Shown piece after piece: positions 1-64,000 of a stretch of 64,000 bases of DNA. Under the pieces are notes generated by a model. The model saw only the letters and a program-made list of their open reading frames with translations. It searched no databases and was not told where the DNA came from. Source of the DNA: an uncultured Gemmatimonadales bacterium (GTDB lineage Bacteria; Gemmatimonadota; Gemmatimonadetes; Gemmatimonadales; Gemmatimonadaceae); assembly GCA_963850905.1 (NCBI GenBank), contig CAWKMU010000003.1, forward strand, positions 416,001 to 480,000, in the 5' to 3' direction. The position numbers were made by a program, and so were the translations under genes. How positions within the stretch are numbered: the stretch's first letter is position 1; each line of letters opens with the position of its first letter.

Positions 1-24
1 GAAGATGGCGATCGGTAGCATCAC

Positions 25-157
25 AACGGAGGGTTGGGGATGGGGACTTCGGAACGGAGAGCGCGACGACGAATCCCACGCGGGCGTGTACCAATCACGA
101 GGGCCAGGAACAAAGTTCCTGGCCCTCGGTCCCTCGCTGACCGCCGACCCTGTCGTT
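25..157. repeat. Hairpin-containing intergenic element with degenerate G-rich/C-rich inverted arms; probable terminator for the converging M16 gene
   Basis: Perfect 14-bp stem CGAGGGCCAGGAAC-aaa-GTTCCTGGCCCTCG (98-128); ends AACGGAGGGTTGG...CCGACCCTGTCGTT resemble other elements in the window. Confidence 0.5.
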
Positions 158-1586
158 ACGGCAAAGAGTCCAGCGCGACGATCGGTGCGATGTGGGCTGC
201 CGCGAGGCCTGGCTCGACTGCCTTGCGGTCCCCAACTACGACGATGGTGAGATGGTCAGGATCGAGATGCTGCTGCGCCGCATCCTGGACGGCCGCGAGC
301 GACACGTCCTCGAATCGCTCAGTCAGATGGTCGTAGTAGTCGAGCGGAAGCCGAAAAGCGAGGACTGCGCGCGCCGCGTCCGCCGCCTCCGGGACGGTAG
401 CGAATTGCAACGGGAGCGACAGCGTTTCCGTGCGCTTGGCGAACGAAAGTTCCGAGTCGGTAACGGGTCGCGTCGAACGGATGTCCCGGAGCTCCGCCGT
501 CAGGATGACAATCGAACTGTCCGTCGTCGGTGTCGATACGTCCGTCTGGATCTCGAATGTCGATGGTTGCGGGATCCGCCGGTACGCGAAACCGGAGTTC
601 GCGCCATAGGTGTAGCCGTGCACCTCACGCAACGACAGGTTGAGTCGGCTATTGAACGCCCCGCCCAGGACCGTGTTGAGCAGTTCCAGCGCGTAATAGT
701 CCTTGCTGTCACGCGGGGGGCCGAGCTCGCCAGCCAGGATCACGCTCTGCGGTGAACCGGGACGATTGTAGACGTAGATGTGCGTCGCGCCGGCTGGCTG
801 CGGGAGCGGTGGGGTGACCCATCCATCTTCGCCACCCGGTTGGAGGTCGCCCACGACCTGCTCGAGGGCTGCGACGGCGCGATCAGCCGTGATGTCGCCA
901 GCGACAATGAAGCTGATATTGCGCGGGCGATAGTAGTCGCGATGAAACGCTACGAGGTCGCCACGCGTGATCGCAGCCACGCTCTGGGGCGTCTCGGTGC
1001 GCGCGTACGGGTGCGCGGGACCATACAGCTCGGGCGCGAACACACGCGACGCCAGATAGTCGGGCTGACTCTTTGACCGCTCGAGACGGGCGATCGTGTT
1101 CGCCTTGATGCGCGCAAGCGAAGAGTCCGGAAACGCAGGGTGTGTGAGCTGATCCACCATCAGGGTCAGGGACCGCTCGAAGTAGGTCGGAATGGTGAAG
1201 AACCCCAGCGCGCCCACCTCCGTCCCGAGATCGGCCTCGGCTCGTGCGATCTCGTTCGCGCTGCGCGACGTCGTGCCCTCAGCCAGCATCTGGCCGGTCA
1301 GTGCGCTGACACCCTCCTTGCCGACCGGGTCGAGCAACGCGGGCGCCACGACCAGCGCCGACACGTCGATCACGGGGAAGTCGTGATTCTCCAGCACCGC
1401 GACGCGAATGCCGCTTCGAAGCGTGCGCATCTCGATCCGCGGCACGCGGACCGCCGGAGCAGGCCCCGGGGTCGGTCGCGGCGGCGATGCAGGCTCCTGA
1501 CCGGAAGCTGCCCGGGTGTCGACGGAGACGCAGGCCATCATCACCCACAGCACGGCGACGCCGGCTCGATACGCAAGGCGGGACAT
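156..1586 (-). CDS. M16B family peptidase, non-catalytic subunit (secreted)
   Basis: Insulinase-like N and C domains (YGPAHPY, LGGAFNSRL..LRE..GYTYGA); no HxxEH; signal peptide; coupled to upstream M16 gene. Confidence 0.85.
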   Translation of the reverse strand: MSRLAYRAGVAVLWVMMACVSVDTRAASGQEPASPPRPTPGPAPAVRVPRIEMRTLRSGIRVAVLENHDFPVIDVSALVVAPALLDPVGKEGVSALTGQMLAEGTTSRSANEIARAEADLGTEVGALGFFTIPTYFERSLTLMVDQLTHPAFPDSSLARIKANTIARLERSKSQPDYLASRVFAPELYGPAHPYARTETPQSVAAITRGDLVAFHRDYYRPRNISFIVAGDITADRAVAALEQVVGDLQPGGEDGWVTPPLPQPAGATHIYVYNRPGSPQSVILAGELGPPRDSKDYYALELLNTVLGGAFNSRLNLSLREVHGYTYGANSGFAYRRIPQPSTFEIQTDVSTPTTDSSIVILTAELRDIRSTRPVTDSELSFAKRTETLSLPLQFATVPEAADAARAVLAFRLPLDYYDHLTERFEDVSLAAVQDAAQQHLDPDHLTIVVVGDRKAVEPGLAAAHIAPIVALDSLP

Positions 1587-3145
1587 CAGGTAGCCCCCTT
1601 GGGCGCGCGTTCTGGCGCCTTGGTCACGTTGACGTAGGGGCTGGTGGGCTTGCTCGCGAGGTCCAGGTGCCCGGCCGGGACCATACTCAGAATCACTCGC
1701 CCGGGTGTGAGGTACTGCCGCGCCACTCGCTCGACATCGGCCGGCGTGACCGCCTGTGCTTCCGTGAGGTCCACCTGAAAGTGGAGCGGATCATTGAAGA
1801 AGGTTTGCCCTTCAGCTAACTGGTCTGCCCGCGACTCGGTGGACTCGAGACCGGTGATCGTACCGACGACCGCGAACCGCTTCGTGCGGTCCACCTCTGC
1901 CTGCGACGGCGCCGTCGTGCGCAGCGCCGTGAGCACGCTGTCGGTGAGCTGCTCCAGTCGTGTGAGCGACACACCGGGTCGCGGGCTGATACTGATGCTG
2001 AAGACGCCCTCGTTCTCGTGCTCAGTGTTGCCAGCCGACACGCTCGTGGCCATCTGGCGGTCGTACACCAGCAGCTTGGTGAGCCGGCTGATACGATCCT
2101 GCGTCAGCATGTCCCCCAGTGCGTCGAGCGGCGCCGCATCGCGGCTGTGCACGCCGACCGTCGGCCACGCCATTTCCAGCCGCGGAAGTGTCGCCTTCGC
2201 ATCTTCGAGAACCAGCCGATGCTCGCTGGTCAGCGTCGCGGGCGACACGACCGGGCGTTGGATCTCGGGGCCTCGCGGAATCGACCCGAAGTACTGCGCC
2301 ACTAGAGCGTGGGTATTCGCGATGTCGAAATCCCCGCAGATCGACAGCGTCGCATTCTCGGGCGCGTAGTAGGTCCGGAAAAACGACTTGACGTCGTCGA
2401 GACTCGCGGCCGACAAGTCAGCCATCGAGCCGATGACCGGCCACGAGTACGGGTTTGTCGGCGGGAACAACGCCGCGTCCAGTGACTCGCCCGCCTGGCC
2501 GTACGGCTGGTTGTCCACACGGTAGCGCCGCTCGTTCTTCACGACGTCCCGCTGGTTGTCGAGCTTCTCCTGCGTGAGTGCCGCCGCCAGCGTGCCCATG
2601 CGATCGGCTTCGAGCCACAGCACCGTCGCCAGGTAGTTGGCCGGCACCGTCTCGAAATAGTTCGTGCGATCGTTGTTGGTCGTCCCGTTCATCGTGCCGC
2701 CAGCGTCCTCGATCGTCTTGATGTGCTCCCCTTTTGCCGCGTGCGCCGAACCCTGAAACATCACGTGCTCGAAGAGGTGCGCAAATCCCGTCCGCCCGAC
2801 ATGCTCGTTCTTCGAGCCCACGTGATACCAGATGGCGACTGACACGACGGGCGCACTCGTATCGCGCGACAACACGACGGTCAAACCATTGGGCAGCGTG
2901 AACCGATCGACAGGAATCTTCGGAATCGGTAAGGAATCGGGACCGCCACGTCCATTCGCCGACCGCACGGTATTGTCAATCGGCGGGTAGGGGCGACGCA
3001 TGCGTCGCCCGCCGTTGTCGTTCACACCAACGCCGCTGCCGTTGACATCATTGCCGGCAGCGGCGGCGCTCTGCGCCGGAGAAACGAGAAACGCGGAAAG
3101 GAGAGAGGAGAGGAAAAACAATCGCCAACGGGCTCGCTCGCTCAT
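1586..3145 (-). CDS. M16B family zinc peptidase, catalytic subunit (secreted)
   Basis: GRTGFAHLFEH (HxxEH), NGTTNNDRTNYFE, VVKNERR; signal peptide; REP-derived insert after the signal peptide. Confidence 0.9.
   Translation of the reverse strand: MSERARWRLFFLSSLLSAFLVSPAQSAAAAGNDVNGSGVGVNDNGGRRMRRPYPPIDNTVRSANGRGGPDSLPIPKIPVDRFTLPNGLTVVLSRDTSAPVVSVAIWYHVGSKNEHVGRTGFAHLFEHVMFQGSAHAAKGEHIKTIEDAGGTMNGTTNNDRTNYFETVPANYLATVLWLEADRMGTLAAALTQEKLDNQRDVVKNERRYRVDNQPYGQAGESLDAALFPPTNPYSWPVIGSMADLSAASLDDVKSFFRTYYAPENATLSICGDFDIANTHALVAQYFGSIPRGPEIQRPVVSPATLTSEHRLVLEDAKATLPRLEMAWPTVGVHSRDAAPLDALGDMLTQDRISRLTKLLVYDRQMATSVSAGNTEHENEGVFSISISPRPGVSLTRLEQLTDSVLTALRTTAPSQAEVDRTKRFAVVGTITGLESTESRADQLAEGQTFFNDPLHFQVDLTEAQAVTPADVERVARQYLTPGRVILSMVPAGHLDLASKPTSPYVNVTKAPERAPKGAT
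2987..3010 (+). repeat. GTAG-type REP palindrome inside the M16 CDS
   Basis: GTAG+GGGCGACGCATGCGTCGCCC, identical to the intergenic copy at 56513-56536. Confidence 0.85.
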
Positions 3146-3224
3146 CGCCGTTCTCCTTTCTGCGGGTCTCCTGTCTTCAGGGGCCGAAAACGCCCCTTCA
3201 GCGTCCAGCGTCTAACGTCTAGTC

Positions 3225-4172
3225 TCACTCGATATCGTCGATTGATCGAGGCCAGTCTTGTTTGAGCAGACGAGAGAGCGCCCGATCGGCGAGCAAACGG
3301 CCTCCCGTCTGACACCTCGCACAGTAATTGGTTTCGTTGGCCGCGTAGCGAATGCGCTGGACCGGTGCTCCGCAGACCGGACACGGCTGTCGGAATCGAC
3401 CGTGCACGGCCATGCCCTCTCGGAACGCGGTGACCGTCTCCGGGAACCCGGCGCCGGCCTCCGCCCGAAGACGCGCAACCCACTCGCTCAAGACCGCACG
3501 AGTCGCCACATACAGGCGCTGGATCTCATCCGGCGTGAGTCGGCTCGTGAGCGCGAGTGGCGACAGCTGAGCGCGATGCAGGATCTCGTCGGAATACGCG
3601 TTGCCGATGCCGCTGAACAGCTGCGGGTCGGTGAGCGCGCGCTTGAGGGTATGGTTCTCGCTCCGCAGTCGCTGCGTGAACTCGAGGGGGCTCGCGTCCA
3701 ACACTTCGAGTCCGCCCCGGTCGAACGCCGCGAGGCTCGCGGCGCCGCGCACGATGTGCAGGGATGCCCGCCGGGTCGTCCCCGCCTCGGTGAAGTAGAG
3801 CGTGCCGGTCGGAAAGACAAAGGTCGCGAGCACCAGTCGAGCGGGTACGGCGGCCGGCCCTCGGCCTCGCTTTGCCCCGCCGCGGGGACGCTCGGGCTCG
3901 CCGCCGTTCGTGGCCTCGGCCGGCACGCGCCACCGAAGGCGCCCTGCGATCATCAGGTGGATCACGATGTAGAGATCCTCCTCGAGCGCCAGAACGATGC
4001 GCTTCCCCAGGCGACGGACGTCCAGGACCTTTCGCCCTTCGACCAGCGCGACCGGCGGCTCGACGGTCCGAAGCACGAACGGCTTGTCGATCACGAGCCG
4101 CTCGAGACGTTGGCCCACCGCAACGGCGGCCAACCGCTCGACGTACACCGTGACGTCCGGCAACTCGGGCAT
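3225..4172 (-). CDS. Fpg/Nei family DNA glycosylase/AP lyase
   Basis: N-terminal [24 protein letters not shown] (H2TH), CPVC...CARCQ zinc finger. Confidence 0.9.
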
Positions 4173-4215
4173 TTGCTTGATCATGCTCACGTGCGGCCCT
4201 ACATTGCCAGTCTCG

Positions 4216-4289
4216 GCGCGAGTAGCTCAGCTGGATAGAGCGTCGGCCTCCGGAGCCGAAGGTCGTGGGTTCGAATCCCGCCTCGCGCG
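4216..4289 (+). tRNA. tRNA-Arg(CCG), CCA not encoded
   Basis: Acceptor GCGCGAG/CTCGCGC, D arm AGCTCAGCTGGATAGAGC, anticodon arm TCGGC-CTCCGGA-GCCGA, T loop GGTTCGAATCC. Confidence 0.95.
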
Positions 4290-4359
4290 TTCGGCCAAAA
4301 GCCGGTGGACACAGCCGAGGCCCAGCAACGGTCCTCGTTCGCCCACTGTGTCTGTCCGC

Positions 4360-4374
4360 TGGCGTGTGACTTGC
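4360..4374 (+). promoter_or_regulatory. Possible sigma54 -24/-12 promoter
   Basis: TGGCGTGTGACTTGC: GG-N10-GC with TTGC, ~75 nt upstream of the MlaD-like gene. Confidence 0.3.
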
Positions 4375-4450
4375 CCTCCACCCCCGCATTGTTGCCGCCG
4401 GCCTGCGGCCCTCAGTTCCTCTCGTTTCGGCCGATTCCCACTTCCCCCCC

Positions 4451-5407
4451 TTGCCCAGATCTCCTCGTTGGTCGGGATTGCTCCCGGGCCTTGGCGTCGC
4501 CGCTGCGGTGGTGGCTGCAACGGCGGCCGCGCTCATCTTCGGGCGACTAGGCGTCGTCCACGGCCGCACCATGCGCCTCTATCTCGCGACCAATCGCGGC
4601 GGGGGCGTCATCCCTGGAACGGAAGTCTGGCTGGATGGAGTCAGGGTTGGTGCGGTGCGATGGGTTCGCTTCCAGCCCCCGACCGCCGACACGACGCGGC
4701 GACTGTTGATCGCACTCGATGTCATCGAGAGTGTGCGCCCACACATCCGGCGTAACACCCGTGCGGTCCTCGAGCCAGGTGGGGACCAGCTCGGCGCGCC
4801 AGTCGTGCAGCTCTCGGGTACCGACCCGCGCGCGCCGGCGATCGAGGACGGCGACACGATGGTCTCGAGCCATTCGAGTCAGCTCCGAGAAGCGCGTGAG
4901 CGGGTCGCCGCCGCAGCGCAAACCCTACCAATCGTTCTGGACAACATTCAAGCCGTCCGCGACCAGGTGGTCTCGCAGTCGGGCACGATCGGCGCGCTCG
5001 GCAGCGACAAGGAAATCCGCTCGCGTCGCACGCTCCGTGACGAGGCCGCGCGCCTCGCACGCGATACCGCGTATCAAGGCGGGACGCTGGCATTGGCGTT
5101 CAGCGCGAGCTTTGCCGATCGGGTGCGCGCCGTGTTGGCCCGGGCCGATTCCCTCGTTCGGAACGCCACGGCGCCGCGTGGCCCCATGCGCCCCGGGGGA
5201 TCGGCGCAACGCCTCGCGCGTTCCCTTGACGACGTCGACGGCCAGCTTTCCACCCTGTCCGCGAATCTGGCGCAGATGCACGGACCAAATGCCACGGATT
5301 CGATCGCAGCGACCTCACTGCGCGACCAGATCGACCAATCCCGTGACCGACTCCACTCCTTGATGACCGACGTCGCGCACCGGCCGTTACGCTATATGAG
5401 TTTCTGA
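4451..5407 (+). CDS. MlaD/MCE family protein
   Basis: N-terminal TM helix, [21 protein letters not shown] motif, helical C-terminal region ending in PLRY. Confidence 0.75.
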
Positions 5408-5462
5408 CACCGGTGGCCGGCGCGATTGTCTCAGAGCCGGTCCCTCCTCACCTTATTTCGTC

Positions 5463-6716
5463 GTGGACATCATTGATCTGAAGCGGAAGACCGTCGCCGA
5501 GCTGCAGACGGTCGCCGACGACCTGCATATCGAAAACGTCGCTGGATTGCGCAAGCAGGATCTCATCTTCCGCATCGAGCGGCACCTGCTCGGCACTGCG
5601 GTGGAGTTGCACGCGAGTGGTGTGCTGGAGATCCTCGATGAGGGCTACGGGTTCGTCCGCAGCCCGGACTGGAGTTACCTCGCGGGTCCGGACGACGTGT
5701 ACGTGTCGCCATCGCAGATCAAGCGATTCGACCTGCGCACGGGAGACAGCATCACCGGCCAGGTCCGACCCCCGAAGGATTGGGAGCGTTACCTCGCCCT
5801 GCTGCGCGTCGACACGGTCAATGGCGATCCGGCGGTCGCCGGCGCGCCGCGTCCCGTCTTCGACAGCCTGCGTCCACGCTATCCGGACCAACGGATCCAC
5901 CTCGAGACGAACAGCGGCGATCTCAGCATGCGCGTGGTGGATATCGTGGCACCCATCGGCAAGGGTCAGCGGGGCCTGATCGTCGCACCGCCTCGAGCGG
6001 GCAAGACCATCCTGCTGCAGAAGATGGCCAATGCCATCGTCGAGAATCACCCGGAGATCGTCTTGATCGTCCTGTTGATCGACGAACGCCCCGAGGAAGT
6101 CACGGATTTTCGAGAGAACGTTCTCGGTGCCGAGGTCGTGAGCTCCACTTTCGATGAGCCTCCGCACCGCCACGTGCAAGTCGCCGATATGGTGATCGAG
6201 AAGGCCAAGCGGCAGGTCGAGCACGGCCGGGATGTGGTCATCCTCCTCGACTCCATCACGCGGCTGGCGCGCGCGCACAACACGGTCGCGCCGCACTCGG
6301 GCAAGATCCTGTCGGGCGGAGTCGAAGCGCAGGCACTCCAGAAGCCGAAGCACTTTTTCGGGGCGGCACGCAAGATCGATGGTGGCGGATCGCTCACGAT
6401 CATTGGCACCGCGCTGGTCGAAACCGGGTCCCGCATGGACGAGGTGATCTTCGAGGAGTTCAAAGGGACGGGCAACATGGAGCTGGTCCTCGACCGCAAG
6501 ATCTCCGATCGGCGGATCTATCCCGCGATCGACATCGGTCGGTCCGGCACGCGTCGGGAAGAGTTGCTATTCGAGCCAAGTGAGGCCAATCGGGTGTTCC
6601 TCCTTCGCAGCTTCCTGGGCGATATGCCGGAAGACGAGGGCATCTTTTTCCTGCTCCAGCGGATGATGCGCTCCAAGACGAACAAGGAGTTCTTTGCCAC
6701 GATGGCCGAGGGCTGA
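5463..6716 (+). CDS. rho: Transcription termination factor Rho
   Basis: [28 protein letters not shown]-loop, [22 protein letters not shown]. Confidence 0.97.
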
Positions 6717-7163
6717 TTGACGGACGTCCGTGCAACAGCATCGGGCTCGCGACGGCTGCTGGCGATCGACTACGGAGATCGTCGAATAGGACTCGCCGTA
6801 AGTGATCCCACCGGTATGATCGCCTCGCCCGTCGGTCATCTCGAGCGGCGTGCGGGCAAGCGCCCGCCGGTCGCCGAGCTGGCGCGCCGGGCTATCGCCC
6901 TCGAGGCGACGGGTATCGTGCTCGGGCTGCCACTCGACGCGAACGGCGACGAGACGCCGCGGGCCGCCGACGTGCGTGCGATGGGTACCGCGCTCGCCGC
7001 GCGCACCGGGCTTCCCGTCCGATATGTCGACGAGCGATTCACGACCGCCGCGGCGTTGCGCGCCGTCGAGGCGATGGGCGGTTCGACGCGCGGCCGGAAG
7101 GGTGACGTCGACGCGCTCGCCGCGACTGTGCTGCTGCAACATGCACTGGCCCTTCCCGAGTAG
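6717..7163 (+). CDS. ruvX: YqgF/RuvX RNase H-like nuclease
   Basis: LAIDYGDRRIGLAVSD, VLGLP, VDERFTT, VDALAATVLLQ. Confidence 0.92.
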   Translation: MTDVRATASGSRRLLAIDYGDRRIGLAVSDPTGMIASPVGHLERRAGKRPPVAELARRAIALEATGIVLGLPLDANGDETPRAADVRAMGTALAARTGLPVRYVDERFTTAAALRAVEAMGGSTRGRKGDVDALAATVLLQHALALPE

Positions 7164-8172
7164 ACCGGCCGATCGGATCGCGAGCGCCGGTCGCCGCCGC
7201 CGCGACGTGGCCGTCGGCGCCGTCACGGCGCTCGCGATGGCCGCCTGCAGTGGGCGCCCCAGCGGCGTACCCCGGCGCGTCATCATTCCGCCGGGCGCGA
7301 CTCTGCGCGCCGCAGCCGACTCGCTTGCCAACCACGAGGTAGTCGATGCCCCGTGGCTGTTCCGCCTATACGCCGGCCTTGCGCGACACGATGCCGACCT
7401 GAAGCCGGGGACGTATATGCTGCAGCGCCATCTCGGCTGGCATGCGGCACTCGACGCGATCACCCGCGGCAAGGGCCTCGTTCACGTTGTCACGATTCCC
7501 GAAGGATGGGAGTTGCGCGAGATCGAGCCGCTGCTCGAGCGCGTGCTGGACGTACCGGCGGATTCGCTCGATGCCGCCGTCCGCGACTCCGGCTTGCTCA
7601 CCAGCGTCGGCGCCGCGGGTCCAACGCTGGAAGGCTTCCTCTTCCCGGACACGTACTTCTTCCCCGACGGCGTCTCCGCGCGGGCAGCGGTCGCCGAGAT
7701 GGTCCACGAGTTCGAGCGAGAGTGGCGTCCCCAGTGGGACAGCGCCGCGCAGTCCCTGGGCCTGTCACGCACCGAAGTCGTGACCCTCGCATCGATCATC
7801 GAGAAAGAAGCACGCCTGGCCGACGAGCGCCCGCTGATCTCCGCGGTCTATCACAATCGCCTGCGTCGGCACATGCCCCTGCAAGCCGATCCCACGATAC
7901 AGTACGCCCTCGGCCATCACGTGGAGCGGATCACGTTCAAGGATCTCGAGGTCAGGTCCCCGTACAACACCTACCGCCACCGCGGCCTACCGCCCGGGCC
8001 CATCGGATCACCAGGTGTGGCGAGCCTCGACGCCGCCCTCGCGCCCGCGGCCGTGCCGTACCTGTACTTCGTCGCCGCACCGGACGGTCATCACGAGTTC
8101 CGAACGACGTTTGCGGAGCACACGGCCGCCCGCCATGCGCTGCGCCGTCAGGCGCGGCAGGAAACGCGATGA
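7141..8172 (+). CDS. mltG: Endolytic transglycosylase MltG (start uncertain, 7141 or 7207)
   Basis: TIPEG, LEGFLFPDTY, LASIIEKE, LQADPTIQY, SPYNTY..GLPPGPI. Confidence 0.92.
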   Translation: MHWPFPSRPADRIASAGRRRRDVAVGAVTALAMAACSGRPSGVPRRVIIPPGATLRAAADSLANHEVVDAPWLFRLYAGLARHDADLKPGTYMLQRHLGWHAALDAITRGKGLVHVVTIPEGWELREIEPLLERVLDVPADSLDAAVRDSGLLTSVGAAGPTLEGFLFPDTYFFPDGVSARAAVAEMVHEFEREWRPQWDSAAQSLGLSRTEVVTLASIIEKEARLADERPLISAVYHNRLRRHMPLQADPTIQYALGHHVERITFKDLEVRSPYNTYRHRGLPPGPIGSPGVASLDAALAPAAVPYLYFVAAPDGHHEFRTTFAEHTAARHALRRQARQETR

Positions 8173-8855
8173 ACGAGACCGCTCGGAATGCCTGTCGACT
8201 GATTGCGATCACGGATGACATCCGCGATGGACGCGAGGGAATCACCGCGCGAGCGCTGGCGGCCATGCGCGGCGGCGCGACCATGATCCAACTGCGTTTG
8301 AAGCACGTCGACGCTCGATCCCTGGCGGATATCGCGCGCGCGCTCGTGACCGCGCTCCCAATCCCCGTCGTGATCAACGACCGCGCGGACGTCGCCATGG
8401 CCGTCGGCGCGGCGGGCGTGCACGTGGGCAGCGACGATCTGCCCGTGGCGGCCCTGCGGCGCATCATCCCGGCGGGATTCATTGTCGGCGTCTCGGTCGG
8501 ATCGGAGAGCGAGGCCGCCGGCGCCGCGGGGGCCGACTACGTGGGAATCGGCCCCGTGTACGGGAGCGGCTCGAAGCTGGACGCGGGCGCGGCCATCGGC
8601 ATCAGCGAGTTCGGGCGCCTCGCCGACATTGTCCGACTGCCCGCCGTCGCGATTGGCGGCATTACAGCGGAGACGGCGCCCCCCGTGATCGCGGCCGGCG
8701 CGATTGGCATCGCCGTCATCGCGGCGATTTTCGGTCGCCCCGACCCTGAGGGCGCGGCCCGCGCGCTGCGGGCCGCGATCGACCGCGTGCAGCCGGCGAC
8801 GCGGACCGCGACGGGGCCTGAGCCGCCAACTCCGTTGTCTGCCAGCGAAAGTTGA
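8169..8855 (+). CDS. thiE: Thiamine phosphate synthase
   Basis: IQLRLK, INDRADVA, GVHVGSDD, ADYVGIGPVY, VAIGGI; ATGA overlap with mltG. Confidence 0.9.
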   Translation: MNETARNACRLIAITDDIRDGREGITARALAAMRGGATMIQLRLKHVDARSLADIARALVTALPIPVVINDRADVAMAVGAAGVHVGSDDLPVAALRRIIPAGFIVGVSVGSESEAAGAAGADYVGIGPVYGSGSKLDAGAAIGISEFGRLADIVRLPAVAIGGITAETAPPVIAAGAIGIAVIAAIFGRPDPEGAARALRAAIDRVQPATRTATGPEPPTPLSASES

Positions 8856-9633
8856 CGTCGGGCGTCTCGCCGCGCCGCGTCCCCTGCGGTCGGCGACGCT
8901 CGGTGTGGCGTGGCGGATCGTGCGAGCGGCGCAACGCGACCGCGAGCGCCCGCTGGACGTCCTCCCGCAAGAACACATTGACGAGGTGGGGATCGAACTG
9001 GGTACCTCGACCGGCGCGAATCGTCGCCACGCCGTCGCGAAACCCGCGTGCTCTGCTGTAGCGACGGTGCTGCGTGACGGCGTCGAACGTATCGGCCACC
9101 GCGACGACCCGTGCAGCGTAAGGGATGCGAGTCCCGGCGAGCCCCTCCGGGTAACCGGTGCCGTCCCAGCGTTCGTGGTGCGCCAGCACGCCGATCGGGA
9201 GGTCAGGGTAGAACGCGGCGAGGGGCGCGAGCACGGCTGCACCGCGTGCGGGGTGCGTCGCAATCGCCTCACGCTCCGCGCGGGTCAGGCGCGCGCGTTC
9301 GTGAATGATGTCGAATAGCGCCTCATGGATCTTGCCGATGTCGTGAAACAGCGCCACCCGCTCGATCTCGTGTTGCGTCGATTCGTCGGCGCCATCCGCA
9401 TTGGCGAGAATGAGCGCGTATCGCGCCACCCGCCGCACATGGGCGCCGGTCTCTTGATCGGTGGCGTCGATCGCGTTGAGCAGAGTCTCGGACAAGGCCG
9501 CAGCGAGCCGTTCGGCACGTCGCCGCCCCCGTCGCTCGCGCGCTAGCAACGCAGCGCCGAGCGTCGCCGCAGACGCTCCGAGCGTCGTCAGCGGTCGTTG
9601 AGGCGCACTGCGGTCGGAGTCAGGCTGAGGCAT
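8716..9633 (-). CDS. HD-GYP domain phosphodiesterase
   Basis: HVRRV, FHDIGK, HHERWDGTGYP, VADTFDA, GTQFDP. Confidence 0.85.
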   Translation of the reverse strand: MPQPDSDRSAPQRPLTTLGASAATLGAALLARERRGRRRAERLAAALSETLLNAIDATDQETGAHVRRVARYALILANADGADESTQHEIERVALFHDIGKIHEALFDIIHERARLTRAEREAIATHPARGAAVLAPLAAFYPDLPIGVLAHHERWDGTGYPEGLAGTRIPYAARVVAVADTFDAVTQHRRYSRARGFRDGVATIRAGRGTQFDPHLVNVFLREDVQRALAVALRRSHDPPRHTERRRPQGTRRGETPDVNFRWQTTELAAQAPSRSASPAARGRSRPAARGPRPQGRGDRKSPR

Positions 9634-9641
9634 GCAGAAGA

Positions 9642-9808
9642 TTAACTACGGGGGTCAGGGGTCAGGGAACAAATCGAGAGGCCGATCACTGCGCACGGTG
9701 ACCGGCTTGGACCGGTAGGGGCGACGCATTGCTTCGCCCGTTGTTGTCGTTGCGGTTGTCGTTCCTGACCCCTGACCCCGACCCCTGAGTCCCGACCCCC
9801 GTTGTTAA
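9642..9808. repeat. Composite repeat: (GGGGTCA)n arm - GTAG REP - (TGACCCC)n arm
   Basis: Ends TTAACTACGGGGG / CCCCCGTTGTTAA; REP at 9715-9739; homologous to 46559-46722 and 58049-58190. Confidence 0.8.
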
Positions 9809-9818
9809 CCTTCACCAC

Positions 9819-10988
9819 GTGACCGACGCGCACGCCACCATCACCACCCGAGGCGAGAAACGGGTGACGCGCGGCCATCCGTGGATTTTCCGCAGCGATC
9901 TCGTCCACCCGCCCTCGGCGCCGGCCGGGCCGGTAGCAGTCCGGGACGCGCACGGCCACCCCCTCGGCTGGGCGCTGTGGAGTCCCGAGTCCGTCATCGC
10001 GCTGCGGATGCTCGATCGGGATCCGAGCGCATGCATCGACACCCGCTGGTGGCGACAGCGCCTGGCCGCGGCCATCGCGCGCCGTCGGGGGATCGCGGCC
10101 GAGACGACGGGCTACCGGCTCGTGCACGCCGAGGGCGACAGCGCGCCGTCGCTCATTTGCGATCGATATGATCGCTGGCTCGTTGTGCAGTTGCTGAGCG
10201 CCGGCCTCGAGGCCTGTCGGCCGCATATCGTCGACGCGCTCGCCGACATCGTTCAGCCGGCGGGCATCCTGGCCCGCCACGATGCCGCCGTGCGCCGCAA
10301 GGAAGGACTGACGACGACCGTCGAAGTGCTCCTGGGCGAGGTCCCTCGCGAGATCGAGATCATGGAACATGGGGTGCGATACATCGCGGCCCCCTGGGAC
10401 GGCCAAAAAACCGGTGCCTTCCTCGATCAACGAGAGAACCGCGCGATCGTGGCGACCATCGCGCGCGGCCGCGCGCTGGATTGCTTCAGCTATCACGGCT
10501 CCTTCGCGTTACACCTCGCACGACGCGCCACGCACGTGACCGCGCTCGACAGCTCCGGTCCAGCCCTCGAGCGCGCGCGCGCCAACGCGGCACTCAACGG
10601 CGTCGAGGCGATCAGCTTTGTCGAGACCGACGCGTTTGCGTTCCTGAAGTCGGCTGAACGCGCTCGCGAGCGATATGATACCGTCGTGCTCGATCCACCA
10701 GCGTTCGCCAAGACGCGGGCGGCAGTGCCCGATGCGCTGCGGGGCTACAAAGAGATCAATCTCCGCGCCATGCGCCTGCTGACCCCTGGTGGATGGCTGT
10801 ATACGGCGAGTTGCAGCTTCCACGTGGGACGCAGCATGTTCCTGGAGATGTTGATGGACGCCGCGGCCGACAGCGGCCGCCGGCTCGCCCTCCGACGCGT
10901 GCTTGGGCAGGCAAGCGACCACCCGGAGTTACTCACCGTGCCGGAGACTGGCTACCTGAAGGGTGCGCTGCTGGAGGTCGTGGAGTGA
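9819..10988 (+). CDS. RlmI-like class I SAM-dependent rRNA methyltransferase
   Basis: PUA-like GHPWIF, GQKTGAFLDQRENR, LDCFSYHGSF, VLDPPAF, YLK. Confidence 0.9.
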   Translation: MTDAHATITTRGEKRVTRGHPWIFRSDLVHPPSAPAGPVAVRDAHGHPLGWALWSPESVIALRMLDRDPSACIDTRWWRQRLAAAIARRRGIAAETTGYRLVHAEGDSAPSLICDRYDRWLVVQLLSAGLEACRPHIVDALADIVQPAGILARHDAAVRRKEGLTTTVEVLLGEVPREIEIMEHGVRYIAAPWDGQKTGAFLDQRENRAIVATIARGRALDCFSYHGSFALHLARRATHVTALDSSGPALERARANAALNGVEAISFVETDAFAFLKSAERARERYDTVVLDPPAFAKTRAAVPDALRGYKEINLRAMRLLTPGGWLYTASCSFHVGRSMFLEMLMDAAADSGRRLALRRVLGQASDHPELLTVPETGYLKGALLEVVE

Positions 10989-11079
10989 CTCGCGTCGCCC
11001 GCTGCACCACCCTGCCTTGGGCCGGTGGGGCCGACACATACGTCGCCCGTCGTCGGGCGCACTGCGGGACCGTTCATCC

Positions 11080-12007
11080 ATGACGGCGCCCGATCCGACG
11101 CGTGCGCCGCGAGCGACGCCGGACGCGGTGGCACTTCCCCGGGATTGGGCCAGCCACCAGCCGGCGGTGCGACGAGCGCTCACTGTCGTCCTGATCATTA
11201 ACATCGGCGTCGTCTGCGCCAAGCTCGGCGTCGGATGGGGGACGGGCTCGCTGACTGTGTTGGGTGCAGCGCTCGAATCCGGACTGGATCTGCTCAACTT
11301 GATCATCGGCATGACGCTGGTGTCCATCGCCGCCCGCGCCCCGGACGAGGACCACCCCTACGGGCACGACAAGTTCGAGTCGCTCGGCACACTCGCCATC
11401 GTCGGATTTCTGTCCATTCTCGTGCTTCGAGCTCCTGCGTGAAGCAGTCGGCCAGGTCGTCCACCGCGTCGCACCGCTGCGCCCGTCGCTCGCCGATGTC
11501 GCCGTCTTGGCCGGGACCGCACTCTTGAACGTGGTCATTATCTGGTATGAGAAACGACGCGGTCGCGCCCTCGAAAGTGCCTTCCTCATGGCGGACGCGG
11601 CGCATACCAGCAGCGATTTCTACGTGACGGTACTGGCGGTCACCTCGCTGGTATTGGCCATGCTGGGTCTCGCGAACTTCGACGCGCCGCTCGCCATCCT
11701 TGTCGCGCTCATTATCGCCCGCAATGGCTACGTCATTCTCCGTAGATCGGTCCCCGTGCTCGTTGACCAGCGTGCGGTCGACGCAGCGCGCATTCGCCAG
11801 CTCGTGGGAGACGTGCCGCGCGTCCGAGATGTCCGCGTCGTCCGCTCACGGGCCACACAGTCGGGCCTTCTCTTTGCAGAGGTCACCATCGGGGTCGCCG
11901 CCGGAGCGACCGTCGCCGACGCCCACGCCATCGCCGATGCGGTGGAGGCCCGAATCCGTCAAGCCCTCGGCGCGGCGGAGGTGACCGTGCATGTCGAGCC
12001 CGCCTAA
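11080..12007 (+). CDS. Cation diffusion facilitator transporter (one +1 frameshift near 11419)
   Basis: PDEDHPYGHDKFE, ADAAHTSSD, AHAIADAVE...VHVEP; removing one base joins the two ORFs (GFLSI|SCFELLRE). Confidence 0.85.
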
Positions 12008-12074
12008 CAACTTGCGAATCAAGCGTGATGCTCTACTTTCCTAGCGGGCGATAGCGGACCCCAACCGTCACGCA

Positions 12075-12839
12075 TTGCGAGCGCGCTCACTCAAGCACGA
12101 GTACGAAGACTACGTCGAGCGGGAGATCGAGAACTATAAGGACTCTCTCCCGCGCCACGTCCTCCTGAGCATCGGGGACGAGGCGGTGGCGGCCATGCGT
12201 CAACAGTCGCAATTCGTGCTCACGGAGCTCGTGCTGTGGGAAGAAGTGGACCGCATCATCATGCGCCGCCTGCGAATTCCGACGTACCCGACATGGCGCA
12301 GGCGATGCTTCCGCACCCTGGAGCAGTATCGACAGCCCGAGCACTGGGGCCTGCGCCCCGAAAGCGCGTTGGTGCGATCGATTCAACCGGACGGCGAGGC
12401 GCACGTCCTGGTAACCGGTGGCGCGGCTGAGCGCGCGGCGTTGTACCTCGCGGCGCGCGGCTGCGATGTGACAGCGGTTGGGGAATGCGCAGATGTGCTC
12501 GACCGCGTGATGATCGCGGCGGGTGCCGCGGGACTGACACAGCGCGTTCGAGGGTGCGCGACGGACATCAGCCATTGGACGCCAGACGGGCCGCTCACCG
12601 CCGTCGTCTGCACACCGGCCGCATTCGCCGGCCTCACGCCATTAGAGCGCAAGAATGTGATCGAGTTGCTGCAGCAGGCGACGACCGATGGCGGCGTGCA
12701 TCTCGTCGAGACCATCGTGGCTGGTCAGGAAGCCATGTCGGTGGCCGAGCTCCGCGATCGATATGCGGGCTGGGAGATCAGCATCGAACGCGACGGCACG
12801 CAGTCGCGCTCGTTCCTCGCGCGCAAAGGCGCCGCGTAG
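12075..12839 (+). CDS. Hypothetical protein with C-terminal SAM-methyltransferase-like fold
   Basis: ALYLAARGCDVTAV and TTDGGVHLV resemble TehB-like class I MTase; acidic helical N-terminal domain. Confidence 0.55.
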   Translation: MRARSLKHEYEDYVEREIENYKDSLPRHVLLSIGDEAVAAMRQQSQFVLTELVLWEEVDRIIMRRLRIPTYPTWRRRCFRTLEQYRQPEHWGLRPESALVRSIQPDGEAHVLVTGGAAERAALYLAARGCDVTAVGECADVLDRVMIAAGAAGLTQRVRGCATDISHWTPDGPLTAVVCTPAAFAGLTPLERKNVIELLQQATTDGGVHLVETIVAGQEAMSVAELRDRYAGWEISIERDGTQSRSFLARKGAA

Positions 12840-12867
12840 CAATCAGACACGCCAGCCCCGGCGAATG

Positions 12868-12973
12868 GCGTGTCGAATTGCGACACGCGTGGGGACACCG
12901 TCCGAACGGAAGAATTCCAACCTCTGACCTGCCAACGAGTTGACGCGCGACGTCCTCGTGGCACCAACGATGC
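12868..12973 (+). promoter_or_regulatory. Candidate sigma54 promoter with upstream palindromic enhancer
   Basis: TGGCACCAACGATGC (12959-12973; GG-N10-GC) plus palindrome GCGTGTCG-aattg-CGACACGC (12868-12888). Confidence 0.5.
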
Positions 12974-13037
12974 CTATTAGTGGGCCCGACGGGGCCGCAC
13001 CGGCCTCGCCTCCACCGCAAGCGGAGACTAGCCGATC

Positions 13038-13187
13038 ATGAAGGAGATACGTCAACCAACCGTCGCGGACGAGCCGGTCGGGATCATCATCTCGCGTGGC
13101 ACGCGCGAGGAGGTCTCGCCCCGAGTGGTCGCATACATCTGGGGACCGGTGCCGGTCGAGGACGAATCGACGTCGCGCGCGGCATGA
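13038..13187 (+). CDS. Small hypothetical protein, 49 aa (MKEIRQPTVADEPVGIIISRGTREEVSPRVVAYIWGPVPVEDESTSRAA)
   Basis: GGAG upstream, ATG...TGA, GC-rich third positions, promoter upstream and strong hairpin downstream; below ORF-track cutoff. Confidence 0.55.
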   Translation: MKEIRQPTVADEPVGIIISRGTREEVSPRVVAYIWGPVPVEDESTSRAA

Positions 13188-13215
13188 AATGATGCCCTAG
13201 GCTGTCGGCGACACG

Positions 13216-13269
13216 GACAAACACCGCGGGCCAGTCTCGTACAGTGAGACTGGCCCGCGGTGTTTTGTC
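13216..13269. terminator. Probable bidirectional terminator hairpin between two convergent small ORFs
   Basis: AAACACCGCGGGCCAGTCTC-gtacagt-GAGACTGGCCCGCGGTGTTT, 20-bp perfect stem. Confidence 0.65.
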
Positions 13270-13307
13270 GCATCGACAGCCTGCTTCGACTGTCGACTAC
13301 TCTGTGG

Positions 13308-13400
13308 CTAGCGGCGCCCTTTCTTCTTTGCGCCCTTGCGAGCCGTCTTTCTGCCGCCCTTACGGGCAGACTTCTTTCTGGCACCTTTCTTCGCTGCCAT
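13308..13400 (-). CDS. Lys/Arg-rich microprotein, 30 aa (MAAKKGARKKSARKGGRKTARKGAKKKGRR)
   Basis: GGAG 8 nt before ATG; 16/30 basic residues, none acidic; AAG-rich codons stand out in a high-GC genome. Confidence 0.7.
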   Translation of the reverse strand: MAAKKGARKKSARKGGRKTARKGAKKKGRR

Positions 13401-13905
13401 ACGATCAGCTCCAGTTCTGGAGTGGAGCACCCGTCCGATCCCCCGGTGGATCGGCGGGCGCGGATCCGCACGTCGCGGCGTGAAACCGCAGCGAGCGGAG
13501 CCGATGGTACGCGGCCGCATCGCGGCGCGCGGAGTCGGTGCGCGAACAGCGTTCGCGCATGAAGGCCAAGACAATGGTGCGAGTCGACATCATCTGCTGT
13601 CGACGACCGGTAGCGCGACTTTGTTACCGCGCAATGCGGCGCGGACCGTCTGCCCGCGCATCATGCACGCCCGGATCGTGCTGCCCGGTGCGCCAACTCC
13701 CGACATCAAAGTCGGCTGGCAGCACCGGGGCACGTCGATCGGGCGTGAGATCATGCAATATCGAATCGGCAGGAGAGAGACGTCAGCCGCAACACCCAGC
13801 GAGATGCAGTTGGTGGTGAATCGACCACCCGTTCATTGACCTGCGGCACTGCGTTGGTCGCACAATTCGAGTCGCTGTTCGGCATCACCGTGCACAATGC
13901 TCGTT
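13401..13905 (-). ncRNA. Candidate long structured leader/ncRNA upstream of the basic microprotein
   Basis: Near-continuous chain of hairpins, including an ~80-nt rod at 13666-13747; no convincing ORF; promoter just upstream. Confidence 0.35.
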
Positions 13906-13910
13906 GCGCG

Positions 13911-13939
13911 AATATAGATAGCACCAAAATGCATTGCAA
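13911..13939 (-). promoter_or_regulatory. Sigma70-type promoter
   Basis: Minus strand TTGCAA-17 nt-TATATT in an AT-rich patch. Confidence 0.55.
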
Positions 13940-14142
13940 TACGCAATGTTGGCGCCGTGCAACGACATGAGGCGCGAAACGCGCCAAATGCGCATCCGTT
14001 TGAGCGCTGCGAAACCGCCGCGCGAGGTCGCGCGACCGCCCGCGCACGGCGCCAGCACACGCCCCTCACGTACTGTATCTTCCCCTCGCGCCGACGTCCG
14101 GCGCGTTGGTTGTCGACCCGATACTCCGCCGCTGAGGGGCAT

Positions 14143-15168
14143 GTGCGAGCGCTGGTCAAGCGAGCAGCGGAACCCGGCATGGTACTGACCGAGGTTCCCG
14201 AACCGACGATTCGAGAGGACGAGGTCTTGATCCGTGTCCGCCGCGCCGGCGTGTGCGGCACGGACCTGCACATCTACCAGTGGGATGACTGGGCCCGACG
14301 GCGCGTCAAGCCGCCGATCATCGTCGGGCACGAATTCGCGGGCGACGTCGTGCGCGTCGGCCGACTCGTCACCGACGTGCACGAAGGTGACCGCGTGACG
14401 GCCGAAGGGCACATCGTCGACGGCCGGTGTCTGCTCTGCCGGACGGGCAATTCACACGTGTGCCCCTACACGAAGATCATCGGGGTCGACCGCGACGGGT
14501 GTTTCGCCGACTACATCGCCATGCCGGCGACGAACGTCTGGCACCTCGACGCCGAGACGTCATACGAGGTCGGCGGCATTCACGACCCCATGGGCAACGC
14601 GTTTCATACCGCGCTGACCGCGCAAATCCCTGGGGCGTTCGTGCTGATCACGGGGTGCGGTCCGATCGGGCTGTTCGCCGTCGGCATCTGCAAGGCCGCC
14701 GGCGCGGCGCGCGTCATCGCCTCCGACCCGAACGACACGCGCCTGGCGCTCGCCCGGCGCATGGGGGCCGACGACGCGGTTCATCCGAGCGGCGTCGAGC
14801 GCGTCGTGCGCGACGCCACCGACCAGCTCGGCGCCGATGTGGTGCTCGAGATGTCGGGCGTCCCAGCTGCCGTGCACCAGGCGCTCGCGCTCGTTCGCGT
14901 CGGCGGACGCGTGCAGATGCTCGGCATCCCATCCCGGCCCATCGACATCGATTTCGCGACCGAAGTGATCTTCAAAGGCCTCACGATCTACGGCGTCGTC
15001 GGCCGCCGAATGTACGACACCTGGATCCTCATGAGCCGCTTTCTGCGCGCCGGTCATTTCGACCCAACACCCGTCATCACCCATCGCCTCCCGCTCGAAG
15101 CCGTCGACGAGGCGATGCGGCTGATTACGTCGGGTGAAGCGGGGAAGGTGGTGTTTGAGATTGCATGA
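14143..15168 (+). CDS. tdh: L-threonine 3-dehydrogenase
   Basis: GVCGTDLHIYQWD, GHEF, VTAEGHI, DPMGNA, GCGPIG; adjacent to kbl; GTG start with GAGGGG RBS. Confidence 0.93.
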   Translation: MRALVKRAAEPGMVLTEVPEPTIREDEVLIRVRRAGVCGTDLHIYQWDDWARRRVKPPIIVGHEFAGDVVRVGRLVTDVHEGDRVTAEGHIVDGRCLLCRTGNSHVCPYTKIIGVDRDGCFADYIAMPATNVWHLDAETSYEVGGIHDPMGNAFHTALTAQIPGAFVLITGCGPIGLFAVGICKAAGAARVIASDPNDTRLALARRMGADDAVHPSGVERVVRDATDQLGADVVLEMSGVPAAVHQALALVRVGGRVQMLGIPSRPIDIDFATEVIFKGLTIYGVVGRRMYDTWILMSRFLRAGHFDPTPVITHRLPLEAVDEAMRLITSGEAGKVVFEIA

Positions 15169-15296
15169 ACCGCAGGGGTCAGGGAGGGGTCAGGGGTCAG
15201 GGGTCAGGAACAAACCGCATGCGTGATGCGTCGCAACTCGCTATACGATTTGTTCCCTGATCCCTGACCCCTGATCCCTGACCCCTGCCCTTTGTT
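15168..15296. repeat. Heptamer-arm inverted repeat element
   Basis: (GGGGTCA)n...GAACAAA / TTTGTTC...(TGAYCCC)n between tdh and kbl. Confidence 0.8.
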
Positions 15297-15307
15297 ATCC
15301 TTCCCCC

Positions 15308-16543
15308 ATGACCGCCTCCCACACCACCTCGCCACTCGCCGCGGACCTCGCCACTGAGCTCGAGCAGCTCAAGCGCGACCGCGTGTACAAGCACCTCAAC
15401 TATCTCGACTCGCCTCAGGCCGCCCGCGTGCAGATGGATGGTCGCGGCGAGGTGCTGATCATGTCGTCGAACAACTACCTCGGACTCTGCACCGAACCGA
15501 GCGTCATCGAGGCGGGGATCGGCGGCCTGCGCCGCTATGGCGCGGGCACCGCGAGCGTTCGCTTCATTTGTGGCACCTTCACGGCGCACCGCACCCTGGA
15601 GGCCGCGCTCGCGCGGTTCGTCGGCACGGAAGCGTCGCTGACCTTTCTCTCCGCCTGGAACGCGAACGAGGCCCTCACCCCGACGCTGCTGCGCGAGGGC
15701 GACTTCGTCGCCTCTGACGCGCTCAACCACGCCTCGATCATCGACTCGATCCGCCTCGCCAAGGCGATTACCAAGTGCACCACCGCAGTGTATCGCCACG
15801 GCGATATGGATGATCTCGTGGCGAAACTGGAGGGCGCCCGCGCGGCGCCGCGCAAGCTGATTTGGACGGATGGGATCTTCTCGATGGAGGGCGCCATCGC
15901 GAAGCTCCCCGACATCGTCGACATCGCGCGGCGTTTCGGCGCGACCGTGGTGCTCGATGACTCGCACGCGACGGGCGTGCTCGGCGCCACGGGGCGCGGG
16001 ACCGCGGAGCACTACGGGCTCCTCGGCGAGATCGACATCATCACATCGACCCTGGGGAAAGCGCTGGGTGGTGCGGCCGGCGGCTTCGTGGCAGCTGCGG
16101 CGCCGGTCTGCGACATGCTGACGCAGCGGTCGCGGCCGCAACTGTTCTCCAACGCACTGCCGCCGACCGTCGCGATGAGCGCACTCGCCGCCGTGGAGTA
16201 CATCGAGCAGCACCCAGAGCGCGTCCGCAAGCTGCAAGACAACGCGCGCTACTTCCGCGAACAAATCAGCGAAGCCGGCTTCTCACCGATCCCGGGCGAC
16301 ACGCCAATCGTGCCAATCATCGTCGGCGAAACCGCAACCGCCATCCGCATGAGTGATCTGCTGCTCGAGGAAGGCATCTTTGTCACGGGTTTCGGCTACC
16401 CCGTCGTCCCGCACGGCGTCGCACGCGTCCGCTGCCAGTTGAGCGCCGGCCACTCGCGCGACGACATCGATCAAGCCGTCGCCGCGTTCAAGCGGGTTGC
16501 GAAGAAGGTGGGGTTGAAGCCGGGCGAGAAGCCGGCTGCATAA
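15308..16543 (+). CDS. kbl: Glycine C-acetyltransferase (2-amino-3-ketobutyrate CoA ligase)
   Basis: SNNYLGL, ASVRFICGT, LNHASIID, DDSHATG, STLGKALGG, RPQLFSN. Confidence 0.93.
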   Translation: MTASHTTSPLAADLATELEQLKRDRVYKHLNYLDSPQAARVQMDGRGEVLIMSSNNYLGLCTEPSVIEAGIGGLRRYGAGTASVRFICGTFTAHRTLEAALARFVGTEASLTFLSAWNANEALTPTLLREGDFVASDALNHASIIDSIRLAKAITKCTTAVYRHGDMDDLVAKLEGARAAPRKLIWTDGIFSMEGAIAKLPDIVDIARRFGATVVLDDSHATGVLGATGRGTAEHYGLLGEIDIITSTLGKALGGAAGGFVAAAAPVCDMLTQRSRPQLFSNALPPTVAMSALAAVEYIEQHPERVRKLQDNARYFREQISEAGFSPIPGDTPIVPIIVGETATAIRMSDLLLEEGIFVTGFGYPVVPHGVARVRCQLSAGHSRDDIDQAVAAFKRVAKKVGLKPGEKPAA

Positions 16544-16561
16544 CGCCGGGCCCCGGGGGCG

Positions 16562-16755
16562 GACGGCAAACCGCGGGGTCAGGGGTCAGGGAATGAAAAA
16601 GGGCGACCGCCTACATCGGTCGCCCATCTGATTGTGCAACTAATCTCGCGGTCATTTATCCAACCAATGAAGCCTGGCGACAACGTCGCCGGGCTTCATT
16701 CGTTCCCTGACCCCTGACCCCTGACCCCTGACCCCTGACCCCGCCGTTTGCCGTC
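16562..16755. repeat. Heptamer-arm inverted repeat element enclosing two hairpins
   Basis: ~30-bp terminal inverted repeat GACGGCAAAC.GCGGGGTCAGGGGTCAGGG; right arm has 5 TGACCCC units; internal stems GGGCGACCG/CGGTCGCCC and AATGAAGCC..GGCTTCATT. Confidence 0.8.
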
Positions 16756-16913
16756 TCCTGCCCTTAGCCCAATCTGACCGATTGGCCCCCGCCATACTGC
16801 TGAGCCCGTGACCCGCCGCCGCTGGTCCTCGTCAGAACCCAGGAAACGGCGGGGTTTGGTTGCCCGCCCGACGGGAACTCCGACCCTTTGGCATTCAATA
16901 GAGGTCCAGCGCC

Positions 16914-17627
16914 ATGCGCCCCATTCGAAGCCTGACCACAGGGCTCGCCCTAAGTGTGTTGCTGCCCGTCGCGAGCCAGGCACAACAGGGCCGGCTCTTC
17001 GACAACTCATGGTTCTGGGGGGTCGGCGGTGGCGCCCTCACCTACTGGACCTCGACGACCGCACACGCGGAAGCGCCCTCAGTGAGTCTGGACTGGCTGA
17101 TCACCCGACAGCACTTCGCGTTGCTCGTCGGCTTCGACCAGACCTTCTTCGTCGCGCACAACTTGACGTATGTCGACCAGGGGCGGTTCTACACCGACAC
17201 GACGCTCAGCAATTACTACAACGTTGCCTATTACGCTCAGGCGACCATCCGCAACTCGCGCCACCTCACGGCGAGTTTCCTGGCCTTCCCCGGCCACGGA
17301 CCGATTCGCCCGTACGCCGGGATCGGCGTCAGCATGAACTTCATTCAGGGCGGCGTGACGACATCAGCCGCACCTCCCCTGACCCCGGCCGATCAGTGGT
17401 ACCCGCAATACTACGGCTCGCAGTACCGAGACGAAGCGGCCGACTGGGTGAGCCCAGTCCTTACCGCAGGTCTCCAGCTGCAGCTGAGCCGATTCTCCGT
17501 GTACGGACAGGCGAAGCTCTTCCCGATGTCCGTCAATACGTCGCAACCGTACTTCTTCACCGATCAGGGCTTCGTGATGCTGCAAGCCGGCATCCGCGTC
17601 AACGTCGCGTCGCTGGCGAAGTTGTAA
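16914..17627 (+). CDS. Putative outer-membrane beta-barrel protein
   Basis: Signal peptide ASQA, aromatic-rich alternating strands, RPYAGIGV motif; GAGG RBS. Confidence 0.65.
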   Translation: MRPIRSLTTGLALSVLLPVASQAQQGRLFDNSWFWGVGGGALTYWTSTTAHAEAPSVSLDWLITRQHFALLVGFDQTFFVAHNLTYVDQGRFYTDTTLSNYYNVAYYAQATIRNSRHLTASFLAFPGHGPIRPYAGIGVSMNFIQGGVTTSAAPPLTPADQWYPQYYGSQYRDEAADWVSPVLTAGLQLQLSRFSVYGQAKLFPMSVNTSQPYFFTDQGFVMLQAGIRVNVASLAKL

Positions 17628-17633
17628 GGGGCC

Positions 17634-17732
17634 AGACGCTGGACGCTAGGCGCTAGAGAAAAACCTCGAGGGCCGGCCACGGTGCATCTCGGCTGGCCCT
17701 CGAGGTTTGTTATCCAGCGTCTAGCGTCTAGC
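17634..17732. terminator. Hairpin flanked by inverted GACGCTR/YAGCGTC heptamer arms between convergent genes
   Basis: AAACCTCGAGGGCC...GGCCCTCGAGGTTT stem with three heptamer units on each side. Confidence 0.6.
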
Positions 17733-18378
17733 TGCTCCGCGCACGCGAAACGAACTCGTTGCCCTTCACGAAATACCGCAACATCCCCTCCGTCGCACGC
17801 GTGATCCCCACGCGCCGTGAGACTGCCACATCCGCGTCCGCGAGCTCCCGCCCGCGACGTACCACGAGCGGCGGGCGTTGCAGCGGCAGGCCGCTGAAGT
17901 GACCGTCAATGCCCAGGGCCTCGCAGAGCTTACCGGGGCCGTTCGTGAGGGTGCGGTCGGTCCTGGATAGCACGCTCGCGCTCCCACCCGCCGACCCGCG
18001 CCGAGCGCGCATGAGCGACAGCCCCTCCAGCGGCTCGATGGCGCGCACGAGCACCGCTGCCCCACCATTCCGCCGCCCGCTCACGGCGTTGAAGCACCAA
18101 TGCACGCCGTATATGAAATAGACGTAGGAGGTGCCCGGCGGTCCAAACAGATCGCGCGTCCGATCGGTGAGTCCGACGACCGCGTGGCTCGCAAGGTCTG
18201 TCGGCCCGAGGTACGCCTCCGTCTCCACGATTCGGCCGGCGGCGCGACCGGCGGAACTCTCGCACTCCAGCACAGTGCCGAGCATGGCGCGCGCGACCAG
18301 TTCCGTTTCGCGTGCATAAAACCCGCGCGGCAGCGGCCGACGACTGTCGGCCGCTGCGCCGCGCACCCGCGTCGTCAC
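17728..18378 (-). CDS. DNA-3-methyladenine glycosylase (MPG/AAG family)
   Basis: GRIVETEAY, YVYFIYGVH, AVLVRAIEP, NGPGKLC, RVGIT. Confidence 0.92.
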   Translation of the reverse strand: MTTRVRGAAADSRRPLPRGFYARETELVARAMLGTVLECESSAGRAAGRIVETEAYLGPTDLASHAVVGLTDRTRDLFGPPGTSYVYFIYGVHWCFNAVSGRRNGGAAVLVRAIEPLEGLSLMRARRGSAGGSASVLSRTDRTLTNGPGKLCEALGIDGHFSGLPLQRPPLVVRRGRELADADVAVSRRVGITRATEGMLRYFVKGNEFVSRARSS

Positions 18379-20237
18379 TGGTCCGTTGACTTCGACGCCG
18401 CTTTGCCCCGTCCCGCCGCGCGCTTCTTTGGCGTCGATTCGCTCGCCGCCGGCGCCGCGCGTTTGGTCCGCGCTCGCCCTCGCTTCGCCGCCGCCGCACG
18501 CCGCGCCGGCGGCGGAGCGCTTGCCGCCACTGCCGGCTCAGTCACGGCGGTTCCATGCGCCGCGGCACCAGGTGTCGGCGTCCGCGACTCCGCATGAGGG
18601 ACGAGCTCGACTGGGTGGTCCAGCGCGTGCCCAGCCTCCTGCGACGGTTCCGACGCGCCTGCCGGCGAGCCGGGCCGCACATCGACGATCCCGACCGAGA
18701 GCAACTCTGCCGGTGGCGCAGCCAGGCGCGCGTGCAACCCGCCACGTCGTACTCCCCGGACACCGAGTCCGCGCGGCGGCGCAGGGCCGGACGCGCCGGC
18801 AGCAGAAGCCGCCGGCCGAGTGTTCGCGGCAGCGGCAGCGTTGAGCTGTTGCGCCACCGGCGCAGCAGCTGCGGCTGGTACGACCTCGTAGTCGTCGCCA
18901 CGACGGCGCAGGTCGATCACGTCCGCATCGTGCGCATCGCGCAGAATTCGCGCGAAGTTCCGCTCGCTCAAGCTCTCGCTGTCGCGTCCGAGGATCTCGA
19001 ACGCCCTGCCGCGAATATCGGACGCGCGTACCGCGTCCTCGCCGTGTTGCAGCGCCGCCACGGCGCGCCGCACGAGGTCGAACGCTTCATCCCGCGTCAG
19101 TCGCTCGCCTGAAACACCGACCGCCGCAGCGGCCTCCTGCTCTCCCTGCTCGACGGGGCTCGTCGCCGGTACGGTCGGAACAGCCGCCACAGCCGGCACC
19201 GCCGCCGCCTCGGCCGGCACGTCAGCGGCCGGACCCGAGTCGCGTGCGGCCCTTGGCTCACGACCACGCCCACGCCCACCCCTCCGACCGCGCCGGCCAC
19301 GCTCTTCATGTGCCTTGGCCTCGCGGTCGGCTGGTGCGGACGCACGCTCTTCGGGCGCACTCGGCGTTGCGGGGGCTGCTGGCGCGCTCTCAGCCGCGCC
19401 CGGTCCCGCGCGAACAGGTCCGACTTCGAGTTGCCCGTTGTCCATCTTCGAGAGCGAGATCAGCCCGCGTTGTGCCGCTTCCTGCACGAAGCGTGAGAAC
19501 TTGGACATCCCGAGGTTCTTCTCGTCGAACGTGCTATCGATGTCCTGCATGACCTGCTTCAACCGATCGGCACGCATAACATCGCCGTTCCGCACCATGC
19601 GCGCGATCGCCTCGCTCACCAGCTCCCACGGGTCGCGCCGTCCTCCAGCGCCCGCTTCATCCTCCCCACCCGCACGCACGAGCCCGGCAAGCGCGTTGTA
19701 GCTGTAGTACTCGTCGCAGTTCATGACCAACAAGTCGCTGGACGACTCGCGAATGCCGACGCCGATCACGTACTTCCCGTACTCCTTGAGCTTGATCACA
19801 AGCGTCGAGAAATCGGAGTCGCCCGAGAGCAGGATGTACGTCCCGATCTCCGGTCGCGTGAACACCAGCTCCAATGCATCGATCGCCAGCCGGATATCGG
19901 TCGCGTTCTTCTTCGATGACCCGTACGCCGGCGCCATGATCATGTCGATCGAGGACTCGGCGAGTGGCGCGACGTACTGCGGGTAGCGGCGCCAGTCGGC
20001 GTAGGCACGCCGCAGCTGAACCTTCCCTTTGATGATGTCCGACGCCAGCAGCGTCCTCAGCTCCGTCTGCAGATCGGAGCGAATCCCCATCGTGACGTTG
20101 TCAAAATCGATGAGGAGCGCTGCGTTGGGCGCGAAGGTGAGTGGGGTCGGGACCGGGATGGGCGGCTGAGCGGACGGTGGACGGTGGACCGCTGGGGCGG
20201 CGCGCGAGGGCGTGTGGCGGGGGGAACGTGAGTTCAT
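18375..20237 (-). CDS. NYN (LabA/DUF88) domain protein with OST-HTH/LOTUS-like domains
   Basis: LIDFDN, KNATDIRLAIDA, LSGDSDF, CDEY; FDEKNLGMSKFSRFV; basic low-complexity tail. Confidence 0.85.
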   Translation of the reverse strand: MNSRSPRHTPSRAAPAVHRPPSAQPPIPVPTPLTFAPNAALLIDFDNVTMGIRSDLQTELRTLLASDIIKGKVQLRRAYADWRRYPQYVAPLAESSIDMIMAPAYGSSKKNATDIRLAIDALELVFTRPEIGTYILLSGDSDFSTLVIKLKEYGKYVIGVGIRESSSDLLVMNCDEYYSYNALAGLVRAGGEDEAGAGGRRDPWELVSEAIARMVRNGDVMRADRLKQVMQDIDSTFDEKNLGMSKFSRFVQEAAQRGLISLSKMDNGQLEVGPVRAGPGAAESAPAAPATPSAPEERASAPADREAKAHEERGRRGRRGGRGRGREPRAARDSGPAADVPAEAAAVPAVAAVPTVPATSPVEQGEQEAAAAVGVSGERLTRDEAFDLVRRAVAALQHGEDAVRASDIRGRAFEILGRDSESLSERNFARILRDAHDADVIDLRRRGDDYEVVPAAAAAPVAQQLNAAAAANTRPAASAAGASGPAPPRGLGVRGVRRGGLHARLAAPPAELLSVGIVDVRPGSPAGASEPSQEAGHALDHPVELVPHAESRTPTPGAAAHGTAVTEPAVAASAPPPARRAAAAKRGRARTKRAAPAASESTPKKRAAGRGKAASKSTDQ

Positions 20238-20419
20238 GTGTCGCTAGGGATTCGGAGCGCGCGCTGCGCCAAACCTACACCCGGCGGGGGCACGCAAAAC
20301 CGGTGCACCCAGGAACAAGCGCGGCCTCCTCAGTATACCCGGAAATGTACGCGGGGGCTGGGACGGGGGTAAGGGACAGCAACCTACTAGGTGGCACAGT
20401 CGGGCAGTATACTGGACCC

Positions 20420-21796
20420 ATGGCACCACCGCGGTTTCGTACGCGCTTGTTCCTCACGCTGTCGCTGTTTGCGGTACTCCCAGCGGCCATTCTGACGCTG
20501 CTCTGGGCTGCAACATTGAGTACCGCGCTGCCGTTGCTGAGCGGCAGCGATGCGTGGGATCGCGTGGCCGCGAGCGGAGAGCGGGCGTTCGCCAGCGCGC
20601 GCTCGGAGGCGCTGACACCCGCGACGCGCACCGCGCTGGCTGCGCATGAGCAGGAGCTGGCGGCGTCGGTGACGCAAGCACGACGGTACCGGTATCTGGC
20701 GGTGCGCGCGGTGCCGATCGTCCTCGTGGTCGCCGCCGGCGCGCTCCTCCTGCTCGCGATCATCGCGTCGCGCGTGGCAGGACACCTCGCGAGGCAACTC
20801 AGCCGCCCGCTCGATGAGCTCGTGGGATGGACGGATCGCATCGCGCACGCGTTGCCTCTGCCGGTGACACCGCCACGGAGGGGCGCACCCGAGTTCGAAG
20901 TGCTGCGCCGCCGGATGCGCGCGATGGCCACGGATCTGGATGCCGGCCGCGCACGGGACCTGGAAGCCGAGCGGCTCCGCGCCTTCCGCGAAACCGCCCG
21001 CCAGGTGGCACATGAGTTGAAGAACCCGCTGACGCCCATCCGTCTCGCGGTCGGCCGCCTGCAGCGCGAGGCTCCCCCGATGCTACGTGATACGGTCGAC
21101 GTCTTGGCGACCGAGTCCGCTCGTTTGGAGGAGATGGCGCGGAGCTTTTCACAGTTCGGCAGGCTGCCAGAGGGACCGGCAGCGGACATCGACGTCGGTG
21201 AGATGGCCCGGTACACCACGCGAGCAGCCGTGCCCTCTCACATACCGGTCTCGGTCGAGGTCGATCCGGGAGTGCCACTCGTTCGCGGTCACTACGACAC
21301 GCTGGCGCGCGCGCTCACCAACGTGCTCCTCAACGCCTGCGACGCCTGTGCGCAGGGTGGGACCATCGAGGTCCACGTCACCGGAGCGACCTTGAACGCG
21401 GCAGGCACCACCGACGCCGTTCGGATCCTCGTCCGGGACGGAGGGACCGGCATCCCGGCAGACCGCGTGGCGCACGTGTGGGAGCCCTATGTGACGAACA
21501 AGCCGGGCGGCACGGGCCTGGGCTTGGCGATTACCCGCCAGGCCGTTGAGGCGCACGCGGGCCGCGTCGAGCTGACAAGTGTCGTGGGTCAAGGCACCGA
21601 CGTGTCGTTCACCCTGCCGGCCGCCCCCGCCGCGTCTGCCACGGCCAACGGAGCGGCACTCGCCGACCCGTCGCGCTCGGGCGTTGCGGCGTCGCCGGCC
21701 GAACCGTCGTCAGCGGTGACGTCCGAGCGCTCTCCACGTGATCCACAGCCCCGCCCAGGAACCGCCGGACGCCGCGTTGGCGGAGCAATGTCGTAA
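20420..21796 (+). CDS. HAMP-domain sensor histidine kinase (NtrY-like)
   Basis: Two TM helices, ARQVAHELKNPLTPI H box, NVLLNA, DGGTGI, GGTGLGL. Confidence 0.92.
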   Translation: MAPPRFRTRLFLTLSLFAVLPAAILTLLWAATLSTALPLLSGSDAWDRVAASGERAFASARSEALTPATRTALAAHEQELAASVTQARRYRYLAVRAVPIVLVVAAGALLLLAIIASRVAGHLARQLSRPLDELVGWTDRIAHALPLPVTPPRRGAPEFEVLRRRMRAMATDLDAGRARDLEAERLRAFRETARQVAHELKNPLTPIRLAVGRLQREAPPMLRDTVDVLATESARLEEMARSFSQFGRLPEGPAADIDVGEMARYTTRAAVPSHIPVSVEVDPGVPLVRGHYDTLARALTNVLLNACDACAQGGTIEVHVTGATLNAAGTTDAVRILVRDGGTGIPADRVAHVWEPYVTNKPGGTGLGLAITRQAVEAHAGRVELTSVVGQGTDVSFTLPAAPAASATANGAALADPSRSGVAASPAEPSSAVTSERSPRDPQPRPGTAGRRVGGAMS

Positions 21797-24700
21797 TGGC
21801 ATCCGTCCTGATCGTCGACGATGAGCAGAACATTCGCCGCATGCTCGGCGCGTTGCTCATCGCCGAAGGGCACGAAGTGCGCGACGCACCTACCGGAGTG
21901 GCCGCGGTCGCCGCCGCAAAGGACGCCGCGCCAGATGTCGTGCTGCTCGATCTCATGATGCCAGGGCCGCTCGACGGCTTGGGGACGCTGGCCCAGCTCC
22001 GCGAGAACGACTCCGATCTCCCCGTCATCATGATGAGTGGGCGGGCCGGGTTGAGTGACGCGGTGCGTGCGACCAAGCTCGGAGCGTTCAACTTTCTCGA
22101 GAAACCGCTGTCGCCCGAATCGGTGCTGCTGGCCATCTCCGCCGCATTCGACCTCCGACAGGCACGGGCCGCGGCCAAAACGCTGCGTGTGGAGCTCGGA
22201 CTCGACGGCCCACTCGTCGGCGCAAGCGCCCCAATGCGACGAGTCGCCGAGCTGATGGCGCGCGTCGCACCCAGCGACTCCGGAGTGCTGATCACCGGCG
22301 AGTCGGGGACCGGCAAGGAGCTCGTCGCCGCCGCGATTCATGCCGGGAGCCGGCGACGGGACCGCCCCTTCGTTCGGGTCAATTGCGCCGCCATTCCGCG
22401 TGACCTCGTCGAAAGCGAGATGTTCGGACACGAGCGAGGTGCCTTTACCGGCGCGACCGACCGCCGCATCGGCCGGTTCGAGTTGGCGCACACCGGCACG
22501 CTCTTTCTCGACGAGGTCGGCGACCTGGGAGCGGAAGCGCAGGCCAAGTTGTTGCGCGCCATCGATGCGAAGGAAATCGAGCGTGTCGGAGGAACGCGCA
22601 CCATCCGTACGGACTTGCGGATCGTTGCGGCGACCAACAAGGACCTGCCCAGAGCGGTCGCCGAGGGCGGCTTTCGGGAAGATCTATATTTCCGCATAGC
22701 GGTTATCCCCATCGCCCTACCGCCCCTGCGTGACCGGTCGACCGATATCCCAGCACTCGTTCAACACTTCACCACGCTCCACCGAGCCCGCACGGGACGC
22801 GCCGTTCGCGGATGGAGTGACGACGCACTGCGTGTGCTCACGACGTATCGCTGGCCCGGCAACGTTCGCGAGCTCGCAAACATCGTCGAGCGCATCACGA
22901 TCCTGCACGCCAACGACCTCGTGACCGAGGACGACGTGCTCGCTGTGCTGCCCCTCGAGAACAGTACGGAGCCTGCGTGGTGGCGAGGCGATGTCGCATC
23001 GGCAACGGCGTGGCCGCGGGAGGCCGACGCGCGCCCGCGTCAGACCGCGCACGATGGCGCACACGGGCACGCGGCGACCCTGCCGACCGACACGGCGCGC
23101 GATGGAACCCGCCTCACGGCCCCGACCTCGGCGGACCCTCAGATCCCACTCGCCGACGCGCTCGACGCCTACGAGCGCCAGTTGATCGCGGAGGCGCTGA
23201 CGGACACGCAGGGCAATGTCACCGAGGCCGCTCGGCGCCTGCAGACTGATCGGCCCAATCTCTACCGCCGCATGCGGCGACTCGGCATCGCGCTCGGTGT
23301 GGTCCTCGCGTGCGCGCTCGCCATTACGGGAGCACTCGGCCTCACACCTGGGCGCGCCGCCGCCCAACGCCCGGACACCGCGGCCAGTAGTCAAAGTACG
23401 CCGCAGGTCCAGGAGGTGCCATCGTCAGCCGCCGCGTCTGGGGACTCGAGTGCGACATCAAACAACAGCGACACCACCGCGCTGGGCCACGCCGACACGG
23501 CGAGTCGCGCGGACAGTACGCCGCCGAGCGGCGATGCGTGGTGGCGTCGATGGCTGCTCCCGTCACATCCACCGAACTACGTCTCGTTCTCGCTCACCTC
23601 TGCCCACACCTACAACCGCGTCGAGGGCTTCCCGATCTATGCCGGCCCGACCGGGCGGCGAGTCTTTCCCTGGGGAAGCGTGTCGGGCGAGGCATACGGG
23701 ATCCTGCGCATTTCCGACAAGCTGCGCTGGGACGATGACCATATTGGAAGCGCTCTACACGGCCAGGTCACGGTCAACGCAGGGCCCGACCGCTCGTTCG
23801 CGGTCGGCGCACGCGTCTACGACGAGATCGACCCGGTCGAGTCCTGGCAGCTCTCGGACGCCGAAGTCGGCCTCGCCACCCTCTTTCTGCACCGCGACTA
23901 CGAAGACTACTTCGGCCGGCACGGGGCCATGGGGTACGTGGCGTTCAACCTCAACGCGAGTACCTCCTTCTCGCTCTCGTACTCCGACGAGCGCTGGGCC
24001 TCGCGCCCCGACCGCGACCCGTTCTCGGTGTTTCGCAACACCGCGGAGTGGCGCTTCAATCCAAACGTCGACGACGGACTGTTCCGCATCGCCGGCGCTC
24101 ATTTCGGGTTCGATACCCGCAACGACGAGACCGACCCGTGGGCCGGGTGGTACGTCTCCGCCGACCTCGAAGAAGGAGCCGGCGTGGTGACGAGCTTCGG
24201 CCCACGCACGGATGGAACAACCCCCATCGCGCCGGCCGGCGGAGCGAATGTCTTTTATACCCGCGGCTTCCTCGATGCACGGCGCTATAATCGGGTCGGC
24301 CCGACCGAGCAGCTCAACCTGCGACTCGTCCTCGCGGGCTGGCTCGCCGGCGATCAGTTGCCGCTGGAGCAACGCTTCTCGATGGGCGGCGCAGGCACGC
24401 TCCCCGGTTTTGATTTCCGGAATCCGGGCGCGGGCGCGGATGTGGCGACGTGCTCTGCCGGATCCCTGGTGCCGCCCGGTGCGCCCGCCCAATGCGAGCG
24501 CATCGCGCTTGCGCAGGTGGAATTCCGGCACGACCTGCGGGTCGGCCTCGCGGATCTCGTGCGCGGTGTGCCGCTCGACGGTGCGTGGATTCTCTTCGCC
24601 GACGCCGGTCGGGGGTGGCTCGTTGGTACGCCCGATGGATCAGTGACCTACCATGCGTCCACGCTGCCCCCGCTGGCCACCTTCCGGACCGACGCCGGTG

Positions 24701-24810
24701 TGGGCCTGGCGCTCGGGCCGTTCGGTTTCTACGTCGCGCAACCGATCTCGCCGTGGACCGGGGGCGCCGGCGGCCCGCGCTTCGTCATCCGCCTACAGCA
24801 ACGGTTCTGA
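21796..24810 (+). CDS. Sigma54-dependent response regulator (REC-AAA+-HTH) fused in frame to a signal peptide and Omp85/BamA-like barrel
   Basis: IVDDE/LLDLMMP, GESGTGKE, GAFTGA, WPGNVREL, HTH; then hydrophobic helix + AAA|Q, YNRVEG, FSMGGAGTLPGF, terminal QQRF. Confidence 0.85.
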   Translation: MASVLIVDDEQNIRRMLGALLIAEGHEVRDAPTGVAAVAAAKDAAPDVVLLDLMMPGPLDGLGTLAQLRENDSDLPVIMMSGRAGLSDAVRATKLGAFNFLEKPLSPESVLLAISAAFDLRQARAAAKTLRVELGLDGPLVGASAPMRRVAELMARVAPSDSGVLITGESGTGKELVAAAIHAGSRRRDRPFVRVNCAAIPRDLVESEMFGHERGAFTGATDRRIGRFELAHTGTLFLDEVGDLGAEAQAKLLRAIDAKEIERVGGTRTIRTDLRIVAATNKDLPRAVAEGGFREDLYFRIAVIPIALPPLRDRSTDIPALVQHFTTLHRARTGRAVRGWSDDALRVLTTYRWPGNVRELANIVERITILHANDLVTEDDVLAVLPLENSTEPAWWRGDVASATAWPREADARPRQTAHDGAHGHAATLPTDTARDGTRLTAPTSADPQIPLADALDAYERQLIAEALTDTQGNVTEAARRLQTDRPNLYRRMRRLGIALGVVLACALAITGALGLTPGRAAAQRPDTAASSQSTPQVQEVPSSAAASGDSSATSNNSDTTALGHADTASRADSTPPSGDAWWRRWLLPSHPPNYVSFSLTSAHTYNRVEGFPIYAGPTGRRVFPWGSVSGEAYGILRISDKLRWDDDHIGSALHGQVTVNAGPDRSFAVGARVYDEIDPVESWQLSDAEVGLATLFLHRDYEDYFGRHGAMGYVAFNLNASTSFSLSYSDERWASRPDRDPFSVFRNTAEWRFNPNVDDGLFRIAGAHFGFDTRNDETDPWAGWYVSADLEEGAGVVTSFGPRTDGTTPIAPAGGANVFYTRGFLDARRYNRVGPTEQLNLRLVLAGWLAGDQLPLEQRFSMGGAGTLPGFDFRNPGAGADVATCSAGSLVPPGAPAQCERIALAQVEFRHDLRVGLADLVRGVPLDGAWILFADAGRGWLVGTPDGSVTYHASTLPPLATFRTDAGVGLALGPFGFYVAQPISPWTGGAGGPRFVIRLQQRF

Positions 24811-24812
24811 CG

Positions 24813-25514
24813 ATGCGCGCCAGGTTGATCACCGCCACCATGCTAGCCCTGCTCGCGGCAGCCACGCCAGCGCACGGCCAGCATCCGCGCGTGGCCCTCG
24901 ATCTGCCCCCCACAGCAGATACGTTGGCCCCTGGAGCCGGAACCACGGGAGAGGCCGGGAGCTTCGGCCCCACCGGCCCCATCGTCATCGGCCCGACCGT
25001 GCGAGCAATCGACGTGCTGTCGGACGGCCAGACGCGCGACTTGCTGCGCAACGGCTTCCCCGCCCGACTCCACTATCGCTTGGAATTGTGGCGTCAAAAT
25101 GGAGTCTTCAGCGCCATCGACAATACCAAGGAATGGGATGTCATCGTACGATTCGATCCGCTGACCAAGCGATTCCGTGCGGCGCGAGTGACCGGCGACA
25201 CGGCCACGGTCTTCGGCGATTTCCCGCAGTTCCCGGCGCTCGCCTCGGCGATGGCCGCGCCCTTCGTCGTCCCGCTCGTACCGAAGCGCCGCGGCGGCCG
25301 GTATTTCTACAACGTGGTCCTCGATGTGGAGATGCTGTCCCTCAGTGATCTCGATGAAGTCGAACACTGGCTGCGCGGCGAGTTGCGGCCCGCCGTCCAG
25401 GGCAAACGGAACCCCGCCGGCGTCGTCGGCCGCGGACTCCGCACGCTCTTCGTCCGCCTCCTCGGCGCCGAGCGCCGTCACTATGAGGTGCGATCGAAGG
25501 AGTTCAAAGGGTAG
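24813..25514 (+). CDS. Secreted protein, DUF4390-like
   Basis: Signal peptide AHG|Q; LLRNGFPARLHYRLELWR...VRFDPLTKRF pattern; stop codon lies in a REP. Confidence 0.6.
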   Translation: MRARLITATMLALLAAATPAHGQHPRVALDLPPTADTLAPGAGTTGEAGSFGPTGPIVIGPTVRAIDVLSDGQTRDLLRNGFPARLHYRLELWRQNGVFSAIDNTKEWDVIVRFDPLTKRFRAARVTGDTATVFGDFPQFPALASAMAAPFVVPLVPKRRGGRYFYNVVLDVEMLSLSDLDEVEHWLRGELRPAVQGKRNPAGVVGRGLRTLFVRLLGAERRHYEVRSKEFKG

Positions 25515-25535
25515 GGGCGACGCCATGCGTCGCCC
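25511..25535 (+). repeat. GTAG-type REP
   Basis: GTAGGGGCGACGCCATGCGTCGCCC. Confidence 0.85.
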
Positions 25536-25637
25536 GGCGTGCGGGGATTCGACACCTGATTCGGCGGCGATCGGAACGCCGACCTGCCGACACCATGCCT
25601 TGATCTACCAGCGGCGACGACACGCGACGACGAAAAA

Positions 25638-25778
25638 GGGCGGCCTAAAGGCCGCCCCTACATGTCGGATCGACGGTGACACTCCCAGCGAGCCGTACCG
25701 ACGATTGCAATTACGGGTCGATGAATCTGGTTCTTATGCTGCCCGCAGCGACATGTAGGGGCGGGCTTCAGCCCGCCC
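25638..25778. repeat. 141-bp REP doublet (REPIN-like), copy 1
   Basis: Inverted REPs at 25638-25661(-) and 25755-25778(+) with 93-nt spacer; homologous to 33234-33374. Confidence 0.85.
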
Positions 25779-25831
25779 ACCTTGCCGAATCGTCGCTGTT
25801 GTGGTTCCAGACCCCTGACCCCCGTTAAGCC

Positions 25832-26420
25832 TCACCCCACCGCCCGAATCACCTTCCGCTGTTCCAGTTCCTCCAACTGGTGCAACGTCTCCGCCCCGTA
25901 GAACAACTTGATGTACCGCGCTTGGGTGGGCGTGAGACGGCGCACCGCCCAGCTCAGATGCACGAAGTGCGGCTCCACGGGCAGCGTGAGCGGATGCATG
26001 CCGATCTCCTCGGGGAGGCGATTGGCCTTCCGCGTGTTGCAGGGCGCGCACGCGGTCACGACGTTGCTCCAGTCGTTCGTGCCGCCCCGGGAGAGCGGAA
26101 TCGAGATGATCGCGCGTCAAGCCCTCGCGCGGCTTCAAGTCAGCCGCGGAGCGCCCGCAGTACTGGCAGCGATAGCGATCGCGCGCGAAGAGGAACGTGT
26201 TGGTCACCTGGCGGCGGAACCGGCGGGGCACGTGGATGAACTTCGTGAGGCGGATCACGACCGGGCGCGGCAACGTCAGACGCTCGGACCGCACCACTCG
26301 CTCAGCGTCGCACTCGACGACTTCGGCCTTGCCATCAATCACCAGGCGCAGTGCTCGCCGCATCGGCACCATCGTGAGCGGCTCGAATGACGCGTTGAGC
26401 GCCAGACACCCGGCGATCAC
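25832..26420 (-). CDS. HNH endonuclease (McrA-like; +1 frameshift near 26102)
   Basis: LALNASFEPL, LFARDRYRCQYCG, TRDHL|IPLSRGG, TACAPCNTRK; GGAG before GTG. Confidence 0.85.
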
Positions 26421-26443
26421 ACGCACTCCGGCCGCGCCCGCGG

Positions 26444-27387
26444 TCATCTCGCGGCGACAGCGGGCTCGGGAACCGGCTGTCAGCCACCCGTACGGATCGG
26501 GGTAGCGCCCGCGGGCAATGCCGAGATACCGGTCCTGCACAGCTTTGCTGATCGGGCCCTGGCTTGCCTTCGCCGACCTGAATGTGGTCGACCGACCGGA
26601 CCGGCGTGATCTCCGCGGCCGTGCCGCTGAAGAAAATCTCGTCGGCCATGTACAGGAACTCGCGCGGGATCAGCTGCTCCCGCACGTCGTGCCCCAGATC
26701 CGCGACGAGCCGCATCACCGTGTCGCGTGTGATCCCACCGAGGATGCCGGCCGACATGGGCGGCGTATAGACGACCCCTTCGCGCACGACGAAGATATTC
26801 TCGCCAGTGCCCTCGGAAACGAAGCCGGCCGCATCGAGCATGATCCCCTCGACGTACCCATTGGCTCGTGCCTCCATGAGCGACAACTGGCCATTCAGAT
26901 AGTTCCCGCCGGCCTTCGCCAGGGTCGGGAACGTGTCCGGTGCCGCGCGTCTCCAACTGGACACACAGACATCGACGCCTCTGGCCAACGCATCGTCACC
27001 GAGATACTGGCCCCACTTCCATGCGATGATGAACGTCTCGATCGTCCCTGGCTTGTCCTCGGGAAGCACCCCCATCCGTTCCCCGGTCCGGATCACGACC
27101 GGGCGAAGGTAGCACTCCTCGAGATCATTGGCGGCTACCGTGTCCACGCACGCCTGGATCAACGCGTCGATCGTGTACGGCAGCGGCATGCGATAAATGC
27201 GCGAGGAATCGACGAGACGCCGGACGTGGTCGCGCAGGCGAAAGATCGCCCCGCCCTGTGGAGTCTTGTAGCAGCGGAGACCCTCGAAGACGCTGGACCC
27301 GTAGTGCACGACGTGACTGAGCACGTGGATCGTGGCGTCGGGCCAGTCCACGAAGTGGCCATCCCGCCAAATCTTTTGGGTGCGCAT
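26444..27387 (-). CDS. ilvE: Branched-chain amino acid aminotransferase (two apparent +1 indels near 26557 and 26478)
   Basis: HYGSSVFEG, AKAGGNY, SEGTGENIF, ILGGITR, GTAAEITP; corrected end reads GPISKAVQDRY...WLTPVPEPAVAAR*. Confidence 0.9.
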
Positions 27388-27396
27388 CGTCCAAAG

Positions 27397-28748
27397 TTAA
27401 CGTGCGGGCAAGCGCTGGCGCCACGCCACGAGAGCGGCGGCGGACGCCGCGACACGCGAACGCAAATCGGCCGTGTCGACGCCCTGCAGGCACCCGTCGC
27501 GCACGAGCTCCCGACCTGCGACCGTGACCAGGATGGCGGGCCGGCCGGCCGCAGCGAGCGCTGCGTCCCAGGGATCCTCGGTGGCCAGCAGCCGGTCCGA
27601 CCCGAGTGGAAAGGCCGCCAGGTCAGCCTCTTTGCCCGGTTCCAGCGTACCCACGCGCGCCTCGAGTCCCAGGGCGCGCGCACCCCCGACGGTCGCCAGT
27701 GTCACGGCGTCCGCGCTCGAGAGCGCGGTCGGATCGGTTGAGGCGCGCGCGCTGCTGGAGTAGCGCCTGCCGCCCCTCCGCCAGGATGTCGAGGCGGTCA
27801 TTGCTCGCCAGCGAATCAGACCCGAGGCCTACGATCACACCCGCATCGAGCATCTCGCGCAACGGCGCCATGCCGTGGCCCAGGATCGCGTTGGACGTGG
27901 GGCAATGGGCCACCGGACACCCGTATTCGGCAATGAACGCGATGTCCGTTTCGTCGACCCGTACGCAGTGAATGAGCAACGGCCGCGCCAGCACGACGCC
28001 CAACTCGACGAGCAGGTGTACCGGCGAGTGCGACCGGCGGACCACCGGTAATCCCGCGTGCACGCAAGCCGTCTGCAAACGGGCCGTCCCCTTCGCGCAG
28101 AAACCGCATCTCCGCATCGCTCTCGGCCAGGTGGATCGCGACCGGCATGCCGGCGCCAATGCGCAAACGCGACGGCGTCGATCAGCAAGTCCTCGTGCAC
28201 CGTGTACGGCGCGTGCGGTGATACACCGAGCCGCACGAGGTCGGATCTCCCAGGGACGCAGCGCATCGATCTGGGCGCGCAGCGTCGCGAGCGCGGATTC
28301 GCGCTGCGTCGGGCGAGGGCCCGAAGATTTCCTGGTACATGATGCCTCGCACATGCATCTCGTTGAGCGCCTGGACCACGACGCCCGAGGCCGACGTGTC
28401 CGCGTACGTAGTGATACCCGCCACCAGCCCTTCGACGATCCCCCACCTCGCCCGTCCAGCATCGAGGCGTCGGTCAACACCGCCGACCGCGCCTCGCGTG
28501 AGCGTACGGATCCACGGGACGAACGGCATACCGTCGAGCAGCCCACGCATCGCCGTCAGCTCGAGGTGCGTGTGGGCATTGACGAGACCCGGCATCAACA
28601 CCGCGTCGCCCAGATCGACGTCCTCGCCGGCCGGTGCGTGCTGCGCGCTGCCCGACGTACGCGATTTGCCGGCCCGCGACCTCACCGTGCCGTCGCGCAC
28701 CGGATGGCTCGCAACCGGGAGGACCCAGCGGGCGTGGTAGTTGATCAT
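27397..28748 (-). CDS. Metal-dependent amidohydrolase (MtaD/TRZ-ATZ-like), multiple frameshifts
   Basis: PGLVNAHTHLE, SPHAPYTV, HLAES, HCPTSN, GLGSD, GTLEPGKEADL spread over several frames. Confidence 0.8.
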
Positions 28749-28839
28749 CGACGACGCGTCGCGCCGCTGACTTCCGACATGCCTCGTGCGCGGTCATTGG
28801 CCGGAAGCAGCGGAAACGACGCAATCTGGCCATGGCCCT

Positions 28840-28864
28840 GTAGGGGCGACGCATGGCGTCGCCC
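28840..28864 (+). repeat. GTAG-type REP (degenerate second palindrome near 28888-28908)
   Basis: GTAGGGGCGACGCATGGCGTCGCCC. Confidence 0.8.
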
Positions 28865-28930
28865 TCTTGCGCCGCGCGCACCGGGGTGGGCGATGCCTTG
28901 CGTTGCCCCCCGCCGCGTCGCCGTTCGCAC

Positions 28931-29733
28931 TTAACCTATGGTCACGCCGACGCGCGGCCTGCGCTCTGGATGGGCGCCGGTGCGTGAGCCGTGACGGAAG
29001 GGATCATAGAGATCCTCATCGCGCACACCTATGGATCGCGCGAGGGCGAGCGGCCACGCGATGTCCCCGACGCCCTCCGCGGTGTGTCCGTCCGAGCCGA
29101 GCGACAACCGCACCCCCGCTGCGTGCGCACGCTGCACGAATCGCTCGTGCGGACGGTAGCGATTCGAGATCTCGAACGCGATGCCACGGCCACGCAGCGC
29201 CGCCACGGCGCGGGCTTCCCGTGCTTCCGTCCAGAGAGACTCGAGCGGCAGCGCGCGCAGCGGGACCGGGAGCAAGGTCGGGATGCGCCAGGATGTCGAC
29301 GGGCATCTCGATCGCGAATTGCTCCAGCGCTGCCACATGGAAATCCATGTACAGCATCGGCCGAGAGGCCTGCCGGCAGCGGACCGTGAAACATGCTGAC
29401 CATCACCTCGTCGACCGGGATCGCGTGTAGTGAACCAAGGCGATGCGTGAATCGGCGCACGACGGCGGGCGGCAGCTCCCGCCACAGGAGGTCGTGCCAA
29501 CAGCACTCACCGCCGATCGCAAGATCGTCATCACCGAGCGCCTCGAGTGCGTCGAGATACTCCGTGATCCGCTCGATCGAGGTCAGACCATGGGTGGTGT
29601 CGTGCGTCACATGATCGGAGATCGACGGTCGCACCCCCCGCGCGCGGACGGCGGCGACGAGCGCTTCAGGCGACAGGTCCCCGTCGGACCACGTCGTATG
29701 CGCGTGGCAATCGCGTGGCTGCCACGCGCGCAC
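28931..29733 (-). CDS. PHP domain phosphoesterase, frameshifted
   Basis: DCHAHTTWSDG, ISDH, GSLH, ILAHP, FEISN, LGSDGH in successive frames. Confidence 0.8.
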
Positions 29734-29739
29734 GCAGCG

Positions 29740-32256
29740 TCATGGCCGCCCGGCGGGACGCGCACCGTTGGGCGGCACGCGCACGCCCACGGCTGCCGGA
29801 GCCGCACCAGCCGGCGGAGTATTGGCTCGCGCACTTGGCGGCGGACTCGCCGTGCTCGGATGTGCGGGAGTCGCGTTTGGCGCAGCCACCGCCGGATAGC
29901 TGCCTCCGGCCGGCGCAGGCGCCTGCCCCGGCGCCGCGGCGATTGGGGCCGGAGGGCCACCACTGACGGGCATCTCCATGTGCAGCGTGTCGCCGACACT
30001 CGTGTCTGCCGCCGTATGGAGCGTGCACGGCTCCACGGGCTCGGTCCCGGGGATGTACCACTCGGTGTACACCACAGCTCGTTGGACAAAACTGGTTGCG
30101 CAGCATGCCGGTCGTGCGGTCGATGTCGCGCGCGACTAAGTCCTTCAGGGCGCGGCCAATCAGGTGGCGGCGGCTTCCGACGATAGACCTCGGTCATGAA
30201 GGCCGTCCACGCCGGTCCGGCGAGTCGCCCGCCCTGCGCATCGTGCATGATCTTCACCGGACGGTCCATTCCCATCCACACCCCGGCGACGAGATCGGCC
30301 GTGTACCCGATGAACCACACATCGTTGTAGTCGTTCGTCGTGCCCGTCTTGGCTGCGGCTGGCAGGTGGAATCCCGCGGCCCAGACCGATCCGTAAGCGG
30401 TGCCGTGCTGCACGACATCCTTCATCATGTCGACCATCTCCCACGCTTCTTCTGGCGAGAGGACAGGCGTGACGGTCGGCGCGGGCTCCCAGAGCACGTC
30501 GCCCTTGGCGTTCTCGACCCGGGTGATCGCCATCGGCGTGCTACGCGAGCCGAGCGTGGCGAACGCGGTGTATGCCGAGATCAGCTCCAGCGGATAGACG
30601 CCCTCCGAGCCGATGTAGATCGACGGATAGGGATGGATCGGCGTCGTGATGCCGAATCGCCGGGCCTCGTCGATCACGCTTTCCGGTCCCGAGCTCCATG
30701 CCGACGCGGATCGCGACCAGGTTGCGCGAGAGATACAGGCCGCGCCGCATCGTCATGACACCCTGAAACGTCCCGTCATAGTTTTGCGGCGCCCAGGTCG
30801 TGCTGTCGGGCTGCGGCACCTCCAGCGGCGAATCGTCGACCATGTAGGACGGCGGGCGGCCATTCTGGATCGCGTCGGCGTACACGATCGGCTTGAACGT
30901 CGATCCCGGCTGGCGGAGCGCCTGCGTCGCTCGGTCGAACTTCGAGTCGTCGAAGTCGCGCCCGCCCACCATGGCGCGAACCGCACCCGTTCGCGGGTCG
31001 AGCGCTACGAAGCACCCTTGCAGATACGGCGACACGGCGGCGCCACTCGGCTCGCCCGCCGACGCGTTGCGCGCGACGTAATCCTCGTAGCGTCTCGTGC
31101 GGGAACTTCCCGTACTTCCCGCCCTCGATCGCACGCAGCTGCTGCTCCAGCGCGCGCTCCGCGGCAGTCTGCATGTCGGGATCGAGCGTCGTGTACACCT
31201 TGAGCCCCTGCTCGTACAACTGCCGCCCGAACTGCGCGTCGAGCTGCTGACGAACCCATTCGACGAAGTAGGGTGCGACCTCGCCGCCGCCGGCCGGCCC
31301 CTTGTGAGCCAGCTGCAATGGGTAGGCGCGCGCCAGGCTCGCCTCGGCGTCGCTCACCGCTCCGGCACGGCGCATGAGCTCGATCACCGTGTTGCGTCGT
31401 GTAATCGCCCGTTCTGGATAGCGTCGCGGATTGTAGCGCTCGGGCCCCTTCGGCAACGCGGCGAGTGTCGCCGCTTCAGCGAGGTTGAGCTCGCGCGCGG
31501 ACTTGCCGAAATACTGCTGCGACGGCCGTCTCGACACCGTATGCGCCGTTGCCGAGATAGATCTGATTCAGGTACAGCTCGAGAATGCGATCCTTGGAAT
31601 ACTGGCTCTCGATCTCGCGGGCGACTTTGGCCTCTTTGAGCTTGCGGACCAGGGTCTTCTCCCGGGTGATCGTCTCAGGGAAGAGGTTACGGGCGAGCTG
31701 CATCGTGATCGTCGAGAAGCCCTGCGCGTACTGCCGCGCGATGACGTTGCGCGCCGCTGCGCCGACCACGCGCGTCCAGTCGATGCCGTGGTGCGAGAAG
31801 AACCGCTTGTCCTCGGTGATGACGAACGCGTTGCGAACCGGCATCGGGATCTCGGCCAAGCGTCAGCAGCGTCCGCCGCTCCAGTCCCAGCTCAGCCAGG
31901 AAGCTGCCGTCGGCGGCGTACAGCTTCGACGTCTGCCGCGGCTGATACGTGTCGAGGACATCGACGGCCGGACAGCGGCCGCTGTCGCAGACAAGCGACC
32001 ACGCCGCGAACACGAAGCCGGCACCGAACCCGCCGGCCGCGATGAGCGACAGCGTGACGGTTCGAGCGAGACGCGGGCGCAGACGCCACCACGCGACCGC
32101 GGCCGCCAGCCGCCGGCGCAGCCCGCGACCCGATCGCCGCCCGCGCGCGGCGGGATCGTTTGACGGCTGTCGGAAGCGGTTGCCAGCAGGCCCGCGGTCG
32201 GATCGACCGGCTCGCCCGGAGGCGCCCGGTCCGGACGGGTTATAATTTGACGGCAC
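29740..32256 (-). CDS. PBP1A family bifunctional transglycosylase/transpeptidase, multiple frameshifts
   Basis: EDKRFFSHHG, GFSTITMQLARN, RKLKE, RQPGSTFKP (SxxK), SRN, KTGTT. Confidence 0.9.
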
Positions 32257-32267
32257 GCACGAATCGC

Positions 32268-33176
32268 ATGGGTCTCAAGAAGATTACGACCCGGCGCAGA
32301 GCGCGGCAACGAACTGACACACTGGTCGAGGTCTCTATCGAGCCGGATCTGCTTCGCATCCCGGTGGGTCCAGGCGCGCTGCACGTCGAGCGCTACGGAC
32401 ACGGGGGACTGCCGATCCTGCTTCTGCATGGGTTCGGCACGTCGAGCTTCCTCTGGCGCAACGTCGCGCCCGAGATCGCCGCCGCCCGACACACTGCGAT
32501 CGCGCTCGACTTGCTCGGGTATGGTGAATCCGACCGTCCGCTCGACACGGATTTCGGGATCGCAGCGCAGACGGAGTACGTCGATCGCGCGCTCACCGGA
32601 TTGCGAGTGCCCCGAGCCAATGTGGTCGGCGTCGACCTCGGCGGAGCCGTGGCGCTTCGGCTCGCCGCCGTCAAGCGTGATCGCGTCTCGCACTTGATTC
32701 TCGTCAACACGTTGACGGCTGACTCGACGCCCGCCGACGATGTGCGCGCGTTGCAGCGGAACACTGCGCGTTTCGTCCTGCGCGTCGCGACCGGCATTCT
32801 TGGCGCCGCGCCACTGCTCCGGCCCGTCCTCGAGGGCAGCGTGGCCGACCGCGCCCATATGCCGTGGCGACTCGTGGCGCGCTATCTCGCTCCCTACGTC
32901 GGACAGGACGGCGTGCGCCATCTGTTGGCGCTCGCGGCGTCCGTGTCAGCGCAGGACCTGGACGCGGCACCCGCGACTGCGGTGCACGCGCCCACGCTCG
33001 TCATCCGGAGCGAAGCGGACCGATGGCTCGACGACGGTATCGCCCAGAGCCTGGCTGCCGCCATTCGGAATGCACGACTCGTGCGTCTCCCCGGCGTCGG
33101 CCGACTCGTCCCCGAAGAAACGCCGGAGCAGTTGGCCGGGTTGGTGCTGGATTTCGTGGAAGGACGCGGGGTGTGA
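32268..33176 (+). CDS. Alpha/beta fold hydrolase
   Basis: LLHGFG, DLLGYGESD, GVDLGG nucleophile elbow; Arg in place of the usual catalytic His (GVGRLVPEE). Confidence 0.8.
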   Translation: MGLKKITTRRRARQRTDTLVEVSIEPDLLRIPVGPGALHVERYGHGGLPILLLHGFGTSSFLWRNVAPEIAAARHTAIALDLLGYGESDRPLDTDFGIAAQTEYVDRALTGLRVPRANVVGVDLGGAVALRLAAVKRDRVSHLILVNTLTADSTPADDVRALQRNTARFVLRVATGILGAAPLLRPVLEGSVADRAHMPWRLVARYLAPYVGQDGVRHLLALAASVSAQDLDAAPATAVHAPTLVIRSEADRWLDDGIAQSLAAAIRNARLVRLPGVGRLVPEETPEQLAGLVLDFVEGRGV

Positions 33177-33233
33177 ACTGCGGGGTCTGGGGTTGGGGTA
33201 TGGGAACGACCGCGCAACGGCCACAAACGACAT

Positions 33234-33374
33234 GGGCGGCCTGAAGGCCGCCCCTACATGTCGGTGTAGACGGCGAGGCCCCAGCGCGCGGTACTAACGA
33301 TTCTCATTACCGGTCGACGAGTCCAACTCCGGCGCTGCCCGCAGCAACATGTAGGGGCGGGCTTCAGCCCGCCC
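33234..33374. repeat. 141-bp REP doublet (REPIN-like), copy 2, inside degenerate G-rich/C-rich arms (33175-33430)
   Basis: REPs at 33234-33257(-) and 33351-33374(+); spacer aligns with copy 1. Confidence 0.85.
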
Positions 33375-33438
33375 GCCTTTTTGCGGTGGTCATGGTCGTT
33401 TGCCAAACCCCCGACCGCACCCGCCGTTAAGCCGTACC

Positions 33439-34155
33439 TCACCGCCTGTTCGCCACCGGCAACCCCAGCGCCCCATTCAACCAGCGCACCAACGCAATCG
33501 CCGGCCGGTACGCGCGGCCAAGCCAATCGGGCAGGTCGGCGCGTCGCAGCGCCGACGCCGGGATCGCCCGACTGACGGTGAAGGAGCGATAGCGCAGCCA
33601 CTCGGCCGCGGGATGGTCCGCAGGGTAGCCGCGCGGCGGTCGCGCCAGCACGGCCTCGTCGCTCAGCTCACCGTACGTGCGGCGCGCGCCGCGCCGAACC
33701 TTCTCAAATCCGGCCAGATCCTGGCTCAACGCCGCACGGATGCGTGTGAGCGCAGGCGTCGGCGGCATCCACATGCCGGCTGCCACGATCGACGCGTTGG
33801 GCTCGAGATGGAAGTAGAGGCCAGCGCCTCCATGGACGGCCGCCCCACCTCCCGGACCCAACGCTCGGTGGCCGATCCAGAACGCCGCGTGAGTCTTGTA
33901 CGGCGACTTGTCCTTGGAAAACCGGACGTCACGATAGATGCGAAAGACCGATCGTTTGCGGTCCGCGACCAGCTCCGGCGCAAGCAGTGCGAGGCGCACG
34001 TCCACCTCGTCGAGCAGGGCAAGGAGTGGCTGCAGGACCTCGCCGTCGTAGGTCTCGCGCTGCGCTTCGAACCAGTCCCGGCGATTGTTGCGCGCGAGGC
34101 CACGGAGAAAGCGAAAGGCGGCGGGGCGAAAACCCGAAAATTCGGTACTGGACAA
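33439..34155 (-). CDS. DUF2461 (TIGR02453) family protein
   Basis: FLRGLARNNRRDWF, FRIYRDVRFSKDKSPYKT, LYFHLEP, PRGY; TTG start inferred. Confidence 0.88.
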   Translation of the reverse strand: MSSTEFSGFRPAAFRFLRGLARNNRRDWFEAQRETYDGEVLQPLLALLDEVDVRLALLAPELVADRKRSVFRIYRDVRFSKDKSPYKTHAAFWIGHRALGPGGGAAVHGGAGLYFHLEPNASIVAAGMWMPPTPALTRIRAALSQDLAGFEKVRRGARRTYGELSDEAVLARPPRGYPADHPAAEWLRYRSFTVSRAIPASALRRADLPDWLGRAYRPAIALVRWLNGALGLPVANRR

Positions 34156-34364
34156 ACCGTCCGTCCCTCGTGTGTCAAGAAGTGAGGACGCAGTAGCAAA
34201 CTGTAGAGACGCAGCGCGTTGCGCCACTCGTGCGTATACAAAAAGGTGACCAATGTCGATCGGCCTTTGTCCGCCTCGCCACTTCAGGGATCGGTTACAG
34301 CGAAGGGCCGATCGGCCGATTAAATTGCGTGTGCTGGACGTTGTCTTTACACCCACGGAGTGAC

Positions 34365-34640
34365 ATGGCTAGGCAGAGAAATCGACGGCTCCACGACGTC
34401 GCGCAGCCGACAGCATTCGAAGAGGCGCGCGACGAGCTGTTTCAGCAGATCATGCAGTGCGGCGTCATCGGCGCGGATCCCGAGCACCAGACCGACTGGT
34501 TCCAGGACACAATGGCGTACATCTCGGACCGATATCCCGAGTTGTCGCCCACGCAGCTCGCTGAGCTGCGAACGCTTGGCGATCGATTCGTTCAACCGCC
34601 CAAGCGACCGACCGCCGAGGTCGGCAGTAGCGCAGCGTAA
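34365..34640 (+). CDS. Small hypothetical protein
   Basis: GGAG RBS, coding-like codon usage, followed by a terminator. Confidence 0.75.
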   Translation: MARQRNRRLHDVAQPTAFEEARDELFQQIMQCGVIGADPEHQTDWFQDTMAYISDRYPELSPTQLAELRTLGDRFVQPPKRPTAEVGSSAA

Positions 34641-34645
34641 CGTGC

Positions 34646-34680
34646 CGGGCGGCCTTCCAAAGCCGCCCGCTCTTTTTTTT
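34646..34680 (+). terminator. Rho-independent terminator
   Basis: CGGGCGGC-cttccaaa-GCCGCCCG followed by CTC and T8. Confidence 0.75.
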
Positions 34681-34688
34681 CCGGCGGA

Positions 34689-35162
34689 CTATCGCCGACG
34701 GCTGACGCGGCGAAGCACAACGCCGACGCGCACGCCACCACCAAGTCCGACTTCCACGGCCGGCACGATCCCGGCCTTGGCCGGCGCGTGCACCCCGAGC
34801 GCGATGAGGAGGTAGAGCGCCCCCCGGGCGCCCCGATCGGCGCGGTAGGTCATCCCTCCCACCAGATACGGGGCCCAATGTGCGTCGCCATCCGCGTCGA
34901 GATGGATGCGGCCCGTGACGTCGAGGCTCGCACTCGGTTCCAGTGTCCGCCCAGTCACGACCCCGAGCCCCACGTCGGCGCCCAGCCACAGGAAATCGCC
35001 GGTCTGTAGCGCCGCGCCACCCCCCAGCTGAAACGCAGTCGACTGCGCCACGATCGCGTCGGCTCGCACCTCCGGCGCGAGTGACGGCCCCGCCGCTTGA
35101 GCGCCGGCGCACGACACGCGTATCGCGGCCGCGAGACTGAACGCGGCGGCAGTGCGCCGCAT
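34689..35162 (-). CDS. Hypothetical secreted/beta-barrel-like protein (start uncertain)
   Basis: Signal-like N-terminus, WAPYLVGG, VEVGLGGGVRVGVVL strands. Confidence 0.55.
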   Translation of the reverse strand: MRRTAAAFSLAAAIRVSCAGAQAAGPSLAPEVRADAIVAQSTAFQLGGGAALQTGDFLWLGADVGLGVVTGRTLEPSASLDVTGRIHLDADGDAHWAPYLVGGMTYRADRGARGALYLLIALGVHAPAKAGIVPAVEVGLGGGVRVGVVLRRVSRRR

Positions 35163-35419
35163 CAGCCCAACGACACGGCGCACACCCCGCGCAGCACGTC
35201 CCACAGGCGCACGCATGAGGGCCAATCCTACCGAGGCCCTCATTCGCTTGCCAATCACGATGCTCTCGGCCTACCTTGACCGCGACTGCGCTGCCGGCCG
35301 CATCCCCGCGCCCGCGTTCATGCGGCCGCTTCGCATCTCGCCGCAGGTGCACCCGTGCCGCTTTTCGACCCAGCGGAGCGTCCAGTCGCTCAGCGCGTCG
35401 GTGTTCGCTCGAGCGACCC

Positions 35420-35779
35420 ATGAACACCAGGCCGTCGCCCGGCCCGGCCTTCGCGCATCTGCTCGTCGACTTCAAAGGGGCCAACGAGTCCCAGTTGCGC
35501 GACGTGACGCTGCTCAGCGGCCTCCTCATCGCCGCGGCCAGCGGCGCAGGCCTGACGGCCCTCGGGCCACCGATCGTCAGGCAGTTGCCGAACGGCGAGC
35601 TCGGGGCCGTCCTCCTGCTCGAGCGCTGCCACATCGCGGCGCATAGCGTGCCGTCGCGCGGCATCCTCCTGCTCGACGTCCTGGCCGCGCATCCCGCCGA
35701 CGCCCGCAAGGCGGTCGACGTCTTCGCCCGTCGATTCGCCCGGGCCACGATCCGGATCGAGGAGTTGGCGCGCGGATGA
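35420..35779 (+). CDS. S-adenosylmethionine decarboxylase (SpeD)-like protein, divergent
   Basis: HLLVDF, LLLERCHIAAHSVP (cf. LAESHISIHTWPE), LLDV, terminal LARG. Confidence 0.7.
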   Translation: MNTRPSPGPAFAHLLVDFKGANESQLRDVTLLSGLLIAAASGAGLTALGPPIVRQLPNGELGAVLLLERCHIAAHSVPSRGILLLDVLAAHPADARKAVDVFARRFARATIRIEELARG

Positions 35780-35813
35780 CGAGAAGTGGTCGTCGGGAGT
35801 CAGTACATCACTC

Positions 35814-37316
35814 ATGTTGAGTTTTGCTGTCCTGACCACGATCACGATGCTGTGGGACGTCATGCAGGCAGGATCTATCGCCCAGCAGCGACGCACGCCG
35901 CCGGCGCTGGGTGTGTTGGCGGGCATCTCCGTCCTGCTGGCCGCGCCGGCACTCCTCATCGCGGTCGCGACCGGATCCGCCATCACCGGGTCTTCCGTCG
36001 CTGGAGTCGCCTGGATCTGGCCAGCCACCACTGCCGTGTTCATCGCGGAATCGATGTACGCGACGCTGCGGCGCCTGGTGACGCCGTTCGTCGGCGTGCC
36101 GATCGTGCTCTACAACGGTCTGCTCTTCGCGATCGCCACGACCCGCTACGTCCAGGCCAAGGCGGGGGTACCGCCCGACTGGGCGCTCGTCCTCGGCGCC
36201 GTGCAGACCGATCTCCTCGGCACGGTCGTCGGCCCCATCGTTCTCGCCGCGCCGTGGGCGGTGCTCGTACCGCTGATCGCGCCCGCGTTCCCGACGCGCC
36301 GTCCGGCCGCACGCGCCATGCGAGCCGCGGTCGCACTGTTTGCCGCAGGCTGCGTCGCTGCGTTCGCCTATCGCTGGCCGGCGGCTGAAAGCGCCGTGCG
36401 AAGCTACGATCGGTATCTGGCGGATCCACTGCAGGAACGGCCAGCGGGCGACTTCGCGATCGGCCTCCGCATCCTCCCACCGCTGGACGGTATGCCCCCT
36501 GCCCTGGCGCTGCGCTCCGACCTGGCGCTGGTCGATACGATCGGGGCTGAAGCCGTAAGTGTTGTGATCAACCCCGACGGCGTGCGCCCCACCGTGCTGG
36601 ATTCATTGGCGCGCGTGCTGGATCCCCTTCGGCGGGACAGCACGAGCGTGTTCGTCACGCTGGGCTCCCCGTGGAACGCGGCCCGGAGCTATCGCGCGGC
36701 GCCGTCGCGCTACGACGCCAACCGATTGAGCCAGTTGCGCCGCATCGCCCGCCGCCTGCACCCGGACTACCTGCTCCCTATCGACGACGGCGCACGCACC
36801 GAGCCCGATGTGGGGGCTGCCCTCCTGGTCCGGACGCGCTACCTCGCCGCGGCCGCCGACTCGATTCATGCAACAGACCCACACATCAAGGTGACGGTGG
36901 CGTTGTCGACGCTCAATGAACGGGACAGCGCACTCTATGCGTGGGCGTCCTCACCCGGCTCACCGATCGACGCGATCGGCTTCGCACTCTACCCCTCCTT
37001 CACCGGCGCCGGCGCGCTCAATGTGCAGATGCAGACGGCGGACCGCTGGATGCAGCACGCGATGCCACCGCTCAAGGAACACTGGGTGATCACGGCCTCT
37101 GGCTATCCGGTCGCCCATGGCGAGGAATCCCAGCAACTCGCGATCTGGGGATCTCTCGCGTGGGGAACGAGCCGCGGGATCATCAAAGGCGTCATCGTGG
37201 CGGACGCAGCGGACTACAACGACATCACCGGCCTGCGGGCGCCGAGCGGCCGGTTGAGACCGGCCGCCATCGCCGTCATGCGAGCGGCGCAGGAGCTGCG
37301 AGAGCGGCGGGATTGA
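35814..37316 (+). CDS. Membrane protein with C-terminal glycoside-hydrolase-like domain
   Basis: About 6 hydrophobic helices, then a soluble domain (LHPDYL, IDAIGFALYP, EHWV..GYP, GLRAPSGRLRPA). Confidence 0.6.
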   Translation: MLSFAVLTTITMLWDVMQAGSIAQQRRTPPALGVLAGISVLLAAPALLIAVATGSAITGSSVAGVAWIWPATTAVFIAESMYATLRRLVTPFVGVPIVLYNGLLFAIATTRYVQAKAGVPPDWALVLGAVQTDLLGTVVGPIVLAAPWAVLVPLIAPAFPTRRPAARAMRAAVALFAAGCVAAFAYRWPAAESAVRSYDRYLADPLQERPAGDFAIGLRILPPLDGMPPALALRSDLALVDTIGAEAVSVVINPDGVRPTVLDSLARVLDPLRRDSTSVFVTLGSPWNAARSYRAAPSRYDANRLSQLRRIARRLHPDYLLPIDDGARTEPDVGAALLVRTRYLAAAADSIHATDPHIKVTVALSTLNERDSALYAWASSPGSPIDAIGFALYPSFTGAGALNVQMQTADRWMQHAMPPLKEHWVITASGYPVAHGEESQQLAIWGSLAWGTSRGIIKGVIVADAADYNDITGLRAPSGRLRPAAIAVMRAAQELRERRD

Positions 37317-39954
37317 TGGCGGCCGCGGCGCGGCCGCGGACGATCCCCTCCACGACGCGCGCGGGGTCGAAGTACTGGGCCGCGACGCGCGCCACGTCGG
37401 CTGTCGTCACGGCTCGCACGCGCGAGGCGTAGCTGTCGATCTCGCCCAGGCCTCCTCCGACCATCCAGGCGTCGAGCATTTCGGCGAGCATCGCTCCGCC
37501 GCTCTGGCGGCTGATCGCGTGCGTGCCGACCGCATACGCCTGCGCGCGGGTCAGCTCATCCTGCGTCACGCCACGGTCCGCCAGCCGCTCGAACTCGTGC
37601 AAGAGCCCGTCGCGCGCCGTTTCCTCCTTGTCGGGTGAGGTCGCGATATACCCCACGAACATGCCGGCGATCGCACGCTCGACAGCAAACGCGTGGACGG
37701 TGTACGCGAGCGATCGACGATCGCGCAGCTCGTCGAAAAATCGCCCTCCCAGACCGCTCGAGACGCCCGCGATGAGCTGTGCCACGAACCGGTCGCCGTC
37801 TCCCCGCGCCGGCGCAGGAAAGGCCAGGGCGATCGCCGTCTGCGACTTGTCACGAGGCTCGCTCCGGGCCGTCGAGGTCCCGGGCCAGCGCGGCGGCGCC
37901 ACGGACGCGGGATCGCGGAAGCGCACACGACTCAGTGCTTCGCCCATCCGCGTCGCGACTTCGTCGCAGTCGCCGTCCGTGACGATGCCCACCGCGACAG
38001 GCGCGTCGAGCATTCGCTCCGCGTGCCACGCGCGGACCTCATCGACCGTCAGCATCGGTAGCGACCGCTCCGATCCGATCGGGTGGTGCCCGTACGGGTG
38101 ATCGCCGTAGGCAGCTTGGGTCGCGAGGCGAAGCGGGAAGCGATACATGTCATCGTGCAGATTCGCCAGCTCGACCAGCGCCAGCGTGCGCTCTGTCTCG
38201 ATCGTCGAGGGACTGAGCGCCGGCTCCAGCACGACATCCGCGAGCAGCTGCAGCGCCTCCATCGTGTGCGCACGCGGCACCGAGATCATCCATCCGAACG
38301 AGTCGCTACCGACACTGCCGCCCAGGCTGCCGCCCAGCATCTCCACCGCGTCGGCTAGCTGCGGAGGGGATCGACCCGCCGCGCCTTTGACGGCGCTCCG
38401 AACGACCAGTGACGTGAGACCGCCCCGGTCGGCGCGCTCATCCCGCACCCCGCCGATCGCCAGTACGCACGCGTGCGTCATCTGGCCGCCCGCCTTTCGG
38501 CGGACGAGAATCGGCACCCCGTTCGGCGTACGGTAGACACGCACGCCGCTCTCCTCTCGTTCCGCCACGAGGCGACGCCGACGCGCCCCAGACGCTGGCG
38601 TGGCAGTGCCCGGGGTGATTGCGGGCACCAGCTCGATCGCCGCATCGCGGGACGTCACGAGCTCGGGAGCGCTGCTCGCCAACTCGGCAGTCTCGTGAGG
38701 ACGATACACCACGGCGGCGACCCCCGCGTCCCCCAAGTATTGGCGCACCGCATTCGTGACTTCGGCCGGCGTGGCCGCCAGTGCGCGCTCGAGATAGCGA
38801 TCCCCGAGTCCCGCATCGCCGAGCGCTTGCCAGTCCGCCAAGTACGACGCCTGGCCTTCCATGGACTCGCTCCGGCGTACCCAGCGCGCTTCGAGCAGCC
38901 GCTGCGCGCGCAACAGCTCGCGCCCGTCGACGCCCGTATCGCGCAGCTGCGCGATTTCGGCCCAGATCGTTCGTGCAGCCTCACCAGCACGCTCCGGCGG
39001 GCACTCGGCGTGGACCACAAACACCCCGAGCTCCGTGGGGGTGTAATTGGAGGCGGTCGCAGACGACGCCAGTCGCCGCTCGCGGACGCCGCGATACAGC
39101 CGCGATCCGCGGCCCGCACCCAGCAGCATCGCGGCAAGATCGAGGAGCGGCGTGTCGGGATGCAGGGTTGGGACGGTGCGCCACCCTAGCACGAGCTGCG
39201 TTTCGATGATGTCGCCGCTCCACTCGCGATACCGCGGTCGGTCGAGACGGCCTTGCTCGGCCGGCCCCGGCGAGCGAGAGACCGGTCGATCAGCAAGCGC
39301 GCCGTACTCCGCCTCGACGCGATGATGGACGTCGTCGACGTCGACATCGCCCACGATGCTGAGAATGGTGTTGCCGGGCTGGTAAAAGTTGCGATAGAAG
39401 CCGACGACCCGATCGCGCGTAAACGTGCGCAAGGCATCCGGCCGCCCCATCCGCCACCGCCGCATGCGGTGCCGGTCGTACAGCAGCGCGTAGAGGCCCT
39501 CGCCCGCCAGCGCCGACGGCGCATCCTCCTTGCGTCGCACTTCCTGCACGATCACTTCGATCTCTTTGGCCAGCTCGCCGGCATCGATCGCGGAGTTCGC
39601 ATAGGCATCCGCCTGTATGGCCAGCGCCTCGTTGAATCCCGCGGACGGGACGACCGTGTAGTAGCTCGTGTGATCGTAGATCGTGTGCGCGTTGAGATAG
39701 CCGCCCGTCGCTTTGGTGGCGCGCGCGATCTCGCCCACGCCGCGCGTCGGCGTACCCTTGAAGTACATGTGCTCGAGGACGTGCGCGATGCCGACGGCTT
39801 CGTCGGTCTCATCGAAGTAGCCGGCCCGGACATGCGTCACGATCGCCACCACTGGCGCGGTGCGATCGCGCCGCACCAGCACCGTCAGGCCATTGGACAG
39901 CCGACTCGTGACAACAGGCGGCGCGGACGCCGATGCGCCGCCCACGCCGGTCAC
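37276..39954 (-). CDS. M16 family (pitrilysin-like) zinc peptidase, single-chain
   Basis: GIAHVLEHMYFKGT (HxxEH), LNAHT, C-half ELRDRRSLAY. Confidence 0.9.
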   Translation of the reverse strand: MTGVGGASASAPPVVTSRLSNGLTVLVRRDRTAPVVAIVTHVRAGYFDETDEAVGIAHVLEHMYFKGTPTRGVGEIARATKATGGYLNAHTIYDHTSYYTVVPSAGFNEALAIQADAYANSAIDAGELAKEIEVIVQEVRRKEDAPSALAGEGLYALLYDRHRMRRWRMGRPDALRTFTRDRVVGFYRNFYQPGNTILSIVGDVDVDDVHHRVEAEYGALADRPVSRSPGPAEQGRLDRPRYREWSGDIIETQLVLGWRTVPTLHPDTPLLDLAAMLLGAGRGSRLYRGVRERRLASSATASNYTPTELGVFVVHAECPPERAGEAARTIWAEIAQLRDTGVDGRELLRAQRLLEARWVRRSESMEGQASYLADWQALGDAGLGDRYLERALAATPAEVTNAVRQYLGDAGVAAVVYRPHETAELASSAPELVTSRDAAIELVPAITPGTATPASGARRRRLVAEREESGVRVYRTPNGVPILVRRKAGGQMTHACVLAIGGVRDERADRGGLTSLVVRSAVKGAAGRSPPQLADAVEMLGGSLGGSVGSDSFGWMISVPRAHTMEALQLLADVVLEPALSPSTIETERTLALVELANLHDDMYRFPLRLATQAAYGDHPYGHHPIGSERSLPMLTVDEVRAWHAERMLDAPVAVGIVTDGDCDEVATRMGEALSRVRFRDPASVAPPRWPGTSTARSEPRDKSQTAIALAFPAPARGDGDRFVAQLIAGVSSGLGGRFFDELRDRRSLAYTVHAFAVERAIAGMFVGYIATSPDKEETARDGLLHEFERLADRGVTQDELTRAQAYAVGTHAISRQSGGAMLAEMLDAWMVGGGLGEIDSYASRVRAVTTADVARVAAQYFDPARVVEGIVRGRAAAAINPAALAAPAPLA

Positions 39955-41057
39955 CGCACGATGCGCAACAAGCCGGCGTCGGCGCTGCCGCGGATGAAGC
40001 TCTCGGCGTCACACGTCGGGATGTGGATACCCGTAGCCGACAATCCCCGGCGCGCCTCGATGAGCATGAACTCGGCCACGGACGACTTGCCGGCATCGTC
40101 GGACGTATCGCGCATCTCGGACACGATTTCGTCCCACGTGCCGACGTACTCCCGACCATCGCGCTCGACCTGGTGAGAATCCGTGTCGCGCTTCGCTGCG
40201 AGATCCGTGAGCAGCGCACCGAACAGCTCCAGCTGATGCCGGGCTTCATTCTGCGCTTCGTCCGCCGCCTTCTGCTCGATCTCCGCCAACATCTCGTCAA
40301 TGTCGTCCGCGTCGCCCGACAGCTCCGCGAGTCGCGCATCCCATGGGCGCAGCTCCGGGTCGTCGTCCGCCAGTCGGTACACGCTCTTCTTGAGCTCCAC
40401 GAGCCGCCAGATCCCAAGCTCGTCCCAGTGATCGTCCGGTGACGTCTGATCGAGGTGATACAACGCCGCCTCGTACTCCCCACGATCGTACAGGATGTTG
40501 CCGAGATACACGCGCGCCTCGCTGTGATCGCTATCCAGCTGCAGCGCACGCCGCAACGTGGCGACCGCCTTGTCATCCTCACCCATGCGATGCTGCGCGT
40601 AGCCGATGCACGCGACTGCCTCGGCAGAGTCGGGCACCTGTTGCACCGCGATGTCGAAAAACTCGCGGGCGTCTTCGATCAGGCCCTCGCGAAACAGTGC
40701 GCGTCCCACCTGCAGCATCAGCTCGACGTCGTCGCGATAACCGAGCTCGAGAATGCGGCGGAAGTTCTTGAGCGCCGCCGGGTGCTGGCCGAACTTGAGC
40801 AGCGTCTCGCCAATCCCGGCGAGTGCATCCTCGTGCTCGGGATCCAGGACCAGGGCTTCCTCGAAGCTTTTGCGCGCCCAGGCATACTCCTCGCGCGCCA
40901 GCCGGGCGTAGCCAACCCCCACATGGAGCTCCACCGCGTTGGGATAGAGCGTGAGTCCCTCCCGGAGTACATCGAGCGCCTCATCATAGTGCCCTTCGTT
41001 GTACAGTTGGTGCGCTCGTTCATCGTACTCTTCGGAACTCAGAAATGGGGTCGGCAT
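39951..41057 (-). CDS. Tetratricopeptide repeat protein
   Basis: Repeated A..G/ALxLDP TPR units; overlaps the M16 start (GTGA). Confidence 0.85.
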   Translation of the reverse strand: MPTPFLSSEEYDERAHQLYNEGHYDEALDVLREGLTLYPNAVELHVGVGYARLAREEYAWARKSFEEALVLDPEHEDALAGIGETLLKFGQHPAALKNFRRILELGYRDDVELMLQVGRALFREGLIEDAREFFDIAVQQVPDSAEAVACIGYAQHRMGEDDKAVATLRRALQLDSDHSEARVYLGNILYDRGEYEAALYHLDQTSPDDHWDELGIWRLVELKKSVYRLADDDPELRPWDARLAELSGDADDIDEMLAEIEQKAADEAQNEARHQLELFGALLTDLAAKRDTDSHQVERDGREYVGTWDEIVSEMRDTSDDAGKSSVAEFMLIEARRGLSATGIHIPTCDAESFIRGSADAGLLRIVR

Positions 41058-41092
41058 ATCTCCGGAAACCTCCATCGCGTGAGGGTCTGCCT

Positions 41093-41122
41093 ATTGTACC
41101 ATTGCAACACGCCTGAGTTCAA
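41093..41122 (-). promoter_or_regulatory. Sigma70-type promoter for the TPR-M16 operon
   Basis: Minus strand TTGAAC-18 nt-TACAAT with extended -10 TG. Confidence 0.5.
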
Positions 41123-41333
41123 CAGGCCGCGACGTCGCCGCCGGCTCCAACCCTCCTGGAGAAACGTATACGAGCGTTTTTGGTGCCACGCGCCCGTTTG
41201 GGGGCGTGGTCGCCCCATATATAAGTTAGACGCACCGATGCGCCCGCGATCACACGGGGGCGTCCGACGGCCTGACGACACCGGCAGATGGACACGGGTC
41301 ACCGGCTGCACGCGTGGCCCGGTGGATCGGCGG

Positions 41334-41358
41334 GTAGGGGCGACGCAATGCGTCGCCC
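41334..41358 (+). repeat. GTAG-type REP
   Basis: GTAGGGGCGACGCAATGCGTCGCCC preceded by ATCGGCGG as in the 2987 and 56513 copies. Confidence 0.85.
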
Positions 41359-41415
41359 CTCGGCACCGCGCGCACGACCCTCCTGAAATCGCGGGCGGCA
41401 ATGCATCGCCTCGCA

Positions 41416-43074
41416 TCACGGAAGCGGCGGTGGGGAATTCGTCACGCGGTGAAATTCGGCGTCGGCGTTCCAGGTCGGAAGACCCGGCGCGTTCGCGAGC
41501 TCCGTCCCGAAACCGAGGACGAAATCGGAGAGCTGGACGGCGCCGCGCAGATCGAAGTCCGGGCGATACTCGTCCGACGGTTGGTGGTATCGATGGGCCG
41601 TGTAGTCGTCTTGCTGCTGCATCCCCCAGTCGGCGGGGTGGCCCACGAAGTCGGTGCCCGCCCCGATCGACAAGGCGGGGACCCCCGCCTTCGCGAACGA
41701 GAAATGGTCCGAGCGATAGAAGTGCCCCTGCTCGGGATGCTGCTCCACCCCGATCCGCAGGCCGCGCGCTGCGGCGTATCGCTTGAGGGCTGGACCGAGC
41801 GAGCTCTTATTCGTGCCCAGCACGTCGAGATCGCGGAACCGACCGAGCAGATCGCCGCCGTCAATGTTGAGATTCGCGACTAGGTCGGCCGCGGAGTGAG
41901 GCGGGTGGGACGCGAAGTACGCTGACCCGAGCAGGCCGGACTCCTCTGCCGTGACGAACAGGAACATGAGTGATCGCCGCGGCCGCGGCGAGACGGCCGC
42001 GACTCGCGCCATCGCCAGGACATCGGCGACGCCGGACGCGTTGTCTTCGGCGCCGTTGTAGATCGAGTCGCCGTTGACCGCGGGTCCGATCCCGAGGTGA
42101 TCCCAGTGCGCCGAAAACACCACCGCCTCGTGCGCGACCGCTGGATCGCGACCAGGCACCACGCCGACGACGTTCATCGACTGGAGATGGTCGACCCGGT
42201 TCGAAAAGGCGATATCCACGGCGATACCCGTCGCCGTCGGATGAAATGATCGCGTGGACGCCTGCGAGCGGAGCATGGCGAGATCGAGCCCGGCCTGCGC
42301 GAGCAGCGCCGTCGCCGCACTGTCTGTGATCCACCCTCGCACGCCGAGCGGCGGTGGCAGCGTCGGATCGCGCGGCAGCGCGCGCTGTTCCTTGTCCCAC
42401 GACCCAACCACCGTGTGCCAGGGATACCCGGCGCGCTCGGTCGTGTGGATCACCAACGCACCGGCCGCGCCTCGACGCTCCGCCTCCTCGAACTTGTACG
42501 TCCATCGCCCGTAGTACACCATCGCGCCACCGCCAAACAGCGTCGGCTCGGCCGCAGTCGGCGGTGGATCGTTGACGAGCATCAGGAGGATCTTCCCCCG
42601 AACGTCCACGCCCTTGAAGTCATCCCAGTGATATTCCGGCGCCACGACACCGTACCCCACGAATACCAGCTCGCCAGCCACGTGACTTGCCGCGGTCGCC
42701 GACCCAGCCCAAACGACGATGTCCTCGGGATCACGCAGAGTCGCGGTCGCCTTTCCCGTCGCCACGGCCCGCAGGTGCTGCCGGTCTGCGGTAATCACAT
42801 CGATCGGAACTGCCTGGAAGTAGGAGCCAGTCCATCCCGGCTGCACGCCCTCGCTCTCGAGCGTGCTCGCGATGTAGTCGGCCGCCAGACGACCACCGCG
42901 TGTCGCGGGCGCGCGCCCTTCGAGCGGGTCGGAAGACAAAAACCGGAGATGGGCATCGATTTCTCCCACCGTCTCTCGAGGGGCCGGTGATTGCGCGAAC
43001 GCGGTCACCGGCACGGCGACGACCAGGAGAAGCCACGACAGCCAACGATCGCTACAATTCCGACCGGCGCTCAT
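41416..43074 (-). CDS. M28 family peptidase with PA domain (secreted)
   Basis: SAHWDHLG, NGAEDNASG, TAEESGLLGS, RSDHFSF, YHQPSD. Confidence 0.92.
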   Translation of the reverse strand: MSAGRNCSDRWLSWLLLVVAVPVTAFAQSPAPRETVGEIDAHLRFLSSDPLEGRAPATRGGRLAADYIASTLESEGVQPGWTGSYFQAVPIDVITADRQHLRAVATGKATATLRDPEDIVVWAGSATAASHVAGELVFVGYGVVAPEYHWDDFKGVDVRGKILLMLVNDPPPTAAEPTLFGGGAMVYYGRWTYKFEEAERRGAAGALVIHTTERAGYPWHTVVGSWDKEQRALPRDPTLPPPLGVRGWITDSAATALLAQAGLDLAMLRSQASTRSFHPTATGIAVDIAFSNRVDHLQSMNVVGVVPGRDPAVAHEAVVFSAHWDHLGIGPAVNGDSIYNGAEDNASGVADVLAMARVAAVSPRPRRSLMFLFVTAEESGLLGSAYFASHPPHSAADLVANLNIDGGDLLGRFRDLDVLGTNKSSLGPALKRYAAARGLRIGVEQHPEQGHFYRSDHFSFAKAGVPALSIGAGTDFVGHPADWGMQQQDDYTAHRYHQPSDEYRPDFDLRGAVQLSDFVLGFGTELANAPGLPTWNADAEFHRVTNSPPPLP

Positions 43075-43194
43075 CGGGCCTATCTTAGCATGCGGCGCGA
43101 GACGCTGCATGCTGCCACGGGGGGCTTGCTTTGTAGCGCGGTCCTTGCGATAGACGAGCCACTGCTCTTCCATCACCCTCAAGGGGGATCGACC

Positions 43195-43701
43195 ATGTAC
43201 GTACCGTCCCGCTCACAGCACGCAGTGATGGTCTTCGCCGTGTTGCCTCTCCTGTTGCTCGCGCGACCGGCCACGGCTCAGACCAGCGCTGTGAGCAACA
43301 CGGGCGACAACTCGTCCTCCAGCGCGTCGCAGCTGTCGGCCGTGCCGATCACCGCGCCGGTCATGGTGGAGACGCCGGATGCGACCGTCCAGGCGCCCGC
43401 TCCCCAGCTCGACGCCGATCCCATCCCATCAGCCCCGCCCATCGAGGCATCGTCGGACGCGGGACCAACGTCCACATCCGCCACCGCCGGGATCCGCGCC
43501 CACTCGTCGACGCTCACGCGCCAACAGTTGGCTGATCGCGCCACCGCCGCGCACGGAGGCTTTGGCACCGACGGCGTCCTCATGATCGTCGGCGGTGCAG
43601 GGTTCATCGCCGGCCTGATCATCGGCGGTGGAGCGGGCACCGCCATCGCGATTGCGGGAGCCGTCATGGCACTCTACGGCCTATATCTCTATCTTCGCTG
43701 A
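43195..43701 (+). CDS. Hypothetical exported protein with C-terminal Gly-rich TM hairpin
   Basis: GGGGGA RBS, signal peptide ATA|Q, low-complexity linker, two hydrophobic helices. Confidence 0.7.
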   Translation: MYVPSRSQHAVMVFAVLPLLLLARPATAQTSAVSNTGDNSSSSASQLSAVPITAPVMVETPDATVQAPAPQLDADPIPSAPPIEASSDAGPTSTSATAGIRAHSSTLTRQQLADRATAAHGGFGTDGVLMIVGGAGFIAGLIIGGGAGTAIAIAGAVMALYGLYLYLR

Positions 43702-43800
43702 TCACAACGACTTACATAACACTGACCAGGGTAGTTTCCACCCCACCCGAACGTCGCGGGAGCCCGTTGCTGGGTCGTTCGTTCAGGCGTCTTGGTCTAT

Positions 43801-45426
43801 ATGGCGCGGACCCTGCCGGACGAACCCAATCGGGTCCACCACGTCTTCAGCCTCGGCGCCAAGATCGTGACGGCATGTGCGGCGCTGGCGACCGTTTTGG
43901 GCTACGTGCACAGTGTCGGTCTTGACGGGTCGGCGACTCGCCGGACCGTCGGCACGTTCGGCGCAACGTGGATCGGGCTCACGCCCGCTGTCGACACAAT
44001 GTGGGCGTTGGGTGACACCCTGCACCTGGCTGCCACCGTCACCGACCGGCACGGGACCGCGCTCGTGGGCGCCACCATCGTCTGGAGCTCGAGCGATTCG
44101 AACGTCGTGACCGTCGCGGACGGTCAGGTGGTCGCGCGGCGTCCCGGCGCGGCGACCATCGTGTCGGCCGTCGGTGAGCTGGTGGCACGATCGGGCGTCG
44201 TGGTCCGGCCACGCATCGCGGCGCTGCACCTCGCCAGTGACAGTGCAGTCGAAGTTCCGGAAGGTGCGACCCGCACGGTGTCACTGCGCGGCACGGACGC
44301 TCGTGGGCACGTCCTGGGATTTGGCGACCAACGCGTGACGTGGCGCAGTGGCGACACGCTGGTAGCGGTCGTCGACACCACCGGCGCGCTCACTGGCGTA
44401 GCGGCTGGCCGGACGACCGTGGCCGCATCCGCCGCAGGAGTGTCGGCACAGATGCTCGTGACTGTGGTCGCCGAACCGGGCGCGTTGAGCGTCGCGAGCG
44501 GCGCCGGTCAGGACGCACCGGCAGGCACGACGCTCCCCGTGCCCGTCGTCGTGCGGCTCGTCTCGCAGCGCGGACGTCCGCTGAACGGCGTGCTGGTGCG
44601 ATTTCGGCGCCTGGATGGCGGAGGCGCAGCCGACGTCGCGTCTGCAACGACTGATCATGACGGGCGCGCGCACGTCTACTGGCGGCTGGGAGATTTCCCC
44701 GGGCGGCAGCGATTGGTAGCGGCGGTCGACGGTCTCGATAGCGCCGCGACCGCCGTCGCCGAAGCGGAGCCTGTCGCAGCGAACACGCGGATTATGTTGC
44801 TGCACGATGCGCAGAATGGACCGATCGCGACGAAGTTGGAGGAACCGGTCGGGATCCGCCTCGCAGATTCGAGCGGCCGCCCCCTGGTCGACGTTCCCGT
44901 CCGTTGGGAGACGGTCGACAGCGGCAAGGTGTCGGCCGCAGCAACGCGGTCGGATTCGCTCGGTGAGGCGCAGGCTACGTGGGTGCTCGGACCGGTCGCG
45001 GGACGTCAGCGTCTGCGCGTGTCGGTCGGGAACGGACGCCTCGTGAAGCCGGCGCTCATTCGGGCGGTCGCCGCACCCGGTCCCGCCGCGTCGATTCACG
45101 TCATGGCCGGCGCTGCGCAGCACGGCTCGAGCGGTTCGGTCCTGCCCAAGCCCATCGCGCTGCGGATCTCTGATGCCGCGGGCAACGCGGTCCCCGACGT
45201 CCGTGTCGCGCTGGCCCTCTCGGGCGGCACCGTCCCGGACAGCGCTCCGACCACGGACTCGCTCGGGTACGTCAAGGCCAAATGGACGCTACCTGAGACC
45301 GACCATGCCGGCACGTTGCATTTGCAGGCCCGCGTCGATGGCATAGTCAAAACAGCCGACGTGATCGCCAATGTCCTCGCCAAGCCACAGAGGACGTCGA
45401 CGCCCGCGCACCACCGACGCACGTGA
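43801..45426 (+). CDS. Bacterial Ig-like domain protein (Big_2/Big_1-like repeats)
   Basis: WSSSDSNVVTV, WRSGDTLVAVVDTTG, repeated TTD..G.A...W.LG units. Confidence 0.8.
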   Translation: MARTLPDEPNRVHHVFSLGAKIVTACAALATVLGYVHSVGLDGSATRRTVGTFGATWIGLTPAVDTMWALGDTLHLAATVTDRHGTALVGATIVWSSSDSNVVTVADGQVVARRPGAATIVSAVGELVARSGVVVRPRIAALHLASDSAVEVPEGATRTVSLRGTDARGHVLGFGDQRVTWRSGDTLVAVVDTTGALTGVAAGRTTVAASAAGVSAQMLVTVVAEPGALSVASGAGQDAPAGTTLPVPVVVRLVSQRGRPLNGVLVRFRRLDGGGAADVASATTDHDGRAHVYWRLGDFPGRQRLVAAVDGLDSAATAVAEAEPVAANTRIMLLHDAQNGPIATKLEEPVGIRLADSSGRPLVDVPVRWETVDSGKVSAAATRSDSLGEAQATWVLGPVAGRQRLRVSVGNGRLVKPALIRAVAAPGPAASIHVMAGAAQHGSSGSVLPKPIALRISDAAGNAVPDVRVALALSGGTVPDSAPTTDSLGYVKAKWTLPETDHAGTLHLQARVDGIVKTADVIANVLAKPQRTSTPAHHRRT

Positions 45427-45448
45427 TCGCGGTGTCGGTCGAGTCGCT

Positions 45449-46552
45449 ATGAGCGCGCGCGTCGCGGTGGTGCTCGGCGGGGGAGGGCTCAAGGGGTTCG
45501 CGCATATCGGCGTGCTGCGCGCGTTGGCGGAAGCAGGTATCCATCCGTCCGTTTATGCAGGCACGAGCATCGGCGCCCTGATCGCAGCAGCGGCGGCAGC
45601 CGGGATGACGACGGACAGGATGGCGGAGCACGCGCGCCAAGTACAGCGACGAGATCTGTTCCGATTGAACCACTTGGGGATGCTGATTGAGCGGCGTCGC
45701 GTTTCGTCCATCTACGATGGCGGACCGCTGCGGGCGCTCTGCCAGGCCAATGTGCCGGACGGCACGTTCGAGGAGCTGCCCATTCCCGTGCTGGTGAACA
45801 CGTTCGACATCCAGGGTGGCATGCAGGTGGTGTGGGGACTGCCGGGTCTCCGCGACGTCAAGGTTAGCGATGCGGTCTACGCCTCGTGCGCGCTGCCCGG
45901 ATTCTTTCCGCCCGGTCTCGTCGACGGCCGGCTGTGCATCGATGGCGGCACGGTCGACAACCTCCCCGTCCAGATCGCGGCCACCGAGGCCGACGCGATC
46001 ATTGCCGTGGACGTAGGCAGTACTGACCTGACTCACGCCGACGACATTGGACACCAGGGGTTCGCTGCGATCTACATGCGCGCGGCGACGGCAATGATGC
46101 ACGCGCTCCAGCAACAGCCGCTGGCCCGGTGGAAAGAGCCGCCGATGCTGCTCATTCGTCCGCGCGTTGGGCACGTGGGGTGGCTCAGCTTCTCGCACAC
46201 CGATGAGCTCATCGCGGAAGGATACCGGACGGCCCGCGACGCGCTCACGCACTGGAACGAGGTGATCGCGGCGCCAAGCGGCGTGTTCCCACGCCGCATC
46301 GTCCGGGTGCAAGTCGACCAGTCGTTGTGCATCGGGTGCGGCGTCTGCCCCGCCCTGGCCCCGACGACCATGGCTCTCGACGAGACCGGCCACGCATACC
46401 CGCTGGCCGAACGATTCCAATGGTCGCCCGCCGACGGCGACTTCATCGCGCAATGCCCGACCGGCGCACTCTCAGCCGTGACGCTCGAGACCCCGCGTCC
46501 CCGCACCCGGGCGGCGCGAACGATCAAGAAGAGCGAGAGCGTCGGGGATTAG
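45449..46552 (+). CDS. Patatin-like phospholipase with C-terminal ferredoxin domain
   Basis: LGGGGLKG, GTSIG, DGG; C-terminal VDQSLCIGCGVC...QCPTGALS. Confidence 0.88.
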   Translation: MSARVAVVLGGGGLKGFAHIGVLRALAEAGIHPSVYAGTSIGALIAAAAAAGMTTDRMAEHARQVQRRDLFRLNHLGMLIERRRVSSIYDGGPLRALCQANVPDGTFEELPIPVLVNTFDIQGGMQVVWGLPGLRDVKVSDAVYASCALPGFFPPGLVDGRLCIDGGTVDNLPVQIAATEADAIIAVDVGSTDLTHADDIGHQGFAAIYMRAATAMMHALQQQPLARWKEPPMLLIRPRVGHVGWLSFSHTDELIAEGYRTARDALTHWNEVIAAPSGVFPRRIVRVQVDQSLCIGCGVCPALAPTTMALDETGHAYPLAERFQWSPADGDFIAQCPTGALSAVTLETPRPRTRAARTIKKSESVGD

Positions 46553-46558
46553 AACAGC

Positions 46559-46722
46559 AACCACGGGTTTGGGGTCCTGGGGTAAACTGCGACAAACCGC
46601 GAAGGCCAGTCACGGCGCGCCGCGACCGGCCTTGGACCGGTAGGGGCGACGCATTGCGTCGCCCGCCGTTGTCGTTGCGGTTGTTCCCCAAACCACAGAC
46701 CCCAAACCCCAAACCCGCCGTT
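46559..46722. repeat. Composite repeat with GGGGTTT/AAACCCC arm variant and a GTAG REP (46640-46664)
   Basis: Shares CTTGGACCGGTAGGGGCGACGCATTGC..CGCCC..GTTGCGGTTGT core with the 9642 and 58049 copies. Confidence 0.8.
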
Positions 46723-49524
46723 CAGTCCTTCTTTGCCATTAACTGCCTCAACACATACAGCAAAATCCCCCCGTGCCGATAATACGCCAGCTCTTCCGGC
46801 GTATCGACACGAGTGACGACGGGGAAACGCTGCTCGCGGCCCTGTGCATCGCGCAAACGCACGGTGAGACGGGCACGCGGACGCATCGCATCGGTGAGTC
46901 CCTCAATGTCGTACGTCTCGAAGCCAGTGAGGTTCAGCGTTTGACGCGTCGCCCCATCCACGAACTCCAGTGGCAGAATGCCCATGCCCACGAGGTTCGA
47001 TCGGTGGATGCGTTCGAAGGATTCGGCGATCACCGCGCGCACACCCAGCAAACGGGGACCCTTCGCCGCCCAGTCGCGTGAAGACCCCGTGCCGTACTCC
47101 TTGCCCGCAATGACGATCAACGGCGTCTTGGTGCGCTCATAGCCGACCGCCGCATCGTAGATCGACACTGGACTCCCCGACGGATCGGTGCGCGTCCACC
47201 ATCCTTCGGTCCCGGGTGCCAGCTCGTTGCGCAACCGGATGTTGCCGAATGTCCCGCGCACCATCACCTCATCGTTCCCACGCCGCGCGCCGTACGAATT
47301 GAAGTTTTCCTGCGGCACGCCGTGCGCGATCAGCCACTGGCCCGCCGGGCTCTTGGCCGGAATCGATCCTGCGGGCGAGATGTGATCGGTCGTGATGGAA
47401 TCGCCCAGCAGCGCCAGCACGCGCGCGTCGGTGATCGCCGTGACGCCCGGCGGCGTCAGCGTCATGTCATCGAAGTAGGGCGGGTGCTTGACGTACGTCG
47501 ATGTGTTGTCCCACGCGTAGCGATCTCCGGCTGGCACCGGCAGGCCGCGCCACCGTTCGTCGCCTTCAAACACATTGCCGTACTGCCGCACGAACATCTC
47601 CACGCTTGACCGATCGGAGCATTTCGGTCTCGACGTCGCGCGGACTCGGCCAGATGTCGCGCAAGAACACCGGCCCCGCCGCCCCGACGCCCAGCGGCTC
47701 CGTCGTCACATCGATGTCCATACGGCCGGCGAGGGCGTAGGCGACGACGAGTGGTGGCGAGGCGAGGTAGTTGAAACGGGTCAGCGGGTTGACGCGACCC
47801 TCGAAGTTGCGATTGCCCGACAACACGGCGGCAACAACCAGCTGGTTTGCCTCGACGGCGTCCGCGACTGGCTGCGCCAACGGCCCCGAATTACCGATGC
47901 AGGTCGTACACCCGTAGCCCACGACGTTGAAGCCCAGCGTCGCGAGCGGCTCGAGGACATTCGCCTGCCGCAAGTAGTCCGTCACGACCTTGGAGCCCGG
48001 CGCGAGACTGGTCTTGACCCACGGCTTGACCGCGAGGCCGGCGGCGACCGCGTTGCGCGCCAGCATCCCCGCGGCCAGCATGACGGACGGGTTGGACGTG
48101 TTGGTACAGCTCGTGATCGCCGCGATCACCACGTCACCGTGATGCAGCGAGAACCGCTTCCCGCCGAGCTCACACGGTACACCGTCGCCCGAATGCTGCG
48201 GCTGCCCGCCGCCTTCCGTGTCTTCGCGCATCACCGCCCGCTGCACCTCGGGACCCGCTTCGGCGAAGGCGACTGCAGGCTGTCGCTTGCTCGATGCCGC
48301 GCCGCTCAACTTCTCCAACTCGGCGTTCAGCGCATCCCGAAACATCGTCTTCGCTCGCCCGAGCGGTACGCGATCCTGTGGGCGCTTCGGTCCGGCGAGG
48401 CTCGGCTCGACGCTGCCCAGGTCGAGCGCCAATGTGTCGGCGAAGACGGGGTCCTGCATCGCGTCTGTGCGAAACAGCCCCTGCATCTTGCAGTAGGCCT
48501 CGACCAGCTGCACCTGAGGCTCCGGCCGACCCGTCAACCGAAGGTACGCGAGCGTCTCGTCGTCGACGGGGAAAAACCCCATCGTGGCCCCGTACTCTGG
48601 CGCCATGTTGGCGATCGTCGCCCGGTCCGCCAGCGAGAGGCTGGACAATCCGGCGCCGTAGAATTCGACGAACTTGCCGACGACCTTCTTCTGTCGGAGC
48701 ATCTGCGTGACCGTGAGCACGAGATCAGTCGCGCTCGCCCCGGGCGGCAACTTGCCGTGGAGTCTGAAGCCGACGACCTCTGGCACGAGCAGCGACAGCG
48801 GCTGGCCGAGCATCGCCGCCTCGGCCTCGATGCCTCCCACACCCCAGCCAAACACGCCAAGTCCGTTGATCATCGTCGTGTGCGAGTCCGTGCCGACGAG
48901 CGAATCCGGATACGCGACGACGCTGCCGTTCACGCGACTCGTGAACACTACGGGAGCCAGGTACTCGAGATTGACCTGGTGCACGATGCCGGTGTCCGGC
49001 GGGACGACGCGGAAGTTGCGAAATGCCGTTTGGCCCCACCGCAGAAAGGCGTACCGCTCCTGGTTGCGTTCGAATTCGAGGCGGGCGTTGATGAGAAACG
49101 CGGCATCGGAGCCGTATTCGTCCACCTGGACCGAGTGATCGATCACCAGGTCGACAGGCTGGAGCGGATTGATACGGGTAGGATCGCCACCCAAACGAGC
49201 TATCGCATCGCGCATTGCCGCGAGATCCACCACCGCCGGGACGCCGGTGAAGTCCTGGAGCAGGACGCGGCTCGTGCGGAAGGCGATCTCTCGGTCGGCA
49301 GGCCGTCGGACATCCCACGTTGCGAGCGCTTCGATGTCTGCGCGCTTGACGAACGACCCGTCCTCATTGCGGAGGAGATTCTCGAGCAGGATTTTCAGGC
49401 TGAACGGCAGTCGATCCAGGGTCGATCCAGGGACGCTGCGCACCGCATCGAGGCGATACGCGACATACGACTCGCCGCCAACATCGAGGGTCGTGCGGCT
49501 GTGAAATGAGTCGAGATTTGCCAT
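46722..49524 (-). CDS. acnA: Aconitate hydratase A (one +1 frameshift near 47602)
   Basis: [57 protein letters not shown]. Confidence 0.95.
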
Positions 49525-49589
49525 GCCTGCAAGATAATAGATTCGTCGGACCGACCATCCCTTTTGGTACCTCCGTCATCCGTTGCATA

Positions 49590-50615
49590 ATGCCAACGCT
49601 CCCGCCGCTCGACGTTAGCACATTGACATTCGATCTCGTCCGCATCCCCTCGATCAGCGGAACAGAAGGGGAAGTCGTCGGCGCGGTCGAGAAACTGCTG
49701 CGCGAGCGGGCGTGGTCGGTGCAACGGATCGCCGTGTCGCCGGGACGCGACGACCTGTGGGCGACAGCCTGCGACGCGCCGCTCGTGACCTTGTCGACGC
49801 ACCTGGACACGGTGCCGCCATATATCCCGCCGCACACCGACGCGGGCCGCCTGTATGGACGCGGCGCGTGCGATGCCAAGGGCATTGCAGCAGCCATGAT
49901 CGTCGCCGCAGAGCGACTGCGGGCTCGCGATGTGCCCGTCGGATTGCTCTTCGTCGTCGGCGAAGAGACCGTGCATGACGGTGCGTTGGCAGCAAATACG
50001 ATGGTCACGACCAGCCGGGTGCTGATCAATGGAGAGCCGACCGAGAGCCGCCTGGCCGTCGGGACCAAGGGTGCGCTGCGCGCGGTCGTGCGCACCACCG
50101 GTCGCGCAGCCCATTCGGCCTATCCGGAGCTCGGACGCTCCGCGACCCGCGAGCTCGTGCATGTGCTCGCCACGCTCGATGACGTCGCTCTTCCGACAGA
50201 CCCAGTATTGGGCGCGACGACGATCAACATTGGCGCCCTCTCCGGCGGCGTCGCTGACAACGTGATCGCGCCCTGGGCCGAAGCACGCCTGATGATTCGG
50301 CTCGTCAGTGATGCTGGCGACGTCCAAGCTCGATTGCGCGGCTGGGCGGAGCCGCGTGCCACGATCGAATTTGCGGCCATGGTGCCGCCCGTGCACTTAC
50401 ACACGGTCCCCGGTTTCGAGACCGGCGTCGTCGCCTTCGCCACCGACGTGCCGTGCCTCGCCCGCTGGGGCACGCCATACCTGTTCGGTCCAGGTTCGAT
50501 TCACACCGCCCACACCGACGGCGAATACGTCGAGTTGGCCGAGCTCGGGCGCGCAGTGGATGCGTACGAGCGGCTGGCAGACGGGGCTCTGAACAGCGGG
50601 GCTCCGGACCGGTAG
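49590..50615 (+). CDS. M20 family metallo-hydrolase (ArgE/DapE-like)
   Basis: STHLDTVP, GRGACDAKG, VGEE, GEPT, AAHS, GPGSIHTAHT; stop codon lies in a REP. Confidence 0.88.
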   Translation: MPTLPPLDVSTLTFDLVRIPSISGTEGEVVGAVEKLLRERAWSVQRIAVSPGRDDLWATACDAPLVTLSTHLDTVPPYIPPHTDAGRLYGRGACDAKGIAAAMIVAAERLRARDVPVGLLFVVGEETVHDGALAANTMVTTSRVLINGEPTESRLAVGTKGALRAVVRTTGRAAHSAYPELGRSATRELVHVLATLDDVALPTDPVLGATTINIGALSGGVADNVIAPWAEARLMIRLVSDAGDVQARLRGWAEPRATIEFAAMVPPVHLHTVPGFETGVVAFATDVPCLARWGTPYLFGPGSIHTAHTDGEYVELAELGRAVDAYERLADGALNSGAPDR

Positions 50616-50721
50616 GGGCGACGCATTGCGTCGCCCGTTGTTGTCGTTCCCGAATCCGGTGGCTCCGGACCGGTAGGGGCGACGCATTGCGTCGCCCGTT
50701 GTTGTCGTTCCCGAATCCGGT
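50600..50721 (+). repeat. Two exact tandem 61-bp units, each containing a GTAG REP
   Basis: 50600-50660 = 50661-50721; REPs at 50612-50636 and 50673-50697. Confidence 0.9.
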
Positions 50722-50727
50722 GGCTGA

Positions 50728-52392
50728 CTAGTTGACCGACGGCGGCAGCGACGACGATGCACCCGAATCCTTGCTCGCCTGGGGCGCCGGCGCCTTCCCC
50801 CCACTATCCAACCCACTGGTGCCATTCACGCGCGCAGAGAATGCGGCGAAGGACGTGTCGTTCGGCATGGCATTGACGGTGATCTGGCCGGGCAGAAATG
50901 CGTCGCCTGAGCTCTCGAGAGAGACGACGTGTGGCCCGGGATCGACCCGCACGACGAGCGGCGAGAACCCCAACGTGTGGCCATCGATGCGGACACGGGC
51001 GGCACCGCCGTGGACAACGACGCGGATGTAGCCCGGCGCCTCTGCCCCTGGATCGACCGGCGTACCATGCGCCGGAAACAACGTGGGGTCGACCGCCACC
51101 GGCGCTCGCCCAGGCGCGGACGCGCCGCTCGTGGGTGCGTTCGTGTTGTTCAGGTCGAACGTGGTGTCGACGTTCATGATCGAGTCGGCTGGCGCAGCGG
51201 TGCTGTCGGCATGCGCCGCAGTGCTCGGCGCGAGATCGGGCAGTAGATGCGGCCGAAACACGGCGACGAGCCCCACCACGACCGCGATCGCGACAAACGT
51301 CATGGCAATCGCCGCCTTGGTGCCCGCGCTCATGCCTGACGTCGGGATCGGGGCCATCACGATGGGCACCGACGTACGCGTGTTCGCCGTGACGGGACGC
51401 CGCCCGCTGAGCGCCTCGATGAACGCGGTCGACGACGTGAAGCGCGCCGACGAGTTCTTGTGCATCGCCCGCTTGATCGCCAGGTCGACGAACGGCGGCA
51501 GTGACGCCTTGATCGACGACGCGTTGGGGATCTCCGCCGTGAGGTGCAGCTTGAGCAGGTCCTGCACACGAGGCGTCTCAAAGGGCCGGTGGCCGGTCAG
51601 CATCTCGAACGCCATCACCGCGAGCGCGTATTGGTCCGCGCGCGCGTCGATCTCCTCTCCTCGCCACTGCTCCGGCGACATGTACCCTGGCGATCCGATG
51701 ACCGCGCCCGTCGCGAGCGGCGCCTCGTTGACCCCCAAGCCTCGCGCGATCCCGAAGTCGGAGACCATCGCGTGCCCGCTGTCCCCGATCAGGACGTTCG
51801 CAGGCTTGATGTCGCGGTGCACGACTCCCTGACCATGCGCATAGTCCAGCGCGCCCGCCACGTCGCGCAGAATCTCGGTCGCATGGATGAAGTCCAGCGA
51901 GCGGTGACCATCGAGCATGTCCTCGAGCGTGCCGCCGCGGACGAGACGCATGGTGTAATACGCGACCGTGTTGCGTTGGCCCACGGCGAAGATCGGCACG
52001 ACGTTGGGGTGGTCCAGCCGCGCGGCGAGCTTTGCCTCGCGCTCGAACCGCGCGTACGCGTCGGGTGACAACACGGGGTCGAGCGCCAGCACTTTGAGGG
52101 CGACCTCGCGGTCGAGCGCGAGTTCCAGCGCGCGAAACACGATGCCCATGCCGCCGCGACCCATCAGTTCGATCAGCCGGTACGAGTCCCCGATGGCCTC
52201 TTGCAACCGAAGCCGGATGCGCTCGGCTTGCTCCGCGGCGTTGGGGCCGCTCGGAGTCGCGCCGCATCGGGGACACGTCGCCGCGCCCGTGGCCATCGAT
52301 GCCCCGCACCGCGTGCATGCCCCAGAGACCCCTGCGGGCGTCGTGACGGCCGCCGGCGAGGCATCTCGAGGGTTGCTTTGACTCCCGGTCAC
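50728..52392 (-). CDS. Hanks-type Ser/Thr protein kinase with N-terminal Zn ribbon, TM helix and PEGA-like domain
   Basis: CTRC..CPRC, GRGGMG, VALK, HRDIKPAN, DFG, YMSPE; VRIDG...PGPHVV. Confidence 0.92.
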   Translation of the reverse strand: MTGSQSNPRDASPAAVTTPAGVSGACTRCGASMATGAATCPRCGATPSGPNAAEQAERIRLRLQEAIGDSYRLIELMGRGGMGIVFRALELALDREVALKVLALDPVLSPDAYARFEREAKLAARLDHPNVVPIFAVGQRNTVAYYTMRLVRGGTLEDMLDGHRSLDFIHATEILRDVAGALDYAHGQGVVHRDIKPANVLIGDSGHAMVSDFGIARGLGVNEAPLATGAVIGSPGYMSPEQWRGEEIDARADQYALAVMAFEMLTGHRPFETPRVQDLLKLHLTAEIPNASSIKASLPPFVDLAIKRAMHKNSSARFTSSTAFIEALSGRRPVTANTRTSVPIVMAPIPTSGMSAGTKAAIAMTFVAIAVVVGLVAVFRPHLLPDLAPSTAAHADSTAAPADSIMNVDTTFDLNNTNAPTSGASAPGRAPVAVDPTLFPAHGTPVDPGAEAPGYIRVVVHGGAARVRIDGHTLGFSPLVVRVDPGPHVVSLESSGDAFLPGQITVNAMPNDTSFAAFSARVNGTSGLDSGGKAPAPQASKDSGASSSLPPSVN

Positions 52393-52624
52393 AAGGCTCC
52401 GCTAGGCGAAGTCGCCGACCCACCCCTCGCGCGATCGTCGCGAGCGGCCGTCGGCTCTGTTTTCCTCAACCGCTTGACGGCCTCAGCAGAAGGGACGTCA
52501 CGGCCCCTTTTCGGTCAGATTGACTGAACTAACGCCTTGTCTACTTTCTACTTTCTGACCCCCTACTTTCTCCGGCGCGAAGCGCTGGCCCCGGGTTCCG
52601 AAGGCGTCCTAAACCACCACCGTA

Positions 52625-53980
52625 TTGCTCCCTCCTCGCCACCTGCTGGCCGACCTGTACACCGCCGCGATCGCCGGCGCACTACCAGAAACGGCCACGC
52701 GGACTGCCGTCGTGGGACTCGAGCTCCCACACTCGACCCGCGTGCACATCATCGGGATCGGAAAGGCCGCCATGCCGATGGCCGCGGGCGCGACGTCCGC
52801 ACTCGCAGAAACTGGCGCCACGCTCGTCGGTGGCGTACTCGTCGCCCCGCCGCCTGCGATCCCCGCACCGGACCCATCGCTCCGCGTAGCGGTGGGTGAT
52901 CACCCAATCCCGGCCGCGCGATCCGAAGCGGCGGCAGCGGTGATCGCCGACACCGCATCCCTGGTACGACCAGACGAGTGCGTCCTCGCCCTGATCTCGG
53001 GCGGTGGCTCGAGTCTCGCGGCCGCGCCGGCGCCCGAGGTACCCGGGCTGACGCAGCCGGACTTGAGTGCATTGTACGAGGCGCTGCTCGCTTCGGGCGC
53101 CGACATCCATCTGGTCAACGCCGTGCGCAAGCGATTCGTGCGCTGGACGGGAGGCCGGCTCGCCATCGCGCTCGCCCCGGCCCGCGTGCAGTGCCTCGCC
53201 GTATCCGATATCCCCGGCGATGATGTGGGCATGATCAGCTCAGGCCCCTGCGTCGCGGATCCCGAGCGGGCCGGCACGCTCGTCACCGCTCTGCAGTCGA
53301 GTGGCGTGTGGTCATGGCTCCCGCGATTCGCTCAACGACACCTGGACGACGTAGCACACGGTCGTGCTCCGGAGACACCCAAGCCGGATGCGCCGGCGTT
53401 TCGGCACGTCCGCGCGCGAGTGATCGTGAGCAATCGTCATGCACTGGAAGCCGCGGCCGCGCGCGCCCGTGCGGCGGGCATCGATGACGTGACGATCGAG
53501 CCGACGCCGCTCACCGGCGAAGCGGCGATCGCGGGAGTCCGCACCGCCAGCGATCTCATTGCGCGGCGCAAACGCGCCCGGGGACCTCGCGTCACCCGAT
53601 GCGTGCTATGGGGTGGCGAAACCACCGTCACGATACGCGATGCGGCCGGACATCCCGCGCCGCTCACCGAGCAATCGCTCGGCGGACGGAGTCAGGAGCT
53701 CGCCCTCGCGGCTGCGAGGTCGCTCGCCGACGCCGGCGAGCCGGCAGAAGGAATCACGATCCTTGCCGCGGGCACCGATGGACGGGACGGGCCGACCGAC
53801 GCGGCGGGCGCCATCATCGACAGTGCGACCTGGTCGGCCATTGCGGCCGCGGGTCGTGATCCGGCCACCGACCTGGCAGAGCACAACGCGTATCGTGCGC
53901 TCGACGCGGCGAAGGTCCTGCTGCGCCCCGGCCTCACCGGCACGAATGTGATGGATCTCGTGATCGGGCTACTTTTGTAA
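52625..53980 (+). CDS. Glycerate kinase type 2 (DUF4147/MOFRL)
   Basis: GIGKAA, HPIP, LISGGGSSL, GGETTV, GGRSQE, GTDGRDGPT, TGTNVMD. Confidence 0.9.
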   Translation: MLPPRHLLADLYTAAIAGALPETATRTAVVGLELPHSTRVHIIGIGKAAMPMAAGATSALAETGATLVGGVLVAPPPAIPAPDPSLRVAVGDHPIPAARSEAAAAVIADTASLVRPDECVLALISGGGSSLAAAPAPEVPGLTQPDLSALYEALLASGADIHLVNAVRKRFVRWTGGRLAIALAPARVQCLAVSDIPGDDVGMISSGPCVADPERAGTLVTALQSSGVWSWLPRFAQRHLDDVAHGRAPETPKPDAPAFRHVRARVIVSNRHALEAAAARARAAGIDDVTIEPTPLTGEAAIAGVRTASDLIARRKRARGPRVTRCVLWGGETTVTIRDAAGHPAPLTEQSLGGRSQELALAAARSLADAGEPAEGITILAAGTDGRDGPTDAAGAIIDSATWSAIAAAGRDPATDLAEHNAYRALDAAKVLLRPGLTGTNVMDLVIGLLL

Positions 53981-53983
53981 GCC

Positions 53984-54901
53984 ATGCACCGCGCGTTCAC
54001 GATCGGACTCGTCCAGGCCTCTGTCACCGCCGACGCCGCAGCCAACGTCCGGGACGCCGTGGCGCGCGTTCGCGAGGCGGCATCGCGTGGCGCCCAGATC
54101 ATCTGCCTGCAGGAGCTGTTCAATTCGCTCTACTTCTGCCAGGCGCAGAAGGGTGAACGATTCGACCTCGCCGAACCCATCCCGGGACCGACCACCGCGG
54201 CGATGCAGACACTCGCACGCGAGCTCGGCGTGGTGCTCATCGTGCCACTGTTCGAGCGCCAAGCTGCCGGCGTCTATCGCAACTCGGCCGCCATCATCGA
54301 CGCCGACGGTGCATTGCTCGGCGTCTATCGCAAGATGCACATCCCGGACGATCCCCTGTTCTACGAGAAGTACTACTTCACACCCGGCGACGCGACACAA
54401 GACGAGCGAGGGACCACGCCCGGCGGCGCAGGTGGGTTTCGCGTCTGGGAGACGCGCTTCGCGCGCGTGGGCGTCATGATCTGTTGGGACCAGTGGTATC
54501 CCGAGGCCGCACGCATCACGAGCTTACTCGGCGCCGAGATCCTGTTCTATCCGACCGCCATCGGGTGGCACCCCGCGGAGAAGGCGCAGTTTGGCGCGGA
54601 CCAGGTCAACGCATGGCAGACCATCCAGCGCGGGCACGCGATCGCGAACGGCGTCTATGTCGCGGCGCCCAATCGCGTCGGTCACGAGCCGGAGCCCGGA
54701 ACCGACGGACTCGAGTTCTTCGGTCACTCGTTCGTCAGCGACCCGTTCGGGCGCGTCATCGCGGAGGCAGGGACCAAGCCGGAGGTCATCGTCGCGACCT
54801 GCGATACCGCCGTCATCGAGGACACACGACGGAATTGGCCATTCTTCCGTGACCGGCGCATCGACGCGTACCAACCAATCCTCGGTCGATATCTTGGCTG
54901 A
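53984..54901 (+). CDS. aguB: Carbon-nitrogen hydrolase, likely N-carbamoylputrescine amidase
   Basis: LQELF, YRKMHIPDDP.FYEKYYFTPG, ICWDQWYPE; adjacent to agmatine deiminase. Confidence 0.85.
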   Translation: MHRAFTIGLVQASVTADAAANVRDAVARVREAASRGAQIICLQELFNSLYFCQAQKGERFDLAEPIPGPTTAAMQTLARELGVVLIVPLFERQAAGVYRNSAAIIDADGALLGVYRKMHIPDDPLFYEKYYFTPGDATQDERGTTPGGAGGFRVWETRFARVGVMICWDQWYPEAARITSLLGAEILFYPTAIGWHPAEKAQFGADQVNAWQTIQRGHAIANGVYVAAPNRVGHEPEPGTDGLEFFGHSFVSDPFGRVIAEAGTKPEVIVATCDTAVIEDTRRNWPFFRDRRIDAYQPILGRYLG

Positions 54902-55961
54902 CCTGGAGACGCGGGCCCGGCGTCGCATGCCGGCCGAGTGGGAGCCGCATGCCGCAACGTGGATTAGCTGGCCCCATCACGAGCCGGACTGGCCGGGCAA
55001 GCTCGATGCCGTGGGCTGGGTCTACGCGGAGATCGTGCGCGTGCTCGCGCCGCACGAGCGGGTGGAAGTGCTCGTGCTGGATGAGAGCATCGAGGACCAG
55101 GCCCGCACAGCGCTGACCGCGCACGGGGTCCCGGCGGATCGCCATCGGCTGCACCGCGTGCCGACCGACCGGGGATGGCTCCGCGACACCGCTCCGGCCG
55201 GCGTGCTCCGCGACAGTGGCGCAGTGGAGCTCGTGGCGTGGCGGTTCAACGCGTGGGCAAAATACGACAACTTCACGCAGGACCAGGGCGTGCCCGCGGC
55301 CATCGCTCGGATCGCCCAGTTGCGTGTCGTCGATGCCGTGCGACCGGACAGCCAGGGACCCGCGATCCTCGAGGGCGGTGCCATCGATGTCAATGGCGAG
55401 GGTGTGCTGCTCACCACGGAAGAGTGTCTCCTGTCGGATGTGCAGCTGCGCAACCCGGGGCTGACCCGCGACGGCTACGAGCAGCTGTTCCGCGAATACC
55501 TCGGCGTGCGGCAGACCATTTGGCTGGGTGACGGATGTGTGGGCGACGACACGCACGGTCACGTCGACGACATCGCACGATTCGTGGCGCCCGACGTGGT
55601 CGTGTTGGCGTCAGAGCCAGACCCCGCCGACGACAACCATCGCTCGTCCGAAGACAATCGGCGTCGATTGGAGCTCGCCGGTGGCGACGACGGCGCCTTT
55701 CGCATCGTCGACCTGCCCTATCCCAGACCCGTGATGATGGAAGGCCACCGCCTCCCGGCGAGCTATCTCAACTTCTACATCGCGAACGGGGTCGTGCTGG
55801 TACCGACCTTCAACGACCCACAGGACCGGATCGCGCTAACGACGCTCACGGAGCTGATGCCCAATCGACGGGTGGTCGGCATCCACGCGGTCGACCTGGT
55901 GTGGGGGTTCGGTACGATCCACTGCTTGACGCAACAGCAGCCCGAGGGCGAGACGGCGTGA
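54894..55961 (+). CDS. aguA: Agmatine deiminase family protein
   Basis: MPAEWEPH, WLRD, LEGG, DDTHGHVDD, ASYLNFY, GTIHCLTQQ. Confidence 0.9.
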   Translation: MADLETRARRRMPAEWEPHAATWISWPHHEPDWPGKLDAVGWVYAEIVRVLAPHERVEVLVLDESIEDQARTALTAHGVPADRHRLHRVPTDRGWLRDTAPAGVLRDSGAVELVAWRFNAWAKYDNFTQDQGVPAAIARIAQLRVVDAVRPDSQGPAILEGGAIDVNGEGVLLTTEECLLSDVQLRNPGLTRDGYEQLFREYLGVRQTIWLGDGCVGDDTHGHVDDIARFVAPDVVVLASEPDPADDNHRSSEDNRRRLELAGGDDGAFRIVDLPYPRPVMMEGHRLPASYLNFYIANGVVLVPTFNDPQDRIALTTLTELMPNRRVVGIHAVDLVWGFGTIHCLTQQQPEGETA

Positions 55962-56464
55962 GCGTCGCCAGGGCGGCGGGAATGGCCTGGTGGATCGCGC
56001 TGTTGCTCGGCACGGCCGCGACGCGCGTGAGCGCGCAGGTGCACACGATCGCCAACCTGGTGGTCGGAGACGCCGTCGTGGTGGTGCAGGCGTCCTCCGA
56101 CAAGCAAGTGTACATCGGCGTGGGCACGGATACGCGCACGTCCACTGTCACCGCGAGTGCAACAGCAGTCGACGAATTCGTTGCCGAATGTGAAGCAATT
56201 GTTCGTCTCGGTGCACAACCGATACCCACGCACACAATCGATCGACCCGTCTTACAGGAAGGCGCCACCGGCCGATCCCTGTCTCTCACGCGGCAAATCG
56301 AGAAGCAGCACAGGGTTTCGGTGGTGAGCTATCACTTCTATGTTTCGGACGCGCGCCTCACCGGGTACGTCGTACCGGCGACGCCAGAGGAAACGAAAGC
56401 GGTGCTCCTGGCATTGCATCGGGCCGCAAGAGCGGCCGCTCCCGCGCACCCCAGTAAGAAATAG
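55958..56464 (+). CDS. Hypothetical secreted protein
   Basis: GTGA overlap with aguA, signal peptide VSA|Q. Confidence 0.6.
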   Translation: MSVARAAGMAWWIALLLGTAATRVSAQVHTIANLVVGDAVVVVQASSDKQVYIGVGTDTRTSTVTASATAVDEFVAECEAIVRLGAQPIPTHTIDRPVLQEGATGRSLSLTRQIEKQHRVSVVSYHFYVSDARLTGYVVPATPEETKAVLLALHRAARAAAPAHPSKK

Positions 56465-56512
56465 GGACCTGCACGACGCGGCACCGACCGCACATAATCG
56501 GTGCATCGGCGG

Positions 56513-56536
56513 GTAGGGGCGACGCATGCGTCGCCC
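56513..56536 (+). repeat. GTAG-type REP
   Basis: GTAGGGGCGACGCATGCGTCGCCC. Confidence 0.85.
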
Positions 56537-56830
56537 GCCACGGTGCCACCGACGCACGTAGCACCTGCGTCGCCCGTGGTGGCACTTCTCGCGCTACGGA
56601 CTGTATTGTGATCGTCATCACGAACGCCAACCGCGGGGTGGCCTCCAGGTCCACACCTGCGGTGTGGTGTGCCCTTTCACCGCGGGTGCACATGCAACCG
56701 CGGGCGATGTACGCATCGCCCGACCCGCCCAACAGCAGGATGAGTCGTTGTCTTCGTTCTCCGTTCTCCGCTCGCCGTTCGCACGCACTGCACACGCGTG
56801 GCGCCACATGGCCTCAATCGTCGCTCACCG

Positions 56831-58021
56831 ATGATCGCCGCGCTGACGTTCGTGTTCGCGGTTCAGGTGCGGGACTCTGTCCGGCCAGCCGCGACACCTG
56901 CCTGGCCCACCACGATCGACCGTGTTGTCCAACGCGGGGTGACGGCCGGTGGGTATCCCGGTGCGGCCGTCATCGTCGGCCGTCGGGACACGATTCTGCT
57001 CGCGCATGGCTATGGGCGACTGGGATGGGTCGAGGACGCTGGGCGAGTGGATCCCGCGACCACCATGTACGACCTCGCGTCGCTGACCAAGCCACTCGCG
57101 ACGACCGTGGCTGCGATGGTGTTGTACGACCACGGACGATTGGATCTGGATGCCCCGGTGTCTCGGTATCTGCCGCAGTGGCGTGGGGGCGGCCGCGAGC
57201 ACGTCACCGTACGCGACCTGTTGACGCATCGATCGGGACTGCCGGCAGGACGGGACCTCTGGGAGGCCGCACGGTCGCCCAGCGCGGCGCGCCGGGCCGT
57301 GTTGGAGACGCCGCTCGAGCTGCCCCCGGACCACCGGTTCATTTACTCGGATCTGGGCGCGGACGTCCTGGGTTTCGTGATCGAGGCCATCGCCCATGAG
57401 CCACTCGACGTGTTCCTCGCGCGCGGGGTGTACAAACCACTCGGCCTTCGCCACACCAGGTTTCGACCGGGTTCGGGCGATCTGACGCATGTGGCGTGGA
57501 CGGACGCACCACATGGAGTGGTCAACGACCGCAATGCTGCAGCACTCGGCGGTGTCGCCGGCCACGCGGGCCTCTTCGCCTCGGCTGGCGATGTGGCCGT
57601 GCTCGCGCAGATGATGCTGAACGGTGGCACCTATCACGGCGTGCGGGTGGTCAGCGACACGACGGTCGCACGCTTCACCACTCGTACCATCGGGACGCGT
57701 GCCCTCGGTTGGGATACCTGCGCCGGTGGCGCGAGCTGCGGTCAGTTCATGGGCGTTCGCGGTTACGGTCACACGGGCTACACGGGCACATCAGTGTGGA
57801 TCGACCCTGAGCACGACGTTTTCATCATCGTGCTCGCGAACTGGGCCGCCGGAAACCACATGCACCCCGCAGGCCCGATAGCGATCCTTGACGACGTTCG
57901 CGCCGATGTCGCAGACCTCGCCGAAGCCGCGGTCGCATCCGGCGCCGCCGGACATGTACCGGCCCCCGCGCGCGTCGCACTCCGCTCGGACGGTGAGCGC
58001 GGCTGGGCAAGCGGGAAATAG
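56831..58021 (+). CDS. Serine hydrolase, beta-lactamase class C/esterase family
   Basis: DLASLTK (SxxK), LLTHRSGL, YSD, GHAGLF, GHTGYTG. Confidence 0.9.
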   Translation: MIAALTFVFAVQVRDSVRPAATPAWPTTIDRVVQRGVTAGGYPGAAVIVGRRDTILLAHGYGRLGWVEDAGRVDPATTMYDLASLTKPLATTVAAMVLYDHGRLDLDAPVSRYLPQWRGGGREHVTVRDLLTHRSGLPAGRDLWEAARSPSAARRAVLETPLELPPDHRFIYSDLGADVLGFVIEAIAHEPLDVFLARGVYKPLGLRHTRFRPGSGDLTHVAWTDAPHGVVNDRNAAALGGVAGHAGLFASAGDVAVLAQMMLNGGTYHGVRVVSDTTVARFTTRTIGTRALGWDTCAGGASCGQFMGVRGYGHTGYTGTSVWIDPEHDVFIIVLANWAAGNHMHPAGPIAILDDVRADVADLAEAAVASGAAGHVPAPARVALRSDGERGWASGK

Positions 58022-58048
58022 GGGCACTCCAACTGCCGGGCCGGCATT

Positions 58049-58190
58049 CCGGGGCAGGGGTCGGGGAACAAACCGAAAGACGGATCACGACACGCCGCGC
58101 CCGGCCTTGGACCGGTAGGGGCGACGCATTGCGTCGCCCGCCGTTGCCATTGCGGTTGTCGTTCCCAGACCCCTGATCCCGACCCCGCAG
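58049..58190. repeat. Composite heptamer-arm repeat with a GTAG REP (58115-58139)
   Basis: GGGGCAGGGGTCGGGGAACAAA...REP...GTTCCCAGACCCCTGATCCCGACCCCG; homologous to 9642-9808. Confidence 0.8.
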
Positions 58191-58214
58191 GTGCCGCCAT
58201 GGTATTTTTCGCCT

Positions 58215-58919
58215 ATGCGCCCCAACGCCATCGTCCTCTTGAGCGGCGGGCTGGACTCGACGACGCTCCTCGCGTCGGTGCTGCGCGAAGGCTATCGCCC
58301 CACGGCGTTGACATTTCGCTACGGTCAACGCCATGAGCACGAGATCCAGGCCGCCACGCGCGTGGCAGCGCACTATGGCGTCACCCACCGGATCGTCGAG
58401 CTCGATCTGCGGGCCACCGGCGGATCGGCGCTCACCGCCGACATCCCGGTGCCCAAGGATCGGCCGCTCGGAAAGCTCGGCTCCGACATCCCGATCACGT
58501 ACGTACCAGCGCGGAACACGATTTTCTTGTCGTTCGCGCTGGCGTGGGCCGAGGTGCTCGGCGCGCACGACATCTTCATCGGCGTCAACGCCCTCGACAG
58601 CAGTGGCTATCCAGACTGTCGCCCCGAATTCATCGCGGCATTCGAGCGCGTGGCCAACCTCGCGACGCGCAGCGGCGTCGAGGACCATGCGCCGATGCGC
58701 ATCCGCGCACCGCTCATCGGGATGACGAAGCGCGAGATCGTGCTCCTCGGACGCGCACTAGGCGTCGATCACGCAATGACCACGAGTTGCTACGATCCCG
58801 ACCCGTCCGGCGCGGCCTGCGGCCGCTGCGACGCGTGCCAGCTGCGTCTGCGAGGGTTTGCCGAGGCAGCGCTAGTCGACCCGATTGCGTACCAGCACAC
58901 ATCCCTCACGCCTGGGTGA
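58215..58919 (+). CDS. queC: 7-cyano-7-deazaguanine synthase
   Basis: [28 protein letters not shown]...CGRCDAC. Confidence 0.95.
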
Positions 58920-58933
58920 GCGCGGTCTCGTCG

Positions 58934-59581
58934 ATGTATACGGTCAAAGAGATCTTCTACACGCTCCAGGGCGAAGGCGCGCACACGGGTCGACCGGCAG
59001 TTTTTCTGCGCTTTGCCGGGTGCAATCTGTGGACGGGACGGGAAGAAGATCGTGCGCAGGCCGTCTGCCAATTCTGCGACACCGATTTTGTCGGCACCGG
59101 CCCGGACGGCGGACGCTTCGCGCAGCCGTCGGGCCTCGCCGACGCCGTCGAGGATCGCTGGCGCTCCGGCACGCGCGAGCGCGGCGCAGCGTCCGTGCAG
59201 CGGTTCGTCGTCTGCACCGGCGGTGAGCCACTGCTGCAGCTCGACGAACCGCTGATCGATGCGCTGCACGCGCGTGGCTTCACCGTCGCCATCGAGACGA
59301 ACGGCACGATGCAGCCGCCCCCGGGCATCGACTGGACGTGCGTGTCACCCAAGGCGGACGCGCAACTCACCCTGCGCCGCGGCGATGAGCTCAAGCTCGT
59401 CTTCCCGCAGACAGGCGGTGAGCCGGAGCGCTTCGCGGACCTCGACTTCCGGCATTTCTTCCTACAGCCCATGGACGGACCCGCCGTGGTAGCCAACACA
59501 CGCGAGGCGGTCGCGTACTGCCTCGCTCATCCGCAGTGGCGTCTCAGTCTGCAAACGCACAAGATGCTCGGCATCCGATGA
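58934..59581 (+). CDS. queE: 7-carboxy-7-deazaguanine synthase (Cx14Cx2C type)
   Basis: EIFYTLQGEG, CNLW..x14..CQFCDT, TGGEP, IETNG, LQTHK. Confidence 0.95.
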   Translation: MYTVKEIFYTLQGEGAHTGRPAVFLRFAGCNLWTGREEDRAQAVCQFCDTDFVGTGPDGGRFAQPSGLADAVEDRWRSGTRERGAASVQRFVVCTGGEPLLQLDEPLIDALHARGFTVAIETNGTMQPPPGIDWTCVSPKADAQLTLRRGDELKLVFPQTGGEPERFADLDFRHFFLQPMDGPAVVANTREAVAYCLAHPQWRLSLQTHKMLGIR

Positions 59582-59983
59582 CGGACCGACACGAGCGCTC
59601 GACCGCGTCGCGCCTCGAAGTCTTTGTCGAGTTCCATTTCGAGGCAGCGCATCAACTGCCGGGCGTGCCGGCCGATCACATGTGTGCGCGGCTCCACGGA
59701 CACTCCTATGGCGTGCGTGTGTCCGTCGTCGGACCCATCGACGCTGGATCAGGCTGGGTCATCGACTACGGCACAATCACCGCCGCTATCGAGCCGCTGC
59801 GCGGCCGCCTCGACCACCGCTGCCTCAATGACATCGCCGGTCTCGAAAACCCAACGAGCGAGAATCTTGCAGTGTGGTTGTGGCAGCACCTCGAGCCCGC
59901 AATCCAGGGGCTGCACGCAATCGAGGTGCGTGAGATGGCTGGGTTGGGCTGCATTCTATCGCGGACCAGGCTGGGTCGTCTAA
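59578..59983 (+). CDS. queD: 6-carboxytetrahydropterin synthase (apparent +1 indel near 59955)
   Basis: FEAAH, CARLHGHSY, LDH..LN, ENPTSENLA; corrected end GCIYRGPGWVV*. Confidence 0.9.
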
Positions 59984-59994
59984 ATTCACCTGTG

Positions 59995-60708
59995 ATGGCA
60001 TACGGTCGAGCTCGATTACTCGGATGCGTGCTTGCGTCCGTCATGGTGCCTGCCTGCAAGGCTGGCGCGCAGGCAAGGCTACCCGCAGCGCTGCGCGGAG
60101 AGAGTCGTGACAGCGCTGTGGCGGTCGCGCCGCGACAAGCGCAACCCATCGGTTCCGATGCGCTGGGCCCGGACGTATCCTCCGCAATTACGCTGACCGC
60201 GCCAATCTCGGCGTCGACCCCAGCCGACTTGCCGCGCCCCTTCGCCGCATTCAGCCTATCAGCGCGATCCCTCGGCGATTCGCTCGTCGCGCTCGCGCGC
60301 GCGCAGATCGGACGGAGGTATCGTTTCGGTGGTACGACTCCGGAGCACGGGTTCGACTGCAGTGGACTCGTACGCTACGTCCTGGCCATGCTGCACGTGC
60401 CACTGCCACGAACGGCCAAAGAGCAGGCGCGTACGGGAGCCTTCGTCGAGCGAGACACCGCGCAGCTGCGTCCGGGCGACCTCGTCACGTTTGGCTCGCC
60501 TCGACGTATCTCGCACATCGGGATCTATGTCGGCGGCGGGCGCTTCGTGCAGGCGAGCAGCAAGGCCGGACGTGTGATCGAAACGCCGCTCAACCGGCGA
60601 CCGGCCCCCGGCGTCAAGCCGTGGCGTGGCGCACGACGCGTGGTGGCCCCAGACTCCGTACCCGAGTTCCCTCCCTCGACGAGCACGACTCAGGACGACG
60701 ACGGCTGA
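59995..60708 (+). CDS. NlpC/P60 (C40) cell-wall peptidase
   Basis: YRFGG, GFDCSGLV, LPRTA, PGDLV.F, HIGIYVG; signal-like N-terminus. Confidence 0.88.
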   Translation: MAYGRARLLGCVLASVMVPACKAGAQARLPAALRGESRDSAVAVAPRQAQPIGSDALGPDVSSAITLTAPISASTPADLPRPFAAFSLSARSLGDSLVALARAQIGRRYRFGGTTPEHGFDCSGLVRYVLAMLHVPLPRTAKEQARTGAFVERDTAQLRPGDLVTFGSPRRISHIGIYVGGGRFVQASSKAGRVIETPLNRRPAPGVKPWRGARRVVAPDSVPEFPPSTSTTQDDDG

Positions 60709-62147
60709 GGGGCCACTCGCGTGCCTCGCGGTAGCAGTTGATGGGTTGATACGGGCGACGGGTGCGTCGCCCTTTTTTGTGATCGCCCCGGACTCGCGCG
60801 CCGCGTCACCGCGCCGGTCTCTCGATCCACCGCCACACCCGTTCGCGGAAAATCGAGGCGGCTCAGCGAGTCGACCAGCACCAGCGCGCGTCGTCGCTTC
60901 GTATCCTCGCGCACAATCCCCGCGTCGACCTGCCGGGTCGGACGCAGCACCACGGCGTGCGGCCGCCCGGTGGAGTCGAGCGTGGCGCACATCACCGCGC
61001 TGCGATCCATGGGCTCGCGCAGGTCGAAGGGCCCGTAGTTGAGCAGGTTCCCCAGCGAATAGAAGATCAGCGCATCGTGACGCCACTCGGCCGCACGCAG
61101 CACGTGCGGGCCGTGGCCGATCACGAGCCCCGCACCTGCGTCTACCGCCACGTGTGCAAACGCGATCGGATTGCCGCGGCGCTCGCCGACGAATTGTTCG
61201 AGAGAATCCGGCGTGCGCTGCGCCAGTCGCCCCTCGGCACCGAGGTGTGCCGTCACGACGACACGGCGATAACGCGCTGCGGCCCTCGACACGAGGCGTC
61301 GCACGGCGGCGGTATCCTCGACCCCCGGATCAGACCACGCGCTGAACCCGAGAATCGCCGTCGTGTCACCCGCCGGCGTCGCGACGAGCGTCGGCGTCGT
61401 ATCGGCACCCGTGACCAGGAGACCGGCGCTATCGAGAAGCGCGACGGTCATCGCAAATCCCGCATCTCCCGCGTCTCGCGTGTGGTTGTTCGCGACGTTC
61501 GCGACGACGACCGCCGGTGTGTCGGCCAGCGTGCGTAGCGCGCGAGCCGCCATGGGACTCGAGCGGAGCGAGTAACACGTCGGATGTCCCGGCAGACACT
61601 TGGGATCGATGACTGGGCCACCGCCGATCGCGCCCTCGGCGTTGACCAACACCAGACTCGCACCGGCCACGATGCCGCGAAGCGGCGCTACGAGGGTCTC
61701 GCGCGATGCGAGGTGCGCATCGACGAGGCTGTCGGATACGGGAAGCGAATCCGCCACGAGACCGGTCATCCTCCGAATCCACGCGGTATCCATATTCGAT
61801 CCCAACGTGACGTCGCCACCGGCGCACAGGCGCACGCCTGAATCGCCTTCGGGGAGCGTTGCGGTTGTCGTTCCGGTTGTCGTTCCCCTGACCCCTGGCC
61901 CCTGACCCCTGACCCCTGTACCGCGACCCGCTGCGCGGGCGTGCTCGCCGCGCCCGCCTGTCGGTGACGCAGCGACGAGCCCCGCGAGAGCGACCACCAG
62001 CGCGGACGCACCACGTGAGAGGATGAGCGATCTCCGGAATGGGCCGCGGCTAGAATAAGCGCCGGGGCGCACCGGCGCGACCGGGGTCTCACACCGCGTT
62101 GGACGTTGATCGGGCCGCGTGGGCGTCCTCAAGGCGGCCCAGCCCAT
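60690..62147 (-). CDS. CapA/PGA_cap family metallophosphatase-fold protein (start uncertain)
   Basis: GGDVTLG, VNAEG, ANNH..D, H.GAE, GHGPHV, YSLGN. Confidence 0.85.
   Translation of the reverse strand: MGWAALRTPTRPDQRPTRCETPVAPVRPGAYSSRGPFRRSLILSRGASALVVALAGLVAASPTGGRGEHARAAGRGTGVRGQGPGVRGTTTGTTTATLPEGDSGVRLCAGGDVTLGSNMDTAWIRRMTGLVADSLPVSDSLVDAHLASRETLVAPLRGIVAGASLVLVNAEGAIGGGPVIDPKCLPGHPTCYSLRSSPMAARALRTLADTPAVVVANVANNHTRDAGDAGFAMTVALLDSAGLLVTGADTTPTLVATPAGDTTAILGFSAWSDPGVEDTAAVRRLVSRAAARYRRVVVTAHLGAEGRLAQRTPDSLEQFVGERRGNPIAFAHVAVDAGAGLVIGHGPHVLRAAEWRHDALIFYSLGNLLNYGPFDLREPMDRSAVMCATLDSTGRPHAVVLRPTRQVDAGIVREDTKRRRALVLVDSLSRLDFPRTGVAVDRETGAVTRRASPGRSQKRATHPSPVSTHQLLPRGTRVAPQPSSS
60753..60778 (+). 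terminator. Rho-independent terminator built on a REP-like stem
   Basis: GGGCGACG-ggtg-CGTCGCCC-TTTTTT just after the NlpC/P60 gene. Confidence 0.55.
61858..61918. repeat. Right half of the composite repeat within the CapA CDS
   Basis: GTTGCGGTTGTCGTTCC..GTTCCCC(TGACCCC)n, matching 9749-9800. Confidence 0.75.
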
Positions 62148-62162
62148 CCTCGGGACGGCGTG

Positions 62163-63866
62163 CTACCGGACGTCGCCGGCCTCTACGGGCTCGACCCGAA
62201 AAAGCGTCACGTCGCCCACCCGCTCCACGGGCCGCGCGCCTTCACTCAGCAGCCGCGTCGCTCGGGGGCTGGCGCCCGCCTCCACGATGTAGTCGTAGTC
62301 GTGACCAATCCGTCGCCAATCGAGCGGAGCAAAGTCGGTCAACCCCCATCGATCGGCCGGCTCGTAGAGATGGTTCCGCTCGACGAAATGCATCAAGAAC
62401 CCGTGGGCCGGCCGGCCGTTGCCCTCCCCGTTCCCATTGAACAAGCCGGGCGCGCGGCCACCGTGCTCGATGACGAACCAAAAGACGAAGTGCCGGTAGG
62501 GAAATACCCGCACACCGTGCCGCTCGCCATCTGCGACGATCGGCAGCACATGACTCCCGGACGGCACTGCGGCCAGCACGGCGCGGTAGTTCGCCAACTC
62601 GTGCTCGATCGTCCGCACCGACCGGCCAATCACCGCATCGTGCAGCAGGCATCCCGCGAGCATGAGTGCGGTCACGGCGCGTGGCGGCGCGACCCCCTGT
62701 GCCTCCGCGGCGCAAAACGGCCAGAGCAAGAGGGGTGGAAGCCAGCGCATGTCGAGATAGCCGGTCCCCGGCGTTCCAGCCGGGAAGCAGATGAACAACA
62801 GCAAACACGTAAGCGCGGCCAGGAGAAACACACTCACCGGTCTCCGCTGCGCCAACACGCGTCGGTTGGCCGCCAGAAACGCGAGGACCATTCCGCCGTA
62901 CACGGCCATCGTGATCGCCATCTGACCGAGCGAGAAGACGTAGAAGACCGAGAAAACATTGCGCAGCTTGTGCAATGGGGGCGGGTAGTCCAGTCCCGCG
63001 CCGCGCGGCGCCGCGGCGGCCGCACCGATGCCTCCCGCGAGACACATCACCGCGACGACGATCGTCGCGCCGGCGACGAACAGCAGCCGGCGATCCTGGC
63101 GCAGCCAGGCAACGATGCCGTCGCCCGTGGCTCCGTTCTCCCGTCCCGTGTGCTCCTGCCGCACGCGCACGAGCGCGCGCACCGCGTCGACCCACAGGAA
63201 CACCAGCACGATCAACGGCGCGGCCAGGTGGATCAGATAGAGGAGAATGAGACCGAGCCAGAGCGCGAGCGTGCGCGCGCGCGACGGCGCGCGACGCACC
63301 GGCCACCATGCCGCCAACCACGCCATCGCCGCGCCGAGTCCGATGACATAGTTGACGAAGCCGACGACCGTGAAGAACCCCATGCCGATCAGGACGCCGA
63401 CCAGCGACCACGCAAGGTTGGCTCGTCCTGCCGCCCGCAGCAGGAACCAGAAGCCGATCGGTACGGCGCAGACGACGAGCACCGCCAACGCGTGAAGCGC
63501 GAAACGCGGCCCGCCAACGTGCACCAGCGCCGCCCCGAGCACATCGAGGCCAAGATAGGGCCCCAGCCTGAAGTGCGTCTCGATGTACGACGGCACGGGC
63601 CCGGATTGACCACCGAACCACGCGCGATCCAGCATGACGTATCGCGCCAGATTGTTGGTCACATCCTCGAACGGGAATTGCCTGACCGACAGCGCCAGCA
63701 CGAGGTGGGCGACGACGCCGGCGACGAGCGCGGCGCTCGCGAGCATCGGAGTCGTCGGCCGGCCGGCGATACGACGGACGAGATCGTACCACGCGCCTCG
63801 ACGCGATGCGACGGCGGCCGGCTGCGGCACCGAACCTCCGGCGGCCGCGTGTGTCACAGGAACCAC
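62163..63866 (-). CDS. Multi-pass membrane protein, possibly GT-C-like (start uncertain)
   Basis: About 11 hydrophobic segments, early PFED motif, GFVNYVIG, C-terminal soluble region ending in YDYIV. Confidence 0.6.
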   Translation of the reverse strand: MVPVTHAAAGGSVPQPAAVASRRGAWYDLVRRIAGRPTTPMLASAALVAGVVAHLVLALSVRQFPFEDVTNNLARYVMLDRAWFGGQSGPVPSYIETHFRLGPYLGLDVLGAALVHVGGPRFALHALAVLVVCAVPIGFWFLLRAAGRANLAWSLVGVLIGMGFFTVVGFVNYVIGLGAAMAWLAAWWPVRRAPSRARTLALWLGLILLYLIHLAAPLIVLVFLWVDAVRALVRVRQEHTGRENGATGDGIVAWLRQDRRLLFVAGATIVVAVMCLAGGIGAAAAAPRGAGLDYPPPLHKLRNVFSVFYVFSLGQMAITMAVYGGMVLAFLAANRRVLAQRRPVSVFLLAALTCLLLFICFPAGTPGTGYLDMRWLPPLLLWPFCAAEAQGVAPPRAVTALMLAGCLLHDAVIGRSVRTIEHELANYRAVLAAVPSGSHVLPIVADGERHGVRVFPYRHFVFWFVIEHGGRAPGLFNGNGEGNGRPAHGFLMHFVERNHLYEPADRWGLTDFAPLDWRRIGHDYDYIVEAGASPRATRLLSEGARPVERVGDVTLFRVEPVEAGDVR

Positions 63867-64000
63867 CGACGATCGATTACCAGCCTGGGCGGATGCCGAC
63901 GCTCAGGGTGGAGTACGCGTGCTGCGGGGGACCGGTGGTATACTCGCGTTGGCGCGTGATCGCGCGGTATTCGACTTCGAAGCGGCCCAGTTGTGCTCCG

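Follow-up and report, generated by a model that had tools for sequence, protein, structure and literature searches.

The closest described counterparts of the locus reported here are rpoS-type leaders, in which a long 5′ UTR hides the ribosome-binding site in a hairpin until trans-acting RNAs open it, and the lysine-rich polycations of chlamydiae, Pseudomonas and other bacteria. The chlamydial proteins Hc1 and Hc2 (hctA/hctB; PF07382, NF038052) are low-complexity polycations rich in lysine, arginine and alanine. Hc2 is described as varying in length through lysine-rich repeats (PMC2848022), and hctA as being under translational control by the small RNA IhtA (PMC4355289, PMC3469542). Pseudomonas AlgP and other bacterial H1-like KA-repeat proteins (NF038053) are hundreds of residues long, and AlgP is described as an organizer of polyphosphate granules (PMC9239181). 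We found no description of a conserved structured leader for AlgP-type proteins in the literature searched.

The window, the whole stretch of DNA analysed, comprises 64,000 nucleotides from an uncultured Gemmatimonadales bacterium. Positions 13939–13215 hold, on the minus strand, a promoter, a leader of ~510 nt, a Lys/Arg-rich open reading frame (ORF) of 30 codons and a hairpin. The original prediction had read these as a single transcription unit that runs from the promoter through a hairpin-dense leader and a basic microprotein to a terminator, and the unit is indeed conserved as one: each of the elements (promoter, stems, ORF and terminal hairpin) lies on the minus strand where it had been placed, and conservation of the cassette, the order of its parts included, extends across the Gemmatimonadaceae. 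We regard the region as a conserved, unannotated cassette whose leader, by pairing with the Shine–Dalgarno sequence, probably restrains translation until a candidate factor docking on one of its hairpins (P2) shifts the balance. The features discussed below are as follows.

13911–13939, minus: promoter, with −35 TTGCAA (13939–13934), a 17-nt spacer and −10 TATATT (13916–13911), followed by CGCG
13553–13905, minus: lineage-specific part of the leader, with the next three elements
13812–13829, minus: GGTGGT/ACCACC hairpin
13666–13747, minus: 82-nt rod
13583–13604, minus: GTCGACA/TGTCGAC hairpin
13539–13559, minus: genus-level hairpin TGCGCGAAC-GCT-GTTCGCGCA, directly 5′ of the family-wide motif
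13395–13552, minus: family-wide leader motif (match to covariance model R1), hairpins P0–P3 up to the start codon
13510–13531, minus: P0 hairpin, CGCG-C-GCCGC / GCGGC-CGCG
13464–13500, minus: P1 hairpin, variable in sequence and length
13429–13459, minus: P2 hairpin, with a covarying outer stem and the core CCGAUCC-ACCGGG-GGAUCGG (13454–13435)
13408–13428, minus: GCTCCA..TGGAGC, an outer pairing register
13409–13422, minus: P3 hairpin, CUCCAG-AA-CUGGAG, pairing the Shine–Dalgarno GGAG (13412–13409), 8 nt before the ATG
13308–13400, minus: microprotein gene, ATG at 13400, TAG at 13310–13308, 30 codons, product MAAKKGARKKSARKGGRKTARKGAKKKGRR
13215–13296, minus: 3′ end, with a hairpin at 13296–13273, then a hairpin with an 18-bp stem at 13263–13221 and the tail TTTGTCC
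13038–13187, plus: convergent gene for a 49-aa acidic protein, core EPVGIIISRG..AYIWGPVP, C-terminus ..RAA (alignment A5)
12075–12839, plus: gene upstream of, and co-oriented with, the 49-aa gene; its 254-aa product has a TehB-like SAM-methyltransferase domain

The product is a 30-residue lysine/arginine-rich peptide. Its ORF is kept in all nine other genomes of the genus, and the ORF behind the leader is always Lys/Arg-rich and 17 to 142 aa long: when loci were recruited through the leader only, all 21 proved to have an ATG-started ORF of this range, with 41–65% K+R (11% for tdh). Like Hc1 and Hc2, the cassette proteins are low-complexity polycations rich in Lys, Arg and Ala, and their variation in length is of the kind described for Hc2. 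The likeness is compositional. Three of six long relatives score 29–31 bits against PF07382, below its 40-bit cut-off, and they reach 18–22 bits against NF038053 and NF038052, where the cut-offs are 80 and 135. AKKA-type repeats as in the AlgP-like proteins also occur in the long relatives (21–22 bits against a cut-off of 80), but homology at the level of domains is not demonstrable. In contrast to Hc1 and Hc2, the 30-aa protein of the window matches no family, and cassette proteins are found down to 17 aa. No Pfam or NCBIfam match was obtained for the microprotein (E up to 0.1), for its 88-aa upstream extension or for five other ORFs of the leader, and an exact look-up in a collection of 15 billion proteins returned neither the 30-aa sequence nor any of six longer relatives. 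A homologue search with a 105-aa relative gave five unnamed low-complexity matches. A better description of the peptide places it at the short end of a family of histone-H1-like proteins, 17–142 aa long and rich in Lys, Arg and Ala. It could act as a free polycation resembling a histone H1 tail on DNA, RNA or polyphosphate, the binding of RNA or DNA that had been predicted for it being suggested by composition alone. Gemmatimonas accumulates polyphosphate, so a role in polyphosphate granules is possible. The small basic ribosomal proteins, of which Thx, bS22 and bL37 are types, were considered as an identity and rejected, there being no Pfam/NCBIfam match and no sequence-level mimic of rRNA. 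A literature search returned no paper that joined Gemmatimonas with histone H1-like proteins, and nothing pertinent to small or lysine-rich proteins or RNA motifs in Gemmatimonadetes among the titles listed.

The conserved part of the leader is its 3′-proximal end. The covariance model R1, built on the last ~145 nt, has a single match in each of 23 among 31 other Gemmatimonadaceae genomes, whereas 119 genomes from 11 further families of the phylum give none; the genome of the window itself has one match, at 13395–13552 (93.9 bits). In a structure-blind MAFFT alignment (A1, 90 sequences), 88.9% of cells pair, against 34.7–50.1% with slid partners, and the covariation score of 0.221 (against at most 0.081) is reached by none of 500 shuffles. 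Alignments A2 and A4 were fitted to the model's structure and the relatives are not independent; with this in mind, 83.3% of cells pair in the model-fitted alignment of 100 loci (38–49% for the comparison), where 29 of 33 pairs change on both sides, and 78.8% (37–48%) in the 40 loci in which P0 is non-coding. In the alignments P0, P2 and P3 are maintained by compensatory changes. The covariation sought among relatives is found in this 3′-proximal motif, and the ~350 nt upstream of it show none. P1 aligns poorly, with 53–63% paired in a fixed register.

Single-sequence folding tells less. The original prediction described the leader as packed with stems, and the stems are there, but the z-score of the core (13395–13552) is a modest −2.43, and that of the upstream part (13553–13905) is not strand-specific (−2.34 on the minus strand versus −2.07 on the plus strand). 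For a single sequence the density of stems thus exceeds chance only weakly, and what raises the leader above chance is the conservation and covariation of its 3′-proximal part. Folded across 96 unique homologues, the P0–P2 segment has a median energy of −18.4 kcal/mol and a median z of −3.27, with z < −1 in 92 of them. No RNA family had been recognized by eye and none was found by search: Rfam 15 returned a tRNA at 4216–4289 alone for the whole window, and between 12900 and 14300, at E up to 10, nine matches that all score 9–19 bits against gathering scores of 36–123. The motif is therefore a candidate for a new RNA family, well supported and without a match in Rfam, from a soil phylum that is abundant but little studied.

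The last hairpin of the motif bears on translation. Of 105 homologues, 97 have GGAG as their Shine–Dalgarno sequence and 79 have the sequence 8 nt ahead of the ATG, and this GGAG is predicted to be paired within P3 in nearly all of them, the mean pairing probability being 0.925. The predicted pairing is 0.96, versus 0.67 in a control with shuffled upstream letters. In the alignments 93.5% of P3 cells pair, and the closing pair alternates between AU (46), UA (24) and GU (7). The leader thus has the character of a cis-regulatory element that sequesters the Shine–Dalgarno, with a predicted upstream partner that is kept by covariation. Sequestration of the ribosome-binding site had been foreseen correctly, although in the outer register GCTCCA/TGGAGC; that pairing is present where it was placed, as are the upstream hairpins and the rod that were listed with it, but the conserved clamp is CUCCA(G)/(C)UGGAG (13422–13409). 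As P3 covers the ribosome-binding site, the leader likely limits the output of the polycation, and P3 would lower initiation by occluding the Shine–Dalgarno, a form of translational throttling.

The core of P2 corresponds to the CCGATCC/GGATCGG stem that had been recognized, at 13454–13435. The hexaloop ACCGGG (13447–13442) is unchanged in 99 distinct sequences and 98.1% of P2 cells pair, with changes on both sides at seven of ten pairs and none at the other three, which never vary; in A1 this invariance is partly the result of selection, because 76 of the 90 sequences were gathered by the exact P2-core pattern and only the model-recruited loci are free of it. The outer stem switches between CG, GC and UA, and the inner stem shows compensatory changes in loci that the model, rather than the pattern, recruited. 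The core occurs once in the genome. Mimicry of rRNA by P2 was also considered, and the genome's 16S–23S stretch holds no P2-like CCACCGGGGG (one mismatch allowed) or TCCACCGGGGGA (two mismatches). P2 may be the hairpin by which a protein or an RNA recognizes the leader, with the ACCGGG loop as the predicted docking site. While this RNA hairpin is invariant, the product encoded behind it varies between 17 and 142 residues, an unusual case in which the regulatory RNA is more constrained than the protein.

With rpoS-type leaders the cassette shares a long leader, a Shine–Dalgarno paired by an upstream strand, a strong promoter and, as proposed here, translational control. Nothing in those leaders corresponds to P2 as a conserved apical hairpin, and the cassette is not known to have an sRNA partner or to depend on Hfq. 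Control at the level of translation would likewise be shared with Hc1, as far as its regulation is described in the work cited above, but hctA is controlled by an sRNA in trans, whereas the control proposed here resides in a cis-acting leader with conserved hairpins of its own.

The predicted promoter TTGCAA-17-TATATT proved to be the sole sigma-70-like site between 12900 and 14300 in our scan (0.3 expected from shuffles). Judged as two hexamers near TTGACA/TATAAT, 16–18 nt apart, conserved and facing the gene, it matches the consensus at 9 of 12 positions with its 17-nt spacer, hardly differs among the 10 genus loci, all of which have it, and is oriented towards the ORF. It resembles the cspA promoter of the same genome, the common part being TTGC..TATATTCGC. 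Half of the 80 unique cassette loci (40) have the same element, TTGC..N17..TATATT+CGCG, at a distance of 135–851 nt from the ATG, and in the shortest versions, which belong to other genera (L157, L162, L161 and L014; 135–192 nt from the ATG), it abuts the motif. Transcription would start near 13904 from this conserved promoter, and the entire leader would be a single transcript.

Such a near-consensus, cspA-like promoter also fits an abundant transcript in need of protection, and the hairpins might then act constitutively, stabilizing a highly transcribed short mRNA, as 5′ structures guard transcripts from RNases, and mildly damping translation, with no factor or switching involved and with P2 kept for folding or processing. 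P3 alone is moderately stable (−5.9 kcal/mol at 37°C), so that a ribosome might open it unaided, and no conserved alternative (anti-sequestor) pairing is seen in the alignments. An invariant hexaloop and three never-varying closing pairs exceed what stability needs, however, while every other position of the leader drifts and P1 does the same job with a free sequence. We therefore consider a purely constitutive element unlikely.

A riboswitch, in which P3 would open or close when a ligand such as a polyamine, Mg2+ or some other small molecule or ion, perhaps one that signals phosphate status, binds to the motif, is rather improbable. The leader is conserved and structured, sequesters the Shine–Dalgarno by prediction and lacks an Rfam match, and the need for a polycationic product could track an ionic metabolite. 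Yet the conserved nucleotides are limited to the apex of one hairpin and the Shine–Dalgarno/anti-Shine–Dalgarno pair, the alignments show neither a conserved junction nor a conserved internal loop as a potential binding pocket, and the motif precedes a single type of gene in one family.

In 27 of 80 loci the cassette directly follows a PmbA/TldD gene, whose last codons (..FTSLSEAV*) constitute P0, and some promoter-type loci still read ..DF..L.EAV* at this position. The motif could on these grounds be a relic, the 3′ end of that gene and an intergenic spacer moved together with the microprotein gene and without function as RNA. This is very doubtful: P0 is non-coding in the 40 promoter-type loci, yet each of its three helix segments still pairs there in 76.0–84.6% of cells and all nine of its pairs change on both sides; P2 and P3 are not part of the PmbA/TldD gene; and the window's own PmbA/TldD-like gene is elsewhere and has lost the hairpin. 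Descent of the upstream leader from a decayed PmbA/TldD gene was rejected too, apart from the relic in P0, the tblastn hits being weak and non-colinear (E 0.009–8.9).

An RNA thermosensor of the kind represented by the ROSE and fourU elements and the cspA mRNA, with P3 melting or the leader refolding as the temperature changes, would suit a Shine–Dalgarno held in a short hairpin and a promoter resembling that of cspA but is highly improbable, because the pairing predicted in silico for the window's leader stays at 0.96 or above from 5 to 65°C, and no melting of P3 by heat or cold is predicted.

If, as we favor, translation is throttled until a factor engages P2, the candidate readers are the polycationic product itself, acting in feedback, and the 49-aa protein encoded in synteny. 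A low-complexity polycation of variable length is unlikely as a sequence-specific reader of the hexaloop. A homologue of the 49-aa gene is convergent with the microprotein gene, 150–590 nt after its ATG, in 69 of the 81 loci with enough downstream DNA. The protein belongs to no Pfam or NCBIfam family, and its AF2 model is uninformative (pLDDT 71, pTM 0.19, no assigned secondary structure). Among 37 loci with flanks of 1.5 kb, 34 keep the methyltransferase gene beside the cassette, the window's own locus being one of the 34. Its profile matches PDB entries of the TehB type (2i6g, 3.5e-9; 2xva, 6e-8), and TehB 2i6g is also the top Foldseek match (5.6e-11) of the AF2 model (pLDDT 85). More speculatively, these parts may make up a homeostasis circuit of the Gemmatimonadaceae for a histone-tail-like polycation, with a strong promoter, a clamped ribosome-binding site, an ACCGGG operator read by the product or by the 49-aa protein with its Ala-Ala tail, and a TehB-like methyltransferase that modifies the polycation, analogous cassettes having arisen repeatedly across phyla; we offer this larger scheme tentatively. 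Either way, how bacteria dose potentially toxic polycations that coat nucleic acids, and whether such peptides serve the nucleoid, ribosomes or polyphosphate, become testable questions.

Soil metatranscriptomes contain parts of the unit, with contigs from four runs of four studies that cover 13226–13495 (three runs) and 13581–13778 (one run), the former including the ORF; the uncovered stretches of the leader (13496–13580 and 13779–13905) carry no information either way, and these are assembled contigs, from which strand, start and level cannot be read and in which carried-over DNA may be present. The microprotein gene is a conserved, apparently expressed gene that gene callers have overlooked. 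Beyond its stop codon, the hairpin that was predicted to have 20 bp is present with a stem of 18 bp, and its weak T tail falls below the terminator rule of our scan (5 T in 8), so that it was not scored as a terminator; in relatives, hairpins with more distinct runs of T follow the stop.

The original prediction took ~500 nt as one large structured RNA and stressed the rod, but conservation and covariation are limited to the last ~145–160 nt (13552–13395), and the upstream part, rod included, can be aligned with three close species alone (75–93% identity), where it lacks covariation support (RNAalifold covariation term +0.56 for the four species). These upstream ~350 nt are a lineage-specific expansion between promoter and motif. 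BLAST finds no other copy of the leader in the window's own genome, which argues against a repeat element. That the leader contains no credible ORF was correctly noted: its six-frame ORFs have no Pfam or NCBIfam match, and coding periodicity is absent from 13200–14159, where the spread of GC by codon phase is at most 0.22, compared with 0.33–0.45 in tdh (14160–15119) and 0.15–0.55 in the methyltransferase gene (12120–12839). Just 5′ of the family-wide motif, the TGCGCGAAC/GTTCGCGCA hairpin is kept, by eye, with altered stem letters in 10 genus loci.

When the minus strand of the window was read from 14400 to 12800, the promoter, every hairpin and the 30-codon ORF named in the original prediction were each found. 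The layout, with two neighbouring genes on the plus strand, is as follows.

13939–13934, minus strand: promoter −35 box TTGCAA, from sequence reading
13916–13911, minus strand: promoter −10 box TATATT, after a 17-nt spacer, from sequence reading
13829–13812, 13747–13666 (an 82-nt rod), 13604–13583 and 13559–13539, minus strand: hairpins of the upstream leader
13531–13510 and 13500–13464, minus strand: conserved hairpins P0 and P1
13454–13435, minus strand: core of hairpin P2, CCGATCC-ACCGGG-GGATCGG
13422–13409, minus strand: hairpin P3, CTCCAG-AA-CTGGAG, with the GGAG ribosome-binding site as its 3′ arm, 8 nt ahead of the ATG
13400–13308, minus strand: microprotein ORF of 30 codons, reading MAAKKGARKKSARKGGRKTARKGAKKKGRR
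13296–13273 and 13263–13221, minus strand: two hairpins 3′ of the stop
13038–13187, plus strand: gene for a 49-aa acidic protein, convergent to the microprotein gene
12075–12839, plus strand: gene for a 254-aa protein, upstream of the 49-aa gene

The promoter is the sole site called by a consensus scan of 12900–14300, where 0.3 would be expected by chance. Overlapping the −35 box is an inverted repeat, CATTGC-N5-GCAATG (13932–13948), of which only the five closest loci of the genus have a complete copy; it is a possible operator common to the divergent promoter region of tdh, the L-threonine 3-dehydrogenase gene (14143–15168). Since the GTG start of tdh, on the opposite strand, is at 14143, ∼950 nt remain with the 30-codon ORF as their only content. 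GC content by codon phase gives no coding signal in 13200–14159, and six-frame ORFs across this intergenic stretch have no match in Pfam or NCBIfam. On the plus strand, a G+C hairpin that carries a T-rich tail and resembles a terminator occupies 14087–14105, ∼40 nt before the tdh start, and the next gene after tdh (15308–16543) is of aminotransferase fold and is likely kbl. Of the terminator proposed for the microprotein unit, the hairpins after the stop are present; the last has a weak T tail and for that reason is not called by the consensus scan.

The cassette (promoter, leader, ORF and 3′ hairpins) is conserved among relatives. A BLAST search of 40 relatives with the 943-nt intergenic stretch gave matches in all nine other genomes of the genus and in four other genera of the family. 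Two close species align over its whole length and a third over most of it, the other six genomes of the genus in two pieces, namely the promoter box and ∼200–250 nt ending with the ORF, and the four other genera over part of this ORF-proximal piece only. A search with a P2 pattern returned 119 loci; in 81 of these a Lys/Arg-rich ORF lies 45–62 nt past the start of the pattern. For 80 loci a title was listed. The 51 of these that bear the ORF all come from Gemmatimonad* assemblies; of the 29 without it, 27 come from other phyla and are chance matches, one is a chance match within a gene and one belongs to Gemmatimonadaceae but has an ORF longer than the 80-aa filter allowed. R1, a covariance model of the ORF-proximal end of the leader (144 positions, 33 pairs), matches the window's genome exactly once (13395–13552) and 23 of 31 other sampled Gemmatimonadaceae genomes once each, with no match in 119 genomes from 11 other families of Gemmatimonadota.

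Folding energies of the window's leader are only modestly better than those of shuffles, and a single sequence could not carry the claim of structure. The z-scores are −2.43 for 13395–13552 and −2.34 for 13553–13905; the opposite strand of the latter stretch reaches −2.07. The case for a structured RNA comes from covariation in relatives. Ninety unique leaders (−140 to +6), aligned with MAFFT and fitted to no structure, display four hairpins. With P0, P2 and P3 entered as structure, 88.9% of the alignment's cells are paired, versus 34.7–50.1% when partners are slid by 1–3 columns. The covariation score of 0.221, versus at most 0.081, is reached by none of 500 shuffles. A model-based alignment of 100 loci, which leans to the model and also takes in loci found without the P2 pattern, has 83.3% of cells paired (38–49% slid) and both-side changes at 29 of 33 pairs. 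In the loci found without that pattern, the inner stem of P2 has changed in a compensatory way (GC to UA or AU, CG to UA) around a fixed ACCGGG loop. P1 has no single alignment register, with only 53–63% of cells paired. Even so, for 92 of 96 unique homologues the folding energy of the P0–P2 segment is far below that of shuffles (median z −3.27). The original prediction recognised no known RNA family, and nothing in Rfam 15 resembles the P0–P3 motif.

The predicted stem over the ribosome-binding site is likewise borne out. P3 pairs CUCC(A) with (U)GGAG, and its loop-closing pair varies (AU 46, UA 24, GU 7). Of 105 unique homologues, 97 have GGAG as the site and 79 have it at 8 nt from the ATG; its predicted pairing probability averages 0.925. 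For 54 of them the value is 0.96, and it drops to 0.67 once the upstream letters are shuffled. P3 on its own is worth −5.9 kcal/mol at 37°C.

A basic ORF is conserved as well. All 14 BLAST loci have a Lys/Arg-rich ORF beginning MAA, and, although R1 ends just past the start codon and is therefore blind to sequence downstream, each of the 21 loci recruited by it has an ATG-started ORF of 17–142 aa with 41–65% Lys+Arg (11% in tdh). Long relatives consist of AKKA/ARKK-type repeats, match NCBIfam H1-like models weakly and score 29–31 bits on Pfam HC2, so the 30-aa peptide is one of the shorter members of a low-complexity family that resembles histone H1. The HC2 cut-off is 40 bits, and membership in the chlamydial histone family itself is not supported. 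Exact microprotein sequences are absent from a large protein collection; this fits gene callers skipping the ORF, though a differing called start could explain it too.

Promoter, four-hairpin leader and polycation ORF are thus conserved, and the ribosome-binding site is paired. In the mechanism we favor, a strong promoter would yield plentiful mRNA, P3 would hold initiation low and a trans-acting factor recognising the P2 apex would tip the balance. The promoter resembles that of the genome's cspA gene, and TTGC-N19-21-TATATTCG occurs at only three sites in the genome. The cspA look-alike, outside the window at G000:C3:810372 (minus strand; G000 is the window's own genome), reads TTGCGT..N..CCTATATTCGCC and is followed by a 5′ leader of roughly 140 nt. 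Family-wide, sequence is frozen at the P2 apex and nowhere else in the leader. The product itself is a candidate for the P2 factor, as arginine-rich peptides read RNA hairpins in phage and viral systems, but a variable low-complexity chain would be a poor specific reader; the convergently encoded 49-aa protein is another candidate. Two rivals to this switch are that the hairpins form a constitutive stabilising structure and that the leader is a riboswitch. A thermosensor is disfavored, because predicted pairing of the site in the window's leader is at least 0.96 from 5 to 65°C.

A further alternative, that the motif is a pure relic, bears on its two genomic settings, counted over 80 unique loci whose upstream sequence reaches 650 nt or more. 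At 27 loci (e.g. L021, L024, L025, L042 and L097) the cassette lies directly 3′ of a PmbA/TldD-family metallopeptidase gene, whose last eight codons (..FTSLSEAV, stop) constitute P0. At 40 loci, the window's among them, the conserved promoter TTGC..N17..TATATT+CGCG is found 135–851 nt before the ATG; 13 loci fit neither rule. P0 is non-coding in the 40 promoter-type loci, yet its three helix segments pair in 76.0–84.6% of cells and all nine pairs show both-side changes, so P0 is kept as RNA, which disfavors a pure relic. The window genome's own PmbA/TldD-like gene (G000:C3:2089211–2090071) is without a cassette and no longer forms the hairpin.

In the window, 510 nt separate the end of the −10 box from the ATG. 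In the shortest leaders, at 135–192 nt (L157, L162, L161 and L014, the last from genome G016, flagged unpublished, with the same layout in the other three), the promoter abuts P0. The promoter thus belongs with the cassette, and the additional ∼350 nt seen in the window's genus are a lineage-specific expansion. The predicted ∼500-nt structured RNA stands for its ORF-proximal four-hairpin part, but the upstream part gains no support from the RNAalifold covariation term (+0.56) in the four species where it is alignable; some rod pairs do change on both sides there. A scan of its own strand finds no terminator-like or promoter-like site to split the unit, and similarity to PmbA/TldD is weak and non-colinear. 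BLAST gave no second copy in the genome, so the upstream leader is not a repeat. By eye, a TGCATGA block with its flanks (13751–13757, minus strand) recurs in all 10 loci of the genus amid divergent upstream leaders.

At 69 of 81 loci the 49-aa gene follows the cassette in convergent orientation. Its product, for which family searches returned no known family, has the core EPVGIIISRG..AYIWGPVP in the window (consensus EPxGIxIS.G...P....W) and an Ala-Ala C-terminus in most of 31 aligned members. A C-terminal AA could be a proteolysis tag. The 254-aa protein joins an ∼85-aa helical N-terminal part to a TehB-like SAM-methyltransferase fold; its gene is beside the cassette in 34 of 37 loci, the window's own included, and it might methylate the lysine-rich product. 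Both genes accompany the cassette in both settings, suggesting a functional module.

Long leaders of the rpoS kind occlude the ribosome-binding site. The other closest known systems are chlamydial Hc1/Hc2, where the sRNA IhtA controls translation of hctA (PMC4355289, PMC3469542, PMC2848022), and H1-like proteins of the AlgP type, among them one reported to organise polyphosphate granules (PMC9239181); none of these systems has the P0–P3 motif. Literature searches turned up no publication that describes a protein or RNA of this sort from Gemmatimonadetes. P0–P3 would be a new RNA family with a familiar job, Shine–Dalgarno occlusion, applied here to an unusual, unannotated product.

Seven soil metatranscriptome runs from seven studies contain a few of the stretch's sampled words, and contigs from four of them were aligned to it. 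Contigs from three runs span 13226–13495 (putative terminator hairpin, ORF and P2–P3) at 90–100% identity, and one from the fourth spans part of the upstream leader, 13581–13778, and differs at 8 of 198 aligned bases. The contigs are uninformative on strand, ends and level, and DNA may occur in RNA libraries, so they are a hint rather than proof of natural transcription of the unit, including some or all of its long leader. Elsewhere in the genome, a 23S rRNA match (L164, G000:C3:3191528–3195352) takes 3825 nt for model positions 15–2912, ∼900 nt over the model length, and may reflect an insertion.

Follow-up and report, generated by a model that had tools for sequence, protein, structure and literature searches.

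FbcH of Bradyrhizobium, the precursor of cytochromes b and c1, is reportedly a polyprotein that is split at an internal signal peptide. Regulated intramembrane proteolysis of RsiV is reported to be initiated by signal peptidase (PMC6066255), and RseP is described as a protease that removes remnant signal peptides and also cleaves RseA and FecR (PMC8144685, PMC10470546). PlrSR-PlrP of Bordetella combines an NtrC/NtrX-type regulator and an NtrY-like kinase with a periplasmic DUF4390 partner (PMC13001219), and NtrYX systems are reported to regulate the envelope (PMC7240162).

The locus described here is situated on the plus strand of the window (the whole 64,000-nt stretch of Gemmatimonadales DNA that was analyzed), where the following features were identified:

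20420–21796 (+): sensor histidine kinase, HAMP-HisKA-HATPase_c (Pfam, ORF; start approximate, frame open from 20141)
21796–24810 (+): a single 1004-aa ORF without internal stop (ORF translation of the window), divided as follows
21796–23289 (+): activator half, residues 1–498 (ORF and Pfam)
21805–22137 (+): REC (Response_reg), residues 4–114 (Pfam)
22213–22713 (+): Sigma54_activat (PF00158), residues 140–306 (Pfam, 227.8 bits)
residues 312–384 (+): AAA_lid_14 (Pfam)
23167–23280 (+): HTH_8, residues 458–495 (Pfam)
23272–23364 (+): putative dual-use segment, residues 493–523 (MRRLGIALGVVLACALAITGALGLTPGRAAA) (sequence, conservation across fused proteins)
23365–23565 (+): Ser/Thr/Pro-rich linker, residues 524–590 (predicted disordered, pLDDT <50 over model residues 19–88)
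23566–24810 (+): predicted 16-stranded Omp85/BamA-like β-barrel, residues 591–1004 (Pfam, AF2, Foldseek)
residues 767–985 (+): Omp85 (PF01103) (Pfam, 37.1 bits; cut-off 24)
24813–25514 (+): predicted exported DUF4390-family protein, PlrP-like (Pfam on orthologues, synteny)

The TAA stop codon of the kinase gene shares one base with the activator ATG at 21796 (TAATG), a GGAG sequence is present about 10 nt upstream of this ATG, and the DUF4390 gene starts 2 nt past the stop codon of the fusion. The cluster resembles the PlrSR-PlrP/NtrYX type in (i) its REC-AAA+-HTH_8 regulator with a GAFTGA motif, (ii) the overlap of the kinase and activator genes and (iii) the presence of a signal-peptide-bearing, putative DUF4390 gene. 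It differs from PlrSR-PlrP in that the DUF4390 gene is located downstream, not upstream, and in the insertion of an Omp85-like barrel gene, which is fused to the regulator. The DUF4390 gene follows the barrel in 20/20 loci; the protein encoded in the window scored 17.4 bits against PF14334 (cut-off 27), and 10 of 12 orthologues matched this family at E≤0.01 (best 1.8e-9). The arrangement suggests that Gemmatimonadales share a conserved module of four genes, putatively encoding a kinase of NtrY-like type, an activator of NtrX-like type, an Omp85 barrel lacking POTRA domains and a DUF4390 protein. The earlier note had proposed a polyprotein that connects envelope biogenesis with sigma-54 transcription; such a connection draws on the conserved kinase-activator-barrel-DUF4390 synteny and not just on the fusion. 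Scanning of the window for the sigma-54 promoter consensus identified five one-mismatch matches (3.9 expected), none of them meaningfully placed, and a scan of the window for sigma-70 promoters and terminators gave nothing exceeding shuffled sequences.

Judging from its domains and motifs, the activator half is a complete NtrC-family bacterial enhancer-binding protein (sigma-54 activator). With hand-written motif patterns, Walker A was placed at residue 168, GAFTGA at 215, Walker B at 237, the R-finger at 293 and sensor II at 355. All 35 fused proteins considered (see below) retain the Walker A, Walker B, R-finger and sensor II motifs. GAFTGA is present in 28 of the 35; of the seven exceptions, the six other than P0072 carry GSFTGA (five) or GSFSGA (one). 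Sigma-54 is encoded in the window's own genome (PF04552, 215 bits). The scores obtained with the NCBIfam equivalog models for NtrC (TIGR01818, 411.3; cut-off 558.6) and NtrX (NF051870, 379.3; cut-off 600) indicate an activator that belongs to the NtrC family, yet is neither an NtrC nor an NtrX equivalog.

The AF2 model of the barrel half (pLDDT 83.9) contains 16 strands, with a short helix (578–587 in the AF2 models) just ahead of the barrel. BamA (E 2.8e-10), TamA and Sam50 were its best structural matches in Foldseek, and Pfam Omp85 scores of 37–39 bits (cut-off 24) were obtained. Sequence and model assign the barrel half to the Omp85 superfamily, whose members BamA, TamA and Sam50 it resembles in its PF01103 match above cut-off, its 16 strands and its terminal Phe (C-terminus RLQQRF, followed by a TGA stop at 24808–24810). 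Many barrel columns are invariant among the 35 fused proteins. Unlike Omp85 proteins of the BamA/TamA/TpsB type, the window protein contains no POTRA domains detectable with Pfam at E≤0.01, and residues 524–590 are disordered in the model. In this region the stand-alone orthologues have a weak bactofilin-like N-terminal repeat region (L020, 20 bits, below cut-off), whereas the clade of the window protein has the disordered Ser/Thr linker. The loop-6 motif of Omp85 proteins is (V/I)RG(F/Y); the window barrel reads LPGF at this position, of which LPG is conserved.

The two halves are joined seamlessly: neither a vestigial stop codon nor leftover intergenic sequence is present between them. The sequence MRRLGI closes the last HTH helix and at the same time forms the n-region of a segment resembling a signal peptide. 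This segment has a basic n-region, a hydrophobic h-region and small residues at −3/−1, and is placed internally instead of at the N-terminus. M493 is encoded by the ATG at 23272 and Q524 by the codon beginning at 23365, with a predicted signal peptidase I (SPase I) site between A523 and Q524 (23364/23365). In a full-length AF2 model of low confidence (pLDDT 63.7), used solely for secondary structure around the junction, only L496-G497 separate the last HTH helix (486–495) from a hydrophobic helix (498–513). Both M493 and Q524 are invariant across the 35 fused proteins. A small-x-small|Q site is found in 34 of them, 18–31 residues past M493 (median 28). Of 95 stand-alone barrels, 86 carry this motif as well, at a median distance of 23. 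Most of this anatomy had been anticipated in the earlier note: the intact REC-AAA+(GAFTGA)-HTH region running stop-free into the barrel is borne out by the ORF and its Pfam domains, both of its codon positions (M493 and Q524) are correct, and YRR-MRRLGI is, as described, both the HTH end and a putative n-region. Its Ser/Thr linker and Omp85-like barrel with terminal Phe agree with Pfam, AF2 and the C-terminal sequence, and the structure prediction that it had recommended returned a 16-stranded BamA-like barrel after a disordered linker.

The fusion is real, is not an assembly artefact and is conserved across a genus. The same junction (YRRMRRLGI, h-region, small-x-small, Q) was found in 10/10 genomes of the genus, down to approximately 59% barrel identity, in few-contig assemblies as well as in those of 50–130 contigs. 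Away from the junction, the ORF is frameshifted in four of these ten genomes (G004, G008, G001 and G005), which we attribute to indel errors of few-contig assemblies; gene decay may be an alternative source. The earlier note had suggested a search for proteins with the Sigma54_activat plus Omp85-like architecture elsewhere and had considered that this assembly alone might be fused. The latter idea fails, given the ten genomes of the genus and 34 fused proteins detected in databases. In a search with the barrel protein, all 33 matches longer than 896 aa were activator-barrel fusions (902–1121 aa), and a second protein search added one (P0072), giving 34 beyond the window. They originate from NCBI, ENA, JGI and Logan, and have in common the sequence LYRRM[RK]RL[GA][ILVM] followed by an h-region. 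The literature on Gemmatimonadetes, NtrX and Omp85 that was searched contained nothing on an activator-barrel fusion.

NCBI gives the source of one fused protein, P0023, as "Gemmatimonadetes bacterium T265" and does not label it as a MAG; this source may therefore be cultured, in which case bench tests would become possible. The literature search retrieved no paper on strain T265.

Comparison of related loci revealed that separate genes are the norm. Among 80 species loci, 73 are split, 6 are fused and 1 is undetermined, and the genes are also split in G035, G039 and G012. In all ten other genera sampled, the genes are separate and adjacent, with a stop codon 4–10 codons after LGI, and in three loci (L029–L031) the activator TGA overlaps the barrel ATG (ATGA). 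Ancestrally, activator and barrel were thus encoded by neighbouring genes of the same orientation; in some relatives the stop codon of the first overlaps the start codon of the second (ATGA). In a barrel tree of 88 rows, the fused label requires six changes, at least four of them forced by starred branches. The AU test on a 38-row subset rejected a single fused clade (ΔlnL 265.5, p 4.2e-9); the fused group was delimited by the trait itself, and the test was run with the tree already known. At least three further Gemmatimonadota lineages carry the fusion, joined at the identical residue, and this join has formed four or more times among related lineages. One ancient fusion with numerous later fissions was rejected as unparsimonious in the light of the tree and the AU test, the separate forms being basal and in the large majority. 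Separate neighbouring genes as the common state, and fusion as a recurrent event, are what this comparative reading adds to the earlier note.

How a cytoplasmic regulator and an outer-membrane barrel could be produced from one ORF is best explained, with about even confidence, by a polyprotein that is inserted by Sec via the internal signal peptide and cut by SPase I. Each fusion would go back to a minor deletion or a frameshift that eliminated (i) the activator's tail of 0–31 codons, (ii) its stop codon, (iii) the spacer and (iv) the barrel's own Met-Arg n-region, whereupon MRRLGI of the activator would have taken over as n-region. All ribosomes translating the activator would then run on into the barrel half. 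The hydrophobic segment (499–516) would act as an internal N-in/C-out signal and engage Sec, and a cut by SPase I after A523 would free a barrel precursor starting with Gln for outer-membrane assembly. The activator would keep a C-terminal membrane anchor immediately after its DNA-recognition helix; since this helix almost abuts the hydrophobic one, the anchored activator may be unable to bind DNA. A site-2 (M50) protease would clear the signal-peptide remnant, possibly releasing the activator, as in regulated proteolysis of the RsiV/RseA type. Release by such a protease is likely because the HTH is still under strong constraint. Production as one chain with subsequent cleavage would thus yield activator and barrel 1:1 and make the supply of free activator dependent on successful export. 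The polyprotein model fits the small-x-small|Q site in 34 of 35 fused proteins, the invariant Q524, the unadapted internal ATG and the SPase I genes of the window's own genome (three Peptidase_S26 genes), which also encodes a Peptidase_M50 of the site-2 type. With approximately 500 folded cytoplasmic residues ahead of it, the barrel may be exported inefficiently.

Like FbcH, the window protein would be translated from one ORF and divided in two by signal peptidase at an internal signal sequence. FbcH reportedly joins two membrane/periplasmic subunits of one complex, whereas the partners in the window protein are a soluble DNA-binding regulator and an outer-membrane protein. The topology predicted for the window protein is that of RsiV (sigma-V, Bacillus subtilis) and RseA (sigma-E, E. 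coli), with a regulatory domain in the cytoplasm, a single N-in/C-out helix and a part that is exported. Signal peptidase makes the first cut in RsiV (PMC6066255); in the window protein such a cut is predicted. In RsiV and RseA an anti-sigma factor is anchored and a sensor domain exported; the window protein would anchor the activator itself and export a barrel. An extension of the polyprotein model, which we consider doubtful, is that the activator serves as a cytoplasmic "pro-region" of the barrel precursor and is set free to bind DNA as a regulator only when Sec insertion, cleavage by SPase I and removal of the residual signal peptide through site-2 proteolysis have taken place. Regulon output would then be tied one-to-one to barrel export, an export-gated arrangement that would have evolved repeatedly in Gemmatimonadota.

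It is quite possible, though less likely, that the barrel precursor is instead produced mainly by internal initiation at the in-frame ATG 23272 (M493) as an ordinary preprotein (MRRLGI…), the read-through fusion being a minor or tolerated by-product. A start at M493, which is invariant in 35/35 fused proteins, would give a textbook n/h/c signal peptide, but this residue is equally conserved in 83 split loci, where it is merely an HTH residue. In agreement with the earlier note, no purine-rich Shine-Dalgarno (SD)-like run is present in the 30 nt before this ATG; such a run was detected upstream of the internal ATG in none of 10 fused loci, while GGAG, AGGAG or GAGG lies 6–12 nt upstream of 7/10 separate barrel genes (barrel starts analyst-assigned). 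The SD use of the genome appears weak (18% vs 11% background, with crude ORF and start calls, indicative only), so SD-less starts may be common and the absence of an SD is compatible with initiation at M493. The fused lineages, however, show neither lower RNA structure nor AT enrichment relative to the split ones: folding energy around the ATG is −19.0 kcal (n = 10) and −18.5 kcal (n = 79), and AT content 0.30 (n = 10) and 0.32 (n = 79), respectively. Moreover, since no stop codon separates the halves, each activator molecule would still bear the barrel half, and internal initiation therefore leaves the need to process the fusion.

Quite improbable is an uncleaved trans-envelope protein, in which the hydrophobic segment would permanently anchor the chain in the inner membrane and the disordered linker would cross the periplasm to a barrel in the outer membrane, physically tying the activator to the latter. 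The linker of the window clade (approximately 67 residues, predicted disordered) could span the periplasm if fully extended, but in the fused clade of P0025 (902 aa) only about 20 residues separate the site from the barrel region, which is too short. Retention of the cleavage-site residues argues against it as well, as does the length range of the segment, which is that of the cleaved-type signal peptides of stand-alone orthologues. That the fusion reflects an error of assembly or sequencing, or a deletion that is recent, deleterious and without a functional fused product, is scarcely credible: assembly G000 (6 contigs, 82% completeness) and the frameshifts of related few-contig assemblies would suit a pseudogene or artefact, but this reading is largely refuted by the conservation of both halves and of the junction across independent sources and assembly types.

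In textbooks, a DNA-binding regulator of the cytoplasm and a protein of the outer membrane stand for opposite cellular locations, and a natural single ORF that joins both exactly at the signal peptide is therefore unexpected. Such a fusion, kept across a genus and re-created at least four times, provides a natural test of (i) whether Sec and signal peptidase can handle a signal behind approximately 500 folded residues, (ii) whether signal-peptide clearance can double as transcription-factor release and (iii) how translationally coupled neighbours become fusions. The four-gene module would tie an NtrYX-type system to an outer-membrane component, which fits the envelope regulation (PMC7240162) and the periplasmic DUF4390 partner (PMC13001219) reported for NtrYX systems.

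The coordinates and description of the activator-barrel reading frame proposed in the earlier note were borne out by analysis of the ORF, its Pfam domains and the junction DNA. The identified features are as follows (residue numbers refer to the 1004-aa protein):

21796..24810, + strand, fused activator-barrel ORF (1004 aa, uninterrupted)
residues 4-114, Response_reg (Pfam)
residues 140-306, Sigma54_activat (Pfam, 227.8 bits)
residues 312-384, AAA_lid_14 (Pfam)
residues 458-495, HTH_8 (Pfam)
residues 767-985, Omp85 (Pfam, 37.1 bits; cut-off 24)

NCBIfam places the protein in the NtrC family, with scores under the equivalog cut-offs for NtrC (411.3 vs 558.6) and NtrX (379.3 vs 600). The junction sequence (...ctc tac cgc cgc ATG CGG CGA CTC GGC ATC gcg ctc ggt...) contains neither a stop codon nor a residual spacer. 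The ATG of the in-frame internal methionine M493 is located at 23272, and the codon of Q524, the predicted first residue of the mature barrel, at 23365. Upstream, a HAMP-HisKA-HATPase kinase gene ends in a TAA that shares a base with the activator ATG (TAATG), and a GGAG sequence precedes this ATG by approximately 10 nt. The fusion terminates with TGA (24808-24810), 2 nt before the ATG of a downstream exported protein.

A barrel homolog is present in all 41 related genomes, and in each of the 20 returned loci the activator is encoded directly 5' of the barrel on the same strand. In all ten genomes of the window's genus (G000-G009, assembled into few contigs in some cases and into 50-130 contigs in others) the sequence YRRMRRLGI, which ends the last HTH helix, continues without a stop through a hydrophobic stretch and a small-x-small|Q motif into the barrel. 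In the ten loci from other genera (nine without L012 of G016, which is flagged unpublished) a stop is located 4-10 codons past LGI, and the barrel gene is separate, with its own signal peptide. A search for barrel matches, limited to proteins of 897-2560 aa, identified 33 proteins (902-1121 aa), all of which are fusions. The fusion is therefore shared by 10/10 genomes of the genus and by 33 long database proteins, and the possibility raised in the earlier note, that this assembly alone might be fused, is refuted. The database proteins originate from NCBI, ENA, JGI and Logan, under source names including 'NtrX', 'Gemmatirosa sp.' and 'Gemmatimonadetes bacterium T265', and are labeled as NtrX, sigma-54-interacting regulator or hypothetical.

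Frameshifts elsewhere in the ORF were found in four of the ten genus genomes, all few-contig assemblies (G004, locus L002; G008, L007; G001, L004; G005, L011). In G000, the window's own assembly, the M50 protease match is broken into two adjoining pieces. Together with completeness values of 66-93%, these observations suggest residual indel errors in few-contig assemblies, and the four frameshifts are read as such; decay of the gene in these genomes is possible. We are nearly certain that the fusion is real and conserved, and consider artefact or decay extremely improbable as its explanation.

The junction is highly uniform. In 34/34 database fusions, as in the window, ...LYRRM[RK]RL[GA][ILVM] is followed directly by the hydrophobic stretch, and M493 and Q524 are invariant in the 35 fused proteins. 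Stand-alone barrels start with a similar Met-Arg-x-(Leu) sequence, e.g. MSRLGIVFAAS... (locus L020) or VRRLFYLLLL... (protein P0035, sister of the window's clade). In split loci L029-L031, whose barrels share about 50% identity with that of the window (among the highest values for split loci), the activator TGA overlaps the barrel ATG (ATGA) four codons past LGI; because of this overlap, the two genes would be translationally coupled and one small indel short of fusion. This overlap, and the resemblance between the activator end and the barrel starts, make it likely that the fusions arose when a short deletion or a frameshift joined two alike Met-Arg-Arg-Leu coding stretches, which would also explain the recurrence of an identical join.

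An exhaustive HMMER search yielded 657 matches at E<=0.001; among the best 150, only P0016 and P0072 reach 900 aa, and stand-alone proteins of 540-640 aa account for at least 95. The 80 species-representative loci, every one labeled Gemmatimonadales, Gemmatimonadaceae or Gemmatimonadota, comprise 73 split loci, six fused ones (all from the window's genus) and one that was not judged; three more relatives whose open frames are long (G035, G039, G012) are also split. A tree was built from the last 430 residues of 35 fused and 53 separate barrels (88 rows), omitting L012, L019 and fragmentary matches and including the first 45 representatives of the 540-640 aa stand-alone proteins. It contains four distinct fused clades, each beside stand-alone sisters, and requires six changes between the fused and separate states, of which at least four are forced by well-supported branches. 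A single fused clade was rejected by the AU test on a 38-row subset (delta lnL 265.5, p 4.2e-9). The tree on its own does not set the direction of change, but repeated fusion is the parsimonious direction, since separate genes are basal and in the large majority.

Residues 493-1004 were modeled using a 70-sequence alignment (mean pLDDT 83.9, pTM 0.81). With M493 as residue 1, the model comprises a helix (2-21), a disordered region (19-88), a short helix (86-95) and 16 beta-strands, and the protein ends with ...RLQQRF. The top Foldseek match in the PDB was BamA (5ayw_A, E 2.8e-10), with TamA (4c00) and Sam50 (9nk6_B) also among the matches; no POTRA domain was found by Pfam in the barrel half. 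Stand-alone orthologs carry about 100 additional N-terminal residues with the repeat GDVAVLxGPLTIAGxVxGxVVVINGDV... (L010, L012-L018, L020; P0034-P0070), which in one case, L020, gives a weak Bactofilin match (20 bits, below cut-off). This region is retained in two fused clades and absent from the other two, including the window's, where a disordered Ser/Thr linker takes its place. Replacement of POTRA by a beta-helix-like periplasmic domain on an Omp85 barrel appears unusual.

Since there is no stop, every activator chain runs on into the barrel. All 35 fused proteins retain Walker A, Walker B, the R-finger and sensor II. GAFTGA occurs in 28 of them, GSFTGA in five and GSFSGA in one (P0072 was not read there); the GSFTGA/GSFSGA carriers (P0006, P0009, P0011-P0014) form a subclade in which the remaining AAA+ motifs are intact. 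The HTH is almost identical between fused and split lineages, and by its motifs the activator half appears plainly functional. The small-x-small|Q motif, 18-31 residues past M493 (median 28), is found in 34/35 fused proteins and in 86/95 stand-alone barrels (median 23). As previously noted for the window, no Shine-Dalgarno (SD) sequence precedes the internal ATG, an SD-like run being found in 0/10 fused loci; GGAG, AGGAG or GAGG is located 6-12 nt 5' of the start in 7/10 separate barrel genes (starts assigned by us). Around the M493 codon, fused (n=10) and split (n=79) loci have comparable folding energies (-19.0 vs -18.5 kcal/mol) and AT fractions (0.30 vs 0.32), and the preceding codons look alike. 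The window's genome encodes three S26 signal peptidases, one M50 site-2 protease and sigma-54.

The open junction, the activator and HTH conservation, the small-x-small|Q motif, the lack of an SD sequence or any start-site difference, and the S26, M50 and sigma-54 genes together favor a predicted polyprotein cut by signal peptidase I (SPase I), to which we give an even chance, over production of the barrel mainly via internal initiation, which is rather unlikely, and over an uncut trans-envelope protein, which is improbable. Against the polyprotein, SD use appears weak genome-wide (18% vs 11% background in a crude scan). Moreover, in a low-confidence full-length model (pLDDT 63.7) the last HTH helix (486-495) is closely followed by a hydrophobic helix (498-513), so the recognition helix of a still anchored activator would be pinned at the membrane. 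Because the HTH remains under constraint, we speculate that the SPase I cut may be followed by a second one, which would free the activator. Such release would resemble the regulated intramembrane proteolysis of RsiV, initiated by signal peptidase (PMC6066255), and the removal of signal-peptide remnants by RseP (PMC8144685 and PMC10470546).

The surroundings of the fused ORF contain the following genes:

18378-20237, - strand, NYN-domain protein (620 aa; N-terminal NYN, 85.9 bits)
24813-25514, + strand, exported DUF4390-family gene (3' of the barrel in 20/20 loci)
25737-26540, - strand, ORF without a Pfam match
26338-27387, - strand, class IV aminotransferase

The NYN protein, encoded divergently from the kinase gene, has a long low-complexity Ala/Pro/Arg-rich C-terminal half. 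Apart from the DUF4390-family gene, these flanking genes are unrelated to the activator-barrel module. DUF4390 is matched by 10 of 12 orthologs of the downstream exported protein (best E 1.8e-9), the window's own copy falling below the cut-off of 27 at 17.4 bits. The activator HTH end lies 5' of the barrel in 79/80 further loci; the kinase was seen in the window alone, as the flanks of the other loci end inside the activator gene. Around the operon, promoter signals (sigma-54 and sigma-70) and terminator signals did not exceed chance.

In Bordetella, PlrP (DUF4390) is reported, on genetic evidence, to act in the periplasm as a third member of PlrSR, an NtrYX-family system (PMC13001219). PlrP-PlrS-PlrR is thus a parallel set (DUF4390 protein, NtrY-like kinase, NtrX-like activator), although the gene order and phylum differ. 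From this comparison and the shared DUF4390, the module resembles an NtrYX-type envelope system that may have recruited a POTRA-less Omp85 barrel.

No report of an activator-Omp85 fusion, and no paper on strain T265, was found in open-access full text and bioRxiv. The component families are known, and there are precedents both for polyproteins with an internal signal and for proteolysis initiated by signal peptidase. What is unusual is that an outer-membrane barrel is joined to a DNA-binding regulator, and that this join recurs.
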